Shown: positions 1-64,000 of the stretch, piece after piece | How the letters are laid out: each line of letters begins with the position of its first letter | Numbering within the stretch: the stretch's first letter is position 1 | DNA from: a virus | Taxonomy: Duplodnaviria; Caudoviricetes | IMG/VR virus record: IMGVR_UViG_3300005077_000489 | Location: 1 to 64,000 of that record | Reading direction: 5' to 3' (one strand) | Length of the DNA: 64,000 nucleotides | Notes under the pieces: model-generated | Database searches by the model: none | What the model was told of the DNA's origin: nothing | Seen by the model: only the letters and a program-made list of their open reading frames with translations | Program-made: the position numbers and the translations under genes

Positions 1-231
1 TAATTCCTCCTCTGTGATGGGTGTTTCCTCCGCGGGTGTTTCGACTGGAGCCGGGGTCTCTACGGGCACTTCTGGAGCCGGAGATTCGACGGGCACTTCC
101 TCTACAGGGGTTTCCGGCACCGGGGTTTCTGTAGTTGCATTGCCTGCTTCAGTTTCTACAATCTGTTCTGTAGTAGCTTCGGCCATGTCTTTATTCCTCC
201 CGAGGATAGCATCTTTTAACTCTTTGAACAT
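1..231 (-). CDS. Glu/Pro/Thr/Val-rich low-complexity protein, N-terminal part (runs off the window)
   Basis: Minus-strand frame is open from ATG at 231 (RBS GAGGAGGG) to base 1: MFKELKDAILGRNKDMAEATTEQ...ETPVPETPVEEVPVESPAPEV. A second in-frame ATG at 186 has a GGAGG RBS. Not in the ORF track, which lists the antisense frame. Confidence 0.75.
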   Translation of the reverse strand, partial: MFKELKDAILGRNKDMAEATTEQIVETEAGNATTETPVPETPVEEVPVESPAPEVPVETPAPVETPAEETPITEEEL

Positions 232-353
232 TATAGCTAACCCTCCTCTTGTTGAATAGTACTACTAGGCATCGCCTAGACGCTTTAGTACTTCTACCCC
301 TCCTACCTAGACAGTTAAATACTGTAGCCGGAATTAGTATACTTTACATTAGG

Positions 354-480
354 GTGAACTATCCTTACCTAAAGGTAAGGGCTTCCTGTAGCTGAACTAC
401 AGTACTATCTTGTAAAAGATAGGCTTGTCCCAAGCAAAATATGTTTTTAGCTGCATTTATATCGCGATCATCAACATTAC
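354..480 (-). ncRNA. Putative TnpB omega-RNA scaffold overlapping the tnpB 3' end (5' boundary uncertain)
   Basis: Minus-strand hairpins CTATCT/AGATAG and CTGTAG/CTACAG, then the right-end hairpin ending TTCAC. TnpB omega-RNAs are known to derive from this position. Confidence 0.6.
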
Positions 481-1480
481 CACAACTACATTCTAAAGTT
501 CTTTTTGATAAAGGCATACTATGTAACTTTCCACATTTATTGCACATTTTAGAGGTGTTAACTGGATTAACCTTTATCAACCTATTAGATTTGTATTGTA
601 AAAACTCTACAAATTGTGATAAACAACTATTCCGAATCTCGCGATTCAACCCTTTTACTTTAGATTCCGACATTTTCTTCAAACTAAGATCTTCTATCAC
701 AATTGTATCATAACGTTGGGTTAAGTCTTTAGAGACTTTGTGTAGAAAATCATTAATTTTACGATTCTTTACACCATACAATCTTTTAATAACCTTAGTT
801 AGAAATTTATAACGTCTAGAATACTTTTTACATTTGGTATCTCTCTGTGATTTTAACTTGTTTATCTGTCTATCGAAATATTTAGCATGGCTCTTGTTCT
901 TAATAAAACCACCCTCAGAAGTTGCTACTAGGTTTGTGATGCCTAAATCTAATCCTACAATATTTTGAGGAATTGATTTAGGTTTCTCATAATCTGTAGT
1001 TATACAGAGATACCATCTATTACTTTGATTAGTAATAATTACTTGTTTAATATTGCCTTCAATCTCTTTGTGTTGTAACAATCTAACGTTTCCATATGCT
1101 CCGAAGTAGATATGCTTATCTTTTAATTTATAGCCGCTTTGTGGGTACACCAAGCTAAAGAATTTCTGACAACTCCTAAAATGAGGTTTACCCTGACCCG
1201 CTTTAAACCTCTTAAAGAATGCTGTATAAGCCTTGTCCAGTCGCAACGGAACTTGTTGTAAAACTTGAGAATGAATTTGTCTTAATTCGAGATTATCCTT
1301 CTTGAGCTGAACTAACTCAGACTGCTGGTGCTTACGATAAACTGGATCTGATTTAGACTCAAAAGCCTTTATACGCTGCTCTAAGAAATAATTGTAGAGC
1401 TTATTCAACACATTAGAATGCTGCCAAAGTTTATCTTGTTGTTCCTTAGTCGGGTATAATCTGAACTTATATGTTATCAT
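365..1480 (-). CDS. tnpB: TnpB RNA-guided endonuclease (IS605/OrfB family)
   Basis: N-terminal [11 protein letters not shown] helical domain; RuvC-I GLDLG; RuvC-II VIEDL; Zn finger CNKC...CSC; Ruv[14 protein letters not shown]. All three acidic residues are present. Confidence 0.95.
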
Positions 1481-1689
1481 CGTTGTAATGCTCTCTGATT
1501 CTCAACATATTGTTTAATTATATCTATAGTAACGTTGCCTGTTGTTGCTAAAAAATATGATGGAGACCAAAATGCATCTCCTCCAGGCCAATATCGATCC
1601 TTCATTAGACGTCTAATTTCAGCTATACGTTCGTCATCGTAAACCACTTTGAAGCGTCCACTGATAGGTTTATGCCACATACGCCACAT
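1477..1689 (-). pseudogene. tnpA: Truncated Y1 transposase TnpA (C-terminal part only)
   Basis: [34 protein letters not shown] matches the IS200 TnpA C-terminus including the catalytic Tyr helix. Only 70 aa and no HUH motif. Confidence 0.8.
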
Positions 1690-4600
1690 TATCTCTCCTT
1701 AAAGGTCTTTACGTTCCCAATATCCGTCCGGATTGACTACCCACTCGCCAAAGGGGCTAGTGTACATTTGCACGTCTCCGTTGGGTAGGTGGTAAAACGG
1801 CGGCCAGAATTTCCCTTTACAAGCCACGCACGTTATAGGGTGTTCTACACCCTCTATTTCACGGGGAGACACATCTCCGCACTTAGGGCATTTTATAGTT
1901 ACGAGATACTCATACCAAGGTTTATCATTCACTTCATTCCATTCATAACCTGGGCAGGGAGTAGAAGGTTTGTCAAAAGAATAGTTCTTTGTACAAATCC
2001 ACTTAAAGTTGACTTTAGGTTCTCCCTCCCCGTCCAAACATATGCAATCCCAACATTCTTTATCCAGGATCATTTTACAGTTCCCTCCACTGGAGTTGTC
2101 TTAAGTAAAAGGTGTATTTCAGTGACTTGTTTTTCTATGAGGATGATCCGATGCTCTACCTTAATTAACATAAAGAAAAGACATATAAACCAAATGGTCA
2201 AAAATAAAAATACTACGCTTAGATGTTGTCCCATTAATGCAACCTCCAGATCTCTACCGGCCACAGGAATAGGCTATGACCCAAATGATTCCAACCATGC
2301 CACCACCTAGCGTTGTTTAAGGAGTCTTGGATCATGTTCAGGCCCGCCCATATCATACCTATGCCTAGATATATACATGTGATACTACTTATCATATTTC
2401 TATCCTTTCTTAGAAAATTTTAAAAATTACCTACTTATTAAAATGCGGCTCAAAATATGTCTCGCGTTTATGAGTCCATTTTTTTATCATTTCAGTCCCC
2501 CATTTTGATACGCCACTCTACCTGTCTACGTAAGTCAGGGTCCATCCTGTCCCAATGAGTTTTTTGTTGTTTCAAGATATGGGCGTGCCATTTATCTGTT
2601 ATCCACATATATAGCCGTATTTGCCAAAGTATATATTTTGCTCTTAAGTCTTCTGTCATTTCAGTCCCCCGCCGAATATATAAGGCAAAGACAATAGTAC
2701 GTAACAAATAGTCCCTGCCGCCGCTAAGGGATTTATAGGTCCCATAATAGTTACTATATTAATCAAACAAAAAACTAATCCTACCAGTATAAATAGCTGC
2801 CATCCGTTAAGGTGCATCTTCCAAAACCTCCGGTAGTCCTTTTAGGGCTATCTTTTCACCTATTGAATTTTTGGCGTATCCACACTATTCCACCGATCAC
2901 AGTTATTACAGGCCATAACAAAGCTACTATAACATCTTTCCACCACGGTCTATAAGGGTGGTCATAGAAAGACAACAAGGCTACCAATATATAAAGTGCT
3001 AAAAAGAATTCTGCGTAAGTCATACTTGTTTCCTCCGGTAAGCTTCTCTTACACAATTAAGTCCTTCTTTTTCATCCAAATTGCTACCTATATAGCTACA
3101 ATAGAATGGCATATCGCGGGCTTGCATAACTTTGTATGCAATATCATAATCACAATTTTTACAATCTATTTCCAATGCAAAATTTAACCATCCATTGTTG
3201 GTGCCCGCGGCTATACGGGCTCTTTTGGCTGCTAAAGCCTTCCGTTTATTAGCTTTCATTATTATTCCCCTAATTGCATTATTTCTTCGGCTACTGCCGC
3301 GTCTGAATGTTGTACGTTAGTCCCCACCGCTTTCCACTTGGCAAATAATCGGTCAAATACTTCTATTTGCCGCGGGGATATAACAGTTAGAGACCCCACA
3401 CCTTCATTTATGTCTTTTTGAAACCGGTGCTGCAGCCAAATACGCCTATATCCGTCTCCACAGGAATTAGCCAAGGTAACGTCATGTTTTAACTCGGGCA
3501 TTATACCATACACGTAAGACGTATCACAGTCCTCTCGATAATTACGATAAACACGATAATAAATTTTAAAGTGTGGGGTGTCGGCTAAAGTTATTAGTTT
3601 TTCTAGAAAAGGGATCATATCATCATCTGAAACTGCCGAATATTGCCCTTCTGATTTGTCTTCATGGTAGTGTGTAATTATTTTCATTTGTGTGTCCTCA
3701 AGGAATCAAATGATTCGGTGACCTTCCCGCCGTTAGATTCTGCATGCTCTAATAGTAACATAACATCTTCATACACTTCCAATTTAGTAGCCATCGTGGG
3801 AGACCACATTTTTACATTATCCCTATAGTGTTTATACCAATCTATTTCACTTTTAATTAAGTCTTTTACGGTCATTTATTAATGTCACACTACCTTATCC
3901 ATTCTTATCAATATACTACACAAATAATCCGCCACCGTTATCTTGTCTTCTGCTAAAGCTGTTTCTATTTTAGTTAGTAACATCAATTTTATGTTCTTCA
4001 ATTTAGCAGCTAAGGTTGTTTGGTCTCTGTCCGCAGGGCTGGCGGAGACTTCCTCTAAACGATTTAGCACAGTTATAATTTCGTTCATTTTATTCCCCAG
4101 CATGTAAGAGCCGTCACTGCGATAAAAGTCGGATGCTTTTATTTTCTCTACCATTCTTTACCTCTCTGTATAAAATATTATTATAAATAAAAATACTACT
4201 ATTATTATCCACCATATCCATTCCATTATCTTTCCTCCGCAATATAATCTCCTAATTTATATTCATAGTTCTCACGTTCTTGCCAACCGATTAAACTGGG
4301 GTATAGTAAACACCATTCTTGCACACCTTTGTCATTGGGTTCTTTTACTAAGATTAACAAATCATAATGGTCGGGGTCTTTACGAAATTTGTTGCGTGCC
4401 CAATAATACCCGGGCTTAATATTTTCTATGTCTTTTAGTTTATTCTTATAGATTTCTCTGGCTTTCTCTATTCGTTCTTGTAGTTCTTTTATTTGTTCGT
4501 CTTTTCTTCTTAATGCAGAATCTAATTCGTGTTTTCTATCATATAACAGTTCTTGTAACTGCGCGCGGTCTCTTTGTAAATCTTTTAAACGTTCCAGTAA

Positions 4601-5972
4601 TTTTTCCCAATGGTCGCTCATAACATTTCTCTCAGTTTTGCGAATTCCTTTAAGGGTATTATTAACCGTAGAGTATCTTTACGTACCCACCTATCCGGAA
4701 TATCGTCTGTAGTTGTTTCCGCGGGGTATAATTGTAGGATAATTTGTTCGCCTTTTCGCTCTATGCTAATTTGGTCTAAATCGTCTATTCTACTTATTAT
4801 CATTTGTTAGTCCCTCGCCATAGTCTTTTCCAACCACAACGTTAATTCTTGTATAGCCTTCAAACGTCTGTCATTACGCTGCCGTGTCCCTTGTGTTGTT
4901 ATAGCTTGTTCTAGTTGTCCGGTATTACCTGCTTTTATAATAAAGTTTTCTTCGTTGTAAGTTATATAGAATTCGTTTACGGACTCGGCTAGGACTCTAA
5001 CGATAAAAGGACCTATGTATAATTTATAATTTAGGTGGTGGTCCTTTTCCCACTTTACCAAATCTCCGTGTGTTACTTCTATTAATTTACTGGTTAATTT
5101 TTCCGACATCTACTAACACCCCATATGTTTTAATAATTTATGTATTCCTTTGTCATAGCGTGCCTTATCTATTTCTCTTTGGTGCTCATGTAAAAGGTCC
5201 ATTGCCTTTTGTGTTCTTAGAGACTCTATTACTATACCCGCAATACGAAAGGTCTTGTTAAATCCATTACCAATCGTTACTCTATCCCATGACCACCACC
5301 GGCACTTAATATATATCAAAGCATCATCATATCCTAGAAATCTGAGTGAATAATTTTTATTTTCTATATTTTTTATAATACAATCAACAATACATTCTTC
5401 TTCTTTTGTCACAGTTTTCTCCTGAGTTCCCACATTTTATTTGGGTATTTTAATCTTATTAGAACTTCGTTCAGGAAATAGGTGTTGAAGCGTAGCGGGG
5501 CGTGTTGGTATAAGGCTCTGAATCTAGTGGGTTCATATTTATAAATTTGTATATCTTGCCACTGCCACTCTCCTGCGGGTTGTATTTGTTCTACGACGTA
5601 CAAAGTATCCCCATAACACTCACATAGGCGTATATAAAAGTCATCCATTACAAACTTCCTTTAACAATTCTTCCCGTGCTTTTGCCTCTCCGTCTACGTC
5701 ATTCCACTTTTCTAGTGATAATACTATATGTCTTAATTCGTCTACTAGCTGACCAATAAACCAGTCTATGTCCTTTTCACCCCGGGACGTCCGCAACGAT
5801 GCATAACTATTAAAGTAGCAATCGTGAGAATATGAGAGTCTTAACACAAATTCTGCATGGATACAGGTGTATATATCACGTTCAGTGTGTTCCCATTTTA
5901 AGGTGCCTTCTTTAGTTTGTTCTATCAAACACCTAAGTAATTTATTTTGGTAAGACCAAGGATTGTAAAATT

Positions 5973-6326
5973 TCATATAGCTTTGCCTCCGTGCTTATAT
6001 CCGCGGGTATCATTGTAATCATTCTTAATACGAATGGCTTCTTCTAAGTCTATTCCTAGCCACTCTGCGGTGTCCAACACACGGATGACGATATCGGCTA
6101 ATTCAGATGGGAAACCTGTAGGTTTACACGGGATGCCACCTTCGTGTGTTTTTAAATCCATATTGTCTTCTCTTAAGTCTTCTAAGGCTTCAGATACTTC
6201 GGAATGTATTAAGGCTAACATAGAAGTTATGCGTAATACAGAACGATCCCCCAAAGCACCATCATACCAACCGCGGGCTTTAGAACCTTGGTGTACGATG
6301 CGTTGCCACTCTTTTATAGTAGGCAT
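5973..6326 (-). CDS. MazG-like nucleotide pyrophosphohydrolase
   Basis: LALIHSEVSEALEDLRE and ELADIVIRVLD acidic helices; C-terminal KNDYNDTRGYKHGGK is typical of phage MazG-like proteins. Confidence 0.85.
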   Translation of the reverse strand: MPTIKEWQRIVHQGSKARGWYDGALGDRSVLRITSMLALIHSEVSEALEDLREDNMDLKTHEGGIPCKPTGFPSELADIVIRVLDTAEWLGIDLEEAIRIKNDYNDTRGYKHGGKAI

Positions 6327-6535
6327 GTCTAACCCCTATTATTTGTATATTGCTTTTTTGAACAAATACCCCGTCATAAAAGCTAATAAGAATATAGCGA
6401 TGGGCGGGGTATCAGAGATAAAGGTGAATGCAAAGGCTATTATCGTTGCAATGATTAAATTAACTACTAAAGTTTTGTAACGGCTGTAATATTGTTGTCC
6501 ATCCATATATTATCCTTGTTGTGGTAGTTACAAAT

Positions 6536-6557
6536 GAGGGACCCTACGGGGTCCCTC
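6536..6557 (-). terminator. Hairpin directly downstream of the Hsp20 gene
   Basis: GAGGGACC(C)/(G)GGTCCCTC stem 3-4 nt past the stop codon; weak U-tract. Confidence 0.55.
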
Positions 6558-6560
6558 TGC

Positions 6561-7085
6561 TTATTCTACGATTCTTATATTAACTTCTTTAGGTGGGTCT
6601 TTTACGGCTTCATGTGTTTCAAAGATATCCTTTAACTTTATTGTTAAAACACCGTTTTTCAATTCCGCGTCCACCTCGGCTTTATCTTCGGTACGTTTTA
6701 TCCATGCTTCATATAGTTCTGCATTGATAGGAAACGACCGGCGGAATTTAGAACGAAACAACTCAGTATGGTAATAATACCGTCCGTTGTTTTCTTCACG
6801 TGTCTCTACAGAACCTTGAATAATTAGATTACCATCTACTAGTTCTACTTTAAGATTCTCCGGTTTTACGTTCGCCACTATCGCTTCTACTACTAAGTCA
6901 TTACCCTCTTTATAAGCATCTATCCGTGGGTAGGCTCTGGATTTAACACTAGTGAATTGCAGTGGTTTAAAGTCAGCAAAGAAATTAGTCATCATAGAGT
7001 CGAACAAAGACTCGATGGGGGTGAAAAATTCGTCTTTTATAAGACTTAAATTATCAATGTTTCTGGGTACCAAATGTCCTGTCAT
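6561..7085 (-). CDS. Small heat-shock protein (Hsp20/alpha-crystallin domain)
   Basis: YPRIDAYKEGNDLVVEA, FRSKFRRSF, AELKNGVLTIKL and a C-terminal VNI motif. Confidence 0.9.
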   Translation of the reverse strand: MTGHLVPRNIDNLSLIKDEFFTPIESLFDSMMTNFFADFKPLQFTSVKSRAYPRIDAYKEGNDLVVEAIVANVKPENLKVELVDGNLIIQGSVETREENNGRYYYHTELFRSKFRRSFPINAELYEAWIKRTEDKAEVDAELKNGVLTIKLKDIFETHEAVKDPPKEVNIRIVE

Positions 7086-9204
7086 CTTCAGCTACCTCCT
7101 AAGAGTGTATGTTATCAGGATAGGCTTTACGCTCTATCTTTTTCCTTAGACAACTAGCCCCCGGGTTAGTTCCCTAAGAAAAATTTAATTTATATTGGCT
7201 TAAATCTAAACTTTTTAAGACATTATAATCCCAATCGCCCGCGAGACTTATCACATTGTTAGGGCTTTTTACCCATATGGTTTTAACTGCATACTCGCGG
7301 GGAGCCTTATAACACTTTCCTACGTTTTCATATATCCCCTTTTCTCCATTATGTAAATATTCTACGCCTTCTAACCAAGCTAACATAGATCGTCTGTCTG
7401 CCCCTACTCCGCCCGCTTCTTCGTCGGTTTGAATATATAGTTTAATTATCAAATGCTTATCCGGCTCCCAATAATTAGTTTCTACTTGTGCGGGGCGTAT
7501 TCCTTCATCCATATATTCTATATAATAAGACATTAATCCAGCCCCCTTAACAAGGTATCCAGCGTATTGTCCAAACCGTCTTTACGTAACCGTGATTCAT
7601 TTATTCTTTTATTTATTCTTACTATTTCATCGTCGTAGACCAAATCAGACCAGATAACTCCTACTTTATCTCTTATTTCTATTTGTCCTGCTACATTACT
7701 TTTTTGATAATAAATAGTAAATTCTTCGTTTAATTTGGCTACATTAGAATAAGCATTATTATGCTTGTATCTCCATGGTAAATTTCGTTGCTCTATAATT
7801 TTTAGTACTTTTTCTTTTGTGGTCATACTCATTTGATGCCTAGAACCTCCTTACACTTCTCGGGTTCTTTTATACAATCTATTGATATACATCCTGCAAA
7901 TGCTTTCTTTTTTTGACATTCATCACAGTCTTCCTCTTTACCAAAATTATTATTTATGGTGATAGAGGAGTATTTTTCCTTAACTTCCGCCGCGGTGGCG
8001 GGTCCTAATCTCAATTTCAATAAACCGTTTTCAGTTTGACGTTCTACATTAAAATAATGTGCAAACACTGCAAAACCTATTATTCCTAATAATATTATGA
8101 TTAGTTCTCTAGCGTACTTTATTGCGCGCATCTTAAAAGTAAAATTATAGTCATCTTTCCATTGTTGCGGGTCCATCTCTAACGCACCACTGTATCTCGG
8201 GCAGTTTGTATTCTAGGATTTATTTTGTTTAGTTCATTAAACAATTCTACCCACTCTGTTTCTTCACCCGGTAATTTTATTTCTTCTTCGCAGGTCCACA
8301 CTTGAATTATCTTTTCCCAATCGTGTAGACGGATAGAATAAGGGACAAAGTTTGTGACTATATATTTTCCATCACGTAATTGGAAAATTGTTCTCGCACG
8401 CGTTGAAGTTATGAGTTTTCCTTCTATTATTAATTTGGTGCCATTTGTTCTATCATATACGTGTGTGTCACTCAATACGTTTTTCCAAGACCTATATAAA
8501 TCAGGAATACCGAATATCACAGGGAAAAGCATTACCGCCGAACCAAAGATTATCGCGGGTGTGCCCTTGGCTGCGTCCTTATCTCTTACTATACTTATTA
8601 ATCCTGTTATGATAGCCCATAAACTAAAGACCACTAATCCAATAACAATTAAAGTAAGAACTGTTAAACCTATATGCATATTATTATTCCCCGAATAAAT
8701 TATCTAAACGCTTTACTTCCTCTAGAGCTATCATAGCACGTAAGGCGTCCCCGTAATCTATCCACTTTGCTGCTTGCTCTTGCAGCCCTAGGCGTACTGC
8801 GTCATAGTTTTCTCTGCTACATCTTACTACTTGACCTTTATGTACTGCGTTTATTGCTTGTAATACTTCGTCCATGTTTCTCTTCCTTCCGTATAATTTT
8901 TTTTAAAATTTTTTTAATAGTATTCTACGTCTAATAGCATCAGGAGTTTTACAGGCGTCACATAACCAGTCATTACCATCATTATGTAATTCTAATGTTC
9001 TGTATATCTCAGTTTTTCGTCTTAATGTATTATACTCATACGAAATGCTTTCTCTCACGCTTTTTCGTGTGGTCTGACCACAACTAGGACATTCCCAAGC
9101 ATAATCACTAGTGGTGTATCCATGACCACTTAGCACCGAATGGTCTTCTATTATTGTAGTTATTCGCAATTCCATTCTTGGTCACCTTCTCTTATCAAAT
9201 ATAA

Positions 9205-9501
9205 CTATTTTCTCCTTGGTGCGTTGTTGTGCTCCATACAAGCAACAGCCATAGCGGCTATTTTCCTTATTTCACCTAAGGCGGGCCACTCTCCTTCTTC
9301 ATAGAGTAAACGCTTGGCTTCTCCTAGATGATACTCTATGAATAACACCCACTCACTAATGGTATGTTCTAAGTCGTGCCCCAAACCTCCCCAGCGGAGG
9401 TCTTGATACTCTCTTTCTTCACTAATTATTTCGAATATTTTTTGTCTTTCGATCATGTTTGAATCCTTTTCACTAAAACGGGATATAAATTTGATAAGCA
9501 C
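9205..9501 (-). CDS. MazG-like/all-alpha NTP pyrophosphatase-like protein
   Basis: EREYQDLRWG...EWVLFIEYHLGEA...GEIRKIAAMAVACME pattern. Confidence 0.5.
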   Translation of the reverse strand: MLIKFISRFSEKDSNMIERQKIFEIISEEREYQDLRWGGLGHDLEHTISEWVLFIEYHLGEAKRLLYEEGEWPALGEIRKIAAMAVACMEHNNAPRRK

Positions 9502-9673
9502 CAGTACAATTACTGGGCTTATGTGGTTCTACTGCACGCATGATACGATCATTCTCACAATCACGTATTAAATGGTATTGTTGTGTACCGGTGGCACATC
9601 CGGTTAGAAACAGTGTGATTAAGACTAATAATATTAATCTCATTTTTTTGAATCCTTTTTTATATATTTGCAT
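9473..9673 (-). CDS. Small lipoprotein
   Basis: Hydrophobic stretch ending in lipobox LTGC. Confidence 0.6.
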   Translation of the reverse strand: MQIYKKGFKKMRLILLVLITLFLTGCATGTQQYHLIRDCENDRIMRAVEPHKPSNCTGAYQIYIPF

Positions 9674-9705
9674 CTAATATTACAAAAGACAGGAGGTACA
9701 CTGAA

Positions 9706-9882
9706 ATGACTGAAGAAGAATTCCAAAAAAAATATAAAGAAGTTCACGAATATGCTCTCGGAATAGAATCTCCCATGCCGGATGATGAATATGCTAGGTG
9801 GCTAACCGAGAAGCGTAGAGAACATCTTAAGAAAGAAATAATGCGTTGTGCTTGTCCATCCTGCGACGAATCATGTTGTTAA
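9706..9882 (+). CDS. 58-aa protein with Cys-rich C-terminus, lone plus-strand gene in the left arm
   Basis: RBS AGGAGG, ATG at 9706, MTEEEFQKKYKEVHEYALG...IMRCACPSCDESCC*, followed by a hairpin. Below the ORF-track size cutoff. Confidence 0.7.
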   Translation: MTEEEFQKKYKEVHEYALGIESPMPDDEYARWLTEKRREHLKKEIMRCACPSCDESCC

Positions 9883-9884
9883 TA

Positions 9885-9908
9885 GGGCGGGCTCTTTTAG
9901 AGCCCCTC
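9885..9908. terminator. Hairpin between convergent genes
   Basis: GGGCTCT-TTT-AGAGCCC at 9889-9905. Confidence 0.55.
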
Positions 9909-9994
9909 CTATCTATAAACCATTCTCTAAATAACAACAACAACAGCTTTTACAAGTGAGATACCAAACGACACGACCACCTATTTTCACGGGG

Positions 9995-10543
9995 CTATGA
10001 GTCATTTCCTCTTTGCATAATCGACATTTCTTCATCGCAAACCTCTCTTATTATAAATAATTCATCAAAACCTTCATTGACGGAAGGCAACACAAAAGTG
10101 TCATACGTTTTTCTCAGGACTTCTTGAGGAACACAATCGAAGCGTTCCTTGTTTCTTCTTATGCATTCTTCCAACGGGGGCAATAAGCAGTAGCCGACTA
10201 CTCGGTAGTCATAATCCTTTATAATAGAGATTAGTTCTTTACGTCTATCCGACTCAGGTAGACTACCTTCAAACACTATGAGTGGCTCATTAATACTCAA
10301 TAATAAGTTGAGTCGTTCTTTAGCAAAGTTACGTGCTTCTGCTAATATATCTGCAGGTATAGGTTCTTCGCCCCAATCATGCTGGTGCCCCTCTGCATCA
10401 TGCCAAATTCTTTTACCTTCTTGGTTGCGAGTCCAGTAACTGTCGCTGGAGACTGTTTCTACAAAATCAAAAAATTTTTTTAAATAAGTGGTCTTACCGG
10501 AGGCTTGTGCACCGAATAGAAAAATTACTGTTTTTACTTCCAT
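9995..10543 (-). CDS. P-loop kinase (AAA_33/polynucleotide-kinase-like)
   Basis: Walker A GAQASGKTT, VSSD, LIVFEG, and lid EECIRRNKER. Confidence 0.8.
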   Translation of the reverse strand: MEVKTVIFLFGAQASGKTTYLKKFFDFVETVSSDSYWTRNQEGKRIWHDAEGHQHDWGEEPIPADILAEARNFAKERLNLLLSINEPLIVFEGSLPESDRRKELISIIKDYDYRVVGYCLLPPLEECIRRNKERFDCVPQEVLRKTYDTFVLPSVNEGFDELFIIREVCDEEMSIMQRGNDS

Positions 10544-10825
10544 TAACCTGCCCCTAAATTTTTAAACCATAAGCCTAGTTTAGTTATGATGCTTATACCA
10601 CATATCAATGTAGCTATTATATTTGCGGACAGTTGTGTCCAGGCTGAGGTGGCTATAAATATAGGATTTTCGTGCCACCATGCTTCTTGCTTTGGAGGTG
10701 GTACGGGTGACTCCCACGTATCCCAAGATACTTTCTTGCTCTGGTAATTATCTATTGCTTCTGTTTGCCAACGTTTGGTTGTTTTATATTCTGTATAAAA
10801 CATTCCTAAAGCAAAGCAAAAAGAA

Positions 10826-11080
10826 CTAATCGCTATTATCAGGAGTATCAGATTGATTTTGGTCACCTTGTAATGCCTCCGCACATAGATGGGCAAACTC
10901 GCACCATTCCAAACAGCCTACATTTATTTTTGGATTTTTTATGGGTAACCCGCAATTAGGACATTTACGCTTGGGTTCATCTTTGAAAAATTCTATGACA
11001 CCCTCATTACACCAATGGCAGGTTACCTCAAAGATATCCCCTGGTTTCCAATCTCGCATATCTTGTCCTGGACATTTCAT
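10826..11080 (-). CDS. Cys-rich Zn-ribbon protein of a type seen in Desulfobacterota
   Basis: MKCPGQD.R.WKPGDIFEV.C..C...IEFFKD...RKCPNCG...NP...GC.EWC.FA..C pattern, recalled from deltaproteobacterial genomes. Confidence 0.6.
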   Translation of the reverse strand: MKCPGQDMRDWKPGDIFEVTCHWCNEGVIEFFKDEPKRKCPNCGLPIKNPKINVGCLEWCEFAHLCAEALQGDQNQSDTPDNSD

Positions 11081-11137
11081 TTTTTATAACCTCGAATGGA
11101 TCTTCTTTCTTTTCTGACAGCTTTCTACCAATATTAA

Positions 11138-11584
11138 TTATTCTCCGTCCATAATTTTATTTGCTATATCCGCCTCGTCTGCTTGTGCAAAGGTGGCTGC
11201 CACCATGATTTTTTCAAATTTACTTAAATGGGCTCTCTTCGCTGTATCAATAATTTTATCTATATCCGCCGGTTTTTCTAAGTACTCAAAAGCTTGGAGT
11301 ATCTTCGCTTCTTCCTTGTCAGCGTTGCTTCCTTTTCCGGATAATATTACGACTTCTATGTCCGGATGATTTATCTTTATCTCTTTTAATACTTCTATTC
11401 CGTCCAACCCCGGCATTCGGAGGTCTAAGACAACTACGTCAGGTTTATGTTCTGCAATATGTGTTAGAGCTTCTTCCCCACTATATGCTACATCTACCAA
11501 CTGTTCTCTCAGAATTAGTCTCTCTGCGAGGGTATCCACGAATTCTTTTTCGTCGTCAACTAACAGTATTTTAAACTTGTGCAT
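11138..11584 (-). CDS. Stand-alone response regulator receiver domain
   Basis: LLVDDE acidic pair, phospho-acceptor VLDLRMP, ILSG, LEKP; C-terminal MVAATFAQADEADIA tail. Confidence 0.93.
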   Translation of the reverse strand: MHKFKILLVDDEKEFVDTLAERLILREQLVDVAYSGEEALTHIAEHKPDVVVLDLRMPGLDGIEVLKEIKINHPDIEVVILSGKGSNADKEEAKILQAFEYLEKPADIDKIIDTAKRAHLSKFEKIMVAATFAQADEADIANKIMDGE

Positions 11585-13616
11585 TACTTCAATTCCTTCA
11601 GTAATAGGTGTGTTATTTTTAATTTCCGTAGTATATTAGAAAAATCAGCAGTGTCATATGCCCATATTGCTATATCAGTGCGTAAATCCCATTTCCATAT
11701 TTCTCCGTCTACTATGCGAAAATCTATAGTTCCTATACTGTCATTATATTGCCTTACTTCCATTTTGAAAGAATCTTCTGGGTCTTCCCCAAAGAATATA
11801 ACCCACATAACCCCATAATGAAGAGGGTTATCGAACCAGTTTATTCGGTCATATTCGGGTAAAAAACCCCACACATCTTCTAGAGCACAAACTAGGTTTA
11901 TTTCTATGTCGTTAATACTCAGCATTAATCATCCTCGGGCTCTAGAAACTGCATTATGAAGTTACAAGGATCACGGAGGTTGTCTATGTTCTTCTGTAAC
12001 ATTTCTATTAAATCTTCCAAGCAGTTTCCTACATATTTCAAATCATGAATAATTTGAAATTTATCTTCAAAGGTTAAATCCGGCTCACGTAACTCTTCGG
12101 CTAATCCTTGGATTAACTGCTCTTCTATTAATAAGCAACATTTTAACATGTCATTATCCTTGTTATTTAGGATACCCGTTAGAATGTTAACGATTTCCTT
12201 AGTCGGGTTACGAGTCACTTTCTTCTATATCCCTGCGTATAGCTTGTACTAATTCTATATATTTTGATAACGTATTATGTAGCTCTAATGCTTGTTCTAA
12301 CAATTGTAATTGTATATATCCAGCTCTAGGATCTCCGGACGACAAAGCTATACCGCATGCTCCATGAAAAACTAAAAGACCTGTTAGGCGGTCCATTAGT
12401 TTAGAAATCAGTTTATCTAGTTCATCCGGCTCCCCTAGATTATTGTTTCGCATCTGCTATAAGTCCTCTTGCTGTATCACTGTTTAGGAATTTACAACAA
12501 CCGGTTTCAATTTCTACTATGAAGATACGGTGCTCTGATAGGTCTCCTATTAATTCGAAACGACGGTCTGACAAGTTAAGGTCTATATCGCTTATATTTA
12601 GCCAAAAAATATACGGAGTCCAACCTAATTTAGTTTTATTAACGTAAACGTTATTCCATGCTGTGTCAGCGATGTCAAACATATGTTCTAACGTCTTTTG
12701 TGAAACTCTATATTTTTTCGTAAAGTAACTAGGGTCTTTATCAATCATCTTTAGCTCGGAGTATTTTAAAATATGTTAATATATATTCTTCCAATATACC
12801 TGTAAAACTATTAATTCTATCTGATATAGCATATACCACACACTTTCGTTGTTCGTCATCAAACCATTCGCATTTTGTACTACACAAAGCACGCTTCTCA
12901 GTCATAAATGGACACATTTTTTTACCGCGTTCAATCATCTTTAAGCACCCCGTCTATCCTATCTAACCATATATCAAATAGTTCATCATTACTAGATAAG
13001 GAGTAGAGATCAAAAATGGTTACAGTGTCCACAGTAGTTTTTGCTTCTTTACTTTTTCTATAATCAGCGAGATTTATTATTTTGGCAGTCATATGCACCT
13101 TCCATATAACCAATGCAATAAAACACGACACACAGTGAGGACCAGACCGACAAAGATGAATTTGGGTATAATGTAGCTATGTATTGTGCGGTAATCGTTG
13201 TGAGTAGAAAAATCATGACAAATATAATATTAGCCTTCATCTAATTTCTCCTCTTCCTCCCCTTTGGCAACCAATTCCATAGCACATTCTAATGAACAAG
13301 TTATATCATTGACGTCTTTTCCATCAATGTCTAGACGTTCATCCACAAAGAAAAACCTTTTACAATTCAAACACATTACTTCCATCCAAAAGCTCCATAA
13401 GATACTCAAAGCGTACAGCATCTTCTAATTTTTCCTGTATTTGGTCTGACCTGTCTATCATAGGGTCTAATAAACCTTCCTCATCAAATAATTGTCTTAT
13501 TTTTTTATAATTTTTGGACAGCCTTGCGATATACATAATAAATATTAATATCTCAATTTCTTCTACTGTCAATTCCAATATTATCTTATCCATCAGAATT
13601 TTTCCTTCTACCTAAT

Positions 13617-13642
13617 ATATAGTACACAAATTCATCTCTACT
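13617..13642 (-). promoter_or_regulatory. Copy 1 of conserved promoter-like motif
   Basis: AGTAGAGATGAATTTGTGTACTATAT, about 24 nt upstream of ORF 13360-13593. Confidence 0.7.
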
Positions 13643-14174
13643 TAGACTTTTTTGTCTCAGTAGCAATTTTTATAGAACCACTTACTTTACTGCAGACACT
13701 ACATCTATATTGTCCGTTAGCCATGTTATTAAAAACTCTCCGTTTTTTACCATATTTCTTATCTTGATATTCATGCTCACAACTACATTCTATTATTGCA
13801 GAGCCCTTTGCTCCAGCCATTGATATTACCTCCTATATTTCTGGTAGTTTATTTCCGCAATATTCACAGTAATTTACGGATAAGAGTTTTCCACTTAGAC
13901 TTGTATATTCCACTAGCTCTGATTTCAAGAAATCTATAATATCTTTTTTAATCAGTTCCCAGTTAACATCTTCGAAATTCCGGTCTAGATGGGCGGTTAG
14001 AAAGCAAGTACACCCACACCCGGGAATGTTATAACTAAATTTGAATGTATTTCCAGATTCATATTTCACGTCAACGATAGTACCGCGATTACCGAAAACA
14101 ACAGGGAAACTTTTATTCATGGAAACTCCAAAGTAGACCCAACGCGGGCTCTAATATTTACAATATGTTCTATG

Positions 14175-14714
14175 TTAGTTATTGGATTGTCTTATCTCTT
14201 CCAGAGTCATTAAGGACCAGACTTCTACGTCCCTATGCTCTTGACGGTCTACTATTACAAACGGGTACACATCATAGGTGCCTTTTAGATAATCTGACAC
14301 AGTTTCTTCTATAGAGCTGCCGGTAGTTATCACATCGTCTATCATTATCACATTACTTAACAAAGTTCCTTCGATATCATTACCTAACCCATGGTCTTTC
14401 TTTCTTTGGCGTATCACAGCTAAGGGATAGGCTTTCTTATAGGCAATAATAGGTGCTATGACAGCCCCCATCGTTGGTATTCCTAAAATACAAGGTAATT
14501 GGTTCTCTTTATAATTATCACAAATCATACTGTATAAGGCTTGCATCGTGTAATTAAACAAGGTAGGAACTTTTATCAAATCCCGAATATTTATATAGAT
14601 ATCACTAGTCTTGCCAGATTTTAATTTAAATCCGTCCGGGTACTCTAGTCCTTGCCTCTTTATTATTCCGGCTTCAAAGAATTTTTTAATTAATAATTCT
14701 TTGTCACACCTCAT
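14175..14714 (-). CDS. pyrE: Orotate phosphoribosyltransferase
   Basis: FKLKSGKTSDIYINIR, IRQRKKDHG and PRPP-binding motif VIMIDDVITTGSSI. Confidence 0.88.
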   Translation of the reverse strand: MRCDKELLIKKFFEAGIIKRQGLEYPDGFKLKSGKTSDIYINIRDLIKVPTLFNYTMQALYSMICDNYKENQLPCILGIPTMGAVIAPIIAYKKAYPLAVIRQRKKDHGLGNDIEGTLLSNVIMIDDVITTGSSIEETVSDYLKGTYDVYPFVIVDRQEHRDVEVWSLMTLEEIRQSNN

Positions 14715-15043
14715 ATTTTGCCCTCTCGTTGTAATTCTGCTATAATTTCATGGGCAGGTCTAAATTCTGTATCGTCTAAACATTTTGTGACTATCTTCTT
14801 TTTTAAATCTAACCGATGATCTACTCTTTCTCTTCCAAATATATATGCCATCTCTTCAGCCATCAGCATTACATCAGCAATCTCTTCTGCTACCTCGTCC
14901 TTGTCTATTCTACCGCGAAAATAATGGGATAGGGCTGTCATTAGTTCTCCCATTTCTTCCATAGCCATCCATATCTGGGATTCAACTCCCCATTTTTCAA
15001 TTGTTTCTTTGAAGATGTCTCTTTTCGTTTGTTGCATCTGCAC
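14711..15043 (-). CDS. MazG-like nucleotide pyrophosphohydrolase
   Basis: MEEMGELMTAL and VAEEIADVMLM motifs. Confidence 0.8.
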   Translation of the reverse strand: MQMQQTKRDIFKETIEKWGVESQIWMAMEEMGELMTALSHYFRGRIDKDEVAEEIADVMLMAEEMAYIFGRERVDHRLDLKKKIVTKCLDDTEFRPAHEIIAELQREGKI

Positions 15044-16652
15044 TACCCATCATCTGACGTATATCTACTCCTGTGGACGTGGTTATATGGGACATCCACT
15101 GTGTATATTCAAAATCTTTATATTTAGATGGTCTTTCAGAACCGCAATATTCACAATATTGATTAAATGGCTTAAAGGATGCTCCACAGTTCTCGCACTT
15201 TGTAGAGTTATAAATAGTAGACAATTTTGTTAGCACTCCTTACAACCATCGTCATCACAATGGCATGTTCCCTCGCAGCAACCATCAGAGCTACAACATG
15301 GGTTTTTCTCCAAACAAGAACATGTATAAACACGTTTGTTCAATTCTTCGTCCCAATAAATTGGGGCTGCACATTTATCACATCTATCTATCATTAATGA
15401 CATTTGAGTCCTCCTCTCAGTCCTTTGGGAAATCGTCTTTTAAAGGATATAATTGTGTTGACTTATATGTATCCATATTAGTCCGATTTGCACGTAGTAT
15501 ATCTATCTTCTTTTTTAGGTCATCATTCCATTTGACATTTTTTACTGCGTCAAGAAATGATTTTATCTCGGTAAGTATATCATTTGCTTTTACGTCGTCA
15601 GATTTAGTAGCATCTTTATCATATTTCTGATCGTTGGGTATTAATGGTTTTATATCATCTACTACCATATTTATTATTTTTATACCACGAGATATTAAAA
15701 TCTTTATAGCAGCGACTTCTTCCTCATCTAATTCATCCGTTATATAAAGGATATCTGAGGCAACCCTTATAAAATTTATACCATCATTAATCTTGTTACC
15801 CGCTAATTCATAAACCGAAGCCTTAACTTCGTCATCTAGCCTTCCTGCTATTCTTCTTCCTATACACATTATTATTTTTCCTCCTAAAAAATTTCTACGG
15901 TAAAACCGTCATGCTCTACTTCATTAAGCAACATATTTTTACAAATATCACAGATCGGTATTATTGCATAATCTTTTGGTGCGGGAGCACCGCTTATATC
16001 AATGTAAAGCTTAGAATTCTGGTCAGCATGTTTTATCGCATGATCAATAATAATTCTACAATTAGGACAGAAATCTATTTCACCAACTATAGCCATCAAA
16101 CCACCGCATCAAGTCATCAACAGTATCATTTTTAGTATTAGTTATATTTGTGGGCCAAAAAGTTTCCTTCGAATTTTTCTTTAGAAACACTTTGAATCCA
16201 TATCGTGTATCTGCTGTTATTTGTAGTATTATTGTGTCCCTGACATATTCCCACTGCACAATAGAAGAATTGCCCTCACCAGAACCACTCACTGCCGTCA
16301 CAAACGTTAGTTCTATATTTCTTGACGATGCAGCGGGGAGTAAGTCTTTCTCTATTTCGTCACGCCATTTATAGACTGCTTCTACCTTTAATCTAGCCCA
16401 CTCTTGCTTGATAGACATTACAACCTCTGTTAGTGTCCAGAAAAACGATTTAATAATTCTTCTATTAAATCTTTTATTTCTCTAGACCTCTCCAATTTGC
16501 CGCAAGCAAAACCATATAAGAAACAGTCGGTGTGGTTCATCTTGTCTAAATTTGACAAATTTTTTCCATGAAAATCTTCATAGGACTTTACATTTTCCTT
16601 GTCTTTTACCACCAGTTGTTTTAAATAGTCTATTAAACTCAAACTACCCATA

Positions 16653-17153
16653 TTATTTCCCACAGCACTTTTTGTATTTTTTACCGGAGCCACAAGGGCA
16701 CGGATCATTTCTTCCTATCTTATTGTAATTGATTATAATTATGCCTTGGAGATGATCAACTTCATGTTGAATGATCCTTGCAACAATAGGGTCATTCATT
16801 TGGATTTGTCCACCAAAATTATCGGCTTCTATAGTTATCTGCTTCCATCTAGGTACATCAACTATTCTATTATCAATAGATAAGCACCCCTCGGGCTCTA
16901 CAGTAATCGGACCACGTTTGTTTACTATACGTGGGTTTACTAGGTCCATTTTGTAACCTTCGTATCTGATAATGCATACAGGTTCTGATATCCCTATTTG
17001 CGGAGCGGCTAAACCAACTCCTAAATATTCTCCACGCACTCCCATCAATGCCTCGCTTAGTGCGGTCAATATACTTTCTGGTTCCGAGGTTAAGAAACCT
17101 TTGCACGGTTTAGTTAAGACCTCGTTCGGATACTTCAATATTTCTGGTTTCAC
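16653..17153 (-). CDS. def: Peptide deformylase fused to a C-terminal SEC-C motif
   Basis: [15 protein letters not shown] and QHEVDHLQG motifs; ends [22 protein letters not shown]. Confidence 0.95.
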
Positions 17154-17168
17154 TATGAACTCCCATAT

Positions 17169-18035
17169 TTATTTTTTACCTCCCATGAACAGTTTATTAA
17201 AACAGTCACTGCACTCACACTGTGGCGTCTGTTCGGTAAATCCTGCTTCATCCAGTTTTTTATTTATCTCCACTACCAAATTTTCATATGTTATATTCCA
17301 AGTATGCTCTTTCAATGTTTGTGCTAAAAAGAACGTCAGGGCTCCGTGGAAGCGATTGTTAAAAAGAGCATCTGCTGAGTACTCGTGTTCTGCACACCCA
17401 CTTATTAAGATTGCATTACCTTGTTCCATCGTTTTTATCAAAAAGGGTTTCCTAGCGATATCCCTACTTTTTATTTTGGGTATTAAATAACTTAAGTCAT
17501 CATCTAGTTCTAATCCTCCGTTTTCAAGCATAACACTTGGTAGGGGTCTAAAGTACCTGTTTTTTGCATTATGGGGAAGGCATCCGCGGAGACCTGTACC
17601 ACTCATACAAGCATCTTCAATGACTAAAATATGTATGCTAGGATCAATATTTTTAAATTGAGCACCTAACTCATTATCTCTAATAGGGTCTCTGGGGTTG
17701 AAGTCATAATTTACAATAGTCTCATCCATGCTGTCCGCTTCGGAATCCTGAGTTTCCGAGTTGGTTGGTATACTAGTACCATGTCCTGACCAAAGGAAGC
17801 AAATTGTAGAATCAGGAGGGAGGTCAGAAACTAACCAATTTAGCCCCTGCTTTATATTAATTCTAGTTGCTTCATTATTGCTTAATAATTTGAACTCTGT
17901 AAAACCGTAAACTTCCTTCCATATTTTATAGGTTAATAGTTGGTCGTTGAGACAACCGTTTAAATCTCCTATGCCATTTGGGTAATCATTTACAGCCGCT
18001 GACAATAATCTCTTTACTGGTTTACTCATAATCAT
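17169..18035 (-). CDS. Metacaspase/caspase-like peptidase (C14)
   Basis: LNGCLND, WSGHG (catalytic His), DETIV..D, IEDACMSG (catalytic Cys), SGC.EHEYSAD, HGALTFFL. Confidence 0.92.
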   Translation of the reverse strand: MIMSKPVKRLLSAAVNDYPNGIGDLNGCLNDQLLTYKIWKEVYGFTEFKLLSNNEATRINIKQGLNWLVSDLPPDSTICFLWSGHGTSIPTNSETQDSEADSMDETIVNYDFNPRDPIRDNELGAQFKNIDPSIHILVIEDACMSGTGLRGCLPHNAKNRYFRPLPSVMLENGGLELDDDLSYLIPKIKSRDIARKPFLIKTMEQGNAILISGCAEHEYSADALFNNRFHGALTFFLAQTLKEHTWNITYENLVVEINKKLDEAGFTEQTPQCECSDCFNKLFMGGKK

Positions 18036-18059
18036 TTCTCGCTTAGTTTTTCTTAAAAG

Positions 18060-18398
18060 TTATTTACTATTTACATACAGACAATTAGATGTGGAGCCTG
18101 TAGAATTCCAAGACGTATATTCTGCTGGTTTAATATCATTCGTACCATCATTATATGTTGGACCCCAATACGGATTTGGCCAACCTGGATAATCTCTCCA
18201 AATAATTATCGGTTGATTACACGGCTCTTCTTTAGGTTTAAATTCTTTTGTGAATTCTTTATTAGTCATGTAATATTGTTTGCCGTTTTCGATGACCAGC
18301 CAGTCTCCTTTTTCTGCTAATACTCCGCCGCAAGCATTGAAGACCGGCTCTATCAATTGTATGGCTTGTACATACTTCTCCTTTCGTTCATAGTTCAT
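18060..18398 (-). CDS. Hypothetical protein, PGDYG-like
   Basis: YVQAIQL...KGDWLVIENGKQYYM...F pattern. Confidence 0.35.
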   Translation of the reverse strand: MNYERKEKYVQAIQLIEPVFNACGGVLAEKGDWLVIENGKQYYMTNKEFTKEFKPKEEPCNQPIIIWRDYPGWPNPYWGPTYNDGTNDIKPAEYTSWNSTGSTSNCLYVNSK

Positions 18399-18399
18399 T

Positions 18400-18615
18400 T
18401 TAAGTTACCTCAATGTTGTTAGGTGGTTGTTCAGAGGCTGTATTATCAAACACTCTGATTTCTTGAAGTTTGCTGGAGAGATCTTCATCTACTTCTTCCT
18501 TAGTTTTGCCCTCTATTCTGTAACCTTTTAAGTTAAGAATTCTACCTTTCCATACTTCTTTATGTCCCTTGGTTTTTTTCTCTAATACCGGAACATAATA
18601 AGTGATGTCTTCCAC
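18400..18615 (-). CDS. HicB-like N-terminal domain protein
   Basis: beta-beta-LKG-YRIEGKTKEEVDEDL resembles the HicB L.G...G.T.EEA..N pattern; no DNA-binding domain. Confidence 0.45.
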   Translation of the reverse strand: MEDITYYVPVLEKKTKGHKEVWKGRILNLKGYRIEGKTKEEVDEDLSSKLQEIRVFDNTASEQPPNNIEVT

Positions 18616-18644
18616 AATAATAACTTTGCCTCCTTAATCCTTGT

Positions 18645-18778
18645 CTTGTCCCCCCGCAGTCCTACCTAAAGCGGAGGGTGTCCTTGTCGGGTGCACGAAT
18701 GCCCTTCGGATAATTTGCCCGCAGCGACCCTACGTCCCTTCCGAACAGCGGGCATTGTTTAATAGGTCGCCCCGCCCA
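18645..18778 (-). ncRNA. Candidate structured RNA / cis-regulatory leader
   Basis: GC-rich intergenic stretch with several complementary blocks, including crossing (pseudoknot) pairs; see findings. Confidence 0.45.
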
Positions 18779-18979
18779 TTATGTACTAGTAAATAGCATA
18801 GTTAATTCTTCTCTCTAAAAAAATCTAGTTCTTTTTCTATCACAAAGGTACAAGCGGAAGACAACCTAGTTAGGTAATCTGTACGCTTTAATGCCTTTAA
18901 AACTGTTCCGGAATCTTCCGCTCTAGAATTTAAGAACTCTTCAATATTATCAATTTCTCCAGTAATAGTTATCATAAAA

Positions 18980-19816
18980 TCACGTATTTTTGGTTCTAAA
19001 CTTTTCACGCTCCAACTCCAGTCTTAATTTTGATTTAATAACATCTTTTTCATCTAATTCGAAGCAGATGAAGTTCCTGTCATTACGTAACGCAGAGATT
19101 CCTGTTGTTGCTAGACCACCAAAAGGGTCTAATATAATTCCGTCCTGAGGGGAACCAGCAATTACACAAGGTTCTATTAATTCGACAGGAAACATCGAAT
19201 AATGTTCTAATTTAGATGGCTTTGGCTTAACATGCCAAACACTTCTTTTGTTACGGTAACCAGTATAATCCCAATATTTAGGGGGTCTGGAGTTTACTCC
19301 TTTCGTAGAATATCGTTCTCTTGACCCTTTTGCTCCGCGGGTGCCAGCCGGTATCACACCTTTTTCTTTTATTGCTTCGTTATCGAAATAGTAATTCTTA
19401 CCTGATTTTGATAGTAGGAAAATATATTCGTGACATAAGGTGGTTCTACCAGACACGCCGCCAAAGCATTTATTCATTTTATCCCAAATTATGCAATCTC
19501 TGATGGTGTAGCCTACTTCTTCTAGAGCAAAGGCGGTTCGCCAAGGTAAACCGGATAGTTTTCTATCCATAAATTTTTCACCTAGGTTAATCCATACTGT
19601 TCCTTCGTCTTTTAGTACTCTATGTGCTTTCACAAAAAAACCTAAAATATGTTCTATATAATAATCTAGAGTAGTTTCGTTTCCAATATAACCTACTATA
19701 TCCTTGGTTCTCTGTTTCCAATATGGTGGAGAAGTAATTATTGCATCTACATAATTCGTAGGTAGAAATTCTATCAGTTCTAGTGCATCTCCGCATGTAA
19801 CATCATTTAACATCAA
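18980..19816 (-). CDS. DNA N4-cytosine/N6-adenine methyltransferase (beta class)
   Basis: Catalytic TSPPY precedes the SAM-binding motif ILDPFGGLATTG; H...FP.ELIEPC motif. Confidence 0.92.
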   Translation of the reverse strand: MMLNDVTCGDALELIEFLPTNYVDAIITSPPYWKQRTKDIVGYIGNETTLDYYIEHILGFFVKAHRVLKDEGTVWINLGEKFMDRKLSGLPWRTAFALEEVGYTIRDCIIWDKMNKCFGGVSGRTTLCHEYIFLLSKSGKNYYFDNEAIKEKGVIPAGTRGAKGSRERYSTKGVNSRPPKYWDYTGYRNKRSVWHVKPKPSKLEHYSMFPVELIEPCVIAGSPQDGIILDPFGGLATTGISALRNDRNFICFELDEKDVIKSKLRLELEREKFRTKNT

Positions 19817-20062
19817 ACTTCCTCACTTATATTCTTCGCTATTTGTGCATAACGTCCACTCAAATCGAACAACGGCGGTTTTCCTAAATAATTAAGAAAT
19901 GAAATATCTTTGCAATGCTGACAATATAGTATGTAACCATAAACTATACCGGAAAAAGTATCTCCTATAACCCGGGCATGGTATGCCGACGTTAGGTAAT
20001 GGCATGCAGGACATAAGACATGCGTGAGCTCAAGGTCTTGTATATTATTTTCTACCATAGAA

Positions 20063-20896
20063 TTACTCCTTAATCAATTTAATCCATTCAGCATGTGTGA
20101 TAAAAAACCCAGAAGCACCTGCATGACCCCCACCACCGTACTTTCCTGCAATGAGGCTAAGATCTACGTCAGACCAGTCGGCTCTATATAAGCCAACATT
20201 TACTTGGTCTTTTTGGAACATAAAAACAACTGCAATCTCGGCTTTGGGGTGTGCTTCCCTCAATCTTTTATGGAGTTCACCAGAAATTATTCCTGAACCA
20301 TTCAGAAATACGGCGGGGTAACCTTCAAACTCCCCCTCCCATGCAAAATTATTATTATAGATATCTACTATATTTCGTATAAAACGGAGTATTTCATACC
20401 CCTGTGTAATATAATGTGATGTTAATGCATCATCATTAATTAATTCTTTCCATCGTTCTACGTTGCTCATGAACATCCTGGATGCTTCATGAAAAGCAGC
20501 TGTACGTTCGCCCATTTCCCACTTCCAGACATCTCGGTCATTTACAATTTGTACCACAAGGGGTGGATTTAGATTGGGATAAAAATATTCCCACGTAAGC
20601 AAACAACCGGACTTTCCTATTTGAGTTTTACCACGTAAGCCTAGTCTCCCAAGTCGCTCTATACTAGAAACGTGATGGTCTATCCATATAATTTTATTAG
20701 AATATTTTTCCATAAGGTCATCCGGGAGAGTATAATCCAGTACATAAATGTAATCCGCTTCTTCTATAGCGGCAACGTTGTGTGTTCCATCATAATGACC
20801 CACCTCAAATTTTAGGTCTTCTAATAAGGCGATAGAAGCCACAGCTGCAGAGAGAAAGCCATCATTATCATCGTGATGGTAAATGAGTATATTCAA
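20063..20896 (-). CDS. DHH/DHHA1 family phosphoesterase
   Basis: HHDDNDG, VLDY, IDHH and GGGGHAGASG motifs. Start moved to TTG at 20896 because of a GGAGG RBS and the promoter motif at 20931-20956. Confidence 0.9.
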   Translation of the reverse strand: MNILIYHHDDNDGFLSAAVASIALLEDLKFEVGHYDGTHNVAAIEEADYIYVLDYTLPDDLMEKYSNKIIWIDHHVSSIERLGRLGLRGKTQIGKSGCLLTWEYFYPNLNPPLVVQIVNDRDVWKWEMGERTAAFHEASRMFMSNVERWKELINDDALTSHYITQGYEILRFIRNIVDIYNNNFAWEGEFEGYPAVFLNGSGIISGELHKRLREAHPKAEIAVVFMFQKDQVNVGLYRADWSDVDLSLIAGKYGGGGHAGASGFFITHAEWIKLIKE

Positions 20897-20930
20897 AACT
20901 TGCCTCCAAAAATTTAGTCTTCTATATATT

Positions 20931-20956
20931 ATATAGTACACACTTCTGTCTCTACT
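20931..20956 (-). promoter_or_regulatory. Copy 2 of conserved promoter-like motif (leftward)
   Basis: AGTAGAGACAGAAGTGTGTACTATAT at the head of the left arm. Confidence 0.7.
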
Positions 20957-21292
20957 GGCAAAAAGTGCAAGATAATTTTAAAAATAAATTTTTTGAAATT
21001 TTTTTCTTTAATTATATTAGTAAGATAGGTAAAACCGCCCAAACTTTCTATGAGTAGAGATCGATTTGTGTACTATATTAATTATAAGAAACTTGAAAAA
21101 AATATATATATAATATATATTATATTAGAAGAATATAGAGAGAGAGTGAGTGCAGAGAGCCGTGGGGAACGTAGTGACCGAGGGTCTCTGTAGAGTGTAA
21201 GATAAATACAGAAATATTAATAACTTAATATTGTTTATAAGTAATATTAGTAACTTATAATAGAGTGTCTTATAAAGGGAGGGTACAGGGTT
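20957..21292. other. AT-rich divergent intergenic region, candidate replication origin/control region
   Basis: Gene orientation and purine strand bias switch here; long A/T runs and (AT)n tracts. Confidence 0.45.
21053..21078 (+). promoter_or_regulatory. Copy 3 of conserved promoter-like motif (rightward)
   Basis: AGTAGAGATCGATTTGTGTACTATAT at the head of the right arm. Confidence 0.7.
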
Positions 21293-21673
21293 ATGACTAA
21301 AAGATTTCATATGGACTTAGCAGATGAATATCATTTTCTTAAGGAGAAAGTAGCTAAGTTGTACTTAAAAATAATGCAGATAGAGGGTCAAGTAATTAAG
21401 GAAAAAAGATTAATTAAAAAAGGTAGATCTTTCATACAAAGAATGTTAGAAATAGAACAAGATTGTAAAAATTATGGATATCCACATCCTGACACAAAGT
21501 ACTATGAGAGCGAGACACCAAGTAATTATGACTTAACTAACTTGCGTTATAATCAAAAAGCTTTATACAATCCGGACGGTACTCTGTTTAAAACACCTGT
21601 CTTGGAGGGCTCTGACCTCAGATTGTACTCTGAGGAAGAAAAGGAGAAGTTTTTTAGTAAAGACGGGGAATAA
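21293..21673 (+). CDS. Hypothetical protein
   Basis: 126-aa ORF with GGAGG RBS; first gene of the right arm. Confidence 0.7.
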   Translation: MTKRFHMDLADEYHFLKEKVAKLYLKIMQIEGQVIKEKRLIKKGRSFIQRMLEIEQDCKNYGYPHPDTKYYESETPSNYDLTNLRYNQKALYNPDGTLFKTPVLEGSDLRLYSEEEKEKFFSKDGE

Positions 21674-21676
21674 TTA

Positions 21677-22567
21677 ATGTTATTATTATTCTGGAATTTA
21701 GTAGGCATAAATATTGGTTTGGTTACTAATATAAAGTGGTTTCATGACCATATGTACTCTCCTAGGTTTTTTTGCTTAGCCCAAGAAGGCATGAGTATAA
21801 TAAATCCGTATGCTGACCCTAATCAACGTCCTGAGTGCTCTTTCATTACTAGCGATGTACCATTAACAGATGCTACTTATTACAACAATAATATCTTAAT
21901 TGGCTCTACCACTGGTGTGAAGTCCTTGGGTTGGGACACGATAAAAAGGGCGGGATGCTTCCTAAATAACCCGGAGGACCTTACTATTGAAGTTAGCGAA
22001 TCCTATAATACCAGCAGTGGGATACTTTCGGATGAAATAATTGCTATCGATTCACTAAACAATTATTTAGCAATTCTAACAACCTCAGGTTTGTCATGGA
22101 CATCCAATGAGTCTTTTGTAAACTATCTTACGACTTCAGGTAGTAAAGTTAGCATGACTAATGGACCGCGTACTTACTTAGCGGACGGAGACACACTACG
22201 ATTAAAAATTGGTGAGATAAGCGACTTCTCCTCTTGGGATGAAGAGTACTATATAGGACGAGAGATAACCTCGTTGCATGTAAATCAATATAACGGAATA
22301 GATACGCTTTTTTGTGCCACTGCTTCTGGATTAGTTATGATTGAAGGAGAAAATATATATGACTTTTCTAATACCTTATCAGGAAGTCTGGAACTCACAT
22401 CCGTGGCTACGGAATATGACAGTAGTTTTAACTGGGGACATGCTTTTACTGGAGCATCTGGAATCGTTAATATCATAAATTTAAAACATAAAACTATTGA
22501 AAACACTATAGAATATGATGGTCAGCCTGTGCTGGCTGTAGATTATCCTAGAATTTATAGTAGGTAA
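21677..22567 (+). CDS. Hypothetical beta-rich protein with repeated xSG motifs
   Basis: 296-aa ORF; the true start may lie downstream of the listed one. Confidence 0.6.
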   Translation: MLLLFWNLVGINIGLVTNIKWFHDHMYSPRFFCLAQEGMSIINPYADPNQRPECSFITSDVPLTDATYYNNNILIGSTTGVKSLGWDTIKRAGCFLNNPEDLTIEVSESYNTSSGILSDEIIAIDSLNNYLAILTTSGLSWTSNESFVNYLTTSGSKVSMTNGPRTYLADGDTLRLKIGEISDFSSWDEEYYIGREITSLHVNQYNGIDTLFCATASGLVMIEGENIYDFSNTLSGSLELTSVATEYDSSFNWGHAFTGASGIVNIINLKHKTIENTIEYDGQPVLAVDYPRIYSR

Positions 22568-22586
22568 TTAACTAATTAACTAACCT
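22566..22586 (+). promoter_or_regulatory. TTAACTAA repeat motif upstream of groES
   Basis: AATTAACTAATTAACTAACCT; the same unit is tandemly repeated at 58775-58808. Confidence 0.45.
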
Positions 22587-22604
22587 ATTGTACAGGAGTG
22601 AATA

Positions 22605-22940
22605 ATGAGTGATTTTCCGGCTGGGGTTATCCCCGTGCCTATTAATGGAAGGGTTTTGGTAAGGATTCTTGGAGGGGAGAAAAAAACTTCAGGTGGTATT
22701 ATTATCCCCGATACTACTACGGAGAGACCAATATGCGGGAGGGTGGAGGAAGTGAGTGAAGGATATTATGATGACGGTGTTTTCAGGACGCATACTGTTC
22801 AGATAGGGGATACCGTAGTCTTTCAGTGGAAGGCTGGAATAGATTTGTATTTAGGTGATACAATAAATGAACAAATAGAATATCGTTTAGTTCATGAAAA
22901 AGAAATTTTTTGTATTTTGAAAGGAGTTTGTTATGGCTAA
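22605..22940 (+). CDS. groES: Co-chaperonin GroES-like
   Basis: PINGRVLVR, mobile loop EKKTSGGIIIPD, VQIGDTVVF, YRLVHEKEIFCIL. Confidence 0.93.
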   Translation: MSDFPAGVIPVPINGRVLVRILGGEKKTSGGIIIPDTTTERPICGRVEEVSEGYYDDGVFRTHTVQIGDTVVFQWKAGIDLYLGDTINEQIEYRLVHEKEIFCILKGVCYG

Positions 22941-23220
22941 AAGACCTAGTCAAGATGCTAAAGCGGATGGTTCATTCTTTGCCTTTGATGGGAATCCTAC
23001 TTGGCCCGCGGATGTGGAGCCGGTGGAAGAAGTTAAGGTAAATAGTACATGGGGTTCTGTTCGTAGTAGACAAAATATGGCTAATGGGAAACTTCCTGAA
23101 AAGGAAGAAAGGACTTATACTGTTGAAGAAGTAAAGTCTATTGTAGAATCTGCAGTAGCAGCAGCTCTAGCAGCTAAAGAAAAAGATGAAAAGGAAGGGT
23201 TGAAAATTGGAGGTAAGTAA
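22933..23220 (+). CDS. Hypothetical protein
   Basis: 95-aa ORF overlapping the groES stop; GGAG RBS. Confidence 0.65.
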   Translation: MAKRPSQDAKADGSFFAFDGNPTWPADVEPVEEVKVNSTWGSVRSRQNMANGKLPEKEERTYTVEEVKSIVESAVAAALAAKEKDEKEGLKIGGK

Positions 23221-23222
23221 AC

Positions 23223-23741
23223 GTGACTTCTCCCAGTTATCCTTGTTTGCTACTGTCTTACGACTATCAACCATTAAGATACGTCGATGTAAAGCATGCA
23301 TTTAGATTAATTTTTGCTAATAAAGCCGATATCATAAAAGAGTATAAGGACCGTGTAATTCGCACAGTTAGCAAAATAATAAATGCTCCTGCTGTTATTA
23401 GATTATTAGGCAAATTTAAATTACGTTTTCCTATTAAGTTATCTAGGCGTAATATTTTTATACGAGACAAGTTTATGTGTCAATACTGTGGTAAAGAAGG
23501 AAAGCCTTCTGATCTAACACTTGATCACATAACTCCTAGGTCCAGGGGCGGTAAATTCACATGGGAAAATATAGTAACATCATGTTATGCATGTAATACT
23601 AAGAAGGGTGATAGGGAACCGAATGAAGCAGGAATGGGCTTACTATGTGGGGAACCAAAAAGGTTAGAAACTCTTGAGTATTTGAGAAAATGCCTTAGTT
23701 ATAGTCGCATCGTACCAGAGTGCGAAGATTTCTTAAGGTAG
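23223..23741 (+). CDS. HNH endonuclease (McrA-like)
   Basis: RRNIFIRDKFMCQYCG, LTLDHITPRSRGG, WENIVTSCYACNTKKG. Confidence 0.93.
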   Translation: MTSPSYPCLLLSYDYQPLRYVDVKHAFRLIFANKADIIKEYKDRVIRTVSKIINAPAVIRLLGKFKLRFPIKLSRRNIFIRDKFMCQYCGKEGKPSDLTLDHITPRSRGGKFTWENIVTSCYACNTKKGDREPNEAGMGLLCGEPKRLETLEYLRKCLSYSRIVPECEDFLR

Positions 23742-23762
23742 AGATGAATTTGTGTACTATAT
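23737..23762 (+). promoter_or_regulatory. Copy 4 of conserved promoter-like motif
   Basis: GGTAGAGATGAATTTGTGTACTATAT, about 21 nt upstream of the HU-like gene. Confidence 0.7.
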
Positions 23763-23783
23763 ATTAATTAGGAGAGGACGATT

Positions 23784-24089
23784 ATGAAGGATAATAAGAT
23801 GACTTTTCAATTCTTGATCGAGAGCTGCTTTGCTCAATTTCAAGGAGAAAAGGTTACTAAGAAAATAGCGGAGGAAATAATTCGCAGTATTTTTGAAGAC
23901 ATTGCAGATGCTATGGAAAAGGATATGTGTGTCTCTATCATGAACTTTGGAAGATTTGAAACGACCAATAGAAAGAGTAGGACATATGTGGAACCTAGGG
24001 AACAACGAACAATCACATCAAAAGGCGGACGTTATCCTAGGTTTATTCCTTCAGGTAGTTTGAAAAAAAGAGTGAGAGGGGAAGACTAA
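23784..24089 (+). CDS. HU/IHF family DNA-binding protein
   Basis: VSIMNFGRFE, RKSRTYVEPR, YPRFIPSGSLKKRV. Confidence 0.85.
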   Translation: MKDNKMTFQFLIESCFAQFQGEKVTKKIAEEIIRSIFEDIADAMEKDMCVSIMNFGRFETTNRKSRTYVEPREQRTITSKGGRYPRFIPSGSLKKRVRGED

Positions 24090-24091
24090 TT

Positions 24092-24475
24092 ATGTCAGAT
24101 GAAACTTTTAGTTTAAAAATTAAGACAAGTAAGGAACAGGCTAAAAATTTACTGGAGATGCTAGGTAATAAGGAAGAGATAGATATGCCCGCGATCCCTT
24201 TGACTGAGGTTAAAGCATACACCGAGGGTAATAGAAAAAACATTTGGGAAATTACTATCAATATGGAAACGATGATGCATGTGGAAAGTAATAAGAAATC
24301 TGCAGCCGCTTTAGTAGAAATGCTAGAATACTCCGCTGCTGAAGAGCTGGTGTTACCCAAATTGAAGGTTAGTAACATTCGAGATTTTGTTGCTGGTGAT
24401 AGAGATAATTTATTGCTAATTGAATTTCGTAAGGAAAGGATGGCGAAAGAGGATATTCCAGGGAACCTAGCATAA
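24092..24475 (+). CDS. Hypothetical protein
   Basis: 127-aa ORF in operon context. Confidence 0.65.
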   Translation: MSDETFSLKIKTSKEQAKNLLEMLGNKEEIDMPAIPLTEVKAYTEGNRKNIWEITINMETMMHVESNKKSAAALVEMLEYSAAEELVLPKLKVSNIRDFVAGDRDNLLLIEFRKERMAKEDIPGNLA

Positions 24476-24903
24476 TGCAACACCTAGAAACGTTTACATA
24501 TAAAATTTTATTAGTGGCTAGAAATCTTTCTGATGCTGGTATAATTAATAAATACTTTTTGGCGGCAGGTGGGCTGGAGATGGATATAGAATCTATTCCT
24601 TCGGGTGTAGTTTCTAAGTTACAAGATAAGAGTTATCAGGCTTGTATAGTGTATGTTGATGAAGATTTTCCCGCACCACTACAGCTGGTTAAGGCAGTAA
24701 GAAATAATAGTGGGTCATCCAAGATTCCACTTTTAATTATTACGGACGAACCTTGGTCTCAAGTTACTGAATACTATGATGAAGGTGCAAGTTTTGTTGC
24801 CTGGGATGAATTGGATGCAGACCTAGCAAATGAATGTTTGCATATAATTGATGCAATTATAAGATTTGTGGAACGGTTCAGGGACAGGAAAGGAACATTT
24901 TAA
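24475..24903 (+). CDS. Degenerate receiver (CheY-like) domain protein
   Basis: YKILLVA, IVYVD, LQLVKAVR...KIPLLIIT, YYDEGASF follow the receiver fold, but the first acidic pair and the KP motif are absent. Confidence 0.55.
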   Translation: MQHLETFTYKILLVARNLSDAGIINKYFLAAGGLEMDIESIPSGVVSKLQDKSYQACIVYVDEDFPAPLQLVKAVRNNSGSSKIPLLIITDEPWSQVTEYYDEGASFVAWDELDADLANECLHIIDAIIRFVERFRDRKGTF

Positions 24904-24968
24904 TTATAAATAGGTCTTAATTTTATATAATTGTCCTCCTACGTAGTTCTGGCTAAAGCGGGGACAAT

Positions 24969-25050
24969 GGTTTGTGGATGGTGTAACGTAGGCTACATCG
25001 CTCGGCGTGTAACGGCGAGAGTATTCGGTTCGAGCCCGTGCCACAAACCC
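24969..25050 (+). tRNA. Degenerate tRNA-like element; anticodon ambiguous (GTG His or GTA Tyr)
   Basis: GGTTTGTGG/CCACAAACC acceptor pairing, D stem GTGT/ACAT, T loop GGTTCGAGCCC; imperfect anticodon arm; CCA not encoded. Confidence 0.55.
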
Positions 25051-25059
25051 TTTTACAAT

Positions 25060-25563
25060 GGGCGCGAAAGGTTTCGACGTAGGTTGAAGGACGTATTTGT
25101 AGGATAGCAGGTGTGAGTAATACCTTAAATTATTCAAAACAACAAATGCCGAAGATTATTCTATCTTGGATGCAGTTCTTTATTGCGTAGAGCAAGACCG
25201 TAGCGGGGTTAAACTCGCTTCTTAAAGAACCAGCGGGGTTCCCAATAACCTAGCAACAGAAAATTGGGTACGGAGCGAAGCTTCCTTCTTGGTTGAAGAA
25301 GAGAAAGACAACCTGGCGGAAGGAACGTAGGAAACTACGACCCCAATATAGGAGTAGAAATACCCTTTCTCGGCGCACAGAAGTTTGTGCATGAACTTAT
25401 TCACATGCAGAAGCAACTTAGTTACGCGAAACATGTAGGTGTAGCGTGTGCGGAAACCGTGTAATCCTACAACTCTCTGTCGGGAGTCTAAAATGGACTA
25501 TGCTATCTAAACTATTGATATGAGAAGACATTACGAACTCCAGTTCAATTCTGGACGCGTCCA
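25060..25563 (+). ncRNA. ssrA: tmRNA
   Basis: 5' GGGCGCGAAAGGTTTCGAC pairs with 3' CGCGTCC-A including the G3:U pair. T arm TCCAG-TTCAATT-CTGGA. Tag ORF 25148-25225 reads AEDYSILDAVLYCVEQDRSGVKLAS*. Confidence 0.92.
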
Positions 25564-25608
25564 AAACCCAACTTATTAATAATACTAGGGAATAATGGTT
25601 AAATATAT

Positions 25609-26568
25609 ATGCGTAGAAAATATTTATTGAATGAATGCGTCTTTGATGATTTAAATAATGAAGATGCATGTTATTGGTTAGGGGTTATAACCGCCGACGG
25701 ATGGGTTAGTGGTAATACACTTGGCTTAGAGGTTTCTATCAGAGATTATGAATGGTTAGAATTATTGAAGGAATTCTTATCATATACTGGTCCAATCTAT
25801 GTTTATGGTCCGTCTAAATCCGGTAAAGGAGGCGGTAATAGATGTAGGATAAGTGTCTGCTCTCCTAAAATTGTAGATAGACTTTGTAATTTAGGTATAG
25901 ATAATCATAAAACTACTACAGCTAATTTTTGTAATAAATTACCTATGAATAATATTTGTCACTATATTAGAGGTATTACAGACGGTGATGGACATATTAC
26001 CTATAAAAAGAAGGGAAAAACTTTTGAATGGGGGATAACAGGTACCAAAAGATTATTAGTGGGTATAAAGGAGCACTTAAAAAATAAATTTGAGGATATT
26101 AACTTATATCTTGGAAAACACGGTAATATATTTAGACTCACTTCAACTTCTAATTATGGAACATTTATTATTTTGGATTATCTATATAGTCATTCTCAAT
26201 ATTCATTGGAGAGAAAGAAAAAATTAGCAGAATTAGTAAGTTCTCACAGTTTTAAATATTCTAAATATAAATCTTACAGAAATGTATCTGCTTTAAATCT
26301 TAAAGAGTTCTATGATATATATGGTTCTTGGGCAGCAGTTGCAAGACATTTAGGTGTAGATAGATCACAATTATGGAAGATGCGTGTGTCACGTGGTATG
26401 AGTGTAGATAAATCTTGTAAGTTTATCTCACAAAATATAACAAAAGAAACTATTCATACACTGTATTCTAAACTAGGAACATGGAAAAAAGTTGCCGAAG
26501 AGTTAGGAATTTCAGAGAGGCATCTATTCAGAATAAGAAATAATCTTTGCAGCGCGGGGTCACAGTAG
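25609..26568 (+). CDS. Free-standing LAGLIDADG homing endonuclease with C-terminal HTH repeats
   Basis: YWLGVITADGWV and HYIRGITDGDGHI motifs; two C-terminal WAAVARHLGV / WKKVAEELGI helices. Confidence 0.88.
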   Translation: MRRKYLLNECVFDDLNNEDACYWLGVITADGWVSGNTLGLEVSIRDYEWLELLKEFLSYTGPIYVYGPSKSGKGGGNRCRISVCSPKIVDRLCNLGIDNHKTTTANFCNKLPMNNICHYIRGITDGDGHITYKKKGKTFEWGITGTKRLLVGIKEHLKNKFEDINLYLGKHGNIFRLTSTSNYGTFIILDYLYSHSQYSLERKKKLAELVSSHSFKYSKYKSYRNVSALNLKEFYDIYGSWAAVARHLGVDRSQLWKMRVSRGMSVDKSCKFISQNITKETIHTLYSKLGTWKKVAEELGISERHLFRIRNNLCSAGSQ

Positions 26569-26647
26569 AAGTGGTAGCCCTCCGTTGCTTAAAAGAGCAT
26601 ACAAGAAGAGGACTCTGGTCTTATAAAACTTGTAACTCTTAAATAAA

Positions 26648-26678
26648 GGGGCTCCTAATTCTAGATTATAGGAGCCCT
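26648..26678 (+). terminator. Hairpin after the LAGLIDADG gene
   Basis: GGGCTCCTA/TAGGAGCCC stem. Confidence 0.55.
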
Positions 26679-26706
26679 AACTTTGTACTAAATTAGGGGA
26701 AATTAA

Positions 26707-27081
26707 ATGGAAAACTTACGTGGACTAAGTTCTGTAAGGGTTAATAAAGGATTTTTGTTGGAAAAATTGAGGGAAAATAAAGATAGTCATAGAAGAATGT
26801 TTGAAGAAGCCTTAGAAGGTTGGCATGAAGAGGTATTAAAGACCCTAAAAGAGACGATAAAGAGAGTTAAAGCGGATAAACAGTATAATCCGCGGTGGTA
26901 TCTGCCCATGCCCACAGACCATACGGCTGACTATGATAGGGTTATAGAACTCATAGAGGCTAGTTTGGATGAAGAGTTCGTATTATCTGAAACAGAGTTT
27001 AACCAATTTGTAAGAGATGACTGGGGTTGGAAAGCAGATTTTATGAATACATATGTAAACTATAGTAATAATGCAGGTTGA
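26707..27081 (+). CDS. Conserved phage hypothetical protein
   Basis: LLEKLRENKDSH...PTDHTADYDRVIELI...EFNQFVRDDWGWK; GGGGA RBS. Confidence 0.7.
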   Translation: MENLRGLSSVRVNKGFLLEKLRENKDSHRRMFEEALEGWHEEVLKTLKETIKRVKADKQYNPRWYLPMPTDHTADYDRVIELIEASLDEEFVLSETEFNQFVRDDWGWKADFMNTYVNYSNNAG

Positions 27082-27709
27082 TTTTATGGAAGTAATTATA
27101 CGTTCAAAAGGTGAATTAATTTCTAAATTGGAACAGGTTAGATTGCGTGGGGATGGACCGCAACCATATCTAGCAGCAAGAATAGACATAGTTTCTTTAG
27201 ACCCTTGTATTTTTTCTCCTACGCAAAGATATGTGTTAACTAAAGAACTTAATAAAATACAAGATTTAAGATGGGATTTGCTAGAAAATAACGGAATTGA
27301 TATACTTAATTTGCAGGGATATATTAAATGTAGTTACAAGGAAGTAGTAAAGGAGGGCGATACTCCACATAATTATGTAATAGATGTAATACCACCTGTT
27401 GTGGAGGAATATTTTGATGACAAAGGAAGACTACATTTGGTTATATCGGATGGACAACATAGGTGTTTTTTAGCAAGACAAATGAATTCTCTAATTAACG
27501 TTGCTTATGTTAGGGGTATCAGGAGTGGTTTAGAATATTACGCTCATCCTTTACCTAATGGTTGGGATGATGTGGAAATAAGAGATGATATACCTGAAAA
27601 ATATATTAAAAAATTTCACACTGTTAAAGATTACAAGGCTCGTTTTAGGGATTATAATACTAGATTTAATAACATCGGAACTAATAGACCTAGGGACCTA
27701 ACGTATTAG
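27071..27709 (+). CDS. ParB/sulfiredoxin-like domain protein
   Basis: PPVVE...ISDGQHRCFLAR resembles the ParB-N DG-HR motif. Confidence 0.55.
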   Translation: MQVDFMEVIIRSKGELISKLEQVRLRGDGPQPYLAARIDIVSLDPCIFSPTQRYVLTKELNKIQDLRWDLLENNGIDILNLQGYIKCSYKEVVKEGDTPHNYVIDVIPPVVEEYFDDKGRLHLVISDGQHRCFLARQMNSLINVAYVRGIRSGLEYYAHPLPNGWDDVEIRDDIPEKYIKKFHTVKDYKARFRDYNTRFNNIGTNRPRDLTY

Positions 27710-27719
27710 AAGGAATAAT

Positions 27720-28772
27720 ATGTCGTATCAAAACTTAGCTAACCAATTAAGACCTAAATTTTTTAAAGATTTCATAGCAAATGAACACATTGTATTAATA
27801 TTGAAGAACATGTTATTAAGTAATAACATTCCTAATGGCATCATATTCAGTGGTGTACGCGGAGTGGGTAAGACCACACTTAGTAGGCTACTAGCTCGTG
27901 CTATTAATTGTTATAGTCCTAATGGGCATGAACCCTGCGGTGTTTGCGAGAGTTGTACAGCTGAGAACCACCCTGATATAGTAGAACTTAGTGGGGCTAC
28001 ACACGGGAAGGTGGACGATGTACGTAAGTTAATAGACCAAACTTCTTATTCTCCTATGTTATCCCGGAAGAAAGTATTTATAATTGATGAGGCACAAGGG
28101 CTTGGAATATCACAGTCTAGTTGGGACACTTTATTAAAAGTACTGGAGGAGCCCCCTGAACATATATTGTGGATTTTTTGTACTACGCAAAAAGGTAAGA
28201 TTCCTGAAACTATTAAGAGTCGCCTAGTTTCCTTAGATTTGCGTTTAATACCTACGAATGACATAACAAATTACATTGCGAATATACTCCCTACCAACGG
28301 AGATTTAATTGTACCTGGTATTATCGCACGAAATGCTAATAATTCTTTGCGAGATGCATTAACTTTGTGTGAGAAGATTATCCCGTACTGTAATGATCAT
28401 GGCTGGTCTGCTGAAGCAGTAAATTCTGTATTGGGTACCTTTAGTAATGATCAGATTAGTAATATTCTACAATGTATTATAAGCCATGATTCTGCATGCC
28501 TATGGAAACTATTAGAAAGCTTGATAGCTAATGGAGTGGACCATAACATTATATTTGAAGACGGGTTGGTAAAACCTCTTTCTGATTTAGTAACAATAAC
28601 TCTAGGAGGCTTTGTAGATAATTCTTCATTGTATGAGGAACCTTTTAAACAATTAGGAGTCCCTAGAATTATGTATTTGTCTAATATCTTGTTAAATAGG
28701 ACACAACAATTCATTAATACGACTAATAAGAAACTAGTTTTACAAATACTTGCTATGGAGTTATGTGCATAA
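27720..28772 (+). CDS. dnaX: DNA polymerase III gamma/tau-like clamp loader ATPase
   Basis: LRPKFF, Walker A GVRGVGKTT, Zn module C...CGVCESC, Walker B IIDEA, LLKVLEEPP, IKSR. Confidence 0.92.
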   Translation: MSYQNLANQLRPKFFKDFIANEHIVLILKNMLLSNNIPNGIIFSGVRGVGKTTLSRLLARAINCYSPNGHEPCGVCESCTAENHPDIVELSGATHGKVDDVRKLIDQTSYSPMLSRKKVFIIDEAQGLGISQSSWDTLLKVLEEPPEHILWIFCTTQKGKIPETIKSRLVSLDLRLIPTNDITNYIANILPTNGDLIVPGIIARNANNSLRDALTLCEKIIPYCNDHGWSAEAVNSVLGTFSNDQISNILQCIISHDSACLWKLLESLIANGVDHNIIFEDGLVKPLSDLVTITLGGFVDNSSLYEEPFKQLGVPRIMYLSNILLNRTQQFINTTNKKLVLQILAMELCA

Positions 28773-29632
28773 TGTATTTCATGGACATCTTTGATAGCCT
28801 TGCACCACCAACGAAACCTAGAATATATCTGAGCGGAAATAATGGCTTCTTGAAAGAGTTTACCATCGGTATATTTTACAATATATGGAATAAGAGAATT
28901 GTACGCGTCAATAAGGAGATAGATTTTAGTACAGAGTCTACTGCTAGTTTATTTCCAATGTCTAAAGAACCTATGTATATCTTGTCGAACTCTATAGAGC
29001 CTAAACATTTCAAAGATTATATGATTAAATTATCTGATAAGAAAATGCCTACCAAGTATAAGAAGGCGGGTTTCACAGAAATAATTTGTGGAGATCTGTT
29101 TCCAAATCAAGTAGAAAAACTTTGTTATTTATGGTTGAATAAACGGATTAGTATGGAGAATGTCAGGTTTATATGCTACACAAATCAATATGATATATAT
29201 TCCTGTTGGAATACTACTACTATTTTATCTGACCTACTAGATTCCGGAATTTCATTAAGTCACGATGGTATAAATGCTATCTGTCATAATTTGTCTGGTA
29301 ATCCCGTATATAAAACACTTGATTATTTCATAGACGGTAAGTATAATTTATTTATGACTAATATAAATAATGATACTTATAAGCCCTTAGAGATGGCTAG
29401 CGGGTTGCTGCATACGATTCAAAAAATAAATCAGAATAGTTTACTACCACCTAAGACTTGGTATCAGAATAAATTGTATTCCTCATATCTAAGATTACAA
29501 CCTTATAACATAAATTTAATTGTGAAATATTGTAATGAATTAGTTGAGGGCTTCAATATTAGTAAGAATATTTTTACATTGAAGATATCTAAGTTGGTGT
29601 CTTATCTCACTGGATTATCACCAACTTTGTAG
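28763..29632 (+). CDS. Possible clamp loader delta (HolA)-like subunit
   Basis: Overlaps dnaX; N-terminal RIYLSGNNGFLKE resembles the delta start; similar size; no Walker A. Confidence 0.4.
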   Translation: MCIMYFMDIFDSLAPPTKPRIYLSGNNGFLKEFTIGIFYNIWNKRIVRVNKEIDFSTESTASLFPMSKEPMYILSNSIEPKHFKDYMIKLSDKKMPTKYKKAGFTEIICGDLFPNQVEKLCYLWLNKRISMENVRFICYTNQYDIYSCWNTTTILSDLLDSGISLSHDGINAICHNLSGNPVYKTLDYFIDGKYNLFMTNINNDTYKPLEMASGLLHTIQKINQNSLLPPKTWYQNKLYSSYLRLQPYNINLIVKYCNELVEGFNISKNIFTLKISKLVSYLTGLSPTL

Positions 29633-29646
29633 GAGGGATTATTAAT

Positions 29647-30063
29647 TTGAATGTTACTAAAGACGACAGAAAATTTTATATCTCAGCTATTGATTATGTC
29701 ACCGAGCAAGTGGAGTTCGTAAGGGATTTTACGCGTTATAATGGTTTACCGTCCTTACCGTCTTCAGAAATTTCCGATATTATGATTGCCGGTGTAAAGC
29801 AATGGCTCCATAGTCTTGAAGGGGAGGCGTGGTTGGCGTCCATAGGGTATGTTAGGTATGATTCAATTGTTTCTGTAAATAATATGCTGATAAGTCCCAG
29901 CGGGATACTACTCTGCCCTGTTTGTAGTGGAGTGCATAATCATAATACTGTTGCCAAATGTGAATGCTGTGGTAGAGAGATTTGTGATACTTGCATGTCT
30001 ATAGTTGATAAGCCATACGAGATAAGATGGTGTAATGATTGTATAGAGAGGCATTTTAACTAA
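29647..30063 (+). CDS. Hypothetical protein with C-terminal Zn finger
   Basis: CPVC, CECCG, CDTC and CNDC motifs. Confidence 0.65.
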   Translation: MNVTKDDRKFYISAIDYVTEQVEFVRDFTRYNGLPSLPSSEISDIMIAGVKQWLHSLEGEAWLASIGYVRYDSIVSVNNMLISPSGILLCPVCSGVHNHNTVAKCECCGREICDTCMSIVDKPYEIRWCNDCIERHFN

Positions 30064-30089
30064 CTTTCTGTGAATATTGATGAATTATA

Positions 30090-30341
30090 TTGTTTAGGAG
30101 GCTCAGAAACGCTATGGCACGTGAGTGGGAGGAAGCACCAGTTCAAAAGTATAATAATTATGATACCTATTTTAGACGCAGTGACTTAATGTCTTATGAA
30201 AAGGCTAAAAGAAAGTTTGACCCTAATGAGGGTGACCCTCGGTTTGGTAGTGTTAGAAGATACCAACGCGGTTACAATGATTTAGACCAGTTACGCGAAG
30301 AAATTCGTGTAAAAAATTCGTATGAGGGGATGTTCGATTAA
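30090..30341 (+). CDS. Hypothetical protein
   Basis: 83-aa ORF; start uncertain. Confidence 0.55.
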   Translation: MFRRLRNAMAREWEEAPVQKYNNYDTYFRRSDLMSYEKAKRKFDPNEGDPRFGSVRRYQRGYNDLDQLREEIRVKNSYEGMFD

Positions 30342-30520
30342 TGGCTAGAGATAGAGTTAGGTCCAGGAATAGGTCTCGTTCTATGGCAAGTAAAAAAGAA
30401 ACCCACGGAGAAACCTGTATGTGTAGAAGGTGCCGCGGACGGAATGAAGCATTAGAAAGAGAGAAAACTAATAAATTTAAAAGTTATGCAGAATATTTGA
30501 GTGACGAAAACGAAGTATAA
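30341..30520 (+). CDS. 59-aa basic protein with H...CxCxxC motif
   Basis: MARDRVRSRNRSRSMASKKETHGETCMCRRCRGRNEALE...; TAATG coupling to the previous ORF; not in the ORF track. Confidence 0.55.
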   Translation: MARDRVRSRNRSRSMASKKETHGETCMCRRCRGRNEALEREKTNKFKSYAEYLSDENEV

Positions 30521-31214
30521 AATTATGAGAGAAGCTGGGAGTATCTTAAGGGAGATTTTCAGCTTCTCTAAGAAAATGGTTTATGATGGTTATAGTTTTT
30601 CAGAAATTGATTCTGAGATAGGAAAGGCTTTAAAACTTTATGGTGCTAAATCAGGATTATTATTACAAGGCTTCCCAGGTAATATGTCATATTCTATTGA
30701 TTACGAGGTTATACAAGGGTTACCGGATAACCGAAAAGCCCAGATTGGTGACTTAGTTTCTTTGGACATGACTTTATATTACGGCGGCTTTTTTGTAGAT
30801 AAAGCAACGACATTCCTTATACCTCCTGCCACATATGAGAAGCATTATTTGGTCTCATCCATTAATAAATGCTTGTCACACGCCATACAAAACATCTCCG
30901 AAGAAATAACTCTTGGTCAATTTGGAAGAATTATAGATACTTATGTTAGAGGATTAGGCTTGAGGATTGCTTATCAGTTTTCTGGACATATGATTGGGGA
31001 ACAACCACATATGGAACCATTAATATTGAATTTCGATGATGGTAGTAATGCAAAGGTGCCGAAAGACTCTTATCTTTGTATTGAACCTGTTATTATGTAT
31101 GATAATTATACTATAGAATATGCTGGTGAGACAACAGTAAAGGCTAATGTTTTAAGTGCTCATGCGGAGGAGACTGTCTATTTAAGTTCTGGTAGAGTGG
31201 AGGTAATCACGTAG
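30501..31214 (+). CDS. map: Methionine aminopeptidase (M24A)
   Basis: MREAGSIL; metal ligands in SLDM, FVDK, GHMIG, IEP and HAEET. Confidence 0.88.
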   Translation: MTKTKYKIMREAGSILREIFSFSKKMVYDGYSFSEIDSEIGKALKLYGAKSGLLLQGFPGNMSYSIDYEVIQGLPDNRKAQIGDLVSLDMTLYYGGFFVDKATTFLIPPATYEKHYLVSSINKCLSHAIQNISEEITLGQFGRIIDTYVRGLGLRIAYQFSGHMIGEQPHMEPLILNFDDGSNAKVPKDSYLCIEPVIMYDNYTIEYAGETTVKANVLSAHAEETVYLSSGRVEVIT

Positions 31215-31549
31215 TGTTAAATCTGATAATATTTATGTTGTTGACATATTCCATGTCAAGTATAATTGTAGAACAAAAGATATTTGAAGAAGTTAGGGTG
31301 TGGTTAAAGACTTGTGAGTTACGCAATAGTTATATAAAGACTAAAATTTGTCAATTGATATCGTGCATGTTTTGTACCGGATTTTGGTGCGGGGCTTTTA
31401 TAACTGGAGTAACCGGTTTTAATATTTTTAATATTGGTATTTTCGATCCCTTTTTGGGGGGTTTATTAGGTGGCGTATCCTCTTGGGTAATACATCTCTT
31501 TATGGAATATATATCCATTAAACTGGAGAAACAGGGAATAAAAGTATAA
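31214..31549 (+). CDS. DUF1360-like membrane protein
   Basis: Hydrophobic helices with an LISCMFCTGFW motif. Confidence 0.6.
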   Translation: MLNLIIFMLLTYSMSSIIVEQKIFEEVRVWLKTCELRNSYIKTKICQLISCMFCTGFWCGAFITGVTGFNIFNIGIFDPFLGGLLGGVSSWVIHLFMEYISIKLEKQGIKV

Positions 31550-31558
31550 GGGAGTGTA

Positions 31559-32032
31559 ATGATAATAATGGTATATTGGGGTGACGACGAACAATCAGAA
31601 AAAGCACGTAGAGCCGAGCGTCTTAAAAAGAAGAAGCAGGGCGAAACTTTTATAGAACCTCCGGTGTCGCAACTTAATGACACAGAAATGATGGAACTTT
31701 TGAGGAAACAATCTGAACAACTTGGGCAGTTACAAGATTTTCTAATTTTACAGCAAAAGGTGCTGAAAGAATTGAAAGAAGAGAGTAAGAAAACTAAGGA
31801 AGTACATATTATAGAAAAAGTAATTGCTTCTGAAGATGCCCAGATTACGATAGCAGAAAATAAGAAACTTATTTTACCCGAGTTGAATGAGGATTTGGGC
31901 TCAGACCTAATTGATAAGTCAGGTATTGAAGTTAGCGGAGGGGAAATAGGTCATAATAAATCAGATGGTCTTAATATATCTGACCGTATAAAAAGATTAA
32001 AGGAATTGAAAGATAAGAATGGAGGAAAATAA
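31559..32032 (+). CDS. Coiled-coil protein directly upstream of the actin-like gene
   Basis: Heptad-rich, charged 157-aa ORF; TAATG coupling to the next gene. Confidence 0.65.
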   Translation: MIIMVYWGDDEQSEKARRAERLKKKKQGETFIEPPVSQLNDTEMMELLRKQSEQLGQLQDFLILQQKVLKELKEESKKTKEVHIIEKVIASEDAQITIAENKKLILPELNEDLGSDLIDKSGIEVSGGEIGHNKSDGLNISDRIKRLKELKDKNGGK

Positions 32033-33063
32033 TGTCGGAAGTATTTTTACCAAATAAAGGTGTAGACATAGGTACATCATATATTGTTGTTGCCAAGCAG
32101 AAGGATGACGGTAATGTCTCTTTCGTGTCTGAAAGAGATGCTTTTTTTACTATAGAGCCCAAGACCGCACAGCAGGCTAAGCTAATAGAGAATATGTTAA
32201 TAAAACGTGGTGCATTTACTTTAAAATCAGATGGTAAATTTTACGTTGTCGGTCAGTGTGCTATCGATTTGGCTAATGAGCGTAATTCTGAGGTATCTAG
32301 ACCACTAAAACGTGGGGTACTGACAGCAGATAATATTGATAGTTTCGGAATGTTGGCTGTAGTTATCGAGGCTCTAGTTGGTAGAGCAACTGTTGATGGG
32401 GAGACTTGCACATATTGTTATCCTGCAGACCCTGTGGATGCTACCTACAATGTGATTTATCACAAGAATAGATTGAATGAAATTTTTAAAGATTTAGGAT
32501 ATAGCCCTATAAGCGTTCTGGAAAGTGAGGCATTAGCTTACTCGGAATTGTTAGAAGATGAATTGACCGGTATAACTATCAGTTGTGGTGCAGGCATGTT
32601 TAATACCACAGTGTCTTATTTAGGAGAGTCCATAGACTCTTTTTCTATTTCGCGGGGAGGAGATTGGATTGATTCCATGGTCGCTAGAAACTTTAATTTA
32701 CCGGAATCGGTTATACAAGCCGAGAAAGAAGATGGTTTAGATTTGCTAATAAATTATGATAAAGGTTCCTTATCAGGTAGAATCAAGAAGAATTTAATAG
32801 ACTTTTATGAGGAATTAATAAATTATTATGTGGCTGTGCTTTCAGCCAAACTTAAAAATATAGAAAATTTACCTAAGTTTAAAAATCCTCTAAATGTTGT
32901 TATCTCTGGTGGTACTTCTTTAGCCACTGGTTTTATCGATAAGTTTATAGTAGCTATGAATAATAATACTTTTCCGTTCGTGATAGGGGAGGTAAGGCAC
33001 GCTGAATCACCTTTAACTTCAGTGGCTAATGGTTGTTTAATCTATAGCCAGTTGGAGTCGTAA
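32032..33063 (+). CDS. Actin-like ATPase (Mad28/MamK/MreB-related)
   Basis: Phosphate-1 GVDIGTS, connect-1 LESEALAYSEL, phosphate-2 ISCGAG, GGDWID, adenosine VISGGTS, connect-2 SVANGCL. Confidence 0.88.
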   Translation: MSEVFLPNKGVDIGTSYIVVAKQKDDGNVSFVSERDAFFTIEPKTAQQAKLIENMLIKRGAFTLKSDGKFYVVGQCAIDLANERNSEVSRPLKRGVLTADNIDSFGMLAVVIEALVGRATVDGETCTYCYPADPVDATYNVIYHKNRLNEIFKDLGYSPISVLESEALAYSELLEDELTGITISCGAGMFNTTVSYLGESIDSFSISRGGDWIDSMVARNFNLPESVIQAEKEDGLDLLINYDKGSLSGRIKKNLIDFYEELINYYVAVLSAKLKNIENLPKFKNPLNVVISGGTSLATGFIDKFIVAMNNNTFPFVIGEVRHAESPLTSVANGCLIYSQLES

Positions 33064-33077
33064 TAAGGAGAGAAGCC

Positions 33078-33368
33078 ATGAATATAGAAGAAACTGTAGT
33101 AATAAATGGATTCGCGTGGATCGATGATGAAACTGGTGAGTTGGTGTGGGCATATAGGGAAGAGTTTGATGGAGTGAAACCCTCAGATAGACCTGCCGGG
33201 GCGACGCCGGTAATTATAGAAATTACTCCTTCTGACGAGTGGGTGACCAAACAACAATCCGGTGGTGATAAGGAATTTTTGGGAGACTTACAAAAGCAAT
33301 TGATTTATTTTAAGGATGAGTTAGATAAAATACAACGTTCTATGAGAGTGGAGGCGGAGAATGGCTAA
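33078..33368 (+). CDS. Hypothetical protein
   Basis: 96-aa ORF with GGAG RBS. Confidence 0.65.
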   Translation: MNIEETVVINGFAWIDDETGELVWAYREEFDGVKPSDRPAGATPVIIEITPSDEWVTKQQSGGDKEFLGDLQKQLIYFKDELDKIQRSMRVEAENG

Positions 33369-33651
33369 TTATGTAAGATCAGAGAGTCTTGGAGAACCAT
33401 ATGGAGAAGACCGGAGTGAAATGACGCCTACAAGGAGAAAACATATCCATAAGCATCGGAAGTGGGCTGATACTTATGGTCCAAAACTACCGTATGACTT
33501 CGGTATTTTTAAACCTAAGTTGGGTAAACACACCAGGGAATTTATTATAGAATGCGAATGTGGTCATCATATGTATGTTAGTAAAATAACTAAAGCCATA
33601 ATATGTTCCCGTTGTAATACTCTCTGTAATGTGGAGATTGGTGATGAGTGA
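33361..33651 (+). CDS. Hypothetical Zn-ribbon protein
   Basis: CECG...CSRC motifs. Confidence 0.65.
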   Translation: MANYVRSESLGEPYGEDRSEMTPTRRKHIHKHRKWADTYGPKLPYDFGIFKPKLGKHTREFIIECECGHHMYVSKITKAIICSRCNTLCNVEIGDE

Positions 33652-34144
33652 AGATTATATAAAATATATATTTGATGTAATAGACGGAAAGGTTAAGTTT
33701 GATAAAATTGACCAAAAGAAGCGAGGGAGGAAACCTGGTTATAAGCACTCCGCTGTAACTAGAGAGAAAATAGCGGATAGAATGCGGAACAGAGTAAAAT
33801 CTGATGAGATAAGAGATAAGATTTCAAGTTCATTAAAAGGGAGGTCTAAACCAGAGGAAGTGAAAGATAAGATTTCTAAGGCAAAGACAAAACATACTAT
33901 TTCTGCAGATTTATTAAATCAATACACCGGAAGAATAAAAGAAAAAGACGTGTCTATGTCTACGGCAGAGTGGCTAGAAAGGTGCGGTCATAGCCGAAAG
34001 GAGATTAAGCGTTGGATTGAGGAGAACTATGAGGCATTTAATGACTGTGATGATATTTGTACCGAAAGTTATTTAAAGGCTTTATCTATAAAAGAAGAAG
34101 CGATTTTGGAAGAATATAGTCAACATCCTGAAGACTGGAGATAA
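33629..34144 (+). CDS. NUMOD3-motif DNA-binding protein
   Basis: Repeats HSAVTREKIA, KSDEIRDKISSSLKG and KPEEVKDKISKAK; no nuclease motif seen. Confidence 0.7.
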   Translation: MWRLVMSEDYIKYIFDVIDGKVKFDKIDQKKRGRKPGYKHSAVTREKIADRMRNRVKSDEIRDKISSSLKGRSKPEEVKDKISKAKTKHTISADLLNQYTGRIKEKDVSMSTAEWLERCGHSRKEIKRWIEENYEAFNDCDDICTESYLKALSIKEEAILEEYSQHPEDWR

Positions 34145-34148
34145 GCGT

Positions 34149-34823
34149 ATGTCAGAGGATAAAAAAGAAAAGCGTGTTTGGTCCTATCAATTAAAGGAGC
34201 AGAAACAACGTGCCAAGAAGGCTGGTAAGAAGGTAGTTAATGAAAGTTTTAATCCTAAATCTAAGGAGAACTTGATTCAATATTCCAGACCTAAATTAGA
34301 GAAGGAAAAGGAAAAAATAAAAAAAGATATAGTAAAAGACCCCAGTATTGATATAGACGAGGAAATGTTAGAAATAATTATTCCCACCAAAAGTATATTT
34401 AGTCCAGAAGAATCCAAACGTTTTTTCTTAATGTTCAAATTACATATAAAAGAACTTTCAGAAAATGATTCAAAACTAACAGTCTCAGATATGAAGGCTG
34501 TAGCTAAATTATGCAAAAACACTATACTAGAAGATAGGTTATTGGAGGTAGCTAAGAAATCGAAAGATGGTGAGGCTATAACGAGTATGATGGCTTCCAT
34601 CGATAAGCTAAATAAGGACACAGAAAAATTAACTGAAAAACTTGCTACGGATAGAAAGCAGAGGATAGACCCTAGAGCAGGTAAAGATATAACAGTTAAT
34701 GATATTTTGTTTTTAGTGGATGAAGAGAGACAAAAAGGTATAGATAAACTTAGGATTTATAAAGAGGAAGAAGATAAGATAAAGGATAAGGTTAAGAGTT
34801 CTATAGAGGAAATGATTACGTAA
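34149..34823 (+). CDS. Helical protein preceding terminase; candidate small terminase subunit
   Basis: Position directly upstream of terL and basic/coiled-coil composition only. Confidence 0.4.
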   Translation: MSEDKKEKRVWSYQLKEQKQRAKKAGKKVVNESFNPKSKENLIQYSRPKLEKEKEKIKKDIVKDPSIDIDEEMLEIIIPTKSIFSPEESKRFFLMFKLHIKELSENDSKLTVSDMKAVAKLCKNTILEDRLLEVAKKSKDGEAITSMMASIDKLNKDTEKLTEKLATDRKQRIDPRAGKDITVNDILFLVDEERQKGIDKLRIYKEEEDKIKDKVKSSIEEMIT

Positions 34824-36617
34824 ATGGGTAATTTTTTAAATGATGCAACACGGTCGGAAGTAGAGATGTGGCGTAAATTTCCGGGTTACGCTGCTAATAG
34901 ATTATTGTACTTACCCACCTCAGAGAACAGATTTGCTCAATATAATATGATACCAGTACAACGTGTAGTTGCTAATAAGGTTTGGCGTGGTACTAGTGGT
35001 ATCGTAGTGGCTTGCCGTGGTTGGGGAAAAACCAGGATGGCTGCCGTATTGGCAATACTTAAAGCATGGTTGTGGCCCGGTCGAAGAGTCGGATGCCTCT
35101 CAGCATCTTTTCGTCAGTCGAAACAGATATTTGAAGAGATAGAAAAAATTTGGGCTGGTTCACCTCTACTACAACAATCTACTACTCGTCACCCTATCAT
35201 GTCTAATGATGCTTGTAAATTAGACTTTAAGTCTATTCCAGGCTCAGACCCCTCCACTATTCGGGCTCTCCCCCTCGCAGATGGAACCAAAATAAGAGGA
35301 CAACGTTTTCACACCATCATCGTGGATGAGTGCGTACATGTGCCGGAAGACGTTTTTAATATGGTTATTCGACCAATGGCTGCTACTCATCAGGACCCTA
35401 TTAGAGCTATGTGGGTTGGTGAGGAGAAAGAGAAAATATGGGAAGATTCTTCTTTATCAGAAGATGAGAAACTTATACAGATAAAAATGTTGGATGAAGG
35501 TACAGATAACCAAATAATTATGTTAACATCCGGTTATTATTCTTTCAATTATGTATATAAATTATATTGCAGTTATAGTGATCGTATGCATGGTAGATTC
35601 ACTAATATGGATGAAAGCATACGTTCGGAGTTTTCTGGATTTCAAGAGGATAATCCAGAAGATTATGCTACTTTCCAAATCCCATACCAGGCTCTAACCA
35701 GTGATAGGTCTACGAAGCACTTCTTTGATTTAAGAGGGTTAGAGCGTGCTAAGACAGACATGAATCGGTTACAGTTCAGGATGGAATATGAGGCGGCTTG
35801 GATACAAGATACCGGTGGGTGGTTTAAAACATCTGACATAGAAGCCTGTAGTCCTACCAAATTAGGTTTTAATTTGCCAGTACAAACCAGGGGGACGCTA
35901 GGGAAAGAATACGTTTTGGGGTTAGACCCGGCTCGCCACAGAGACGCATTTGCTTTTGTAATAGCAGAATATGACCCTACTTTTGGTGCTAAGTTCGTCT
36001 ATGCTGAGCAACATTTTGGGGATGCAGCGTACACACCTAAAATGGTTAAGAGAATCTTTGAATTAGCTAACGAATTTAATATAGTAAGAATAGGAATGGA
36101 CCAAGGCGGCGGCGGTATTCAAGTTGCTGACTATTTGGCTGAGGGTACACTAGACAGTTTACCTATATATAACATGGAAGAAGAGAAGTATCGTGGTCTC
36201 CGCGGGCAGCATATTTTGAAGGTAGTAAATTTTAATTCTTCTTGGATAGAAGAAGTGCATAACCGTGCATATAATTTATTACAGAGACGCCAAATGGCAT
36301 TTCCTGCTCTTAGCATAGAGGGTGGTATAACAGATAATCAACAAGGTCTTTTTAAGTCTATATACGATACTGTAGAACGTATGAAGACACAGATATTGAG
36401 TATAGAACCTTCTCAGACACGTTTAGGCGGAAGATTAAAATTTGATTTACCTGAGGAGGGCGGTGGTCTGGACCAACACAAAGACTTATATTCGGCTTGG
36501 TTAATTGTTTGTGATATTATATATCAATTTTTAGAGAGAAAGAACGTAGCACAATTTAGAATGCCACAAATAGGGATTATTACTCCTCGTAGGGGTAGAT
36601 ATGGAATGTGGCTTTAA
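34824..36617 (+). CDS. terL: Terminase large subunit
   Basis: Walker A ACRGWGKT, IRGQRFHTIIVDE (Walker B), coupling motif MLTSG, nuclease LGLDPAR, IGMDQGGGG, HKDLYSA. Confidence 0.93.
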   Translation: MGNFLNDATRSEVEMWRKFPGYAANRLLYLPTSENRFAQYNMIPVQRVVANKVWRGTSGIVVACRGWGKTRMAAVLAILKAWLWPGRRVGCLSASFRQSKQIFEEIEKIWAGSPLLQQSTTRHPIMSNDACKLDFKSIPGSDPSTIRALPLADGTKIRGQRFHTIIVDECVHVPEDVFNMVIRPMAATHQDPIRAMWVGEEKEKIWEDSSLSEDEKLIQIKMLDEGTDNQIIMLTSGYYSFNYVYKLYCSYSDRMHGRFTNMDESIRSEFSGFQEDNPEDYATFQIPYQALTSDRSTKHFFDLRGLERAKTDMNRLQFRMEYEAAWIQDTGGWFKTSDIEACSPTKLGFNLPVQTRGTLGKEYVLGLDPARHRDAFAFVIAEYDPTFGAKFVYAEQHFGDAAYTPKMVKRIFELANEFNIVRIGMDQGGGGIQVADYLAEGTLDSLPIYNMEEEKYRGLRGQHILKVVNFNSSWIEEVHNRAYNLLQRRQMAFPALSIEGGITDNQQGLFKSIYDTVERMKTQILSIEPSQTRLGGRLKFDLPEEGGGLDQHKDLYSAWLIVCDIIYQFLERKNVAQFRMPQIGIITPRRGRYGMWL

Positions 36618-36629
36618 AGGAATATTATA

Positions 36630-38621
36630 ATGGAAGAGAAAGATTATATAAATGCTAAACAAGAATTACTGGATTTCGGTGAAGCAGAATTGGTGGGTTC
36701 TTATCGAGGTTCAGAAGAGGGTCAAAGAAAGTTAGTATTTAAGAAGAAATCATTAGCATATTTGAGAAGTGAGGAGCAGCCTAATACCTTTTTCCACGGC
36801 GTGCCTCCTAATATGAAATATAAATTGAAACAGCATGCTGCTATTATGTACCGAGATACGTTGATGCGGTCTGACCTGGACTTGGCTAAACCAGATGTTG
36901 TAAATGAAGCTCCGCATGCCTTATACATGAAGGTTAGGGGTTATTATAGGTCCAAGGACGTATTCGGTGCTTTTATTGATGCTTTAGTTAATTTAACTAT
37001 ATCTGGTTTTGAAAATGATTGCGAAGACCCAAAAATAAAAGAATTCTATGACAATTGGTGCCAAGATATAGATATAGAACAAGTACTAGATTGGGTACTG
37101 CAAGAGTTTTATACCTCGGGATTAGTAAGAACTTATAAAGTTTTGGGTAAGTATGAACCACAAATAAATACATTAAAGAAGGTAGTGAAGCCGCCTGAAC
37201 CCAATGCTCCTAAGAAGGCTAAAGCTGAGAGTTATAAGGAATATCAAAAATTAAGAAATATGTGGGAAGCCGGTACTGTTCTAGAAGTACAACCCGGAGA
37301 GAATTATAAGGAATATTCGGAGCGTAAGAAAAGGTGGTCTAAAGGATATGTACCTATTGGCTATACTGTATTAAATCCTACTGAGTTCGAGATTAAGGGT
37401 GCATTGGTTTTTAATCAAACTAGGGTGGTTATGACACCTAATGAGGAACTTGTGGAACTTCTGAAAAAAGAAGATACTAGTACAGAATTAACAGACGGAG
37501 AAAAGGCTATAATAGATAATATACCTCCTGAGATAAAATCTGCCATAAGGAACAATAAGGAGTTTGAACTTGACCCTATGTACGTAGGTGAGGTTGATTA
37601 TCGTAGAATGCCTTTTGAACGCTATCCTATTCCTAAAGCCGCTAGAGCATTAGAGGTTCTTGATTACAAAGAAGCTTTACGTGAAGCGGATTATAGTACT
37701 ATAGACGGTATCACTTCTGAGGTCTTAGTAATCACAATAGGTGATAAAGATAACCCGGTTACAGATCTTGAGGAACTGCGAATTGTGGCTGAGTTATTCG
37801 ATACCCCGCAAAAGGCTTATCAAGTAGTATGGAATCACACACTTAAAGTGGAGCGGATAGAAGCGAAAAATATAGACCAGATTTTTGGTGCTAAAAAATT
37901 TGAACAAGCAGAAAAAGATCTTTCTGGTTCTCTAGGAATACCACGCGGGTTAATAGACGGAGTTATGATAGGAGAAACTAATAAAGATGCTTTGCTGCTG
38001 TCTAGCAAGTCTTTAGCGGCAGAGATATCATACGCTAGGAGGCAAGTCTCCCGGTGGATTTATAAAGAGTACAAACAGATAGCAGAAGCATATGATTTTG
38101 ATAGGTACCCGGCGGTAAGATGGAATGAAATGATACTTAAAGATGAACTGGCTATGAAGACCTTGGTACAAGGCTTAGTAGATAGACGTATTATTTCTTA
38201 CCATACAGCGATTAAACTACTAGGGCATGACCCAGAGTTCGAAAAACAAATGCTTTCTAGTGAATTAAAGGATGTGGAAAACGGTAAGTACGGAATTATT
38301 GGTTCTCCTTTCCAACAAAACAAGGGTGGCGATAATGTACAGGATACGCAGAAAGCTCCTAAGGGTTCTCCTTCTAGTGGTCGTCCCCCGAATCAACCAG
38401 CACCAAAGACACCAAGTCCCGCTACGCCAGACGGCAAGGTGAAAGAAGTTATAAAGAAAGAGACCAAAGAAGTAAAAGAGGTGCACCGTAAAGCAGCGGG
38501 GCTAGAAGAATTGGATAGCCTGACTTTGGAAGAAATAGAACGTATGCAAAAGGTTTTAGAATTAGCAAAACATAGAAAGGAAGAACAATTAGGTAACTTA
38601 ATGGAAGATACAGAGGTTTAA
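36630..38621 (+). CDS. Portal protein
   Basis: Follows terL; 663 aa helical; VDYRRMPFERYPIP and LREADYSTIDG...ILVITIG-type segments as in large-phage portals. Confidence 0.8.
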   Translation: MEEKDYINAKQELLDFGEAELVGSYRGSEEGQRKLVFKKKSLAYLRSEEQPNTFFHGVPPNMKYKLKQHAAIMYRDTLMRSDLDLAKPDVVNEAPHALYMKVRGYYRSKDVFGAFIDALVNLTISGFENDCEDPKIKEFYDNWCQDIDIEQVLDWVLQEFYTSGLVRTYKVLGKYEPQINTLKKVVKPPEPNAPKKAKAESYKEYQKLRNMWEAGTVLEVQPGENYKEYSERKKRWSKGYVPIGYTVLNPTEFEIKGALVFNQTRVVMTPNEELVELLKKEDTSTELTDGEKAIIDNIPPEIKSAIRNNKEFELDPMYVGEVDYRRMPFERYPIPKAARALEVLDYKEALREADYSTIDGITSEVLVITIGDKDNPVTDLEELRIVAELFDTPQKAYQVVWNHTLKVERIEAKNIDQIFGAKKFEQAEKDLSGSLGIPRGLIDGVMIGETNKDALLLSSKSLAAEISYARRQVSRWIYKEYKQIAEAYDFDRYPAVRWNEMILKDELAMKTLVQGLVDRRIISYHTAIKLLGHDPEFEKQMLSSELKDVENGKYGIIGSPFQQNKGGDNVQDTQKAPKGSPSSGRPPNQPAPKTPSPATPDGKVKEVIKKETKEVKEVHRKAAGLEELDSLTLEEIERMQKVLELAKHRKEEQLGNLMEDTEV

Positions 38622-38635
38622 TATGGAGGAGTGGT

Positions 38636-39943
38636 ATGCCAGAAGTATGTGGTGCTTGGACAAAAACAGAAGACACATTTTTGATAGAAAATGCACATAA
38701 AGGTATCAAATGGTTAATAGAGAAGACGGGTCGTACTAAGGATTCTATTACTAAAAGAGCATCTAACTTGCGTGTATCTCTTAGGTCTGTTGTTTTTCTA
38801 AAGCCTTTTACTAAAGAAGAAGACCAATTTATAATAGATAATTATGATTCGCTTTCGTGGAAACAAATTAGTGAGAAATTAGGTTTTAAGATGACTACTG
38901 TTAGGAAACGAGCGAAAAAGTTGGGTTTAAGTGGTGATAGAGATAAATTTATTGATAGGGCTAGAAAAGAAAGAGATGCTATCTGGACTGAAGAAGAAGA
39001 TACTATTTTGAAAAATAATATACATACCAATTATGTGGATATACAAAGGTTACTACCCAAGAAGCGATCTATCGGTGCGATACAAGTTAGATTTTATAAG
39101 TTAGGTATAAATGTTTATAGAGGCGGAACGCAGTGGACAGAGAAGGAATTAGAAATTGTTACCAACAATTATGAGTTAATGACTTTTAGGGAAATAAATA
39201 ATTTATTACCATATAGAAGTTTTGAGTCAGTTAAATTGAAGGGACGATCTCTTATAAAAGAAAATAATGTTGATAGGTCTGCCGTAATACATAGGGCTCT
39301 TTCTAAATATAGAGTAAACAAAGATTATTTTAAGATTTTGACACGTGAAAATTGTTATTGGTTGGGTTTCATTGCAGCAGATGGTTGTGTACAGCCCAGA
39401 GATAAAGGTATAAAATTTGGTTTGTCTATAAAGGATCACTGGCATTTGGAAAGATTTTGTTATTGTGTAGATTTTAATGGCCCCGTATACACGGCAAGAC
39501 GAAGAGTTAGATTACCACAAGGAAACTACGGTACTTATGAAATATCTAGCCTAACTATTAATGCGGTTCCTGAGTGGCTGGAAGATCTTGAGAAACATGC
39601 TAATATTGTTCCCAAGAAATCCCTTGTGTTAAAAGCACCTAACATATATAAGAAAGATTTAGTTTTTAGTTACATTTGCGGTTATATAGATGGTGATGGT
39701 TCTATTACTACTGAGGAAAAGAGGGATAATGTCAAAATTCAGATAATGGGCACTGAATCTGTTATGTCATATATTAAATATTGGTTTGATAAGGAGTTTG
39801 TTACCCATAAGAGATTAGCTTCTATTTATAAACGCGGGAACATCTTCGCCTATAGTTTATCTGGTAAAAGAGCCAAAGAAATAATTTCATATATAAAATC
39901 TTTAGGTGTACCTAAATTATCAAGAAAATGGGATAAGATATAA
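38636..39943 (+). CDS. LAGLIDADG endonuclease with four N-terminal Myb/SANT-like repeats
   Basis: Repeats WTKTED, FTKEED, WTEEED and WTEKEL; YWLGFIAADG and YICGYIDGDG motifs. Confidence 0.88.
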   Translation: MPEVCGAWTKTEDTFLIENAHKGIKWLIEKTGRTKDSITKRASNLRVSLRSVVFLKPFTKEEDQFIIDNYDSLSWKQISEKLGFKMTTVRKRAKKLGLSGDRDKFIDRARKERDAIWTEEEDTILKNNIHTNYVDIQRLLPKKRSIGAIQVRFYKLGINVYRGGTQWTEKELEIVTNNYELMTFREINNLLPYRSFESVKLKGRSLIKENNVDRSAVIHRALSKYRVNKDYFKILTRENCYWLGFIAADGCVQPRDKGIKFGLSIKDHWHLERFCYCVDFNGPVYTARRRVRLPQGNYGTYEISSLTINAVPEWLEDLEKHANIVPKKSLVLKAPNIYKKDLVFSYICGYIDGDGSITTEEKRDNVKIQIMGTESVMSYIKYWFDKEFVTHKRLASIYKRGNIFAYSLSGKRAKEIISYIKSLGVPKLSRKWDKI

Positions 39944-39960
39944 TTTGGAGGTAGATTGGA

Positions 39961-41262
39961 ATGAAATTAGGAAAATATAGATTTTTTGCTAGGAGTGGTT
40001 ATCTAACAACATTTGCTTCTTTAGATTTGGCTATTAATGATAAGATCTCCAGTGGTCTTTCAGAGCATGTTATGTTTCCAGAGACTATGACTCCAGATAT
40101 TGTTCCATTCTCTGGTAAGATGGTAGAGAGCGGAGCCAACCTAAATAGAGCTTATTTTGCTGTTGATGAACTTGTAAAGGCTTATGATACTATACCATAT
40201 AAACCGTTGGACCTTGAACATGATTTAGAACGTATTATTGGACATATCTGGTCCCATTCATATGTGAATAGGGTTACTAATAAAAAGTTGGATAAAGAGT
40301 ATTTGGCTGGATTATCAATGGAGGAATTAAAGAAATTACAAGTAGACGTAATGATAGGAGGTATAACCTACATAGACAGATTTCCAGAACTAGAAAGTCC
40401 AATAAAAAGAAAGAGTTATGCTTTAAGTATGGAGTGTTACTTCAACAATTATGACTTGATACTCGAAAATGGCGTGAGAGTTACATTAGATGAAGCCATG
40501 TCTCTAGGATTAGAGAGCCTTATAGATATATTGATGGGTGAATTTGATAGTGAGGAATCTCTCATAAAGGCACATAAATTAACTGTAATTATGGCAGACG
40601 GTAAGCCTACTACTATGTCTGTATTTAAATATTTACAGGAAATCATCTTCAGTGGAGTAGCTTTTGTTCTCGCACCAGCGTGCCCTAGCTGTTCGGTGGT
40701 TTTAACTGGCTATGATAACTGTGATTGTAAAGAAAAACAAGCTGCTTCCATTAATAAAGACGAACTTCCTATATTAGACCTCACAAAATTAGATAGTTAT
40801 ATGTCAAAATGGAGAGACTCAAAGGAAGGAAAACCGATGAATGTACAAGTAAAAGAAGATTTAAAGGATAAGGCAGATGTGAGTCCTGCTATGCCTACAG
40901 GTGTAGATACAGTTCCTAATGACTTTACTACGAATCCTACTCCTTGCCCTAATTATAAAGTTAGAGCCGCCGAGGCTGGCACTCCTGAGGATAGTTGGTG
41001 TACCTATGCTGATACTAAATGTGATGTTGCTGGTAATAGGACATTACATGATTGTCTGCGGTGGTCCAAGGATGCAGAAACAGGTAGGTGGTTTTATGAT
41101 ACGCGTAGTACAAAAGGGGAGACAGATTCGGTAGAAGACGAATTAGTTAATGACCCTAAAGAAGAAGCTTCTATAAAGAATAAATATAAGGCTCTCAATA
41201 ATTTTATAGATAGCAAACTCCTAGAAATAGAAGCTAGACGTGTAGCTTCCGAGGAGGAGTAA
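39961..41262 (+). CDS. Probable prohead protease / capsid maturation protein
   Basis: NLNRAYF...KPLDLEHD..RIIGHI, LSMEC.F and IIFSGVAFVLAPA segments resemble large-phage prohead proteases; position after the portal. Confidence 0.6.
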   Translation: MKLGKYRFFARSGYLTTFASLDLAINDKISSGLSEHVMFPETMTPDIVPFSGKMVESGANLNRAYFAVDELVKAYDTIPYKPLDLEHDLERIIGHIWSHSYVNRVTNKKLDKEYLAGLSMEELKKLQVDVMIGGITYIDRFPELESPIKRKSYALSMECYFNNYDLILENGVRVTLDEAMSLGLESLIDILMGEFDSEESLIKAHKLTVIMADGKPTTMSVFKYLQEIIFSGVAFVLAPACPSCSVVLTGYDNCDCKEKQAASINKDELPILDLTKLDSYMSKWRDSKEGKPMNVQVKEDLKDKADVSPAMPTGVDTVPNDFTTNPTPCPNYKVRAAEAGTPEDSWCTYADTKCDVAGNRTLHDCLRWSKDAETGRWFYDTRSTKGETDSVEDELVNDPKEEASIKNKYKALNNFIDSKLLEIEARRVASEEE

Positions 41263-41263
41263 A

Positions 41264-41599
41264 ATGGGAAATTATGATTATGGCGGAAGGAAAGCAGAAG
41301 GAGCTAAACCCTTTTCCGGTTATGCTTGTAAATATGTAACTATTTCTGGGACTAGTTCTGATTACAGTTTGAGAGACAATACTACACTGTTTGATATCAT
41401 TAGTAATCCCGTACAAGTTCTGATAAGAAACGGCTCCCAGAATATTATGGTAAAATTTAATAATTTGGAGTGTGATCTAGTGAGAATTAGTGCCAATGCA
41501 GACTTTGGTGTAGATAGCTTTGTTATTAATGATATATATGTAACTGTATCAGGGGTATCTGATGCAAGCATGGATATTTTTACATTAGGCTGGAATTAG
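41264..41599 (+). CDS. Small beta-rich protein, paralog of 44405-44713
   Basis: Shared DYSLRDNTTLFD / DWSLREHTTLFD segments and ends LGWN / LGYN. Confidence 0.7.
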   Translation: MGNYDYGGRKAEGAKPFSGYACKYVTISGTSSDYSLRDNTTLFDIISNPVQVLIRNGSQNIMVKFNNLECDLVRISANADFGVDSFVINDIYVTVSGVSDASMDIFTLGWN

Positions 41600-41602
41600 T
41601 CA

Positions 41603-43549
41603 ATGGGTATCTATCATTCTCGTCCGATAAGCGGCAGTGGGTCTATTCCTGTAGAAGTTTTAGGGAATGCTACAGAAGAAAATCCGGTCCTTGCACGAAA
41701 TGACCCCGCCGTATCTGCACTTGTTCTTTCTCTTGGGGCTGAGTCGGTTGCGGCTACTGAAGAGGTGGCTGGTGCGTCTCTCACAGGAGGAGCTGCTACC
41801 GTTTCTGATTCTGGAACCGGCAATACGATAGAGATTCATCCGAACGACGGCATCACGGCGAATACCAATCAGATCACCCTGAACCACCTTGCTGCTATTG
41901 CCGGAAACGTAGGATTGAGTAGCTTAAACACAGTGCTTGGTATTGGAGACCTTCTCGCTGCTCTTGGCACAATGGAAAACCACACAGAAGTGCTTTGGAA
42001 CAATATGGGCGGTGGAGTTGGGGAGTCTGCTATTAAGTCGTCTGCCAGCTTCACTTGGGACGAGGATAGTAAGCAGCTTACCATTCGCGGCAAGATCCAC
42101 TTGGAAAGCCCTATCGGAGAAACAGAAGAAACGGGAAATATCCTGGTAAACACTCTTGCTCCGATGTTGACCACCGGTGAGTCAAATATTCTTGTAGGCG
42201 GGGCTGGTGCTGCCGTCACAGAGGGCAGTCGGAACGTTGTTCTCGGTGGTGATGCCTTTGCTTCTGAAGACACGGGGTCTGACAACATCGTGCTCGGGGC
42301 TGGTGCGGCTAATCAGCAAACAGGGATTTTCGGGACTGTAGCGATAGGCACGGATGCCCTTAGCTGGAATACCGCAGCCGGATGTTTTGCTATTGGATTT
42401 GAAGCTCTCAGAGAACACACTACTGGTGCATATAGTATGGGGCTTGGCTATCAAGCCGGGAAGTATCAAACCGGGGAGGGTGTTTTAGCTATAGGCTACC
42501 AAGCACTCCTCGGTGTTGAGGGCTCCAGCACTGGATCAACCAATATAGCAATCGGCAACGGCGTCTTCAAGGGGATGACAACAGGGACGGTGAACCTCGG
42601 AATCGGTGACAATGTTGGGGAAGCCTTAACCACTTCGGAGAAAAATACGCTCATTGGCATCAACGTAATGGCGAATAGTACCTCCAGTAGTTCAGAAAAC
42701 GTAATGATTGGGAACAATATTGCAGATGTATATGGCGGAAATAGGTCTTGGAATGTTTTTGTTGGTTATGGGGCTGGACACGGCGATGCAGGCGGACTCT
42801 CAAATACGGTTGTTGGACATGGTGCGGGAGCTGGTTCAGGCGCTTTGGTTGAATGTGTTGCAATCGGAAGAGGCGCAATAAATCGAAATAGCGACAGCAC
42901 CGGAGCCGTGGCAGTTGGTGCTTATTCCTGCGAAAAGTCTGCCACTGTAGTCGGCAGAACTGCCGTAGGCACGGCTACAGGGTGTAACAACACCGGTAAC
43001 AATAACACCTTTGTTGGGTATAATTCAGGTTTAGGGGTTGAGGGGTCATCCACAGGTGGAAACAATACAACTCTTGGCTTTGAGACTCTGAAGGCACTCA
43101 CCTCGGGGGCAGGTAACTGTGTCGGCGGCTACCAGGGTATGAACGCCTTAACTACGGGCGACAGCAACACTTCGTGGGGCAGTCAGGCTGGAATCAAAGC
43201 AAACGGCGATTCTGACGGCAATATTTTTCTCGGATACATGGCCGGTCCGTCGTCTGCTGCGGCAATCGACAACGCTTTGTATATCCACAACGCTGAGGGG
43301 GCACCCACGATCTACGGCGATCTGGCCAACAAGTACGTCGGATTCGGGGGGATAGAAGACCCAGCAAGTCCGGTGGACATAAACGGTATTTTAACACTTA
43401 GGGCAACTACAGAACCAGAAGAGTCTCCTGCAACGGATAGTGTTTATTTATATCTTACTGCATCGGGTACTAGTCCAAGTAAAGACTTGTCTATATGGGC
43501 TAAATTTGAGGACGGTTCTGCCGAGATAATTAAAACTGTTACGGTATAA
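41603..43549 (+). CDS. Fibre/adhesin-like virion protein with Gly/Ala/Asn beta-roll repeats
   Basis: Many ~14-residue N(T/V)(A/V)(V/I)G..A repeats (YadA-head-like); central part is visibly GC-richer. Confidence 0.7.
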   Translation: MGIYHSRPISGSGSIPVEVLGNATEENPVLARNDPAVSALVLSLGAESVAATEEVAGASLTGGAATVSDSGTGNTIEIHPNDGITANTNQITLNHLAAIAGNVGLSSLNTVLGIGDLLAALGTMENHTEVLWNNMGGGVGESAIKSSASFTWDEDSKQLTIRGKIHLESPIGETEETGNILVNTLAPMLTTGESNILVGGAGAAVTEGSRNVVLGGDAFASEDTGSDNIVLGAGAANQQTGIFGTVAIGTDALSWNTAAGCFAIGFEALREHTTGAYSMGLGYQAGKYQTGEGVLAIGYQALLGVEGSSTGSTNIAIGNGVFKGMTTGTVNLGIGDNVGEALTTSEKNTLIGINVMANSTSSSSENVMIGNNIADVYGGNRSWNVFVGYGAGHGDAGGLSNTVVGHGAGAGSGALVECVAIGRGAINRNSDSTGAVAVGAYSCEKSATVVGRTAVGTATGCNNTGNNNTFVGYNSGLGVEGSSTGGNNTTLGFETLKALTSGAGNCVGGYQGMNALTTGDSNTSWGSQAGIKANGDSDGNIFLGYMAGPSSAAAIDNALYIHNAEGAPTIYGDLANKYVGFGGIEDPASPVDINGILTLRATTEPEESPATDSVYLYLTASGTSPSKDLSIWAKFEDGSAEIIKTVTV

Positions 43550-43582
43550 TAATATAATTTACAAAGAGAAAGGAGAGGAATT

Positions 43583-43897
43583 ATGTCAAAGGTTTTTATT
43601 CATTTAGTTCTTAATACTGTTGATACTGAAGGGGTAAATACTGTTTTACAAACAGTAGTAAACGAGGAAGTGGAGGAGCAAGTAGATGCTGCTACAAGTA
43701 TGTCTGCGAAGATATTGTCTATAATTGCTAATAAGGATAAATTTCTAACATTTCCAGTAGAGAATGGTCTCGCATCTGTAAAGGGTTCTACTATTGAATG
43801 GTTCCAAGTGATAAATGTGGCGGAGATGAAAGAAGAAAAAATAGAGAAGGATAAATCTTATACCGTGCTGCCGCCCCGAAGGATTTTTGAGGAATAA
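43583..43897 (+). CDS. Hypothetical protein
   Basis: 104-aa ORF with GGAGAGG RBS. Confidence 0.65.
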   Translation: MSKVFIHLVLNTVDTEGVNTVLQTVVNEEVEEQVDAATSMSAKILSIIANKDKFLTFPVENGLASVKGSTIEWFQVINVAEMKEEKIEKDKSYTVLPPRRIFEE

Positions 43898-43909
43898 GGT
43901 GTTAATATT

Positions 43910-44392
43910 GTGACTGAACGTTCTGTAGGAATAAATACCACCAACGCTACTGATTATGTTGCTGCCTTTATAGCGTCTGAACAAGCGGACGGGCATTCGA
44001 GACAGATTCAAATTATTGCATTTACCGGGGGGAAAATTGATTCTACAGTTGGTTCTCAGACTCGAAGTGTAACTAGTAATGATAGTGATAATTTAGAATA
44101 TATTTCGGATACTGTCGCCGTGGGCGATGACTGTTACTTAGGTTGCTACATTAAACACTCTGAGCCTAGCGGTTCTTGTGTGGTTACCCCATTATTGTGT
44201 GACGCCGGTGGCGGGGTAATAGGCGTACTAGAACCTAAAAAGTCTGTTGCTATTCCCGTTGCGAGTGGCTCTCATTATTTATCCACTTGCTTAACTTGGC
44301 AAATTATGGGTACTGGGGCATGGCGTGTCTATCCCCATATTAATAAGTTATCGGAGTCTAATAGTGTGGATGTCTGGCTTTACAGTTACTAA
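43910..44392 (+). CDS. Hypothetical beta-rich protein
   Basis: 160-aa ORF (GTG start) in operon. Confidence 0.65.
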   Translation: MTERSVGINTTNATDYVAAFIASEQADGHSRQIQIIAFTGGKIDSTVGSQTRSVTSNDSDNLEYISDTVAVGDDCYLGCYIKHSEPSGSCVVTPLLCDAGGGVIGVLEPKKSVAIPVASGSHYLSTCLTWQIMGTGAWRVYPHINKLSESNSVDVWLYSY

Positions 44393-44404
44393 GAGGGGAA
44401 TAAA

Positions 44405-44713
44405 ATGGACTCAATACAAGATTATAGACGTTCTAGTATTAAATATTCCTCAGTAAGTATTACATTAGCAGAAGACGTTATAGACTGGAGTTTGAGGGAG
44501 CATACGACTCTTTTCGACAAAACGACTATAGGGCGAGAAATAGTTCTAAGAAACACTGCTCCTATATTTGTTAAATTAAATTCAGTAATCAATGATACTA
44601 TAGAACTATTTGAGTATGAAGGTTTAAATATGGTGGGGTATCCGGTGGAAGATATATATATTTCAGGTGCCACAGGAGCGATCATCAGAATATTATTGCT
44701 GGGTTATAATTAA
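44405..44713 (+). CDS. Small beta-rich protein, paralog of 41264-41599
   Basis: Colinear similarity along the whole length. Confidence 0.7.
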   Translation: MDSIQDYRRSSIKYSSVSITLAEDVIDWSLREHTTLFDKTTIGREIVLRNTAPIFVKLNSVINDTIELFEYEGLNMVGYPVEDIYISGATGAIIRILLLGYN

Positions 44714-44983
44714 AAAATGGCTAGACCTAAGATAGTAATCATAGATAATAAATTAGGTAAGAAACCCAAGAGGCTGGACCTTAGTGCTTTTAATAAAGAA
44801 GGTTTACTAAAAAGATTGTACTTATTCTTTAAGTTTATACTAAAGGATACTTATTAGAGAAGTTTAATTAATTATCTCTAGGCGGTTGGGTGTTACCCGG
44901 GTATGGTTAAACCTTAGTGTTTTGCAATAATGGGAATCTCCTGACTAAAAGTCCACGATTTTGAGATCCTAGGAAGAAGAATT

Positions 44984-45904
44984 ATGAATATACTTTATAA
45001 CTTATATAAACAATATAATTTTATGGATGCTACTATTGTTCAAGGAATGAGATCTTTGGGTCATCATGTATTTAGTGTCAATGAGGTAGCTAGTAATTAT
45101 GCAGAGCCTTATAATGGAGAGGATTATAGCCTTTATTTCCATTCTGGGCGTCTACCCTTCTCACCAAATCAAGCATCAATTCCTTCCGACTTGAAGGATG
45201 TTCCACGTATTCTTGTTTGGGGGCACGACTCAGGGATAACAAAAGAGCATCAATGGTTTCCTGATATATTAGGGTGGGATGCCTGCTTTATTCGTGATCT
45301 CCGCGAAAATTGTGGATCAAATGTTTTTCCAATTCACTACGGGATAGAAGATCGTTATTATTGTGAAACAAAAGAACTACGAAAACCACTCAGGGACAGG
45401 TCTATTGATATTTTCTTTAGAGGACAGTTATATAAGCACAGAGCCCAAATTCTTGCTGAGATCCAAAAAGAGTTTGGAAATACCTATATCCTATCAATTA
45501 ATGATAGGAGTCTTGATGACACAGATGACTTATGGACCCCGCAAATGAAAGATGGTAGAGGTATTCATCAAATTTCTTACTACCAGCAGATGGCAGATTC
45601 TAAAATAGTTCTCTCACTTTTAGGACTAGGACCTGACTGTGCGAGACATTGGGAGGCATTGGCATCTGGGGCAGTACCCCTTATTCAATTTATGCCAATT
45701 ATATATGTTAAGCCGTGGTTGAAAAATACGCAGGAGTATTTTTATTTTACTGGAATTGATGATTGTCTGTATATCATATCAGAATTACTAGAAAATCTTG
45801 ACCTGGCTCAATCTGTAGCTAATGCTGGCTTTGAATCCGGCATGCAGAATCATACAACCGCAAGTCGGGCAGAATATATCCTCGGATGTTTGGGGGTTAA
45901 ATAA
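44984..45904 (+). CDS. Glycosyltransferase, CgeB-like (GT-B)
   Basis: IDIFFRG, YYQQMADSKIVLSL, RHWEALASGA, VANAG...NHTTASRAEYIL. Confidence 0.82.
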   Translation: MNILYNLYKQYNFMDATIVQGMRSLGHHVFSVNEVASNYAEPYNGEDYSLYFHSGRLPFSPNQASIPSDLKDVPRILVWGHDSGITKEHQWFPDILGWDACFIRDLRENCGSNVFPIHYGIEDRYYCETKELRKPLRDRSIDIFFRGQLYKHRAQILAEIQKEFGNTYILSINDRSLDDTDDLWTPQMKDGRGIHQISYYQQMADSKIVLSLLGLGPDCARHWEALASGAVPLIQFMPIIYVKPWLKNTQEYFYFTGIDDCLYIISELLENLDLAQSVANAGFESGMQNHTTASRAEYILGCLGVK

Positions 45905-48900
45905 TGCCTTTTATTCGGGATTCTATATGGGTTTATGAATCGGTAACAACCGATGCTGGTATTACTATTCCAATGCCAGCATATCAAGAGAACGATCTTA
46001 TCCTTGTTTTTGCTGCCTCTGATACAGGTGCAACAACATGGGGTTGTTCTGGGTTTACTCAACTCTATGCACGTGCTAACACCGTTTATACAGTGTGCTA
46101 TTACAAGATTGCAACCTCTAGTGAGAGTGACGTTGCGGTAACAGGTTCAAAAAACGAAACGTACAATGGGTGTGTTATTACTATTGGTGATGTTGATACT
46201 TCTTACCCATTTGGAAACCCGGCCGTTTATTCTGAAGCGGGTCTGACAACCGGTACTCGTTATAATATGCCCCAAATTACAACTGATAGAGATAATTGTC
46301 TAATAATATATTTTATGGCTCTTGCTGTGGTGTCCGCTCCCACCTTTATTCAGGGACCGGTTAATTATTTGATCGGAGGTGATGGTGCAGCAGAGTCTAT
46401 GGGGGTAGGGTGGGGATTTCAAAAAGCCCAGGGATCAACCGCAAGTAATGTTTATTCTGCGACCTACGCTTCGGCGGCTGGTGCTAGAGCAGTTATTGAA
46501 ATTGCTGCCCCAGCCACAGGAGCATTAGTAATTCCTTCATATGTTGCTTCCGATTCTTGTAGATTATTGAATCTTATTCATGGTACTACGGCTTGGAACG
46601 GTGATACGGCATTGGCGGCTACGGCAGACTCAAACTTTGGAACCAGTCTAGGTGGGAAAACAGCGAACGATGCAACGGTAGCTGCAGCACAAGATATAGG
46701 AATAATGTCCTTTCACGCTATGGGGGGACTTACAAACGCGAATACAGTCGGACAAATCAGTGGTGCAGAGTTGGTATTTGCTGTTGGTAACCGTCCTAAT
46801 GTAGGTACAAAAAACATTCTGTGCCACGTCAGACCTACTACTCCTGCTCACAGCCAGAGATTTGCCTCGGTTGTTAGCGGACGCGGGTTTTGGTTTGGTA
46901 TGCGTTCAAACACTACCGGAACATCGGATCATATGATTTGGCAGGTTCATGGTTCTGATGCTCCTTGGTCTCCTTCTGAACACGTTCCTATTATTATCAA
47001 TTCAGCGGCAGCGAATGCAAAAGATACTGCTGGGACACTTACTACATCCGCCATTACAGCATTCGGTTTTTGGAATAGTGGAATTTCCAACCTTACTTGT
47101 CAGATGTCCGTAGGTATGCTGTGGTTAATGGATGTAACGGTCATTGCAGGAGGAAACGCGGCTTATCCAATGACAATTCCAGACATTGCTTATATTTGTG
47201 GTGCCAAAGGTAAAGAACGGTATAGTGTAAAACAGCAGGGAGTTTCCCAGATGCTCTGTTTACAACAAATACAATTTGGTAACGGGGGTACAAATCCCAT
47301 ATACCTTAAATTAGAAAATACTGCTATCGAGTTCCCCAAGCAATATGATGCTGCTTCTAAGGTTGTTAATTATAATTCTACAGATAATATGGTAGGTATT
47401 ACTTACTACCCTGGTCCAAATGATACCATTATTCATCGTAATAGTTTGGTTTCAAGTCCTTCTAAATATTTCTGGGGACTACATTCCTCAGCGACTACTT
47501 CGGGTGTCTATGATTTTTCCGGGCTTACCTTAATTGGTGCGGGTCAAATAACACTTATTTCTGGTGTTGCCCTAGATGGCTTAGTTTTTATGGGTTGTGA
47601 CGAAGTACCGGCAGTAGGGGCTGTACTAACTAACTGCGAATTTAATGCTACCGTCGGGAGCGGTTCCCTTTCTGTTTCGTCGTCCGCGGAGATGTCTTCT
47701 ATATCTTCTTGTATTTTTTCTGATAATACATATGGGATACGCCTAACTAGTAGTTCTGCTGATACGTATTCTTTCGATAATATCCAATTTAACAATAATA
47801 CTAATGACCTTTACATAGGGGCTACAACCGGTACTGTTACGATTAATGTAGTAGGGGGAGATACGCCTACATATACTTCTGCTGGTGCTGATGTTGTAGT
47901 AAACAATTTAAAAACATTAACGTTAACTGGGTTAGTTCCTGATAGTGAAGTAAGGATTTATGGTTCTTCACAAGGAGGAACCACTAGTGGTACGCTAAGT
48001 AGTTTTAGCGAAACATTATCTTTATTTGGTGAGGGACTGGGCGATATGTCCTTCCGGCAGATATTACCATTTTCGGAAGCGGGGGAGTCTGTTCGGGTTA
48101 AGGTAAAATCCCCAGAGTTAGGAATTTTGAAGATAGACCATGCTTCTATAGGGGTTCAGGATACCGGCATTAATACTGTTTCTACTCCAGTAGAGATAAA
48201 GTGGGGCGGTAGCTCTGGTGTCACGCTGAGTGGCGGTACAATGGGTGCATCCTCTTCTTCTTATAGTACCACGTTAGATACACAAGATTCGGGGTGGGTT
48301 GGAGATAGTATAAGACAAATAGTTACATTCAGTAATGGGGGAACTCAAGTACGTGTAAGGGTCATTTCTTCTTCTTCTTATGGTACTGATATAGATCACA
48401 TGTCTATAGGAGAACAGGATACCGGTATAAATACTACGGAAACTCCTACAGAATTAAAGTTCGGTGGTAGCTCGGGTGTCAGTTTAGATGCTGGCTCCTC
48501 TTCTGAGTGGAGTGATTGGACTGATTTTCCCTCATCCGGCAGTACAGCTTATGTAATCATAATCGACTATGCGTCATCAAACGGTGGAATTGCTTATACT
48601 AGTGGGGCGAGTGTTAGTAGATACTATAAGGATGCTACTGCCACATGGGACCAGGCATCCGTTACAGGCTTCACAGGACCAGGAACTTATACATATACTT
48701 TTTATTCAATTGAAGTTAGGAGTGTGACCGGTTCTGCGGTGGAATCTTGGAGCGACTGGACTACATTTAATTCTGTTGAGGGTAACCAAATAATAATTTT
48801 TGATATGGCTGCTACCAACTCTGGTATTGCTTATGCTACCGGGTCAAGTGTTGATGCTTATTTTAAAGATGAGACTGATAGCTGGAACCAGTCTAGTGTC

Positions 48901-49182
48901 ACAGGCTTCACAGGACCAGCAGATTATAATTATGGTATAAGTGAGGTAGAGGTTTATTATGAGAACACAACTACCAGCGGGGAGATAGTTGAGTTGGGAG
49001 GGGTCGAAAACTCTAGTTCTAGTTTCCAATACTTATATAATTATACTGATAATACCTATGTGGATATAGTGATACATCATTTAAACTATCAATATTTTAG
49101 GATGGATAGTTATGAATTACCAGAGGCAGATACTTCACTTCCTATAAGTCAAGTAGTAGATAGAAGCTATTTGAATTCATAG
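45904..49182 (+). CDS. Large virion/surface protein with beta-helix-like middle and nested duplicated C-terminal domains
   Basis: 1092 aa, Ser/Thr/Gly rich; repeats F.NN..G/D in the middle; duplicated IDH.SIG.QDTGINT and WSDWT.F blocks. Confidence 0.75.
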   Translation: MPFIRDSIWVYESVTTDAGITIPMPAYQENDLILVFAASDTGATTWGCSGFTQLYARANTVYTVCYYKIATSSESDVAVTGSKNETYNGCVITIGDVDTSYPFGNPAVYSEAGLTTGTRYNMPQITTDRDNCLIIYFMALAVVSAPTFIQGPVNYLIGGDGAAESMGVGWGFQKAQGSTASNVYSATYASAAGARAVIEIAAPATGALVIPSYVASDSCRLLNLIHGTTAWNGDTALAATADSNFGTSLGGKTANDATVAAAQDIGIMSFHAMGGLTNANTVGQISGAELVFAVGNRPNVGTKNILCHVRPTTPAHSQRFASVVSGRGFWFGMRSNTTGTSDHMIWQVHGSDAPWSPSEHVPIIINSAAANAKDTAGTLTTSAITAFGFWNSGISNLTCQMSVGMLWLMDVTVIAGGNAAYPMTIPDIAYICGAKGKERYSVKQQGVSQMLCLQQIQFGNGGTNPIYLKLENTAIEFPKQYDAASKVVNYNSTDNMVGITYYPGPNDTIIHRNSLVSSPSKYFWGLHSSATTSGVYDFSGLTLIGAGQITLISGVALDGLVFMGCDEVPAVGAVLTNCEFNATVGSGSLSVSSSAEMSSISSCIFSDNTYGIRLTSSSADTYSFDNIQFNNNTNDLYIGATTGTVTINVVGGDTPTYTSAGADVVVNNLKTLTLTGLVPDSEVRIYGSSQGGTTSGTLSSFSETLSLFGEGLGDMSFRQILPFSEAGESVRVKVKSPELGILKIDHASIGVQDTGINTVSTPVEIKWGGSSGVTLSGGTMGASSSSYSTTLDTQDSGWVGDSIRQIVTFSNGGTQVRVRVISSSSYGTDIDHMSIGEQDTGINTTETPTELKFGGSSGVSLDAGSSSEWSDWTDFPSSGSTAYVIIIDYASSNGGIAYTSGASVSRYYKDATATWDQASVTGFTGPGTYTYTFYSIEVRSVTGSAVESWSDWTTFNSVEGNQIIIFDMAATNSGIAYATGSSVDAYFKDETDSWNQSSVTGFTGPADYNYGISEVEVYYENTTTSGEIVELGGVENSSSSFQYLYNYTDNTYVDIVIHHLNYQYFRMDSYELPEADTSLPISQVVDRSYLNS

Positions 49183-49296
49183 TCCCTAGTTCTCAGAGAC
49201 GGACAGTTCTATTCCTAGAAGAACTTACAGTCTGGGGCTACAGACTGGCTACGCGAGTAGCGGAAGCCCCCACCTTTAGGTGCGGGGAGTAGTCAC
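49183..49296 (+). ncRNA. Orphan IS200/IS605 right end / TnpB omega-RNA-like scaffold
   Basis: Ends GAAGCCCCCACC-TTTA-GGTGCGGGGAGTAGTCAC, like the tnpB-linked end at 354-385. Upstream hairpins CAGTCTG/CAGACTG and GCTAC-GCGA-GTAGC. No adjacent tnp gene. Confidence 0.7.
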
Positions 49297-49448
49297 TTAG
49301 ATTAACTATCTTTGTTTTCCCTAATAGAAGTCGGGATAGGTGTCATTCTCTATTTTCCAAGGAATAAATCTAAGACAACAAGTAAATATAATTTAATATC
49401 CTGACTTAATAAAGGTATTATAATTTTATTTATGGAGGTTTTAACACT

Positions 49449-50810
49449 ATGGCGATTATTACAGACCCTGATAATTTGAATCAGCATAGTGAAGTCGGGA
49501 TTTCTACCAATAACAAAACTATTGCTTGTAGTACTTCTGGTAACTTAACTACTGATGGAGTGGGTTTGCAGTGTCTTTATTCATTTCTGAAGGAAGAATG
49601 GAAGAATGATACTTTATTAATCAAATATCCTTTTCCTATGTTGGCTATTACGGAAGAGAAATTTGAGTTAATCAATGGTTGGGATTTCGCTAACTCTACG
49701 ACTAAAGAATTGATTAGAACAGGAGGTTGGGCTCTTAAGGATACGGGTGGAAGCACTCTGGAAGAGTATGCTGGTATTATAACCCTAGGTAGTTTAGATT
49801 CCGGCGATCAAGTTTATTATCAGCAATCTGCTGCTGGGGCTGCGACTAATATGGTATTAACTGGTCCCGCAAATCAAGCAGTTAAAACTTATGGTGATGT
49901 AACGCACGGTAACTTTGATTATCGCACATATTTTAAAATTTTCTGTCGTGAGTATCAAAAGATATATGCTTCTGCCCAGCTGAGCGACATCGGTGTTACC
50001 ACCATGACATACCAAGTGTACCGTTTCCCTGTTACTAACAGTGCTGATACAAAAATTACACACAATGATGCTACTGTGTCAGGTAGTTCTCCTTATGATG
50101 GAATGAGTCTTACTTGGTCCGGTTCTGCTTTTCAAAGAGATATCGGCGGGACCAGCAGGAATTTTCATGTGCTCATCGACGGTAACGATGGGACAGCCGA
50201 GCAGATTTACGAGTTTGTTCAATATCGACTGCGACAGAACGAGGATATTGATGAAGGTACCGGGGAAAAGATAGGAAAAGTTACCAATGACCTTTTAAGA
50301 TTCGTTGGTGATACTCTCTATACGCGGTTAGATAGTAATGGCGGGGTATTTATTGATAATTTTCAAACGGTTGACCGGAACCGTTTGGTTTTTGTCGATG
50401 ATACCGGGACTGAACGAACATTCCCATATGTTGCTGTTCTTACCTTGCAGTTTGGTGATAACCTAGTAAATGATGCCCAAGCTATTTATCGTGTCTTTTT
50501 TACTAACGATGATGCTGGTGATAATAATGGTTATGATTTTGGTACTTCAAACGCTATCACTGTCGATGATAATGATGATGTTCCTATGACTGGTAGTGTT
50601 TCTGGTGCCTCTTCTACGCAGTTGACTTTTGATTATGATAACAATGATCAAAGAGGGACTGGAAGTGCGGGGACTGAAGCACCTATTACTGTTGTTGCAC
50701 TGGGGCTGTCTACAGCACAGTATGTTATTGCTACCGGAACAATTGCACGAAGTATCAGTAACACCATATCTCTCGTGTCAAGCCTTGAGAGAAACTATAT
50801 CAATCCATAA
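49449..50810 (+). CDS. Putative virion structural protein
   Basis: MAIITDPDNLNQ...LYSFLKEEWK...YPFPM start recalled from uncharacterised phage structural proteins; ends ERNYINP, like the DRSYLNS end of the upstream protein. Confidence 0.65.
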   Translation: MAIITDPDNLNQHSEVGISTNNKTIACSTSGNLTTDGVGLQCLYSFLKEEWKNDTLLIKYPFPMLAITEEKFELINGWDFANSTTKELIRTGGWALKDTGGSTLEEYAGIITLGSLDSGDQVYYQQSAAGAATNMVLTGPANQAVKTYGDVTHGNFDYRTYFKIFCREYQKIYASAQLSDIGVTTMTYQVYRFPVTNSADTKITHNDATVSGSSPYDGMSLTWSGSAFQRDIGGTSRNFHVLIDGNDGTAEQIYEFVQYRLRQNEDIDEGTGEKIGKVTNDLLRFVGDTLYTRLDSNGGVFIDNFQTVDRNRLVFVDDTGTERTFPYVAVLTLQFGDNLVNDAQAIYRVFFTNDDAGDNNGYDFGTSNAITVDDNDDVPMTGSVSGASSTQLTFDYDNNDQRGTGSAGTEAPITVVALGLSTAQYVIATGTIARSISNTISLVSSLERNYINP

Positions 50811-50941
50811 TATTGATATTACTAGATTTTTAGGAAATTAAACTTTTTTGGTTTTCTAAGGAACAAACTTAAGCATCTCCTGTCTAATGTATTATACTTA
50901 AATTTTTTTTAAAAAAAATATTATTAGGCAGGAGATAAAAA

Positions 50942-51991
50942 ATGAGAGGAAATGAATATTTCGCAGGATTATTTGATGGAGAGGGTACTGTCGGGGTTTA
51001 CGTTATTACGAATAGCAAAAAGTCTGAGAGTGGTAAAAAAAATTACTGGATGGCGAAGATGTCTATAGTAGGTACTTATAGACCCCAAATAGAAGCGGCG
51101 TACAACCATTTTAAAGTGGGTAGTTTAAGCACGCAAAAAAGGCAAGCATTACAGAAATTACCAAAGGGAAAAACAATAGACCCTAAATTATGTAGACAAG
51201 GCTGGAGATGGTCTGTTCAAGCAAAGAAAGATGTTGCAGAAGTAATAGAAAAAATACTACCTTATTTAATGGAGAAAAAAGAGCAAGCAGAAATAGTTTT
51301 AAAATTTTGTAAAGGTGAATTAGACGGAGAAATGGCAAGTAGATTATGTAAAGAGGCTAAGAGATTTGAATATAGTGCTGATTTAGGGGAGTCTCCTAGG
51401 AAATCTACAGGTTCTTGTTCTGAACACAATCCTTTAGCCAAATTAACTTATGAACAAGCACAAGAAATTAGACAGCGTGTTCATAATGGAGAAAAGCAGA
51501 TAAAGATAGCTAGAGAATTAGGTGTTAGTAAGACACAAATTAGTAGAATAGTAAATAATATTACATATGTTTATCCACCTATGTCTTACAATAAAGGTGA
51601 GAAGCCTATTCCAGATGTCTTACCGCCGCCGGAAAAGACAGCGGGTTCTGGAAGAGCAAAATTGACATATGAGCAGGCTCAGGAAATAAGATTAAGAGTT
51701 AAGCGGGGTGAAAGACAGTTTATGATTGCACATGAGTTAGGTATTACTAGAACGCAGGTTAGTAAAATAGTAAATAACCAAACTTATGTTAGTCCTAATT
51801 TTGAAATTATTGAACCTCCTGATAAGGGAGGCGTTAATATAGCGGCAAAATTAACTTATGAAGAAGCGGATATAGTTAGGCAAAGGGTAAAAAATGGAGA
51901 AAAAGTAAAAGACCTTGCAATGGAGTTAAATATGACTACCACGGCTATTTATAACTTAATAAACAGTAGAACATATATAAGGAAAGGATAA
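50942..51991 (+). CDS. LAGLIDADG endonuclease with three C-terminal HTH repeats
   Basis: YFAGLFDGEG; three copies of AKLTYE(Q/E)A.EIR.RV..GE....IA.ELG...Q(I/V)S.IVN..TY. Confidence 0.85.
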   Translation: MRGNEYFAGLFDGEGTVGVYVITNSKKSESGKKNYWMAKMSIVGTYRPQIEAAYNHFKVGSLSTQKRQALQKLPKGKTIDPKLCRQGWRWSVQAKKDVAEVIEKILPYLMEKKEQAEIVLKFCKGELDGEMASRLCKEAKRFEYSADLGESPRKSTGSCSEHNPLAKLTYEQAQEIRQRVHNGEKQIKIARELGVSKTQISRIVNNITYVYPPMSYNKGEKPIPDVLPPPEKTAGSGRAKLTYEQAQEIRLRVKRGERQFMIAHELGITRTQVSKIVNNQTYVSPNFEIIEPPDKGGVNIAAKLTYEEADIVRQRVKNGEKVKDLAMELNMTTTAIYNLINSRTYIRKG

Positions 51992-51993
51992 TA

Positions 51994-52341
51994 ATGAGCA
52001 ATTACAAAATAAAAAAATTACTAACTATTCTGGGGGATGTGGCAAAATTTGATATTACTATAGGAGTTACTGAGCAGCTCCCTGTGGATTGCCTCTTTGT
52101 ATTGAAAGATAAAGAATTATATGACCGGGTAGAGGCACAAGTACAACATCTTGATGAATTACCTTATTTGTTTAAAGAGAATTTAACTACAGAAGAACTT
52201 ATTGCTAGTTTGTTGGGTACAATAGGGAAAAGTCTTAATTTGATTATTAATTTAAGCTATAATATGTTATTGGACCGCGATTGTTTAATATTGTTTCAGA
52301 GTGCTACATTAGTAGACTTAATTTATAATGATAAGATTTAG
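51994..52341 (+). CDS. Hypothetical protein
   Basis: 115-aa ORF. Confidence 0.6.
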   Translation: MSNYKIKKLLTILGDVAKFDITIGVTEQLPVDCLFVLKDKELYDRVEAQVQHLDELPYLFKENLTTEELIASLLGTIGKSLNLIINLSYNMLLDRDCLILFQSATLVDLIYNDKI

Positions 52342-52355
52342 GGAGGGGTAGTAAC

Positions 52356-52565
52356 GTGGAGTCAGATATCATTGCTGGGGTATTTGGTAGATTATTTAAT
52401 TTATTTGCAGAGGAACCTGAAGAAAACAGAGTTATTTCTTATGAAGTTTGGAAGATGACTAAAGATTATAACTTTGATTATTTTTTAATGGGTTGTGATG
52501 ATGCACTGATAAAGTTGGGGATAGGAGAGCGGGATATAGACGGTCTCATGAACTATAAAGAATAA
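52356..52565 (+). CDS. Hypothetical protein
   Basis: 69-aa ORF with GGAGG RBS. Confidence 0.6.
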   Translation: MESDIIAGVFGRLFNLFAEEPEENRVISYEVWKMTKDYNFDYFLMGCDDALIKLGIGERDIDGLMNYKE

Positions 52566-52612
52566 TTTATGGGTATATCTGATATTTGATATCAAAAAGG
52601 AAGTTTTAGAAA

Positions 52613-53212
52613 ATGCCAGTTATTTTTGACGGTCCAAATAGATTAATTATTGTGGCATCAGGCACCCTTAGTATAGAGATGAGCGACGTATATTCTCGGT
52701 GGAAAGATTGGGTTCAGACTTCGGATAACTCAAAATATTTGAAGGCTTTTTCTGTCGTCGGCGGGGAACCTACTGTTCAAGGTCAAACTATTACCCCTTA
52801 TTTTTTCTTGGAAAATGATTGGAAGGTCGATGCCTATTCGCAAGACCCTTATCAATTCCACCCACTTGATGTGGAGGGTATTGTTTTATCTAGTGACGGC
52901 GGTAGCCCTTGGTATCAATCATCTTCCTGGCCCCTTACAATAGTTAGAAATATTGTTCCTATTAAAACGGAGACAGTTATTTCATCGGATGCCCAACTTG
53001 TTATTGATGATATATTCTCTTATAGCGTGGAGTCTGGCTTTTCCTTTGAATCCGCTATACGGGTTTTGCTGTCTGTTATGGTAGGAAAATCTGTTGTTAT
53101 AGATGGGGAACCTGTGGTTATGAAATTTAGAGATATAAATGATACTAAGGATAGAGTTGTAGCAGAGGTAGAAGTGAGTGATAGAATAAATGTAACCTTG
53201 GATGGTTCTTAG
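52613..53212 (+). CDS. Putative virion structural protein
   Basis: FDGPNRLII...DVYSRWKDW...AFSVVGG.P start recalled from uncharacterised phage proteins. Confidence 0.6.
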   Translation: MPVIFDGPNRLIIVASGTLSIEMSDVYSRWKDWVQTSDNSKYLKAFSVVGGEPTVQGQTITPYFFLENDWKVDAYSQDPYQFHPLDVEGIVLSSDGGSPWYQSSSWPLTIVRNIVPIKTETVISSDAQLVIDDIFSYSVESGFSFESAIRVLLSVMVGKSVVIDGEPVVMKFRDINDTKDRVVAEVEVSDRINVTLDGS

Positions 53213-53214
53213 TT

Positions 53215-53493
53215 ATGCTATGTTCTTCTAGGTATATTAATATATTTTCTAGTGTTACAGTGTCTAGTGGCGGCGGACTACCGCAAGGCTTGACTCTTGA
53301 TGACATTCCAGACGGGTCTTACTATGGGCGTGTAGCTCGCTCTGAATTAACTCCAAGTGGTACTATCATAGATTTAGACATAAATGGTATGATTGTTACA
53401 TTGACTTTTCCTGACACGCTCATTAAGAGTAGTTATATGCCGGTGCTTACTAAAACTACTGTAACTGGGGTTATGATAAGTGAGGATTCTTAA
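53215..53493 (+). CDS. Hypothetical protein
   Basis: 92-aa ORF; TLDDIPDGSYYGRV motif. Confidence 0.55.
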   Translation: MLCSSRYINIFSSVTVSSGGGLPQGLTLDDIPDGSYYGRVARSELTPSGTIIDLDINGMIVTLTFPDTLIKSSYMPVLTKTTVTGVMISEDS

Positions 53494-53691
53494 GGCTCTG
53501 TAATTACCCTTATTAAAGTTATATTATAGTCCTTATATAAAAAAAACTAATAATTGTTAGAATTCAGTTATTAGTTTGTTATAGGAGGATTAATATGCAG
53601 CAATTTTTATTAGGTATTGAATGTGGTTTAGCAATAGGAAGAATAATTTTAATAATAATAGAAGAATTGAAGAAGGAGACAAAATAATATT

Positions 53692-54471
53692 TTGGGATCG
53701 TTAGAAAAGGAACCATTTAGCATAATAATAGATATGATGGAGGAAGGTGTGTCTACTGTATTTTTCAGCGATTTGCACGTAGGAGATGGCAAGAGTAAAC
53801 ATAAAGAATTACTTGCCTACCTCGTAGAGCATCAAAAAGACATAGATAAAATAGTAATTGTCGGTGATTTCGTTGATACATGGGTAGCCGACCTCAATAC
53901 TATTTTATCTGAAGCACAACCTTTCCTAGAATTCTTGGCAACTAATTATAAAAACAAGGTACATTGGATTCTTGGTAATCATGACGCTGATTTCTTATCT
54001 CTTAAAAATGTCTTTCCTTTCATACATAAATCTCTTAGATTCCCCATTGGTGATAAAATTGCTGTTGCATTACATGGTAATGTGCTAGATGACAACCCTT
54101 ATTTAAAAACTCGTTTGTCTCGTTATGTTGTGTGGTTTATAAATAAATTTGATAAAGGGGCGTATGTGGATACCAGGAGGTCATTAGTAAGTTTATCTGA
54201 AAGGATACAGAATGACCCTTATGATAAAATCCTAGAAGAATACGAACATAAAATTGTTGCTGTGTTTGACGGCAAGTATGATTTCGTAATTACAGGACAC
54301 AGCCACCAACCCGCCATAAAGAAGATTAATAATTTAGTTTACTTAAATTGTGGTGATCAAATACAACACAGTACTGTTCTAATAGGTAAGCCAGAAGGGT
54401 TCTTTTTGTATGATTACATAAATCAAAAAATCCTGGCTAAATACATTTTTGATGAAAACGATAAAACCTAA
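53692..54471 (+). CDS. Calcineurin-like metallophosphoesterase (LpxH-like)
   Basis: SDLH, GDFVD, GNHD, LHG, TGHSH and YLNCGD motifs. Confidence 0.85.
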   Translation: MGSLEKEPFSIIIDMMEEGVSTVFFSDLHVGDGKSKHKELLAYLVEHQKDIDKIVIVGDFVDTWVADLNTILSEAQPFLEFLATNYKNKVHWILGNHDADFLSLKNVFPFIHKSLRFPIGDKIAVALHGNVLDDNPYLKTRLSRYVVWFINKFDKGAYVDTRRSLVSLSERIQNDPYDKILEEYEHKIVAVFDGKYDFVITGHSHQPAIKKINNLVYLNCGDQIQHSTVLIGKPEGFFLYDYINQKILAKYIFDENDKT

Positions 54472-55036
54472 ATATTACAGCCGCGGGGATATGGTTTATA
54501 ATTATGCCCCCGCCTATGTGGGCTTCAGCCTGCGAGATAATAATATATTCTCAAAGGGTGTCTGTCTGCTTACTGCTGACGAAGCAGATGTTATAAAAGT
54601 CTCACATACTTTTATTGTTGTTGATAAGAATAGAATTATAGAAGCCTCTACCCATGGAGTTGTTTATACCGATATAAATAGATATTTTGATGACCCACAT
54701 GTTCTCGTATTTTTTAAGAAGCCTAAAAATTTGAATGTTTATATGGTTTCTCGGATAATTAGCCGTGCGGAAAGTCATTTGGGAAAGCAATACGATTATA
54801 GTTTAATACTGTTTTATTTAACTTATTTTGAGCGCCTGGGTTTCCTACGAAAATATCCTTCCATTTTTAATAATCCTTCCTCTTTCCTGTGTTCGGAGCT
54901 GGTGGCGGACGCACTCAGTCAAGTAAAAGAATTTTCTAACCTATTCCCATTATCAGACTATCATGTTTCTAAGATAAGTCCTATGGATTTGTTTAAGAGT
55001 CCAATTTTTAAAGAGTGGAAGTTTATTGATGATTAA
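54449..55036 (+). CDS. Permuted papain-like NlpC/P60 enzyme (YiiX/YebB, C92-like)
   Basis: SHTFIV (His), IIEAS..GV, HLGKQYDY, FLCSELVA (Cys). Confidence 0.82.
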   Translation: MMKTIKPKYYSRGDMVYNYAPAYVGFSLRDNNIFSKGVCLLTADEADVIKVSHTFIVVDKNRIIEASTHGVVYTDINRYFDDPHVLVFFKKPKNLNVYMVSRIISRAESHLGKQYDYSLILFYLTYFERLGFLRKYPSIFNNPSSFLCSELVADALSQVKEFSNLFPLSDYHVSKISPMDLFKSPIFKEWKFIDD

Positions 55037-55349
55037 TCATTTACCACAGGATATAGGGAATAACGTAATACAAGGTATAAATAATTTCGCTGATATCAGT
55101 AACTACGAATTAACGGTATCAGGTGAGTGGATACCTATTACGTTGAATACCGAAGGTTCACTACAAATACTACTCCAGCCGAGAGACCGTATAGATTGGT
55201 ATATTAGTACTATATCGGGTGGGGCGGAATATTTTAGCCCCAGGGACGGTGCTGCTCTGCAAGCACCTATAGTTACTACATCCGGTACCATCATATGTTG
55301 GGTTAGTGCTGATCAACCAACTGTTTTTGAGTTGCTTAGTGGGAGTTAA
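55026..55349 (+). CDS. Small beta-rich protein with four xSG motifs
   Basis: 107-aa ORF: TVSG, TISG, TTSG, LLSG. Confidence 0.6.
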   Translation: MMINHLPQDIGNNVIQGINNFADISNYELTVSGEWIPITLNTEGSLQILLQPRDRIDWYISTISGGAEYFSPRDGAALQAPIVTTSGTIICWVSADQPTVFELLSGS

Positions 55350-55352
55350 TAG

Positions 55353-58300
55353 ATGGACGGGATTAAGTTAATATATCCGAGCATTTCCGATTACTATACT
55401 CGTAACCAAATAGACACATTATTTTCTACTATATCAGGTGGCACAGGAGAGGTGACCTATGTAATGCTGGTCACCACTTCTGGAGATATTGTTTCACAGA
55501 TTCCGTCCCTGTCTGGTTATGCTACCCAGAGTTGGGTTTCCACAAACTATATCGATAGCACCGAATTAACTACCACTTCTGGAGATATAATAAATTATAT
55601 AGACCAAGAAATTTCTACTATCTCGGGCGGCGGCGATGTAACTTATGAGATGTTACTCACCACCAGCGGGGATATTATAGATTATATAGACGAGCAAATA
55701 ACCGCTGTCTCTGGAAGCAGCGGTATCTCTGAAGAACAACTAGTAACTACTTCCGGTGATATTGTTGCACAGATTCCTTCTTTAACGGGATATGCAACGC
55801 AAACCTGGGTATCTGATAATTATATAGACAGTATAGAATTAACTACTTCCTCTGGGGATATAGTTGCACAGATACCCTCTTTAGTTAATTATATAACACA
55901 AGAGCAGTTAACTACTACGAGTGGAGATATAGTATTACAAATTCCTACCGATTATATTACAAATGAGCAATTAACTACTACCTCTGGGGATATAATCATA
56001 TATGTAGACCAACAAATTTCTACGATAAGTGGAGGTAGTGGGGATGTAACATTAGAAATGTTAACCACAACTAGTGGTGATATTGTGGACCAAATTCCTT
56101 CCATTACAGGTTATGCTACACAGAGTTGGGTTTCTGAAAACTATATAGACAATAATGAAATGACCACAATTAGTGGAGATGTTATCGCTTATATAGACCA
56201 GGAAATTTCCACGGTGAGCGGTGGTAGCGGTATTACGCAAGAGCAATTAACTACTACTTCGGGGGACATAGTAGATCAGATTCCTAGTTTGTCGGGCTAT
56301 GCTACACAGAATTGGGTAACTACTGTAAGTGGTGACATTATTTCTCAGGTACCAACTACTGCTTCAGAAATAAGTGCAAGACTGTCCGGTTACTATGTTT
56401 ATTCTCCAGACGGGTCTGCTAATTTACAGGTGGACAGCATTACGCCTGTAATGACCAGCAATACGGCCCCGTCCCCTTTTGTAGTTAGTGTAGATAGTTA
56501 CTATGATGCTAATTACGTGGCTTTTAAAGCGTTCAATCAGGATGGTGGCTCCACATTTTGGAATTCTCAGCACGTACTTCCCCATTGGATAAAAGTTGAC
56601 TTGGGGTCAGCAAGGAAAATAACGAAGTATAGATGGCGTGCTGTTAACCGCTCATTTCATGAGAGTAGATCACCGTCAACATGGACTATTGAGGGTAGTA
56701 ATGATAACCTTGCTTGGGATGGGCTCGATTCTCGATCTGGTGTAGGAACTCCTGGTATGAATCAATGGACTTCCTATTATACCTTTACCAACAATTCCTT
56801 TTATAGGTACTATAGGATGTACATAACAGCCAACACTCTGATGGTTGATGGCTACATCGAATTAGGTGAATTACATTTTGTGGAAGCTCACCTTGTTCTT
56901 ATTTCTACTTTTAACTATCTGGAGGTAGATACAGATACTAGTGTTTCGGGAGCCCTGATTACTTTAGATACTAATGTGTATGAACACATCATTACTACCA
57001 GCGGTGTCTTAGCAGGGCAAATTCCGTCCCTCGAAACCTATGTTACAGAAGAAAAATTAACAACTGTTAGTGGAGATATTGTTTCACAGATTCCGTCTCT
57101 AACTGGTTATGCGACCGAGAGTTATGTCTCCGAAAACTATATAGACACTAGTGAGATGACCACAATTAGTGGAGATCTACAGTTGCAGATACCCTCTTTA
57201 TCTGGTTATGCGACTGAGATCTATGTCTCCGAAAACTATATAGACACTAGTGAGATGACCACAATTAGTGGAGATCTTATCTCTTATATCGATACAGAGA
57301 TTTCCACAATATCTGGTGGGGGAGATGTAACTACAGATATGCTTACCACTACATCAGGTGACATAGTCTCCTATATAGATGCTCAGTTGTTAACAGTTAG
57401 CGGTGGTGGGTTGGCGTGTGCTGCCTGTACTTCTAGCGGATTAGTAGTTGATAATGCAATAATTGCACCTTCAGGCATATTTACTGAGGGAATACAAGTA
57501 GGGAGTGGTACAGTTAGAATTACGGGAGATGGGATCACTTTTCCAGATAATAGCATAATTACTGTGGCTCCTCCTCAGTTTGACCTATTTGATACTGGAT
57601 TGACTTTGAATCTTTTTTCTGACGCTTCTGGTAGTGAGATAGAAAATTTAGGTTACTTCGGTTCTGATGCAAATTTCGAAAAGGTAGGAACTTGGACTAA
57701 TGGGACTCAGGGGGATGCACCAGTGTGGGTTAATAGTGGTGGGTCTTCTTCCGTAGTTCGTCTTATGGCACACCACACCAACACAAATCCCGGAGCATCT
57801 TTTTCTTCAGCTAATCTATCTGATGGGTCGGCTTCTTTCGCCATAACGGACACTAATTTAAATTTGCAGTCTTTGTTTGGTATGGATACGCAGCCCTCTT
57901 CTTTGGGAAAGCGTTTTAAGATAGATGCGGGTTCTAATGCTTCTAGTAGGAACTGGATCACGGGATACATTGGCAATGTTGCTAAGGCTGGAGACACATA
58001 TACACTAGATATATATAATGGTCCCTATTCTGCTACAAGGAGTTGGCATAAGTATTCACTAGGGTCGTGGAATGGTTCAGACATTTTATGGTGGATCTAC
58101 CCAGCATTCTTTGATTATGACCATGATAATTTAAGAGGTTACGCTACTTCTTGTTGGTTTTATGAGTATGATGCCACTGCAGACTGGTCCAATTTAATTA
58201 CTAAGATGTATGCAGTGTTAACTGGTGTCGAGGACGTTGGTATAGGATTCTGTTTTCAACATACCAATGTCGATTATACGATTCAGTGGAATTCCTCTTA

Positions 58301-58625
58301 TGTAACTAATGGTCTAGATGTAATAGCTATTTCCAATGCTATTAAAACTGGTAGGTGGTTCCATTTTGCACTTATTCAGAATAGATGGCAAGCATCTAGA
58401 ACTTTGATGATAAATGGTGAAGTAATCGGAGTAGGTACAGCAAGGACATCATCGTGCTGTATGGGATTGTTTGCATTTGCAGGTCAGGGTAATGGAGGAG
58501 GTGGACTTCCCTCTGGCTCCAAAATCGCCTTTCCTAGATACTGGAAAGGAGACACTAGCCCAGCACAGATCCGAGGCGTCTATGAGTATGAACGAAATTT
58601 GATGGGGCTCAGACCTAATCACTAA
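55353..58625 (+). CDS. Repeat-rich fibre-like virion protein with discoidin (F5/8 type C)-like and C-terminal LamG/ConA-like domains
   Basis: Many LTTTSGDIV.QIPSL.GYAT..WV..NYID repeats; WIKVDLGSARKITKYR...PSTWTIEGSND insert; C-terminal WFHFAL...LMINGEVIG. Confidence 0.8.
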   Translation: MDGIKLIYPSISDYYTRNQIDTLFSTISGGTGEVTYVMLVTTSGDIVSQIPSLSGYATQSWVSTNYIDSTELTTTSGDIINYIDQEISTISGGGDVTYEMLLTTSGDIIDYIDEQITAVSGSSGISEEQLVTTSGDIVAQIPSLTGYATQTWVSDNYIDSIELTTSSGDIVAQIPSLVNYITQEQLTTTSGDIVLQIPTDYITNEQLTTTSGDIIIYVDQQISTISGGSGDVTLEMLTTTSGDIVDQIPSITGYATQSWVSENYIDNNEMTTISGDVIAYIDQEISTVSGGSGITQEQLTTTSGDIVDQIPSLSGYATQNWVTTVSGDIISQVPTTASEISARLSGYYVYSPDGSANLQVDSITPVMTSNTAPSPFVVSVDSYYDANYVAFKAFNQDGGSTFWNSQHVLPHWIKVDLGSARKITKYRWRAVNRSFHESRSPSTWTIEGSNDNLAWDGLDSRSGVGTPGMNQWTSYYTFTNNSFYRYYRMYITANTLMVDGYIELGELHFVEAHLVLISTFNYLEVDTDTSVSGALITLDTNVYEHIITTSGVLAGQIPSLETYVTEEKLTTVSGDIVSQIPSLTGYATESYVSENYIDTSEMTTISGDLQLQIPSLSGYATEIYVSENYIDTSEMTTISGDLISYIDTEISTISGGGDVTTDMLTTTSGDIVSYIDAQLLTVSGGGLACAACTSSGLVVDNAIIAPSGIFTEGIQVGSGTVRITGDGITFPDNSIITVAPPQFDLFDTGLTLNLFSDASGSEIENLGYFGSDANFEKVGTWTNGTQGDAPVWVNSGGSSSVVRLMAHHTNTNPGASFSSANLSDGSASFAITDTNLNLQSLFGMDTQPSSLGKRFKIDAGSNASSRNWITGYIGNVAKAGDTYTLDIYNGPYSATRSWHKYSLGSWNGSDILWWIYPAFFDYDHDNLRGYATSCWFYEYDATADWSNLITKMYAVLTGVEDVGIGFCFQHTNVDYTIQWNSSYVTNGLDVIAISNAIKTGRWFHFALIQNRWQASRTLMINGEVIGVGTARTSSCCMGLFAFAGQGNGGGGLPSGSKIAFPRYWKGDTSPAQIRGVYEYERNLMGLRPNH
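57123..57277 (+). repeat. Exact 56-bp direct repeat (57123-57178 and 57222-57277), period 99 nt
   Basis: TATGTCTCCGAAAACTATATAGACACTAGTGAGATGACCACAATTAGTGGAGATCT occurs twice. Confidence 0.9.
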
Positions 58626-58774
58626 GGACAAGTTACTCCAACCCCGTCAGGAGGGTGGACAATTCGATTGGTTCATACAGAGTTAGTTTTTATAGTAAGA
58701 TACAAAAATAAAAATTACAATATTATGTTTTAGATAGAAAATTATAGACCGAAAGCGGGATTAATTGATGTTAT

Positions 58775-58808
58775 TTAACTAACCTAATTAACTAACCTAA
58801 TTAACTAA
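58775..58808 (+). repeat. Tandem 13-bp repeat TTAACTAACCTAA (2 full copies plus a partial) upstream of the scaffold-capsid operon
   Basis: Read directly; the same unit occurs at 22566-22586. Confidence 0.8.
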
Positions 58809-58921
58809 GGTAGAATATAGTTATATATTTTAAGGTGGAATCGGATAGGACGGATAATATGGGGGCGAATCGTAATGGTTCTAATTTTAAATGTTAGGCA
58901 CTCTATAATGGAGGGTTAAGT

Positions 58922-59662
58922 ATGAAAAGCAAAGTAGATCGCCAACAGATCAAACTCAGTGCTAAAAGTAAGGTAGCTGAAGTTTTATCTCAGGAAGACC
59001 TAGCGGCTCAGAAGGCTAAGATTGAAGAGCTCTTTGTCGAGATGGAAACTGATATGGCTGAACTTAAAGTAGCTAAGGAGGCGGCTACCGAGGGCAATGA
59101 TAAGTTGTCCCAAGTAGTTGAAGATCTAAAATCTGAAAAGAAAGAACTTGAGGCGACTGTTAAAACTCTCAATGATGAAAAAGATACTCTGCAGAAACAA
59201 TTAGATGAGTCAGCGAAGAAATTGGCTGATATAGAGTCTAAAGTTACTGACATGGAAAAGGAAGCCGCGTCTCAAAAGCGAATTAAAGAGCTTGAAGAGG
59301 CCGGTGTATTTTCTGGTGAAAAGCAAATCAGTAGAGTAAAGAATATGGATGATGAAGAGTTTGCTTCTTATAAGGAAGAGCTTTTAGAACTCCGTAGATC
59401 TTGGGAAGCTAAAACAGCACCTAAAGATAAACCATCTGAGGATAATAAAACAGAAGGTGGTGATGAGGGCAAGAAGGCGAAAGCTAGTGTTGACAACCCT
59501 GAAGATGATGACGATGAAGTAAAGTTGACAAAGAAGACCTTAGCAGAGATTATGGAACTCAGAAAGACTATGGCTTCTATGAATTTGCCTACTAATGATG
59601 CTCCTGACGCGGAGCAGGTTAAAGAGTATGCAAACATTTGGGAAGAGGAGGAAGGTAAGTAA
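58922..59662 (+). CDS. Coiled-coil capsid scaffolding protein (probable)
   Basis: Long E/K-rich heptads; RIKELEEAG...MDDEEFASYK motif; two genes before the capsid gene. Confidence 0.65.
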   Translation: MKSKVDRQQIKLSAKSKVAEVLSQEDLAAQKAKIEELFVEMETDMAELKVAKEAATEGNDKLSQVVEDLKSEKKELEATVKTLNDEKDTLQKQLDESAKKLADIESKVTDMEKEAASQKRIKELEEAGVFSGEKQISRVKNMDDEEFASYKEELLELRRSWEAKTAPKDKPSEDNKTEGGDEGKKAKASVDNPEDDDDEVKLTKKTLAEIMELRKTMASMNLPTNDAPDAEQVKEYANIWEEEEGK

Positions 59663-60186
59663 TGTTTATTATACGTATGCCTGGAATAGAAAATTCCTTT
59701 TGTAAACATGATGCTACACAAAGCACCGCACCTGTTGCCGCTTCTCCAATCGTATGTCCTCAGGGTGCAGTAGTTACTGTTGCTGGTTGCGACGGTGAAA
59801 CCACTGTTGTAAAGCAAATGACTTCTTGTACTCAGGTTCCTTTTGGTTTCTTAATGCAAGAAATCAGGACGGAATATAATCATGAGTATATTCCTCATGG
59901 TGGGATGAAAGCAAGCGATTGGGGCAGGCAGATGACTTTTATTGGTGCTCCAGTTGGTGTTGCACATCATGGTATTGCTAGTACTAATGTCTATGATACT
60001 GATGTGCAGGTTAACGCTGGTGACTTTTTGTATGCATCAGCTAGTGGAACTCTAGTTGTTTCTGGTGGTTGGGGTTACTGTGACAGTGGTTGGAATAATC
60101 TTAATCCTATCGCTGTAGCAATGAATACTCTTACTACTACTAGACTATCGCAAGGTAGATATTTGCACATTAAGTTGCTTATCTAA
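59662..60186 (+). CDS. Capsid decoration/cement protein (probable)
   Basis: Beta-rich 174 aa directly before the major capsid gene; PFGFLMQE...AGDFLYA pattern. Confidence 0.6.
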   Translation: MFIIRMPGIENSFCKHDATQSTAPVAASPIVCPQGAVVTVAGCDGETTVVKQMTSCTQVPFGFLMQEIRTEYNHEYIPHGGMKASDWGRQMTFIGAPVGVAHHGIASTNVYDTDVQVNAGDFLYASASGTLVVSGGWGYCDSGWNNLNPIAVAMNTLTTTRLSQGRYLHIKLLI

Positions 60187-60210
60187 TCGGGTTATGGAGG
60201 TAATGTAATT

Positions 60211-61281
60211 ATGGATCTTGAAAAGAAACGTAGACTTTTTCAAGCGACCGCGGAAGACACACCCGAAGGTAGGAAAGCTTTCAGGGCGTTTGCTGCCTCT
60301 CTGACTGGCCCGATTCTGAAGGGACTTGAAGAGCAATCTTATATGCGAAGTCTTTTTACAGTCGAGAGGTTGGGACCGGGTGCCCAGCCCACATACCCTA
60401 TCGCTGATGAATTTGATAGCCCAATTTGGATTTTACCCCATATTGGGTATGTAGCACAAGACTACATCGAATACATAGCGGAAGAGGTATCAATTCCTAC
60501 CTTTACTGTGCAAGCCGCCAAAGATTGGTTGCTTAGATATGCACGTGAAGGACGTACTGACGTTGTTCAAAGAGCTCAACAGGCTGTTTCTAAGTCGTTG
60601 GCATCTTATGAGGAAGAAGCAGGTTGGAGAACTATCATACCTGCGGCTACTTCTGCATTTAATGGTGCAGGGGTTCTTCCGCCTAGGCCAGCTCCTATTT
60701 ATGAAATGGCTGCGGGCGACCCAGCTTCGGGTTATCTTTCTAAAGAGCTCTTAAATAGAATGATTGTCGGTATGCAACGCTTAGGCCGTAATCTACAGGA
60801 GCTTTGGATTTCTCCTGAAGATATGGCTGATATTCGCGAGTACACTGATATTGATGTTGATCAGGTTACTCGCAGGGAGATTTTCCAAGCTGCTGGTTTA
60901 GGTAGCATTTGGGGAGTTCGCTTTAGAGTGGTGGATGCATTAGGTGTCCGCGGAAAATATAATATCAATGACAAAACATCTGAGTATGGTCCTTTTAAGG
61001 GCAACGCCGGTTCTAATGCTTATAATGATTATACTATCAGTAATGGTAACATTGTTGATATAAATGGTAATCTTTCGACAGCAGGCGAGACTCAGATTTA
61101 TGGATTTGATAATTCTGATATTTCTTTGGTTATGCCTATTAAGCAGGAGTACCAAGCATTTGATGACCCAACCCTACATCGTAAACAGAAACAAGGTTTC
61201 TATGGATGGATGGAGTTTGGTATGGCTTGTCTAGATGCAAGGTTCCTTTGCATGGCAGTAATCGACAGATATACTCCATAA
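60211..61281 (+). CDS. Major capsid protein (HK97-like fold)
   Basis: 356 aa; LGPGAQPTYP, VSIPTF...DWLLRYAREGRTDVVQRA, FDDPTLHRKQKQGFYGWMEFG segments typical of a large-phage MCP family. Confidence 0.82.
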   Translation: MDLEKKRRLFQATAEDTPEGRKAFRAFAASLTGPILKGLEEQSYMRSLFTVERLGPGAQPTYPIADEFDSPIWILPHIGYVAQDYIEYIAEEVSIPTFTVQAAKDWLLRYAREGRTDVVQRAQQAVSKSLASYEEEAGWRTIIPAATSAFNGAGVLPPRPAPIYEMAAGDPASGYLSKELLNRMIVGMQRLGRNLQELWISPEDMADIREYTDIDVDQVTRREIFQAAGLGSIWGVRFRVVDALGVRGKYNINDKTSEYGPFKGNAGSNAYNDYTISNGNIVDINGNLSTAGETQIYGFDNSDISLVMPIKQEYQAFDDPTLHRKQKQGFYGWMEFGMACLDARFLCMAVIDRYTP

Positions 61282-61307
61282 GCGGGTAAATAAGGAGGTA
61301 CTAAACT

Positions 61308-61511
61308 ATGTTTTGGTTAGATCGTTCTGGAAAAACCCGCAAGACTGAAGTGACCGGATGGAAGTCTGGTCTACGACAAGGTCATTGGGGGAAATATGGA
61401 AATTGGGTTATGTTTAATTTGAACCCACTTACACAAGAAGTGGTTGTTTCAGATGAAGCAGTTTATATGGGAGATGGTGAATACTGGACGTGGCATATAC
61501 GCTGGTCCTGA
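61308..61511 (+). CDS. Hypothetical protein
   Basis: 67-aa ORF with GGAGG RBS. Confidence 0.6.
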   Translation: MFWLDRSGKTRKTEVTGWKSGLRQGHWGKYGNWVMFNLNPLTQEVVVSDEAVYMGDGEYWTWHIRWS

Positions 61512-61563
61512 TTCATTAATATATTCAATAACTTATATTAATTTATTAAAGTAAATTATAGTT

Positions 61564-61589
61564 AGGGGGACATATTTGTCCCCCTTTTT
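61564..61589 (+). terminator. Rho-independent terminator
   Basis: AGGGGGACA-TATT-TGTCCCCCT followed by a T run. Confidence 0.8.
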
Positions 61590-61656
61590 GTTTAACCTGT
61601 AATAACTTTCCTTCTAACTTCTTGTAGGAACTGTAACCGTTAGGAGGATTTTTATT

Positions 61657-62058
61657 ATGTCAAACGATTTTAATGATCTAGACAATAAGCCAGTAAAGAA
61701 AGACAAGGCTATATGGGAAGTGCCGGATGATGCTCCTAAGTGGCAACACTGGCTTGCTAAGTTTATTAATTCTATTCCTATTGTATTATTTATATTTGTT
61801 ACTTACTATTTAATTAATTTGTTTGGGCAAAATCCTGAATTGGAGGGATACAGAAATGCTTATATGAATTTAGTGGTTAGCACGGTCCCCTATAGTGCTC
61901 TGGCTTTTATAGGCATATTGTCTTTGACTACATGGTTATTTCCTTATTTTAATTATAAACAAATTAAAAATGATGCTCCTATAGTTAGAGCAGCATGCTT
62001 CATTTTTTGGGGCATGGTTTCTTTAGGGGTTGCCATAGTGATAGCAAGTGTAGGTTAA
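61657..62058 (+). CDS. Membrane protein, candidate holin
   Basis: Three hydrophobic helices; first gene of the lysis cluster. Confidence 0.5.
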   Translation: MSNDFNDLDNKPVKKDKAIWEVPDDAPKWQHWLAKFINSIPIVLFIFVTYYLINLFGQNPELEGYRNAYMNLVVSTVPYSALAFIGILSLTTWLFPYFNYKQIKNDAPIVRAACFIFWGMVSLGVAIVIASVG

Positions 62059-62059
62059 A

Positions 62060-62656
62060 ATGTTTAAGTACGTCTTAGCTATATGTTTTGTATGTACTTT
62101 TTCCTTAGTAACCAAGGTCACCAATCTCGCTATGCCTTACCCTACCCATGGGGAGGAGTCCTCAGTAAATAAAGTTTTGAGTAGGTTGGATTACTATTGT
62201 ACGATGTTAGAAAAAATGGCTGCACCTTATGTGATGCAAAATCAGTGGAAAGACCCTAAGAAGGGTATTGACTGCTCTGGGTCCATGGCTTTTATATTTA
62301 ATAACGCATTAAATGACGTATTTAAGATGTCCGGAATTCCTTTTCCGCGAGTAACTTCTAGAGAAATGGCTAATGGTGCATGGCCCGGTGCAAGAATAAA
62401 GGACAAGATAAAAGCATGGGACTTAGCAACTTTTCCTACTCTAGATTTCTGGACTTATAGTGCCAAGAGACCACAGGGACACACAGCCTTGAATAGGGAG
62501 AAAGAAGGCGAAGATAAGTTGGTATTTGCTGAGGCTTCTTACGGTAAAAAACACTTCAAACGTAGTAACATGTTCAGAGGTAAAGATATTTGGTATAACT
62601 GGAACGGTATACTGATTCCTGAATTAGACCCAGAGAAATGGAGGCTCCAAAAGTGA
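62060..62656 (+). CDS. NlpC/P60-like peptidoglycan hydrolase with N-terminal signal/anchor (candidate endolysin)
   Basis: Hydrophobic N-terminus; PY...GIDCSG (Cys) and GHT (His). Confidence 0.65.
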   Translation: MFKYVLAICFVCTFSLVTKVTNLAMPYPTHGEESSVNKVLSRLDYYCTMLEKMAAPYVMQNQWKDPKKGIDCSGSMAFIFNNALNDVFKMSGIPFPRVTSREMANGAWPGARIKDKIKAWDLATFPTLDFWTYSAKRPQGHTALNREKEGEDKLVFAEASYGKKHFKRSNMFRGKDIWYNWNGILIPELDPEKWRLQK

Positions 62657-62967
62657 TATTTGATTCCGGACAGATTATATCCACGCTGGCAGTATTAATG
62701 TTTTGGGTGCTAATCGCGGGCGGCGGCTACCTGTATTCTAAGCTAAAGTATTATGAGTATATAGCTAATACTAAACAAATAAGAATTGAGGAGTTAAAAA
62801 AGGAGTTAGCAGTATCGGAGCAAAAACTATTAAATTGTAATGCACAAGTTGATCTATCTAAAAAAAACTTAAAAGCAATTGAAGCCTATTATAAAAAGAA
62901 AGTTCCCTTCGTGATAACAGGGAAAGAACCGAAAGACGAGGAGTTATTTAACATTGAACCTAAGTAA
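62638..62967 (+). CDS. Inner-membrane spanin (probable)
   Basis: N-terminal TM helix followed by a coiled coil; overlaps the lipoprotein gene. Confidence 0.6.
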   Translation: MEAPKVIFDSGQIISTLAVLMFWVLIAGGGYLYSKLKYYEYIANTKQIRIEELKKELAVSEQKLLNCNAQVDLSKKNLKAIEAYYKKKVPFVITGKEPKDEELFNIEPK

Positions 62968-63358
62968 TATTATAATATTATTGGTATGTCTAGTTGTCTT
63001 TACCGGGTGCAAAAGTAATAATGGTTTTGTGAGGAATGAACCAATACCATTACAGCCACAACCTAAACGGGTCGCAGTACATAAAAATGAAGATAAATCG
63101 AAATACCCGAATACTCATTGGATAGAGAAGGACCGGGGTCCTATAAAAATAAAACCCGATGAAAAGGGCGAGGGTCTTTATTGGCGAGCCCCGAAAGAAG
63201 GTGCTATTGCTTGGCCTTATGATTCGTGGGAAGCTTTCTTAAAATCTTATCAGAACTATTTAGATTGGGCAGATAATACAGAAACATTAATTAAAAACTA
63301 TAATGATGCTGTGGAGGGGAAAACTAAAGAAGCGGAAAAACCCTGGTACAGACCATGA
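62954..63358 (+). CDS. Outer-membrane spanin lipoprotein (probable)
   Basis: Signal peptide with lipobox FTGC followed by a Pro-rich linker. Confidence 0.65.
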   Translation: MNLSNIIILLVCLVVFTGCKSNNGFVRNEPIPLQPQPKRVAVHKNEDKSKYPNTHWIEKDRGPIKIKPDEKGEGLYWRAPKEGAIAWPYDSWEAFLKSYQNYLDWADNTETLIKNYNDAVEGKTKEAEKPWYRP

Positions 63359-63792
63359 GCGAGGAACGTACTACTAAATTATTACATGAGTTAGAAGACC
63401 TTATAGGACTACTAGCACAACAGACAGATAGTCGTGCTACCAATCTCCAAGCTAAGTGGGAAGAAAAGTGGGATAAGTTAGAAAATTCTGTTGATAGTAT
63501 CGCGGATGAAGTATATAAACTAAAGAAGAAAAAATGGGATTGGTTTAAATTTATTGTCATAGGAATTCTGTTAATAGTTGGTATCACGGCATTTGAAACG
63601 TGGCGGGATGGAATGTATAAATTAAGTAGCTTCGACTCTGAGGTTAAGGCACTCAATTCTAAATTTGATGCCTTAAAGGAACGAATTGTTTTTAGAGGCG
63701 ACTTAATCGACAAGATTAGGGAATTGGAGAAGTCAAGGACAAAGGAGATAAAAGAGTTAATAGAGGAGTATCACAAGAAGAAGCCGAAATGA
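63355..63792 (+). CDS. Coiled coil-TM-coiled coil membrane protein
   Basis: Central FIVIGILLIVGITAF helix flanked by heptads. Confidence 0.65.
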   Translation: MSEERTTKLLHELEDLIGLLAQQTDSRATNLQAKWEEKWDKLENSVDSIADEVYKLKKKKWDWFKFIVIGILLIVGITAFETWRDGMYKLSSFDSEVKALNSKFDALKERIVFRGDLIDKIRELEKSRTKEIKELIEEYHKKKPK

Positions 63793-64000
63793 AGATATTA
63801 ATTGTTGAAAATGATGTTATTGTGGGTAAGATATGGAGAAAGTGGCTATCTAGGTTACATGAAGTTAGAAGTGCTGAATCAGCAGCTACCGCTCTAGAGG
63901 CTATAGATGAGGAATTACCTGACTTGGTTATTTTAGATTTACGTCTTAATGGACCAAACCCCGCGTCATCTGGTCTTAGAGTATTTAATTATTTACGAGA
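63789..64000 (+). CDS. Response regulator receiver domain (partial, runs off the window)
   Basis: ATG at 63789 (ATGA overlap): MKILIVENDVIVGKIWRKWL...EALEAIDEELPDLVILDLRL type sequence with the phospho-acceptor Asp. Not in the ORF track. Confidence 0.85.
   Translation, partial: MKILIVENDVIVGKIWRKWLSRLHEVRSAESAATALEAIDEELPDLVILDLRLNGPNPASSGLRVFNYLR

Follow-up and report, generated by a model that had tools for sequence, protein, structure and literature searches.

Seven related jumbo phages carry, at the same position and always 5′ of a small HicB-fold gene, a pseudoknotted RNA whose middle portion probably base-pairs with host 23S rRNA at loop 70 and helix 71. The window analysed here is a stretch of 64,000 nt, bases 1–64000 of a contig from an uncultured virus (211,229 bp, 38% G+C, 86% complete). 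The RNA element occupies positions 18645–18777 on the minus strand (133 nt), within a 186-nt gap (18616–18801) between a 68-aa ORF and a 71-aa ORF. The gap is a GC island, with 62% G+C in its core vs. 38% in the genome. An initial annotation of the window had proposed a novel non-coding RNA, switch or ribozyme in this gap and did not mention complementarity to 23S rRNA. The non-coding RNA stood up to comparison with homologs, the switch and an HDV ribozyme did not, and other ribozyme or riboswitch readings are left as minor rivals.

We compared seven copies of the element (the window, L170, L172, L174, L186, L187, and L188), six of them independent. The homologs were reached through a conserved 296-aa gene 3 kb away, through the terminase, which led to two near-complete genomes, and through the small ORF, which added one more contig. 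They are 47–59% identical, with one pair at 88%, and 133–169 nt long, and each copy has a stop codon on one side and a homolog of the small ORF on the other. The same gap occurs in six further syntenic contigs beyond the seven sequences compared. The element is single-copy wherever a whole genome could be checked; a second occurrence in G004 of the 9-mer described below is without the structure. Exact-pattern scans of viral, metagenome, and genome collections, with one restrictive pattern for the bacterial scan, returned chance matches only.

The fold is built on two crossing helices. Because MAFFT misaligned them, pairs were counted on motif-anchored positions, without a covariance model or R-scape. 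By this tally over seven related copies, P1 (18770–18765 with 18729–18724) has 42 canonical pairs out of 42 and compensatory changes at four of its six positions, and P2 (18753–18748 with 18722–18717), which crosses P1, also has 42 out of 42, with C-G/U-A exchanges at three of six positions and U·G pairs in two homologs. Since U·G pairs are present and A·C pairs absent, the RNA strand is the gene-coding strand. The 3′ strands of P1 and P2 are separated by 0–2 nt, and the two helices probably stack. They correspond to the GCGACC/GGTCGC and TGCCCGC/GCGGGCA (18754–18748/18722–18716) pairings of the initial annotation. All the helices that it named are present on the minus strand after a shift of +1 in each coordinate, and its pseudoknot is confirmed by covariation of both crossing helices in the seven homologs.

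P1 and P2 are joined by an A/U-rich linker, L1 (18754–18764, minus strand; 8–14 nt in homologs), and loop L2 contains the conserved motif GGWWGGGW (18735–18742, minus strand). The GGW of L2 probably pairs with a conserved WCC at 18710–18708 to form P3; both G-C pairs are invariant and the third pair is A-U or U-A in six of the seven homologs. In the window P3 is lengthened to 6 bp (18745–18740 with 18710–18705), which is the TTCGGA/TCCGAA pairing reported earlier. A candidate second pseudoknot, between the GGG of L2 and the CC of the core 9-mer, would consist of invariant pairs only. Several copies have additional hairpins inserted 3′ of P2. The 3′ hairpin P6 (18678–18650, 8–11 bp), already recognised as a hairpin preceding the RBS (18635–18629), is kept in all homologs while its sequence is free to vary. 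After it comes a conserved AAG but no U-tract, which means that P6 is not an intrinsic terminator; a terminator scan did not call it and found none between the element and the small ORF.

A descriptor of two crossing perfect 6-bp helices had one site in the 211-kb genome, the element itself, compared with 0–1 (mean 0.2) in shuffled genomes, and it matched 7 of 20,000 shuffles of the gap. Nested MFE folding of the element was unremarkable (z −0.05), as expected for a pseudoknot. There was no Rfam match over the element at E up to 10 (four homologs), and every reading frame of the transcribed strand is interrupted within the element in all seven homologs. The homologs are related (six independent), so the statistics drawn from them overstate independence. 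With covariation in seven homologs and no Rfam match, the earlier claim of a novel conserved pseudoknotted non-coding RNA holds, and we are confident that this is a real new RNA family.

The switch was proposed on the basis of mutually exclusive pairings, and these were not retained in the homologs. The alternative helix between AATGCCC and GGGCATT (the latter at 18704–18698) has 7 bp in this genome only, with 4–5 bp of unrelated pairs in the others, and no conserved pairing hides the RBS. A riboswitch that works through a conserved alternative structure at an RBS or terminator is disfavoured by the same unconserved helix, the lack of a terminator and the position of the RBS outside the conserved structure. 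The GCA-UUCG-UGC hairpin in the annotation is not conserved either; its bases form the arm complementary to 23S 1963–1972 (see below). An HDV-like self-cleaving ribozyme with an enlarged L3 is scarcely credible. Taken alone, the window does offer a P1 of 7 bp that opens with a G·U pair, a second helix of 7 bp preceded by CGAA, and a loop resembling L3. However, the first P1 position is G·U in two homologs, G·A in four, and U-A in one, neither CGAA nor the second helix is conserved, the covarying helix follows P1 directly, and there was no match to RF00094 or RF02682. HDV-like and theta ribozymes of phages (PMC10879173, PMC13635239) are similar to the element in being small nested pseudoknots in phage intergenic regions, but here the helix order and catalytic elements that HDV requires are not conserved.

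Other known RNAs were rejected as well. A resemblance to the c-di-AMP riboswitch gave no match to the RF00379 covariance model. In comparisons by eye with SRP helix 8, twister-sister, pistol, RNase P, c-di-GMP-II, and fluoride riboswitches, the motifs were not conserved or the helix order differed. A retron or DRT ncRNA was discarded in the absence of a linked reverse transcriptase: PF00078 was not found in the genome (86% complete) or adjoining any homolog of the RNA. The element is not a type III toxin-antitoxin RNA, being single-copy and without a terminator, with a downstream protein of ∼60–75 aa that is HicB/dsRBD-like rather than ToxN/CptN/TenpN.

The middle of the RNA contains two segments complementary to 23S rRNA. 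The reference was E. coli rrlB with E. coli numbering, which may not be the rRNA of the phage host. Arm 1 (18681–18692, minus strand; core 18690–18682) is complementary to 23S 1940–1951, in loop 70 and the 5′ strand of helix 71. Its near-invariant core 9-mer, CCGACAAGG, is the exact complement of 23S 1941–1949 and is identical in six of seven RNAs, L188 having one extra A. The arm 1 match is 12 nt and perfect in the window, 9–12 nt within 1939–1951 in all seven homologs, and the longest or joint-longest match to 23S in every one of them. The 9-mer has one site in E. coli rRNA (chance for a random 9-mer, 0.017). Its center, GACAA, is predicted to be unpaired; internal partners reach at most 4–6 bp and none is conserved. 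The element fits a proposed class of antisense RNAs to 23S rRNA in having a complement, conserved and predicted to be exposed, of a unique rRNA site. Across 16 bacterial genomes representing at least seven phyla, the 23S target hardly varies (identical in ten further genomes from Proteobacteria, an acidobacterium, and an actinomycete; 2–4 base differences in five other phyla), which would explain why the core is invariant and does not covary.

Arm 2 (18692–18701, minus strand) complements 23S 1963–1972 with 10 perfect nt in the window, and 6–9 nt within 1954–1974 are complementary in the homologs. When the segment 5′ of the core was scored blind against 720 windows of 23S rRNA, the best was 1952–1975 (z ∼6.5), with a score sum of 53; the windows as a whole gave 28.4 ± 3.8, and none outside the region exceeded 39. 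The five best windows all overlap 23S 1945–1984. An 11–12-nt match to rRNA alone arises by chance in genomes of such size; for both arms to fall on adjacent rRNA segments the joint chance is ∼1e-4 (0.017 × ∼0.007), a figure to be read with the relatedness of the homologs in mind. The two arms abut in the window, which leaves 23S 1952–1962 looped out, and the length of looped-out target varies from ∼2 to 12 nt between homologs. L174 follows the complement of 23S 1941–1974 almost throughout, with small deletions. In L172 (7047–7060, minus strand) 23S 1929–1936 is complemented by the 8 nt that directly precede the core, an alternative second arm. A second, shorter complement of 23S 1940–1947 is found at 18638–18645 (minus strand) in the window and in L186 only.

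The net gain in cofolding energy was −18 to −25 kcal/mol in six of seven copies, exceeding all 141 control windows; for L172 it was −13 kcal/mol and did not beat the best control window. L174 and L188 fit the U1967 variant of three phyla one base better, a post hoc observation that may hint at host-linked covariation. Taken together, the complementarity makes it probable that the RNA binds 23S rRNA. It is doubtful that the rRNA match is a coincidence and that the conserved bases form the pocket of a self-contained riboswitch, a self-cleaving ribozyme, or a protein-binding leader similar to the T4 gene 32 pseudoknot. The invariant G-runs, the A-rich linker, and the 5′ leader position are typical of such RNAs, and the adjacent dsRBD-like protein could autoregulate; the conserved G-rich L2 and A-rich L1 are not explained by rRNA pairing, and the L2 motif has no complement in E. 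coli 16S or 23S rRNA. Such a coincidence is difficult to reconcile with the low joint chance of the two arms, with the lack of a conserved alternative fold, and with the recurrence of the same 23S site in unrelated phages.

This recurrence was seen when 50,697 phage records were searched by blastn, the query being the complement of 23S 1936–1976. Besides rRNA contaminants, weak matches (E 0.2–8 each) were obtained in about nine phage groups; for six of these the majority of records have the match outside annotated genes, and for three it falls within a gene. Four non-coding lineages were inspected: Jilinvirus (Arya, ECO1230-10), Pantoea AH01, Pseudomonas phiPMW, and Rhodothermus RM378 (complements at L288:1201–1240, L289:901–934, L290:401–417, L291:401–422, and L292:401–423). 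In all four, 14–17 perfect bases complement 23S 1937–1959, the antisense lies on the strand of the upstream genes, and the complement is shortly 5′ of a terminator-like hairpin. Arya and AH01 have ∼22 identical bases in common at the complement. Further matches were to HeidiAbel Bas97, ECOO78, Alux-21, PT1, KA2-1, and TS33. Each match alone is within chance; the weight comes from their common placement and orientation. The cultured-phage sites are without the P1/P2 pseudoknot and are analogues, not family members. We lean toward the view that phages have evolved, several times, small RNAs that pair with 23S at loop 70 and helix 71 and thereby trap, shield, or re-route large subunits; the present element would be a pseudoknotted member, possibly forming an RNP with the adjacent HicB/dsRBD-fold protein.

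In the 70S ribosome, intersubunit bridge B3 is made by helix 71, which is buried there. With its target at the subunit interface, the RNA should bind free or immature 50S subunits. We propose that a compact 5′ pseudoknot scaffold (P1, P2, and probably P3) and the 3′ hairpin flank a mostly single-stranded middle that would base-pair with host 23S rRNA. The exposed core would nucleate on loop 70 and the 5′ strand of helix 71 (1939–1951), and arm 2 would then take 23S 1954–1974, prising helix 71 open. Loading of the RNA would be onto 50S subunits that are free or not yet mature; helices 69 and 71, among the last elements to fold in such subunits, were found unfolded in late 50S assembly intermediates (PMC9638911). 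A bound 50S would be kept from maturing or from joining 30S, and the likely benefit to the phage would be host takeover or control of the 50S pool. MazF-mt6 cuts loop 70 in mature 50S at 30% of the free-RNA rate (PMC7180214), which indicates that loop 70 can be reached there. That the loop-out varies in length speaks for a clamp and against a site-specific guide or splint. As a counterpoint, blocked 50S subunits would hurt phage translation too. We rate the odds of such an antisense clamp, acting on 50S subunits that are free or immature, at about even; binding, subunit state, and outcome are all inferred.

The ORF 3′ of the RNA in all seven homologs encodes a small protein (71 aa in the window, 18400–18615, minus strand, GTG start; 55–75 aa across homologs, with mostly GTG or TTG starts). 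Its structural model is beta-beta-beta-alpha (pLDDT 85), with VIA Z scores of 5.4 to HicB-N and 5.5 to dsRBD, a common arrangement. Pfam UPF0150 was matched at E 0.07, below the cut-off, and Atlas HicB-like clusters at 0.90–0.91. The protein ends after the helix and has no C-terminal DNA-binding domain, no hicA/HicA was called among its neighbours, and the family is confined to contigs of this phage lineage where context was checked. From its modelled fold, the protein may be a partner of the RNA or an orphan antitoxin. The latter would suit another reading, in which the RNA, together with a HicB-fold orphan antitoxin, acts in counter-defence over loop 70/helix 71, either as a shield against host ribonuclease toxins or as a splint holding cut ends for RNA ligase. 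Arm 1 overlaps the loop-70 sites of MazF-mt3/mt6 in part (PMC7180214), and the downstream protein has the HicB-like fold without a hicA neighbour. We nevertheless judge this reading unlikely: the looped-out target length varies (∼2–12 nt), a poor fit to a fixed repair geometry, just 0–2 nt pair 5′ of 1941, and the pairing would itself unfold helix 71.

A promoter-like element precedes the RNA (18778–18805, minus strand), with a −35-like hexamer at 18805–18800, a 16-nt spacer, and a −10-like hexamer at 18783–18778. It overlaps the stop codon of the upstream 68-aa ORF, and the predicted RNA start is at a G-run at ∼18773–18771. In a scan it matched at 9 of 12 positions; six such sites were found vs. 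2.3 expected, which is weak alone. The identical hexamer pair at identical spacing precedes all seven homologs, even where the upstream gene differs, and the motif is rare elsewhere in two genomes. It is therefore not a general phage promoter, and the RNA is presumably transcribed from a promoter of its own.

The position of the RNA also suits a cis-acting leader that tethers its own mRNA to 50S in a TURBS- or CITE-like manner, or senses unassembled 23S rRNA, and thereby controls the weakly started small ORF and its operon (a caspase-like protease and a deformylase-SEC-C protein). The RNA is always directly 5′ of the same ORF, ending 0–16 nt before its RBS (Shine-Dalgarno at 18629–18635, minus strand; outside the conserved structure) with no terminator between, and the ORF mostly has a non-AUG start. 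We see only a slim chance for it, since there is no conserved anti-RBS pairing and the cultured-phage analogues are found ahead of terminators, in free-standing RNAs, or at 3′ ends, a placement that points to a trans-acting RNA. A trans-acting ribozyme or guide is less probable again. It would use the pseudoknot and G-rich L2 as a catalytic or protein-loading domain, delivered by the arms to 23S near helix 71, and the compact double pseudoknot, the invariant unpaired bases, and the two substrate-like arms would suit it. Against it, the RNA matches no ribozyme family and has no conserved CUGA (C/D), ACA/AUA follows the 3′ hairpin in only four of the seven, and no nuclease or modification enzyme is linked in all homologs. 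The arm spacing varies, unlike that of a site-specific guide; a C/D or H/ACA guide RNA was rejected on this spacing and on its unconserved boxes.

The surrounding gene run encodes a DNA methyltransferase, a caspase-like protease, and a deformylase with a SEC-C motif. The deformylase-SEC-C fusion (16653–18035, minus strand) lies beside the caspase-like protease gene just downstream of the RNA and small ORF, and this arrangement is lineage-wide. Several relatives have free-standing LAGLIDADG-like genes between the small ORF and the caspase gene or right after the caspase gene. In a more distant relative (L178:339–474), two small ORFs abut before the caspase gene and the RNA is seemingly absent at that position. 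Elsewhere in the window, a volactin-family actin homolog (32032–33063, plus strand; PF25216, E 7e-60) is kept in relatives. A phage tmRNA (25060–25566, plus strand) is unusually long at ∼500 nt; it scored 47.1 bits, equal to the gathering score, and was missed by ARAGORN. Directly 5′ of it is a tRNA-like element (24969–25049, plus strand) with a 9-bp terminal stem, a T-arm-like GGTTCGA, and a possible GUA anticodon loop, which neither ARAGORN nor Rfam called.

A literature search, with subscription journals mostly outside its reach, found no description of such an RNA and, within the same scope, no bacterial or phage small RNA described as functioning by pairing with 23S rRNA. If the proposed pairing is true, it would add a new layer of phage control over host translation, provide a natural probe of late 50S assembly, in which helices 69–71 fold last, and give a lead for antisense antibacterials against a highly conserved site. 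The RNA is short, E. coli has the identical target, and the cultured E. coli phages HeidiAbel Bas97 and ECO1230-10 (Jilinvirus) carry a complement of the same site. Even without the rRNA link, the element is a new covariation-supported RNA family.

Caliciviral TURBS, rRNA-pairing translation enhancers, and snoRNA chaperones also act by base-pairing with rRNA; they are eukaryotic, and TURBS pairs with small-subunit rRNA. The phage RNA differs from snoRNA chaperones in having no C/D or H/ACA architecture. CopA and RNA I are loop-presenting antisense RNAs that carry their seed on a stable fold. In RydC, similarly, a stable pseudoknot fold displays a single-stranded seed that pairs in trans (PMC4337610). 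The targets of these three are mRNAs or plasmid primers and not rRNA, and the phage RNA is without a U-tract terminator. The nearest examples on the 50S subunit in our comparison are group I introns. The Tetrahymena intron placed in E. coli 23S rRNA joins 50S subunits and slows growth (Nikolcheva and Woodson, 1997, as reviewed in PMC3984707), and Cbu.L1917 and Cbu.L1951 of Coxiella are group I introns with 50S association and slowed growth (cited in PMC4990558). The introns resemble the phage element as structured RNAs tied to 23S domain IV and located on 50S, and the L1951 insertion site falls inside the target of the phage RNA (PMC4990558). They differ in being large, self-splicing, and located in the host's own rRNA gene, with 50S binding as a side effect, whereas the phage RNA is encoded by a 133–169-nt phage gene, has no group I core (no Rfam match), and carries two antisense arms.

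Follow-up and report, generated by a model that had tools for sequence, protein, structure and literature searches.

A tnpB-less, omega-RNA-like right-end module of an IS605-type lineage in the genome of a large phage

The intergenic locus and its neighbors

The window analyzed here is a 64-kb stretch of DNA, the first part of a 211,229-bp virus record (the 211-kb record, G000) whose completeness is estimated at 86%, with 14% estimated to be missing. An intergenic region of 266 nt in the window follows the TAG stop codon (49180-49182) of an ORF of 1092 amino acids. Searches of Pfam and PHROG with the ORFs on either side (45904-49182 and 49449-50810) gave no family, hence no function for the two genes and no match to a nuclease or transposase, in agreement with a preliminary description of the DNA that had reported an element lacking both kinds of gene. 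The same description placed an element of about 115 nt right after the stop codon. The stop codon is where it was said to be, but the extent had to be redrawn: the element comprises TTAC plus 68 nt (49225-49296).

No Rfam family was found at the locus, either at gathering thresholds or at permissive E-values, and a BLAST search of a phage collection with the locus gave no match. Folding of the single sequence is mildly better than that of shuffled versions (z = -1.9), so that the case for the element rests on comparison with other sequences. The GC content of the 68-nt unit is 59%, versus 38% for the genome, which fits recent arrival or constraint alike. Relatives of the downstream gene (66 loci, the best at 77% amino acid identity) are preceded by intergenic regions of 3-132 nt without the element, which is thus lineage-specific. 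Elsewhere in the window, 25060-25566 (+) matches the Rfam tmRNA family (RF00023) just at the gathering score (47.1 versus 47 bits); the match is 507 nt long versus 374 positions in the model, and ARAGORN predicted no tmRNA and no tRNA in the window.

Parts of the element

The conserved unit spans 68 nt (49229-49296) with TTAC (49225-49228) directly 5' of it. The intergenic sequence and the element divide as follows.

49183-49224, +: spacer, 42 nt between the stop codon and the element, outside the conserved unit
49225-49228, +: TTAC, the putative TAM and left cleavage site of the IS lineage, abutting stem 1
49228-49247, +: stem 1, CAGTCTG/CAGACTG, 7 bp, loop GGGCUA; covariation at each of the 7 pairs in the 13 relatives
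49248-49261, +: hairpin 2, GCUAC-GCGA-GUAGC, 5 bp; 3 conserved pairs, all covarying
49262-49266, +: linker GGAAG, part of the GAAGCCC motif, 5' of the last stem
49267-49287, +: 3' stem, 8 pairs with one bulge; UUUA tetraloop at 49275-49278
49288-49296, +: tail AGUAGUCAC; 49290-49294 form the 3' strand of the pseudoknot
49297-49316, +: would-be guide flank TTAGATTAACTATCTTTGTT, positioned by the rule for IS200/IS605 omega-RNAs (PMC10691335)

The spacer is common to neither the second copy of the element nor any relative; it contains a weak 6-bp hairpin (AGTTCT..AGAACT), and no TTTA-loop hairpin of the left-end type is present in it. The C of TTAC (49228) is also the first base of stem 1. Both this stem and the hairpin 2 with its GNRA-type GCGA loop are present in the sequence as first described. 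Stem 1 is identical in sequence in the element at this locus (copy 1), in copy 2 and in a tnpB-linked element of a relative phage (L258, below), and positions 49236-49240 of its loop form the 5' strand of the pseudoknot. Hairpin 2 keeps its helix position among relatives and varies in sequence and loop: the loop measures 8 nt in copy 2, and the stem at this place in L258 is unrelated. The GAAGCCC motif is invariant in the 13 relatives and in about 150 loci found by pattern search, among the matches listed. The 3' stem is paired in 100% of cells in the relatives and is the counterpart of stem 4 of the ISDra2 omega-RNA and of the right-end hairpin bound by TnpA.

The element closes with GAAGCCC..CC-TTTA-GG..AGTAGTCAC, up to 49296, and the recognized likeness of this 3' end to the tnpB-linked end at 354-449 (-) is real. 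Position 49296 is the transposon right end (TCAC, with the boundary after its last base), and similarity to the other copy and to relatives stops exactly after TCAC.

A covarying RNA family

A degenerate pattern for the 3' module retrieved 30 viral loci and at least 120 bacterial or archaeal loci. In 58 of the 150 matches listed, a tnpB detectable by tblastn ends inside the module; many other matches lie at contig ends or are without tnpB. Two tail types can be distinguished, ..GGGUAGUUCAC, which includes the tnpB-linked end of this phage, and ..GGGGAGU(NN)UCAC, which includes the orphan copies. An alignment (A3) of 13 relatives of the latter type, none of them from this phage, was analyzed by RNAalifold and by pair counting, and a covariance model (R1) was built from it. 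Counts for the individual helices in the 13 relatives were:

Stem 1: 7 pairs, 7 covarying
Hairpin 2: 3 pairs, 3 covarying
3' stem: 8 pairs, 1 covarying
Pseudoknot: 5 pairs, 2 covarying, 100% paired

Compensatory double changes thus occur in 13 of 23 pairs, the pseudoknot included, and 95% of cells are paired versus 39-50% when the partners are slid. Scores against R1 were:

tnpB-linked homologue in L258: 79.4 bits
Copy 2: 74.2 bits
Copy 1: 65.5 bits, E about 1e-17 (2e-17)
Copy 3: 33.3 bits
Resident tnpB end: 22.8 bits

The match of copy 1 to a model made from 13 relatives, the kind of omega-RNA model check that had been called for, is far beyond chance, and copy 1 forms every pair of R1. Of the two candidate pseudoknots, the one originally proposed (loop GGGCU with AGCCC) did not survive comparison: no pair changes in a compensatory way, 10 of the 13 relatives fail to form the middle pair, and the pairing competes with the 3' stem. 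The supported pseudoknot joins the stem-1 loop (49236-49240) with the tail at 49290-49294, i.e., tail positions -7 to -3. Its loop strand reads G-R-Y-K-A, and two of its pairs vary on both strands, from C-G to U-A three times and from U-A to G-C three times.

This architecture closely parallels that of the ISDra2 TnpB omega-RNA (reRNA) resolved by cryo-EM (Nakagawa et al. 2023; PMC10097598), in which pre-guide bases pair with the stem-1 loop region, the guide-proximal stem is closed by a UUUA tetraloop at -20 to -17, and the region 5' of stem 1 is dispensable. The orphan shares with it the UUUA-capped stem beside the guide, the pseudoknot between loop and tail, a scaffold that starts at the foot of stem 1, and a guide position in the flank beyond the right end. 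The block common to copies 1 and 2 likewise starts at the foot of stem 1. Unlike ISDra2, with a scaffold of 116 nt, the orphan scaffold measures 68 nt and has a single short hairpin in place of stems 2 and 3; its tail is 2 nt longer, which puts UUUA at -22 to -19; its probable TAM is TTAC rather than TTGAT; and no tnpB overlaps it. From its likeness to the solved ISDra2 complex, the 68-nt unit appears to be a compact yet complete core scaffold.

A tnpB-linked homologue in a relative phage

The sole metagenome match to the 20-mer of stem 1 is L258, part of a 259,732-bp contig (Ga0247841_10000060) that is syntenic with window 59.6-65 kb at roughly 50-80% amino acid identity; the exact stem-1 25-mer had no match in species genomes. 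In L258, a stem 1 and loop identical to those of the orphan form the 3' end of a tnpB gene of 373 amino acids, within a complete tnpB-only IS (L258 8064-9846; left end from 8604, tnpB 8708-9829, right end 9846). The insertion site of this IS is a TTAC in the 3' end of an ORF of 185 amino acids; the matching region of the window, at about 61.3-61.66 kb, has neither the ORF nor the IS.

The left end of the L258 IS reads TTAC|CGAAAT.., followed by AAAG and then by a TTTA-loop hairpin. A common layout, TTAC, then 16-20 nt ending in AAAG, then the hairpin, is found in L258 and in the protein-less derivatives (PATEs) of a Chloroflexi genome (G002; 149 nt) and a Gemmataceae genome (G003; roughly 245 nt), and autonomous copies with tnpA are present in a Chloroflexia genome. 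Since three independent left ends lie at TTAC, this tetranucleotide is the likely TAM and left cleavage site of the lineage, with TCAC as its right end. An earlier alternative, TTGAA/TTGAC as the TAM of an element of 115-125 nt, was rejected on the evidence of the same three left ends, and a start at TTGAA/TTGAC was also rejected on the grounds that the upstream hairpin of copy 2 resembles the terminator of the upstream gene.

TTAC lies immediately 5' of the element at both intact phage copies; L258 reads ..ATTCT ahead of stem 1, at the place where both orphan copies have TTAC. In homologues (L258, L143/L226) the scaffold overlaps or adjoins tnpB, and the flanks of the orphan hold no tnpB. The left-end hairpin occurs in the G002 and G003 PATEs, in the L258 IS and in a further PATE (L187), with AAAG seen in the first three; no such hairpin lies upstream of either intact phage copy, so the two are not PATEs in the strict sense.

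Further copies in the record

The preliminary description had recommended a genome-wide search for further orphan copies, and such copies exist; the element is not unique. A BLAST of the whole record revealed copy 2 at G000 71586-71659, 88% identical, which starts with TTAC (G000 71586-71589) and ends with TCAC. The covariance model added a decayed copy 3 at G000 206076-206151 (+) (locus L223 1501-1576), in which CAAGCCC replaces the invariant GAAGCCC, the end is TCAA and stem 1 is unrecognizable. The tail of copy 3 is of yet another type (AGUGUCA-) in what is again a tnpB-less right-end module, and its neighbors are a nucleotide-sugar epimerase-like gene and a gene of PHROG-20637. All three copies are on the + strand, intergenic, just past a stop codon and co-directional with their neighbors.

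Between copies 1 and 2 there are 6 substitutions and 2 indels. No change affects stem 1, either strand of the pseudoknot or the tail; a pair of the 3' stem is A-U in copy 1 and G-C in copy 2 and in 13/13 relatives, a compensatory double change; copy 2 no longer forms one innermost pair of hairpin 2; and the remaining differences fall in loops, the bulge and the linker. The pattern is suggestive of structural constraint (p about 0.01-0.1 by a hand calculation, with indels counted or not). This constraint may have operated in the population of the source IS or, for TnpA, on the DNA itself. A purely inert fossil fits the pattern less well, a hint of continued constraint. Beyond the right ends, the flanks at 49297-49303 and G000 71660-71665 both contain AGATT with a one-base offset (TTAGATT versus AAGATT), perhaps a coincidence, perhaps a short stretch of flank common to both.

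Guide and target

The would-be guide, for which no second copy had been seen in the window, proved to have none in the 211-kb record, nor was there any near-match flanked by TTAC. Matches of 16-mers from the guides of copies 1 and 2 in IMG/VR are of the order expected by chance on a rough estimate; none extends and none is flanked by TTAC. The only conceivable target would be an allele without the unit, that is, TTAC plus the flank. Such an empty allele was not found among the relatives of the downstream gene, which are too diverged; the neighbors of copy 2 are without close relatives in which to look for an empty site; and in two DNA runs, which contain only small shares of the sequence, the contigs are distant relatives and none bridges the element. 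Among the sequencing runs listed as containing the sequence there is no RNA run. The failure to find an empty allele is thus a consequence of the distance of the available relatives.

Origin and possible activity

The element is probably a stand-alone derivative of an IS605-family (TnpA/TnpB) transposon targeting TTAC, without tnpB and without a left end. It appears to retain the omega-RNA core scaffold in full, from stem 1 with its pseudoknot loop through hairpin 2 and the UUUA-capped 3' stem to the tail that closes at the right end. What the comparisons show directly is homology, covarying helices, two intact copies and one decayed copy in this phage, and the full tnpB-linked homologue in L258. 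One of the two options initially offered, a non-autonomous IS remnant with an omega-RNA-like scaffold, is thereby favored through homology, covariation and the full tnpB-linked homologue of the relative phage.

If the scaffold is used at all, it would be read through from the upstream gene of 1092 amino acids, and its cognate TnpB would cut the RNA back as far as the stem 1 foot and take the following 16-20 nt past the right end (49297-49316) as the guide. The target would be TTAC plus flank, present only in a genome without the unit; any activity would for that reason amount to homing or retention of the unit in mixed infections, a known role of omega-RNAs. Since the 211-kb record contains no TnpB of the cognate lineage, and the one that is resident belongs, as set out below, to another, the element is most likely an inert or conditionally active selfish passenger rather than the two-locus partner of the resident nuclease. 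With the record 86% complete, a cognate tnpB could lie in the missing part.

Besides the hint of continued constraint, one feature counts against reading the element as a remnant. Two copies that lack the left end have the same TTAC junction, which a remnant leaves unaccounted for; the chance of TTAC at the junction of both copies is about 1e-3 by rough arithmetic from base composition. It is possible, though unlikely, that the unit is a self-contained guide gene, consisting only of TAM and omega-RNA scaffold, that is kept by selection in huge phages and uses the cognate TnpB of a co-infecting relative (for example, the L258 phage) or of the host to cut sibling genomes without the unit. Were this so, the unit would home, or exclude competitors, without a protein or a left end, and would be the smallest possible IS605 derivative.

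The junction also bears on an unlikely proposal, that the scaffold-only unit of 68-70 nt constitutes by itself a minimal element able to move or home to sites 3' of TTAC and is kept intact by selection. Both copies start exactly at TTAC: from this motif on they are identical at 24/24 positions, and the 8 nt before it match at 1/8. In copy 2, a hairpin of 17 pairs that resembles a terminator of the upstream gene has a T-tail ending in this TTAC, which hence looks like native target DNA, and the differences between the copies spare helices and pseudoknot, save for the one compensatory pair and the one innermost pair of hairpin 2. The candidate movers would be a TnpA that uses the single 3' hairpin for both cleavage sites, or copying driven by TnpB. 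TnpA needs two hairpins in IS608, however, and the phage copies have neither the left-end hairpin nor the AAAG guide that all PATEs of the family checked for them possess. Moreover, a strict pattern found no other scaffold abutted by TTAC in IMG/VR, and the proposal has to contend with two copies only and with no empty allele found.

The resident TnpB as a proposed partner

The window contains a tnpB gene of its own, at its start:

354-449, -: omega-RNA scaffold and right end of the resident tnpB; tail ..GGAUAGUUCAC, UUUA at -20 to -17
365-1480, -: resident tnpB, 371 amino acids; Pfam OrfB_IS605, Cas12f1-like_TNB and HTH_OrfB_IS605
1495-1605, -: truncated tnpA, only positions 87-121 of the Y1_Tnp profile

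The tnpA stump (window 1495-1690, -) corresponds to the C-terminal third of the Y1 domain within an ORF of roughly 70 amino acids. No left end of the resident tnpB element is visible, so that this element is itself immobile.

The preliminary description had put first the idea of a minimal two-locus system, in which the orphan scaffold would supply this TnpB (365-1480) with a second guide RNA acting in trans. In favor of this idea, the protein has visible RuvC D/E/D motifs (GLDLG, IEDLS, DRDINAA), and no other TnpB homologue occurs in the 211-kb record. Its scaffold and the orphan have in common GAAGCCC, the UUUA-loop stem and the design of the pseudoknot between stem-loop and tail. ISDra2 TnpB contacts its RNA mainly via the backbone (PMC10097598), and stand-alone omega-RNAs without an effector or transposase can work together in trans with effectors that are compatible (Altae-Tran et al. 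2021, summarized in PMC10691335). The two differ in lineage, however. The resident TnpB is 35% identical to the TnpB of L258, and its scaffold, which carries one additional hairpin and whose tail falls 2 nt short of that in orphan-type scaffolds, scores 22.8 bits against R1, versus 65-79 bits for the intact orphans and the L258 homologue. In a maximum-likelihood tree of 30 TnpBs onto which the tail type was mapped, the tail type clusters strongly, with 2 changes versus about 10 in shuffles, 0/500 of which were as low. Three viral TnpBs of the ..GGGUAGUUCAC tail type, the resident one among them, make up one starred clade; the TnpB of L258 is placed in another starred clade, whose six orphan-type members come from Chloroflexota and Armatimonadota and lie about 2.9 substitutions per site from the resident protein. 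Tail type therefore follows the TnpB tree, and the resident TnpB belongs to a different, co-evolving TnpB/scaffold lineage, which makes its use of the orphan scaffold unlikely. No target for the guide was found in the 211-kb record or in IMG/VR, and the left end that would show the resident TnpB's own TAM is gone. The two-locus proposal is thus distinctly unlikely.

That the element is not derived from an IS at all, and is a phage regulatory RNA or terminator merely resembling a transposon end, might be suggested by its intergenic position directly past a long, late-type gene and by its stable fold (z = -1.9), but is effectively refuted by E-values of 1e-17 to 1e-20 with a model from unrelated genomes and by the same sequence forming the 3' end of a tnpB gene in L258, with neither a predicted terminator-like T-run nor an Rfam match in its favor.

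Relation to known elements

The element thus appears to be a well-preserved stand-alone omega-RNA or right-end module of a TTAC-type IS605 lineage, a class that has already been described, and TnpB genes in phages are likewise already known. Stand-alone OMEGA omega-RNAs (PMC10691335) resemble it in comprising a locus without effector or transposase, with an OMEGA effector elsewhere in the genome; here, unlike there, that effector is of another TnpB/scaffold lineage and the setting is a 211-kb phage. PATEs are protein-less derivatives of IS200/IS605 elements that encode omega-RNAs (Meers et al. 2023 preprint, 10.1101/2023.03.14.532601). Like them, the orphan has no ORF, keeps the right end and scaffold, has TTAC at its left boundary and is present in more than one copy; unlike them, it lacks the left-end hairpin and the AAAG guide, and TTAC lies directly against the scaffold.

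The reference element for the IS200/IS605 group is IS608 of Helicobacter pylori, which has TTAC as left cleavage site and TAM, AAAG 5' of the foot of the left hairpin, and a TCAx tetranucleotide at the right end, a few bases past the hairpin. The orphan family likewise has TTAC, AAAG and a right end of the TCAx type. It differs from IS608 in sequence and host lineage, and the phage copies are without tnpA, tnpB and left end.

The locus is of interest as a case of TnpB element decay in a huge phage, in which the nuclease gene and left end have been lost and the RNA scaffold survives twice. For a TnpB lineage of the TTAC type, it also provides a compact natural scaffold of 68 nt whose pseudoknot clearly covaries. 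Were the scaffold used in trans, guide genes without any protein could spread from one co-infecting phage to another as hitch-hiking homing elements.

PATEs, which keep both ends but no protein gene, occur in Chloroflexi, in Gemmataceae and in other phages. Several large phage contigs harbor tnpB-less copies of the ..GGGUAGUUCAC tail type (L072, L095, L092/L098, L087/L093, L076 and L082/L096): those of L072/L095 and L092/L098 are full PATEs with a left-end hairpin, and those of L087/L093, L076 and L082/L096 are stubs cut at differing points. One phage contig of 106 kb carries three tnpB-less copies of this tail type.
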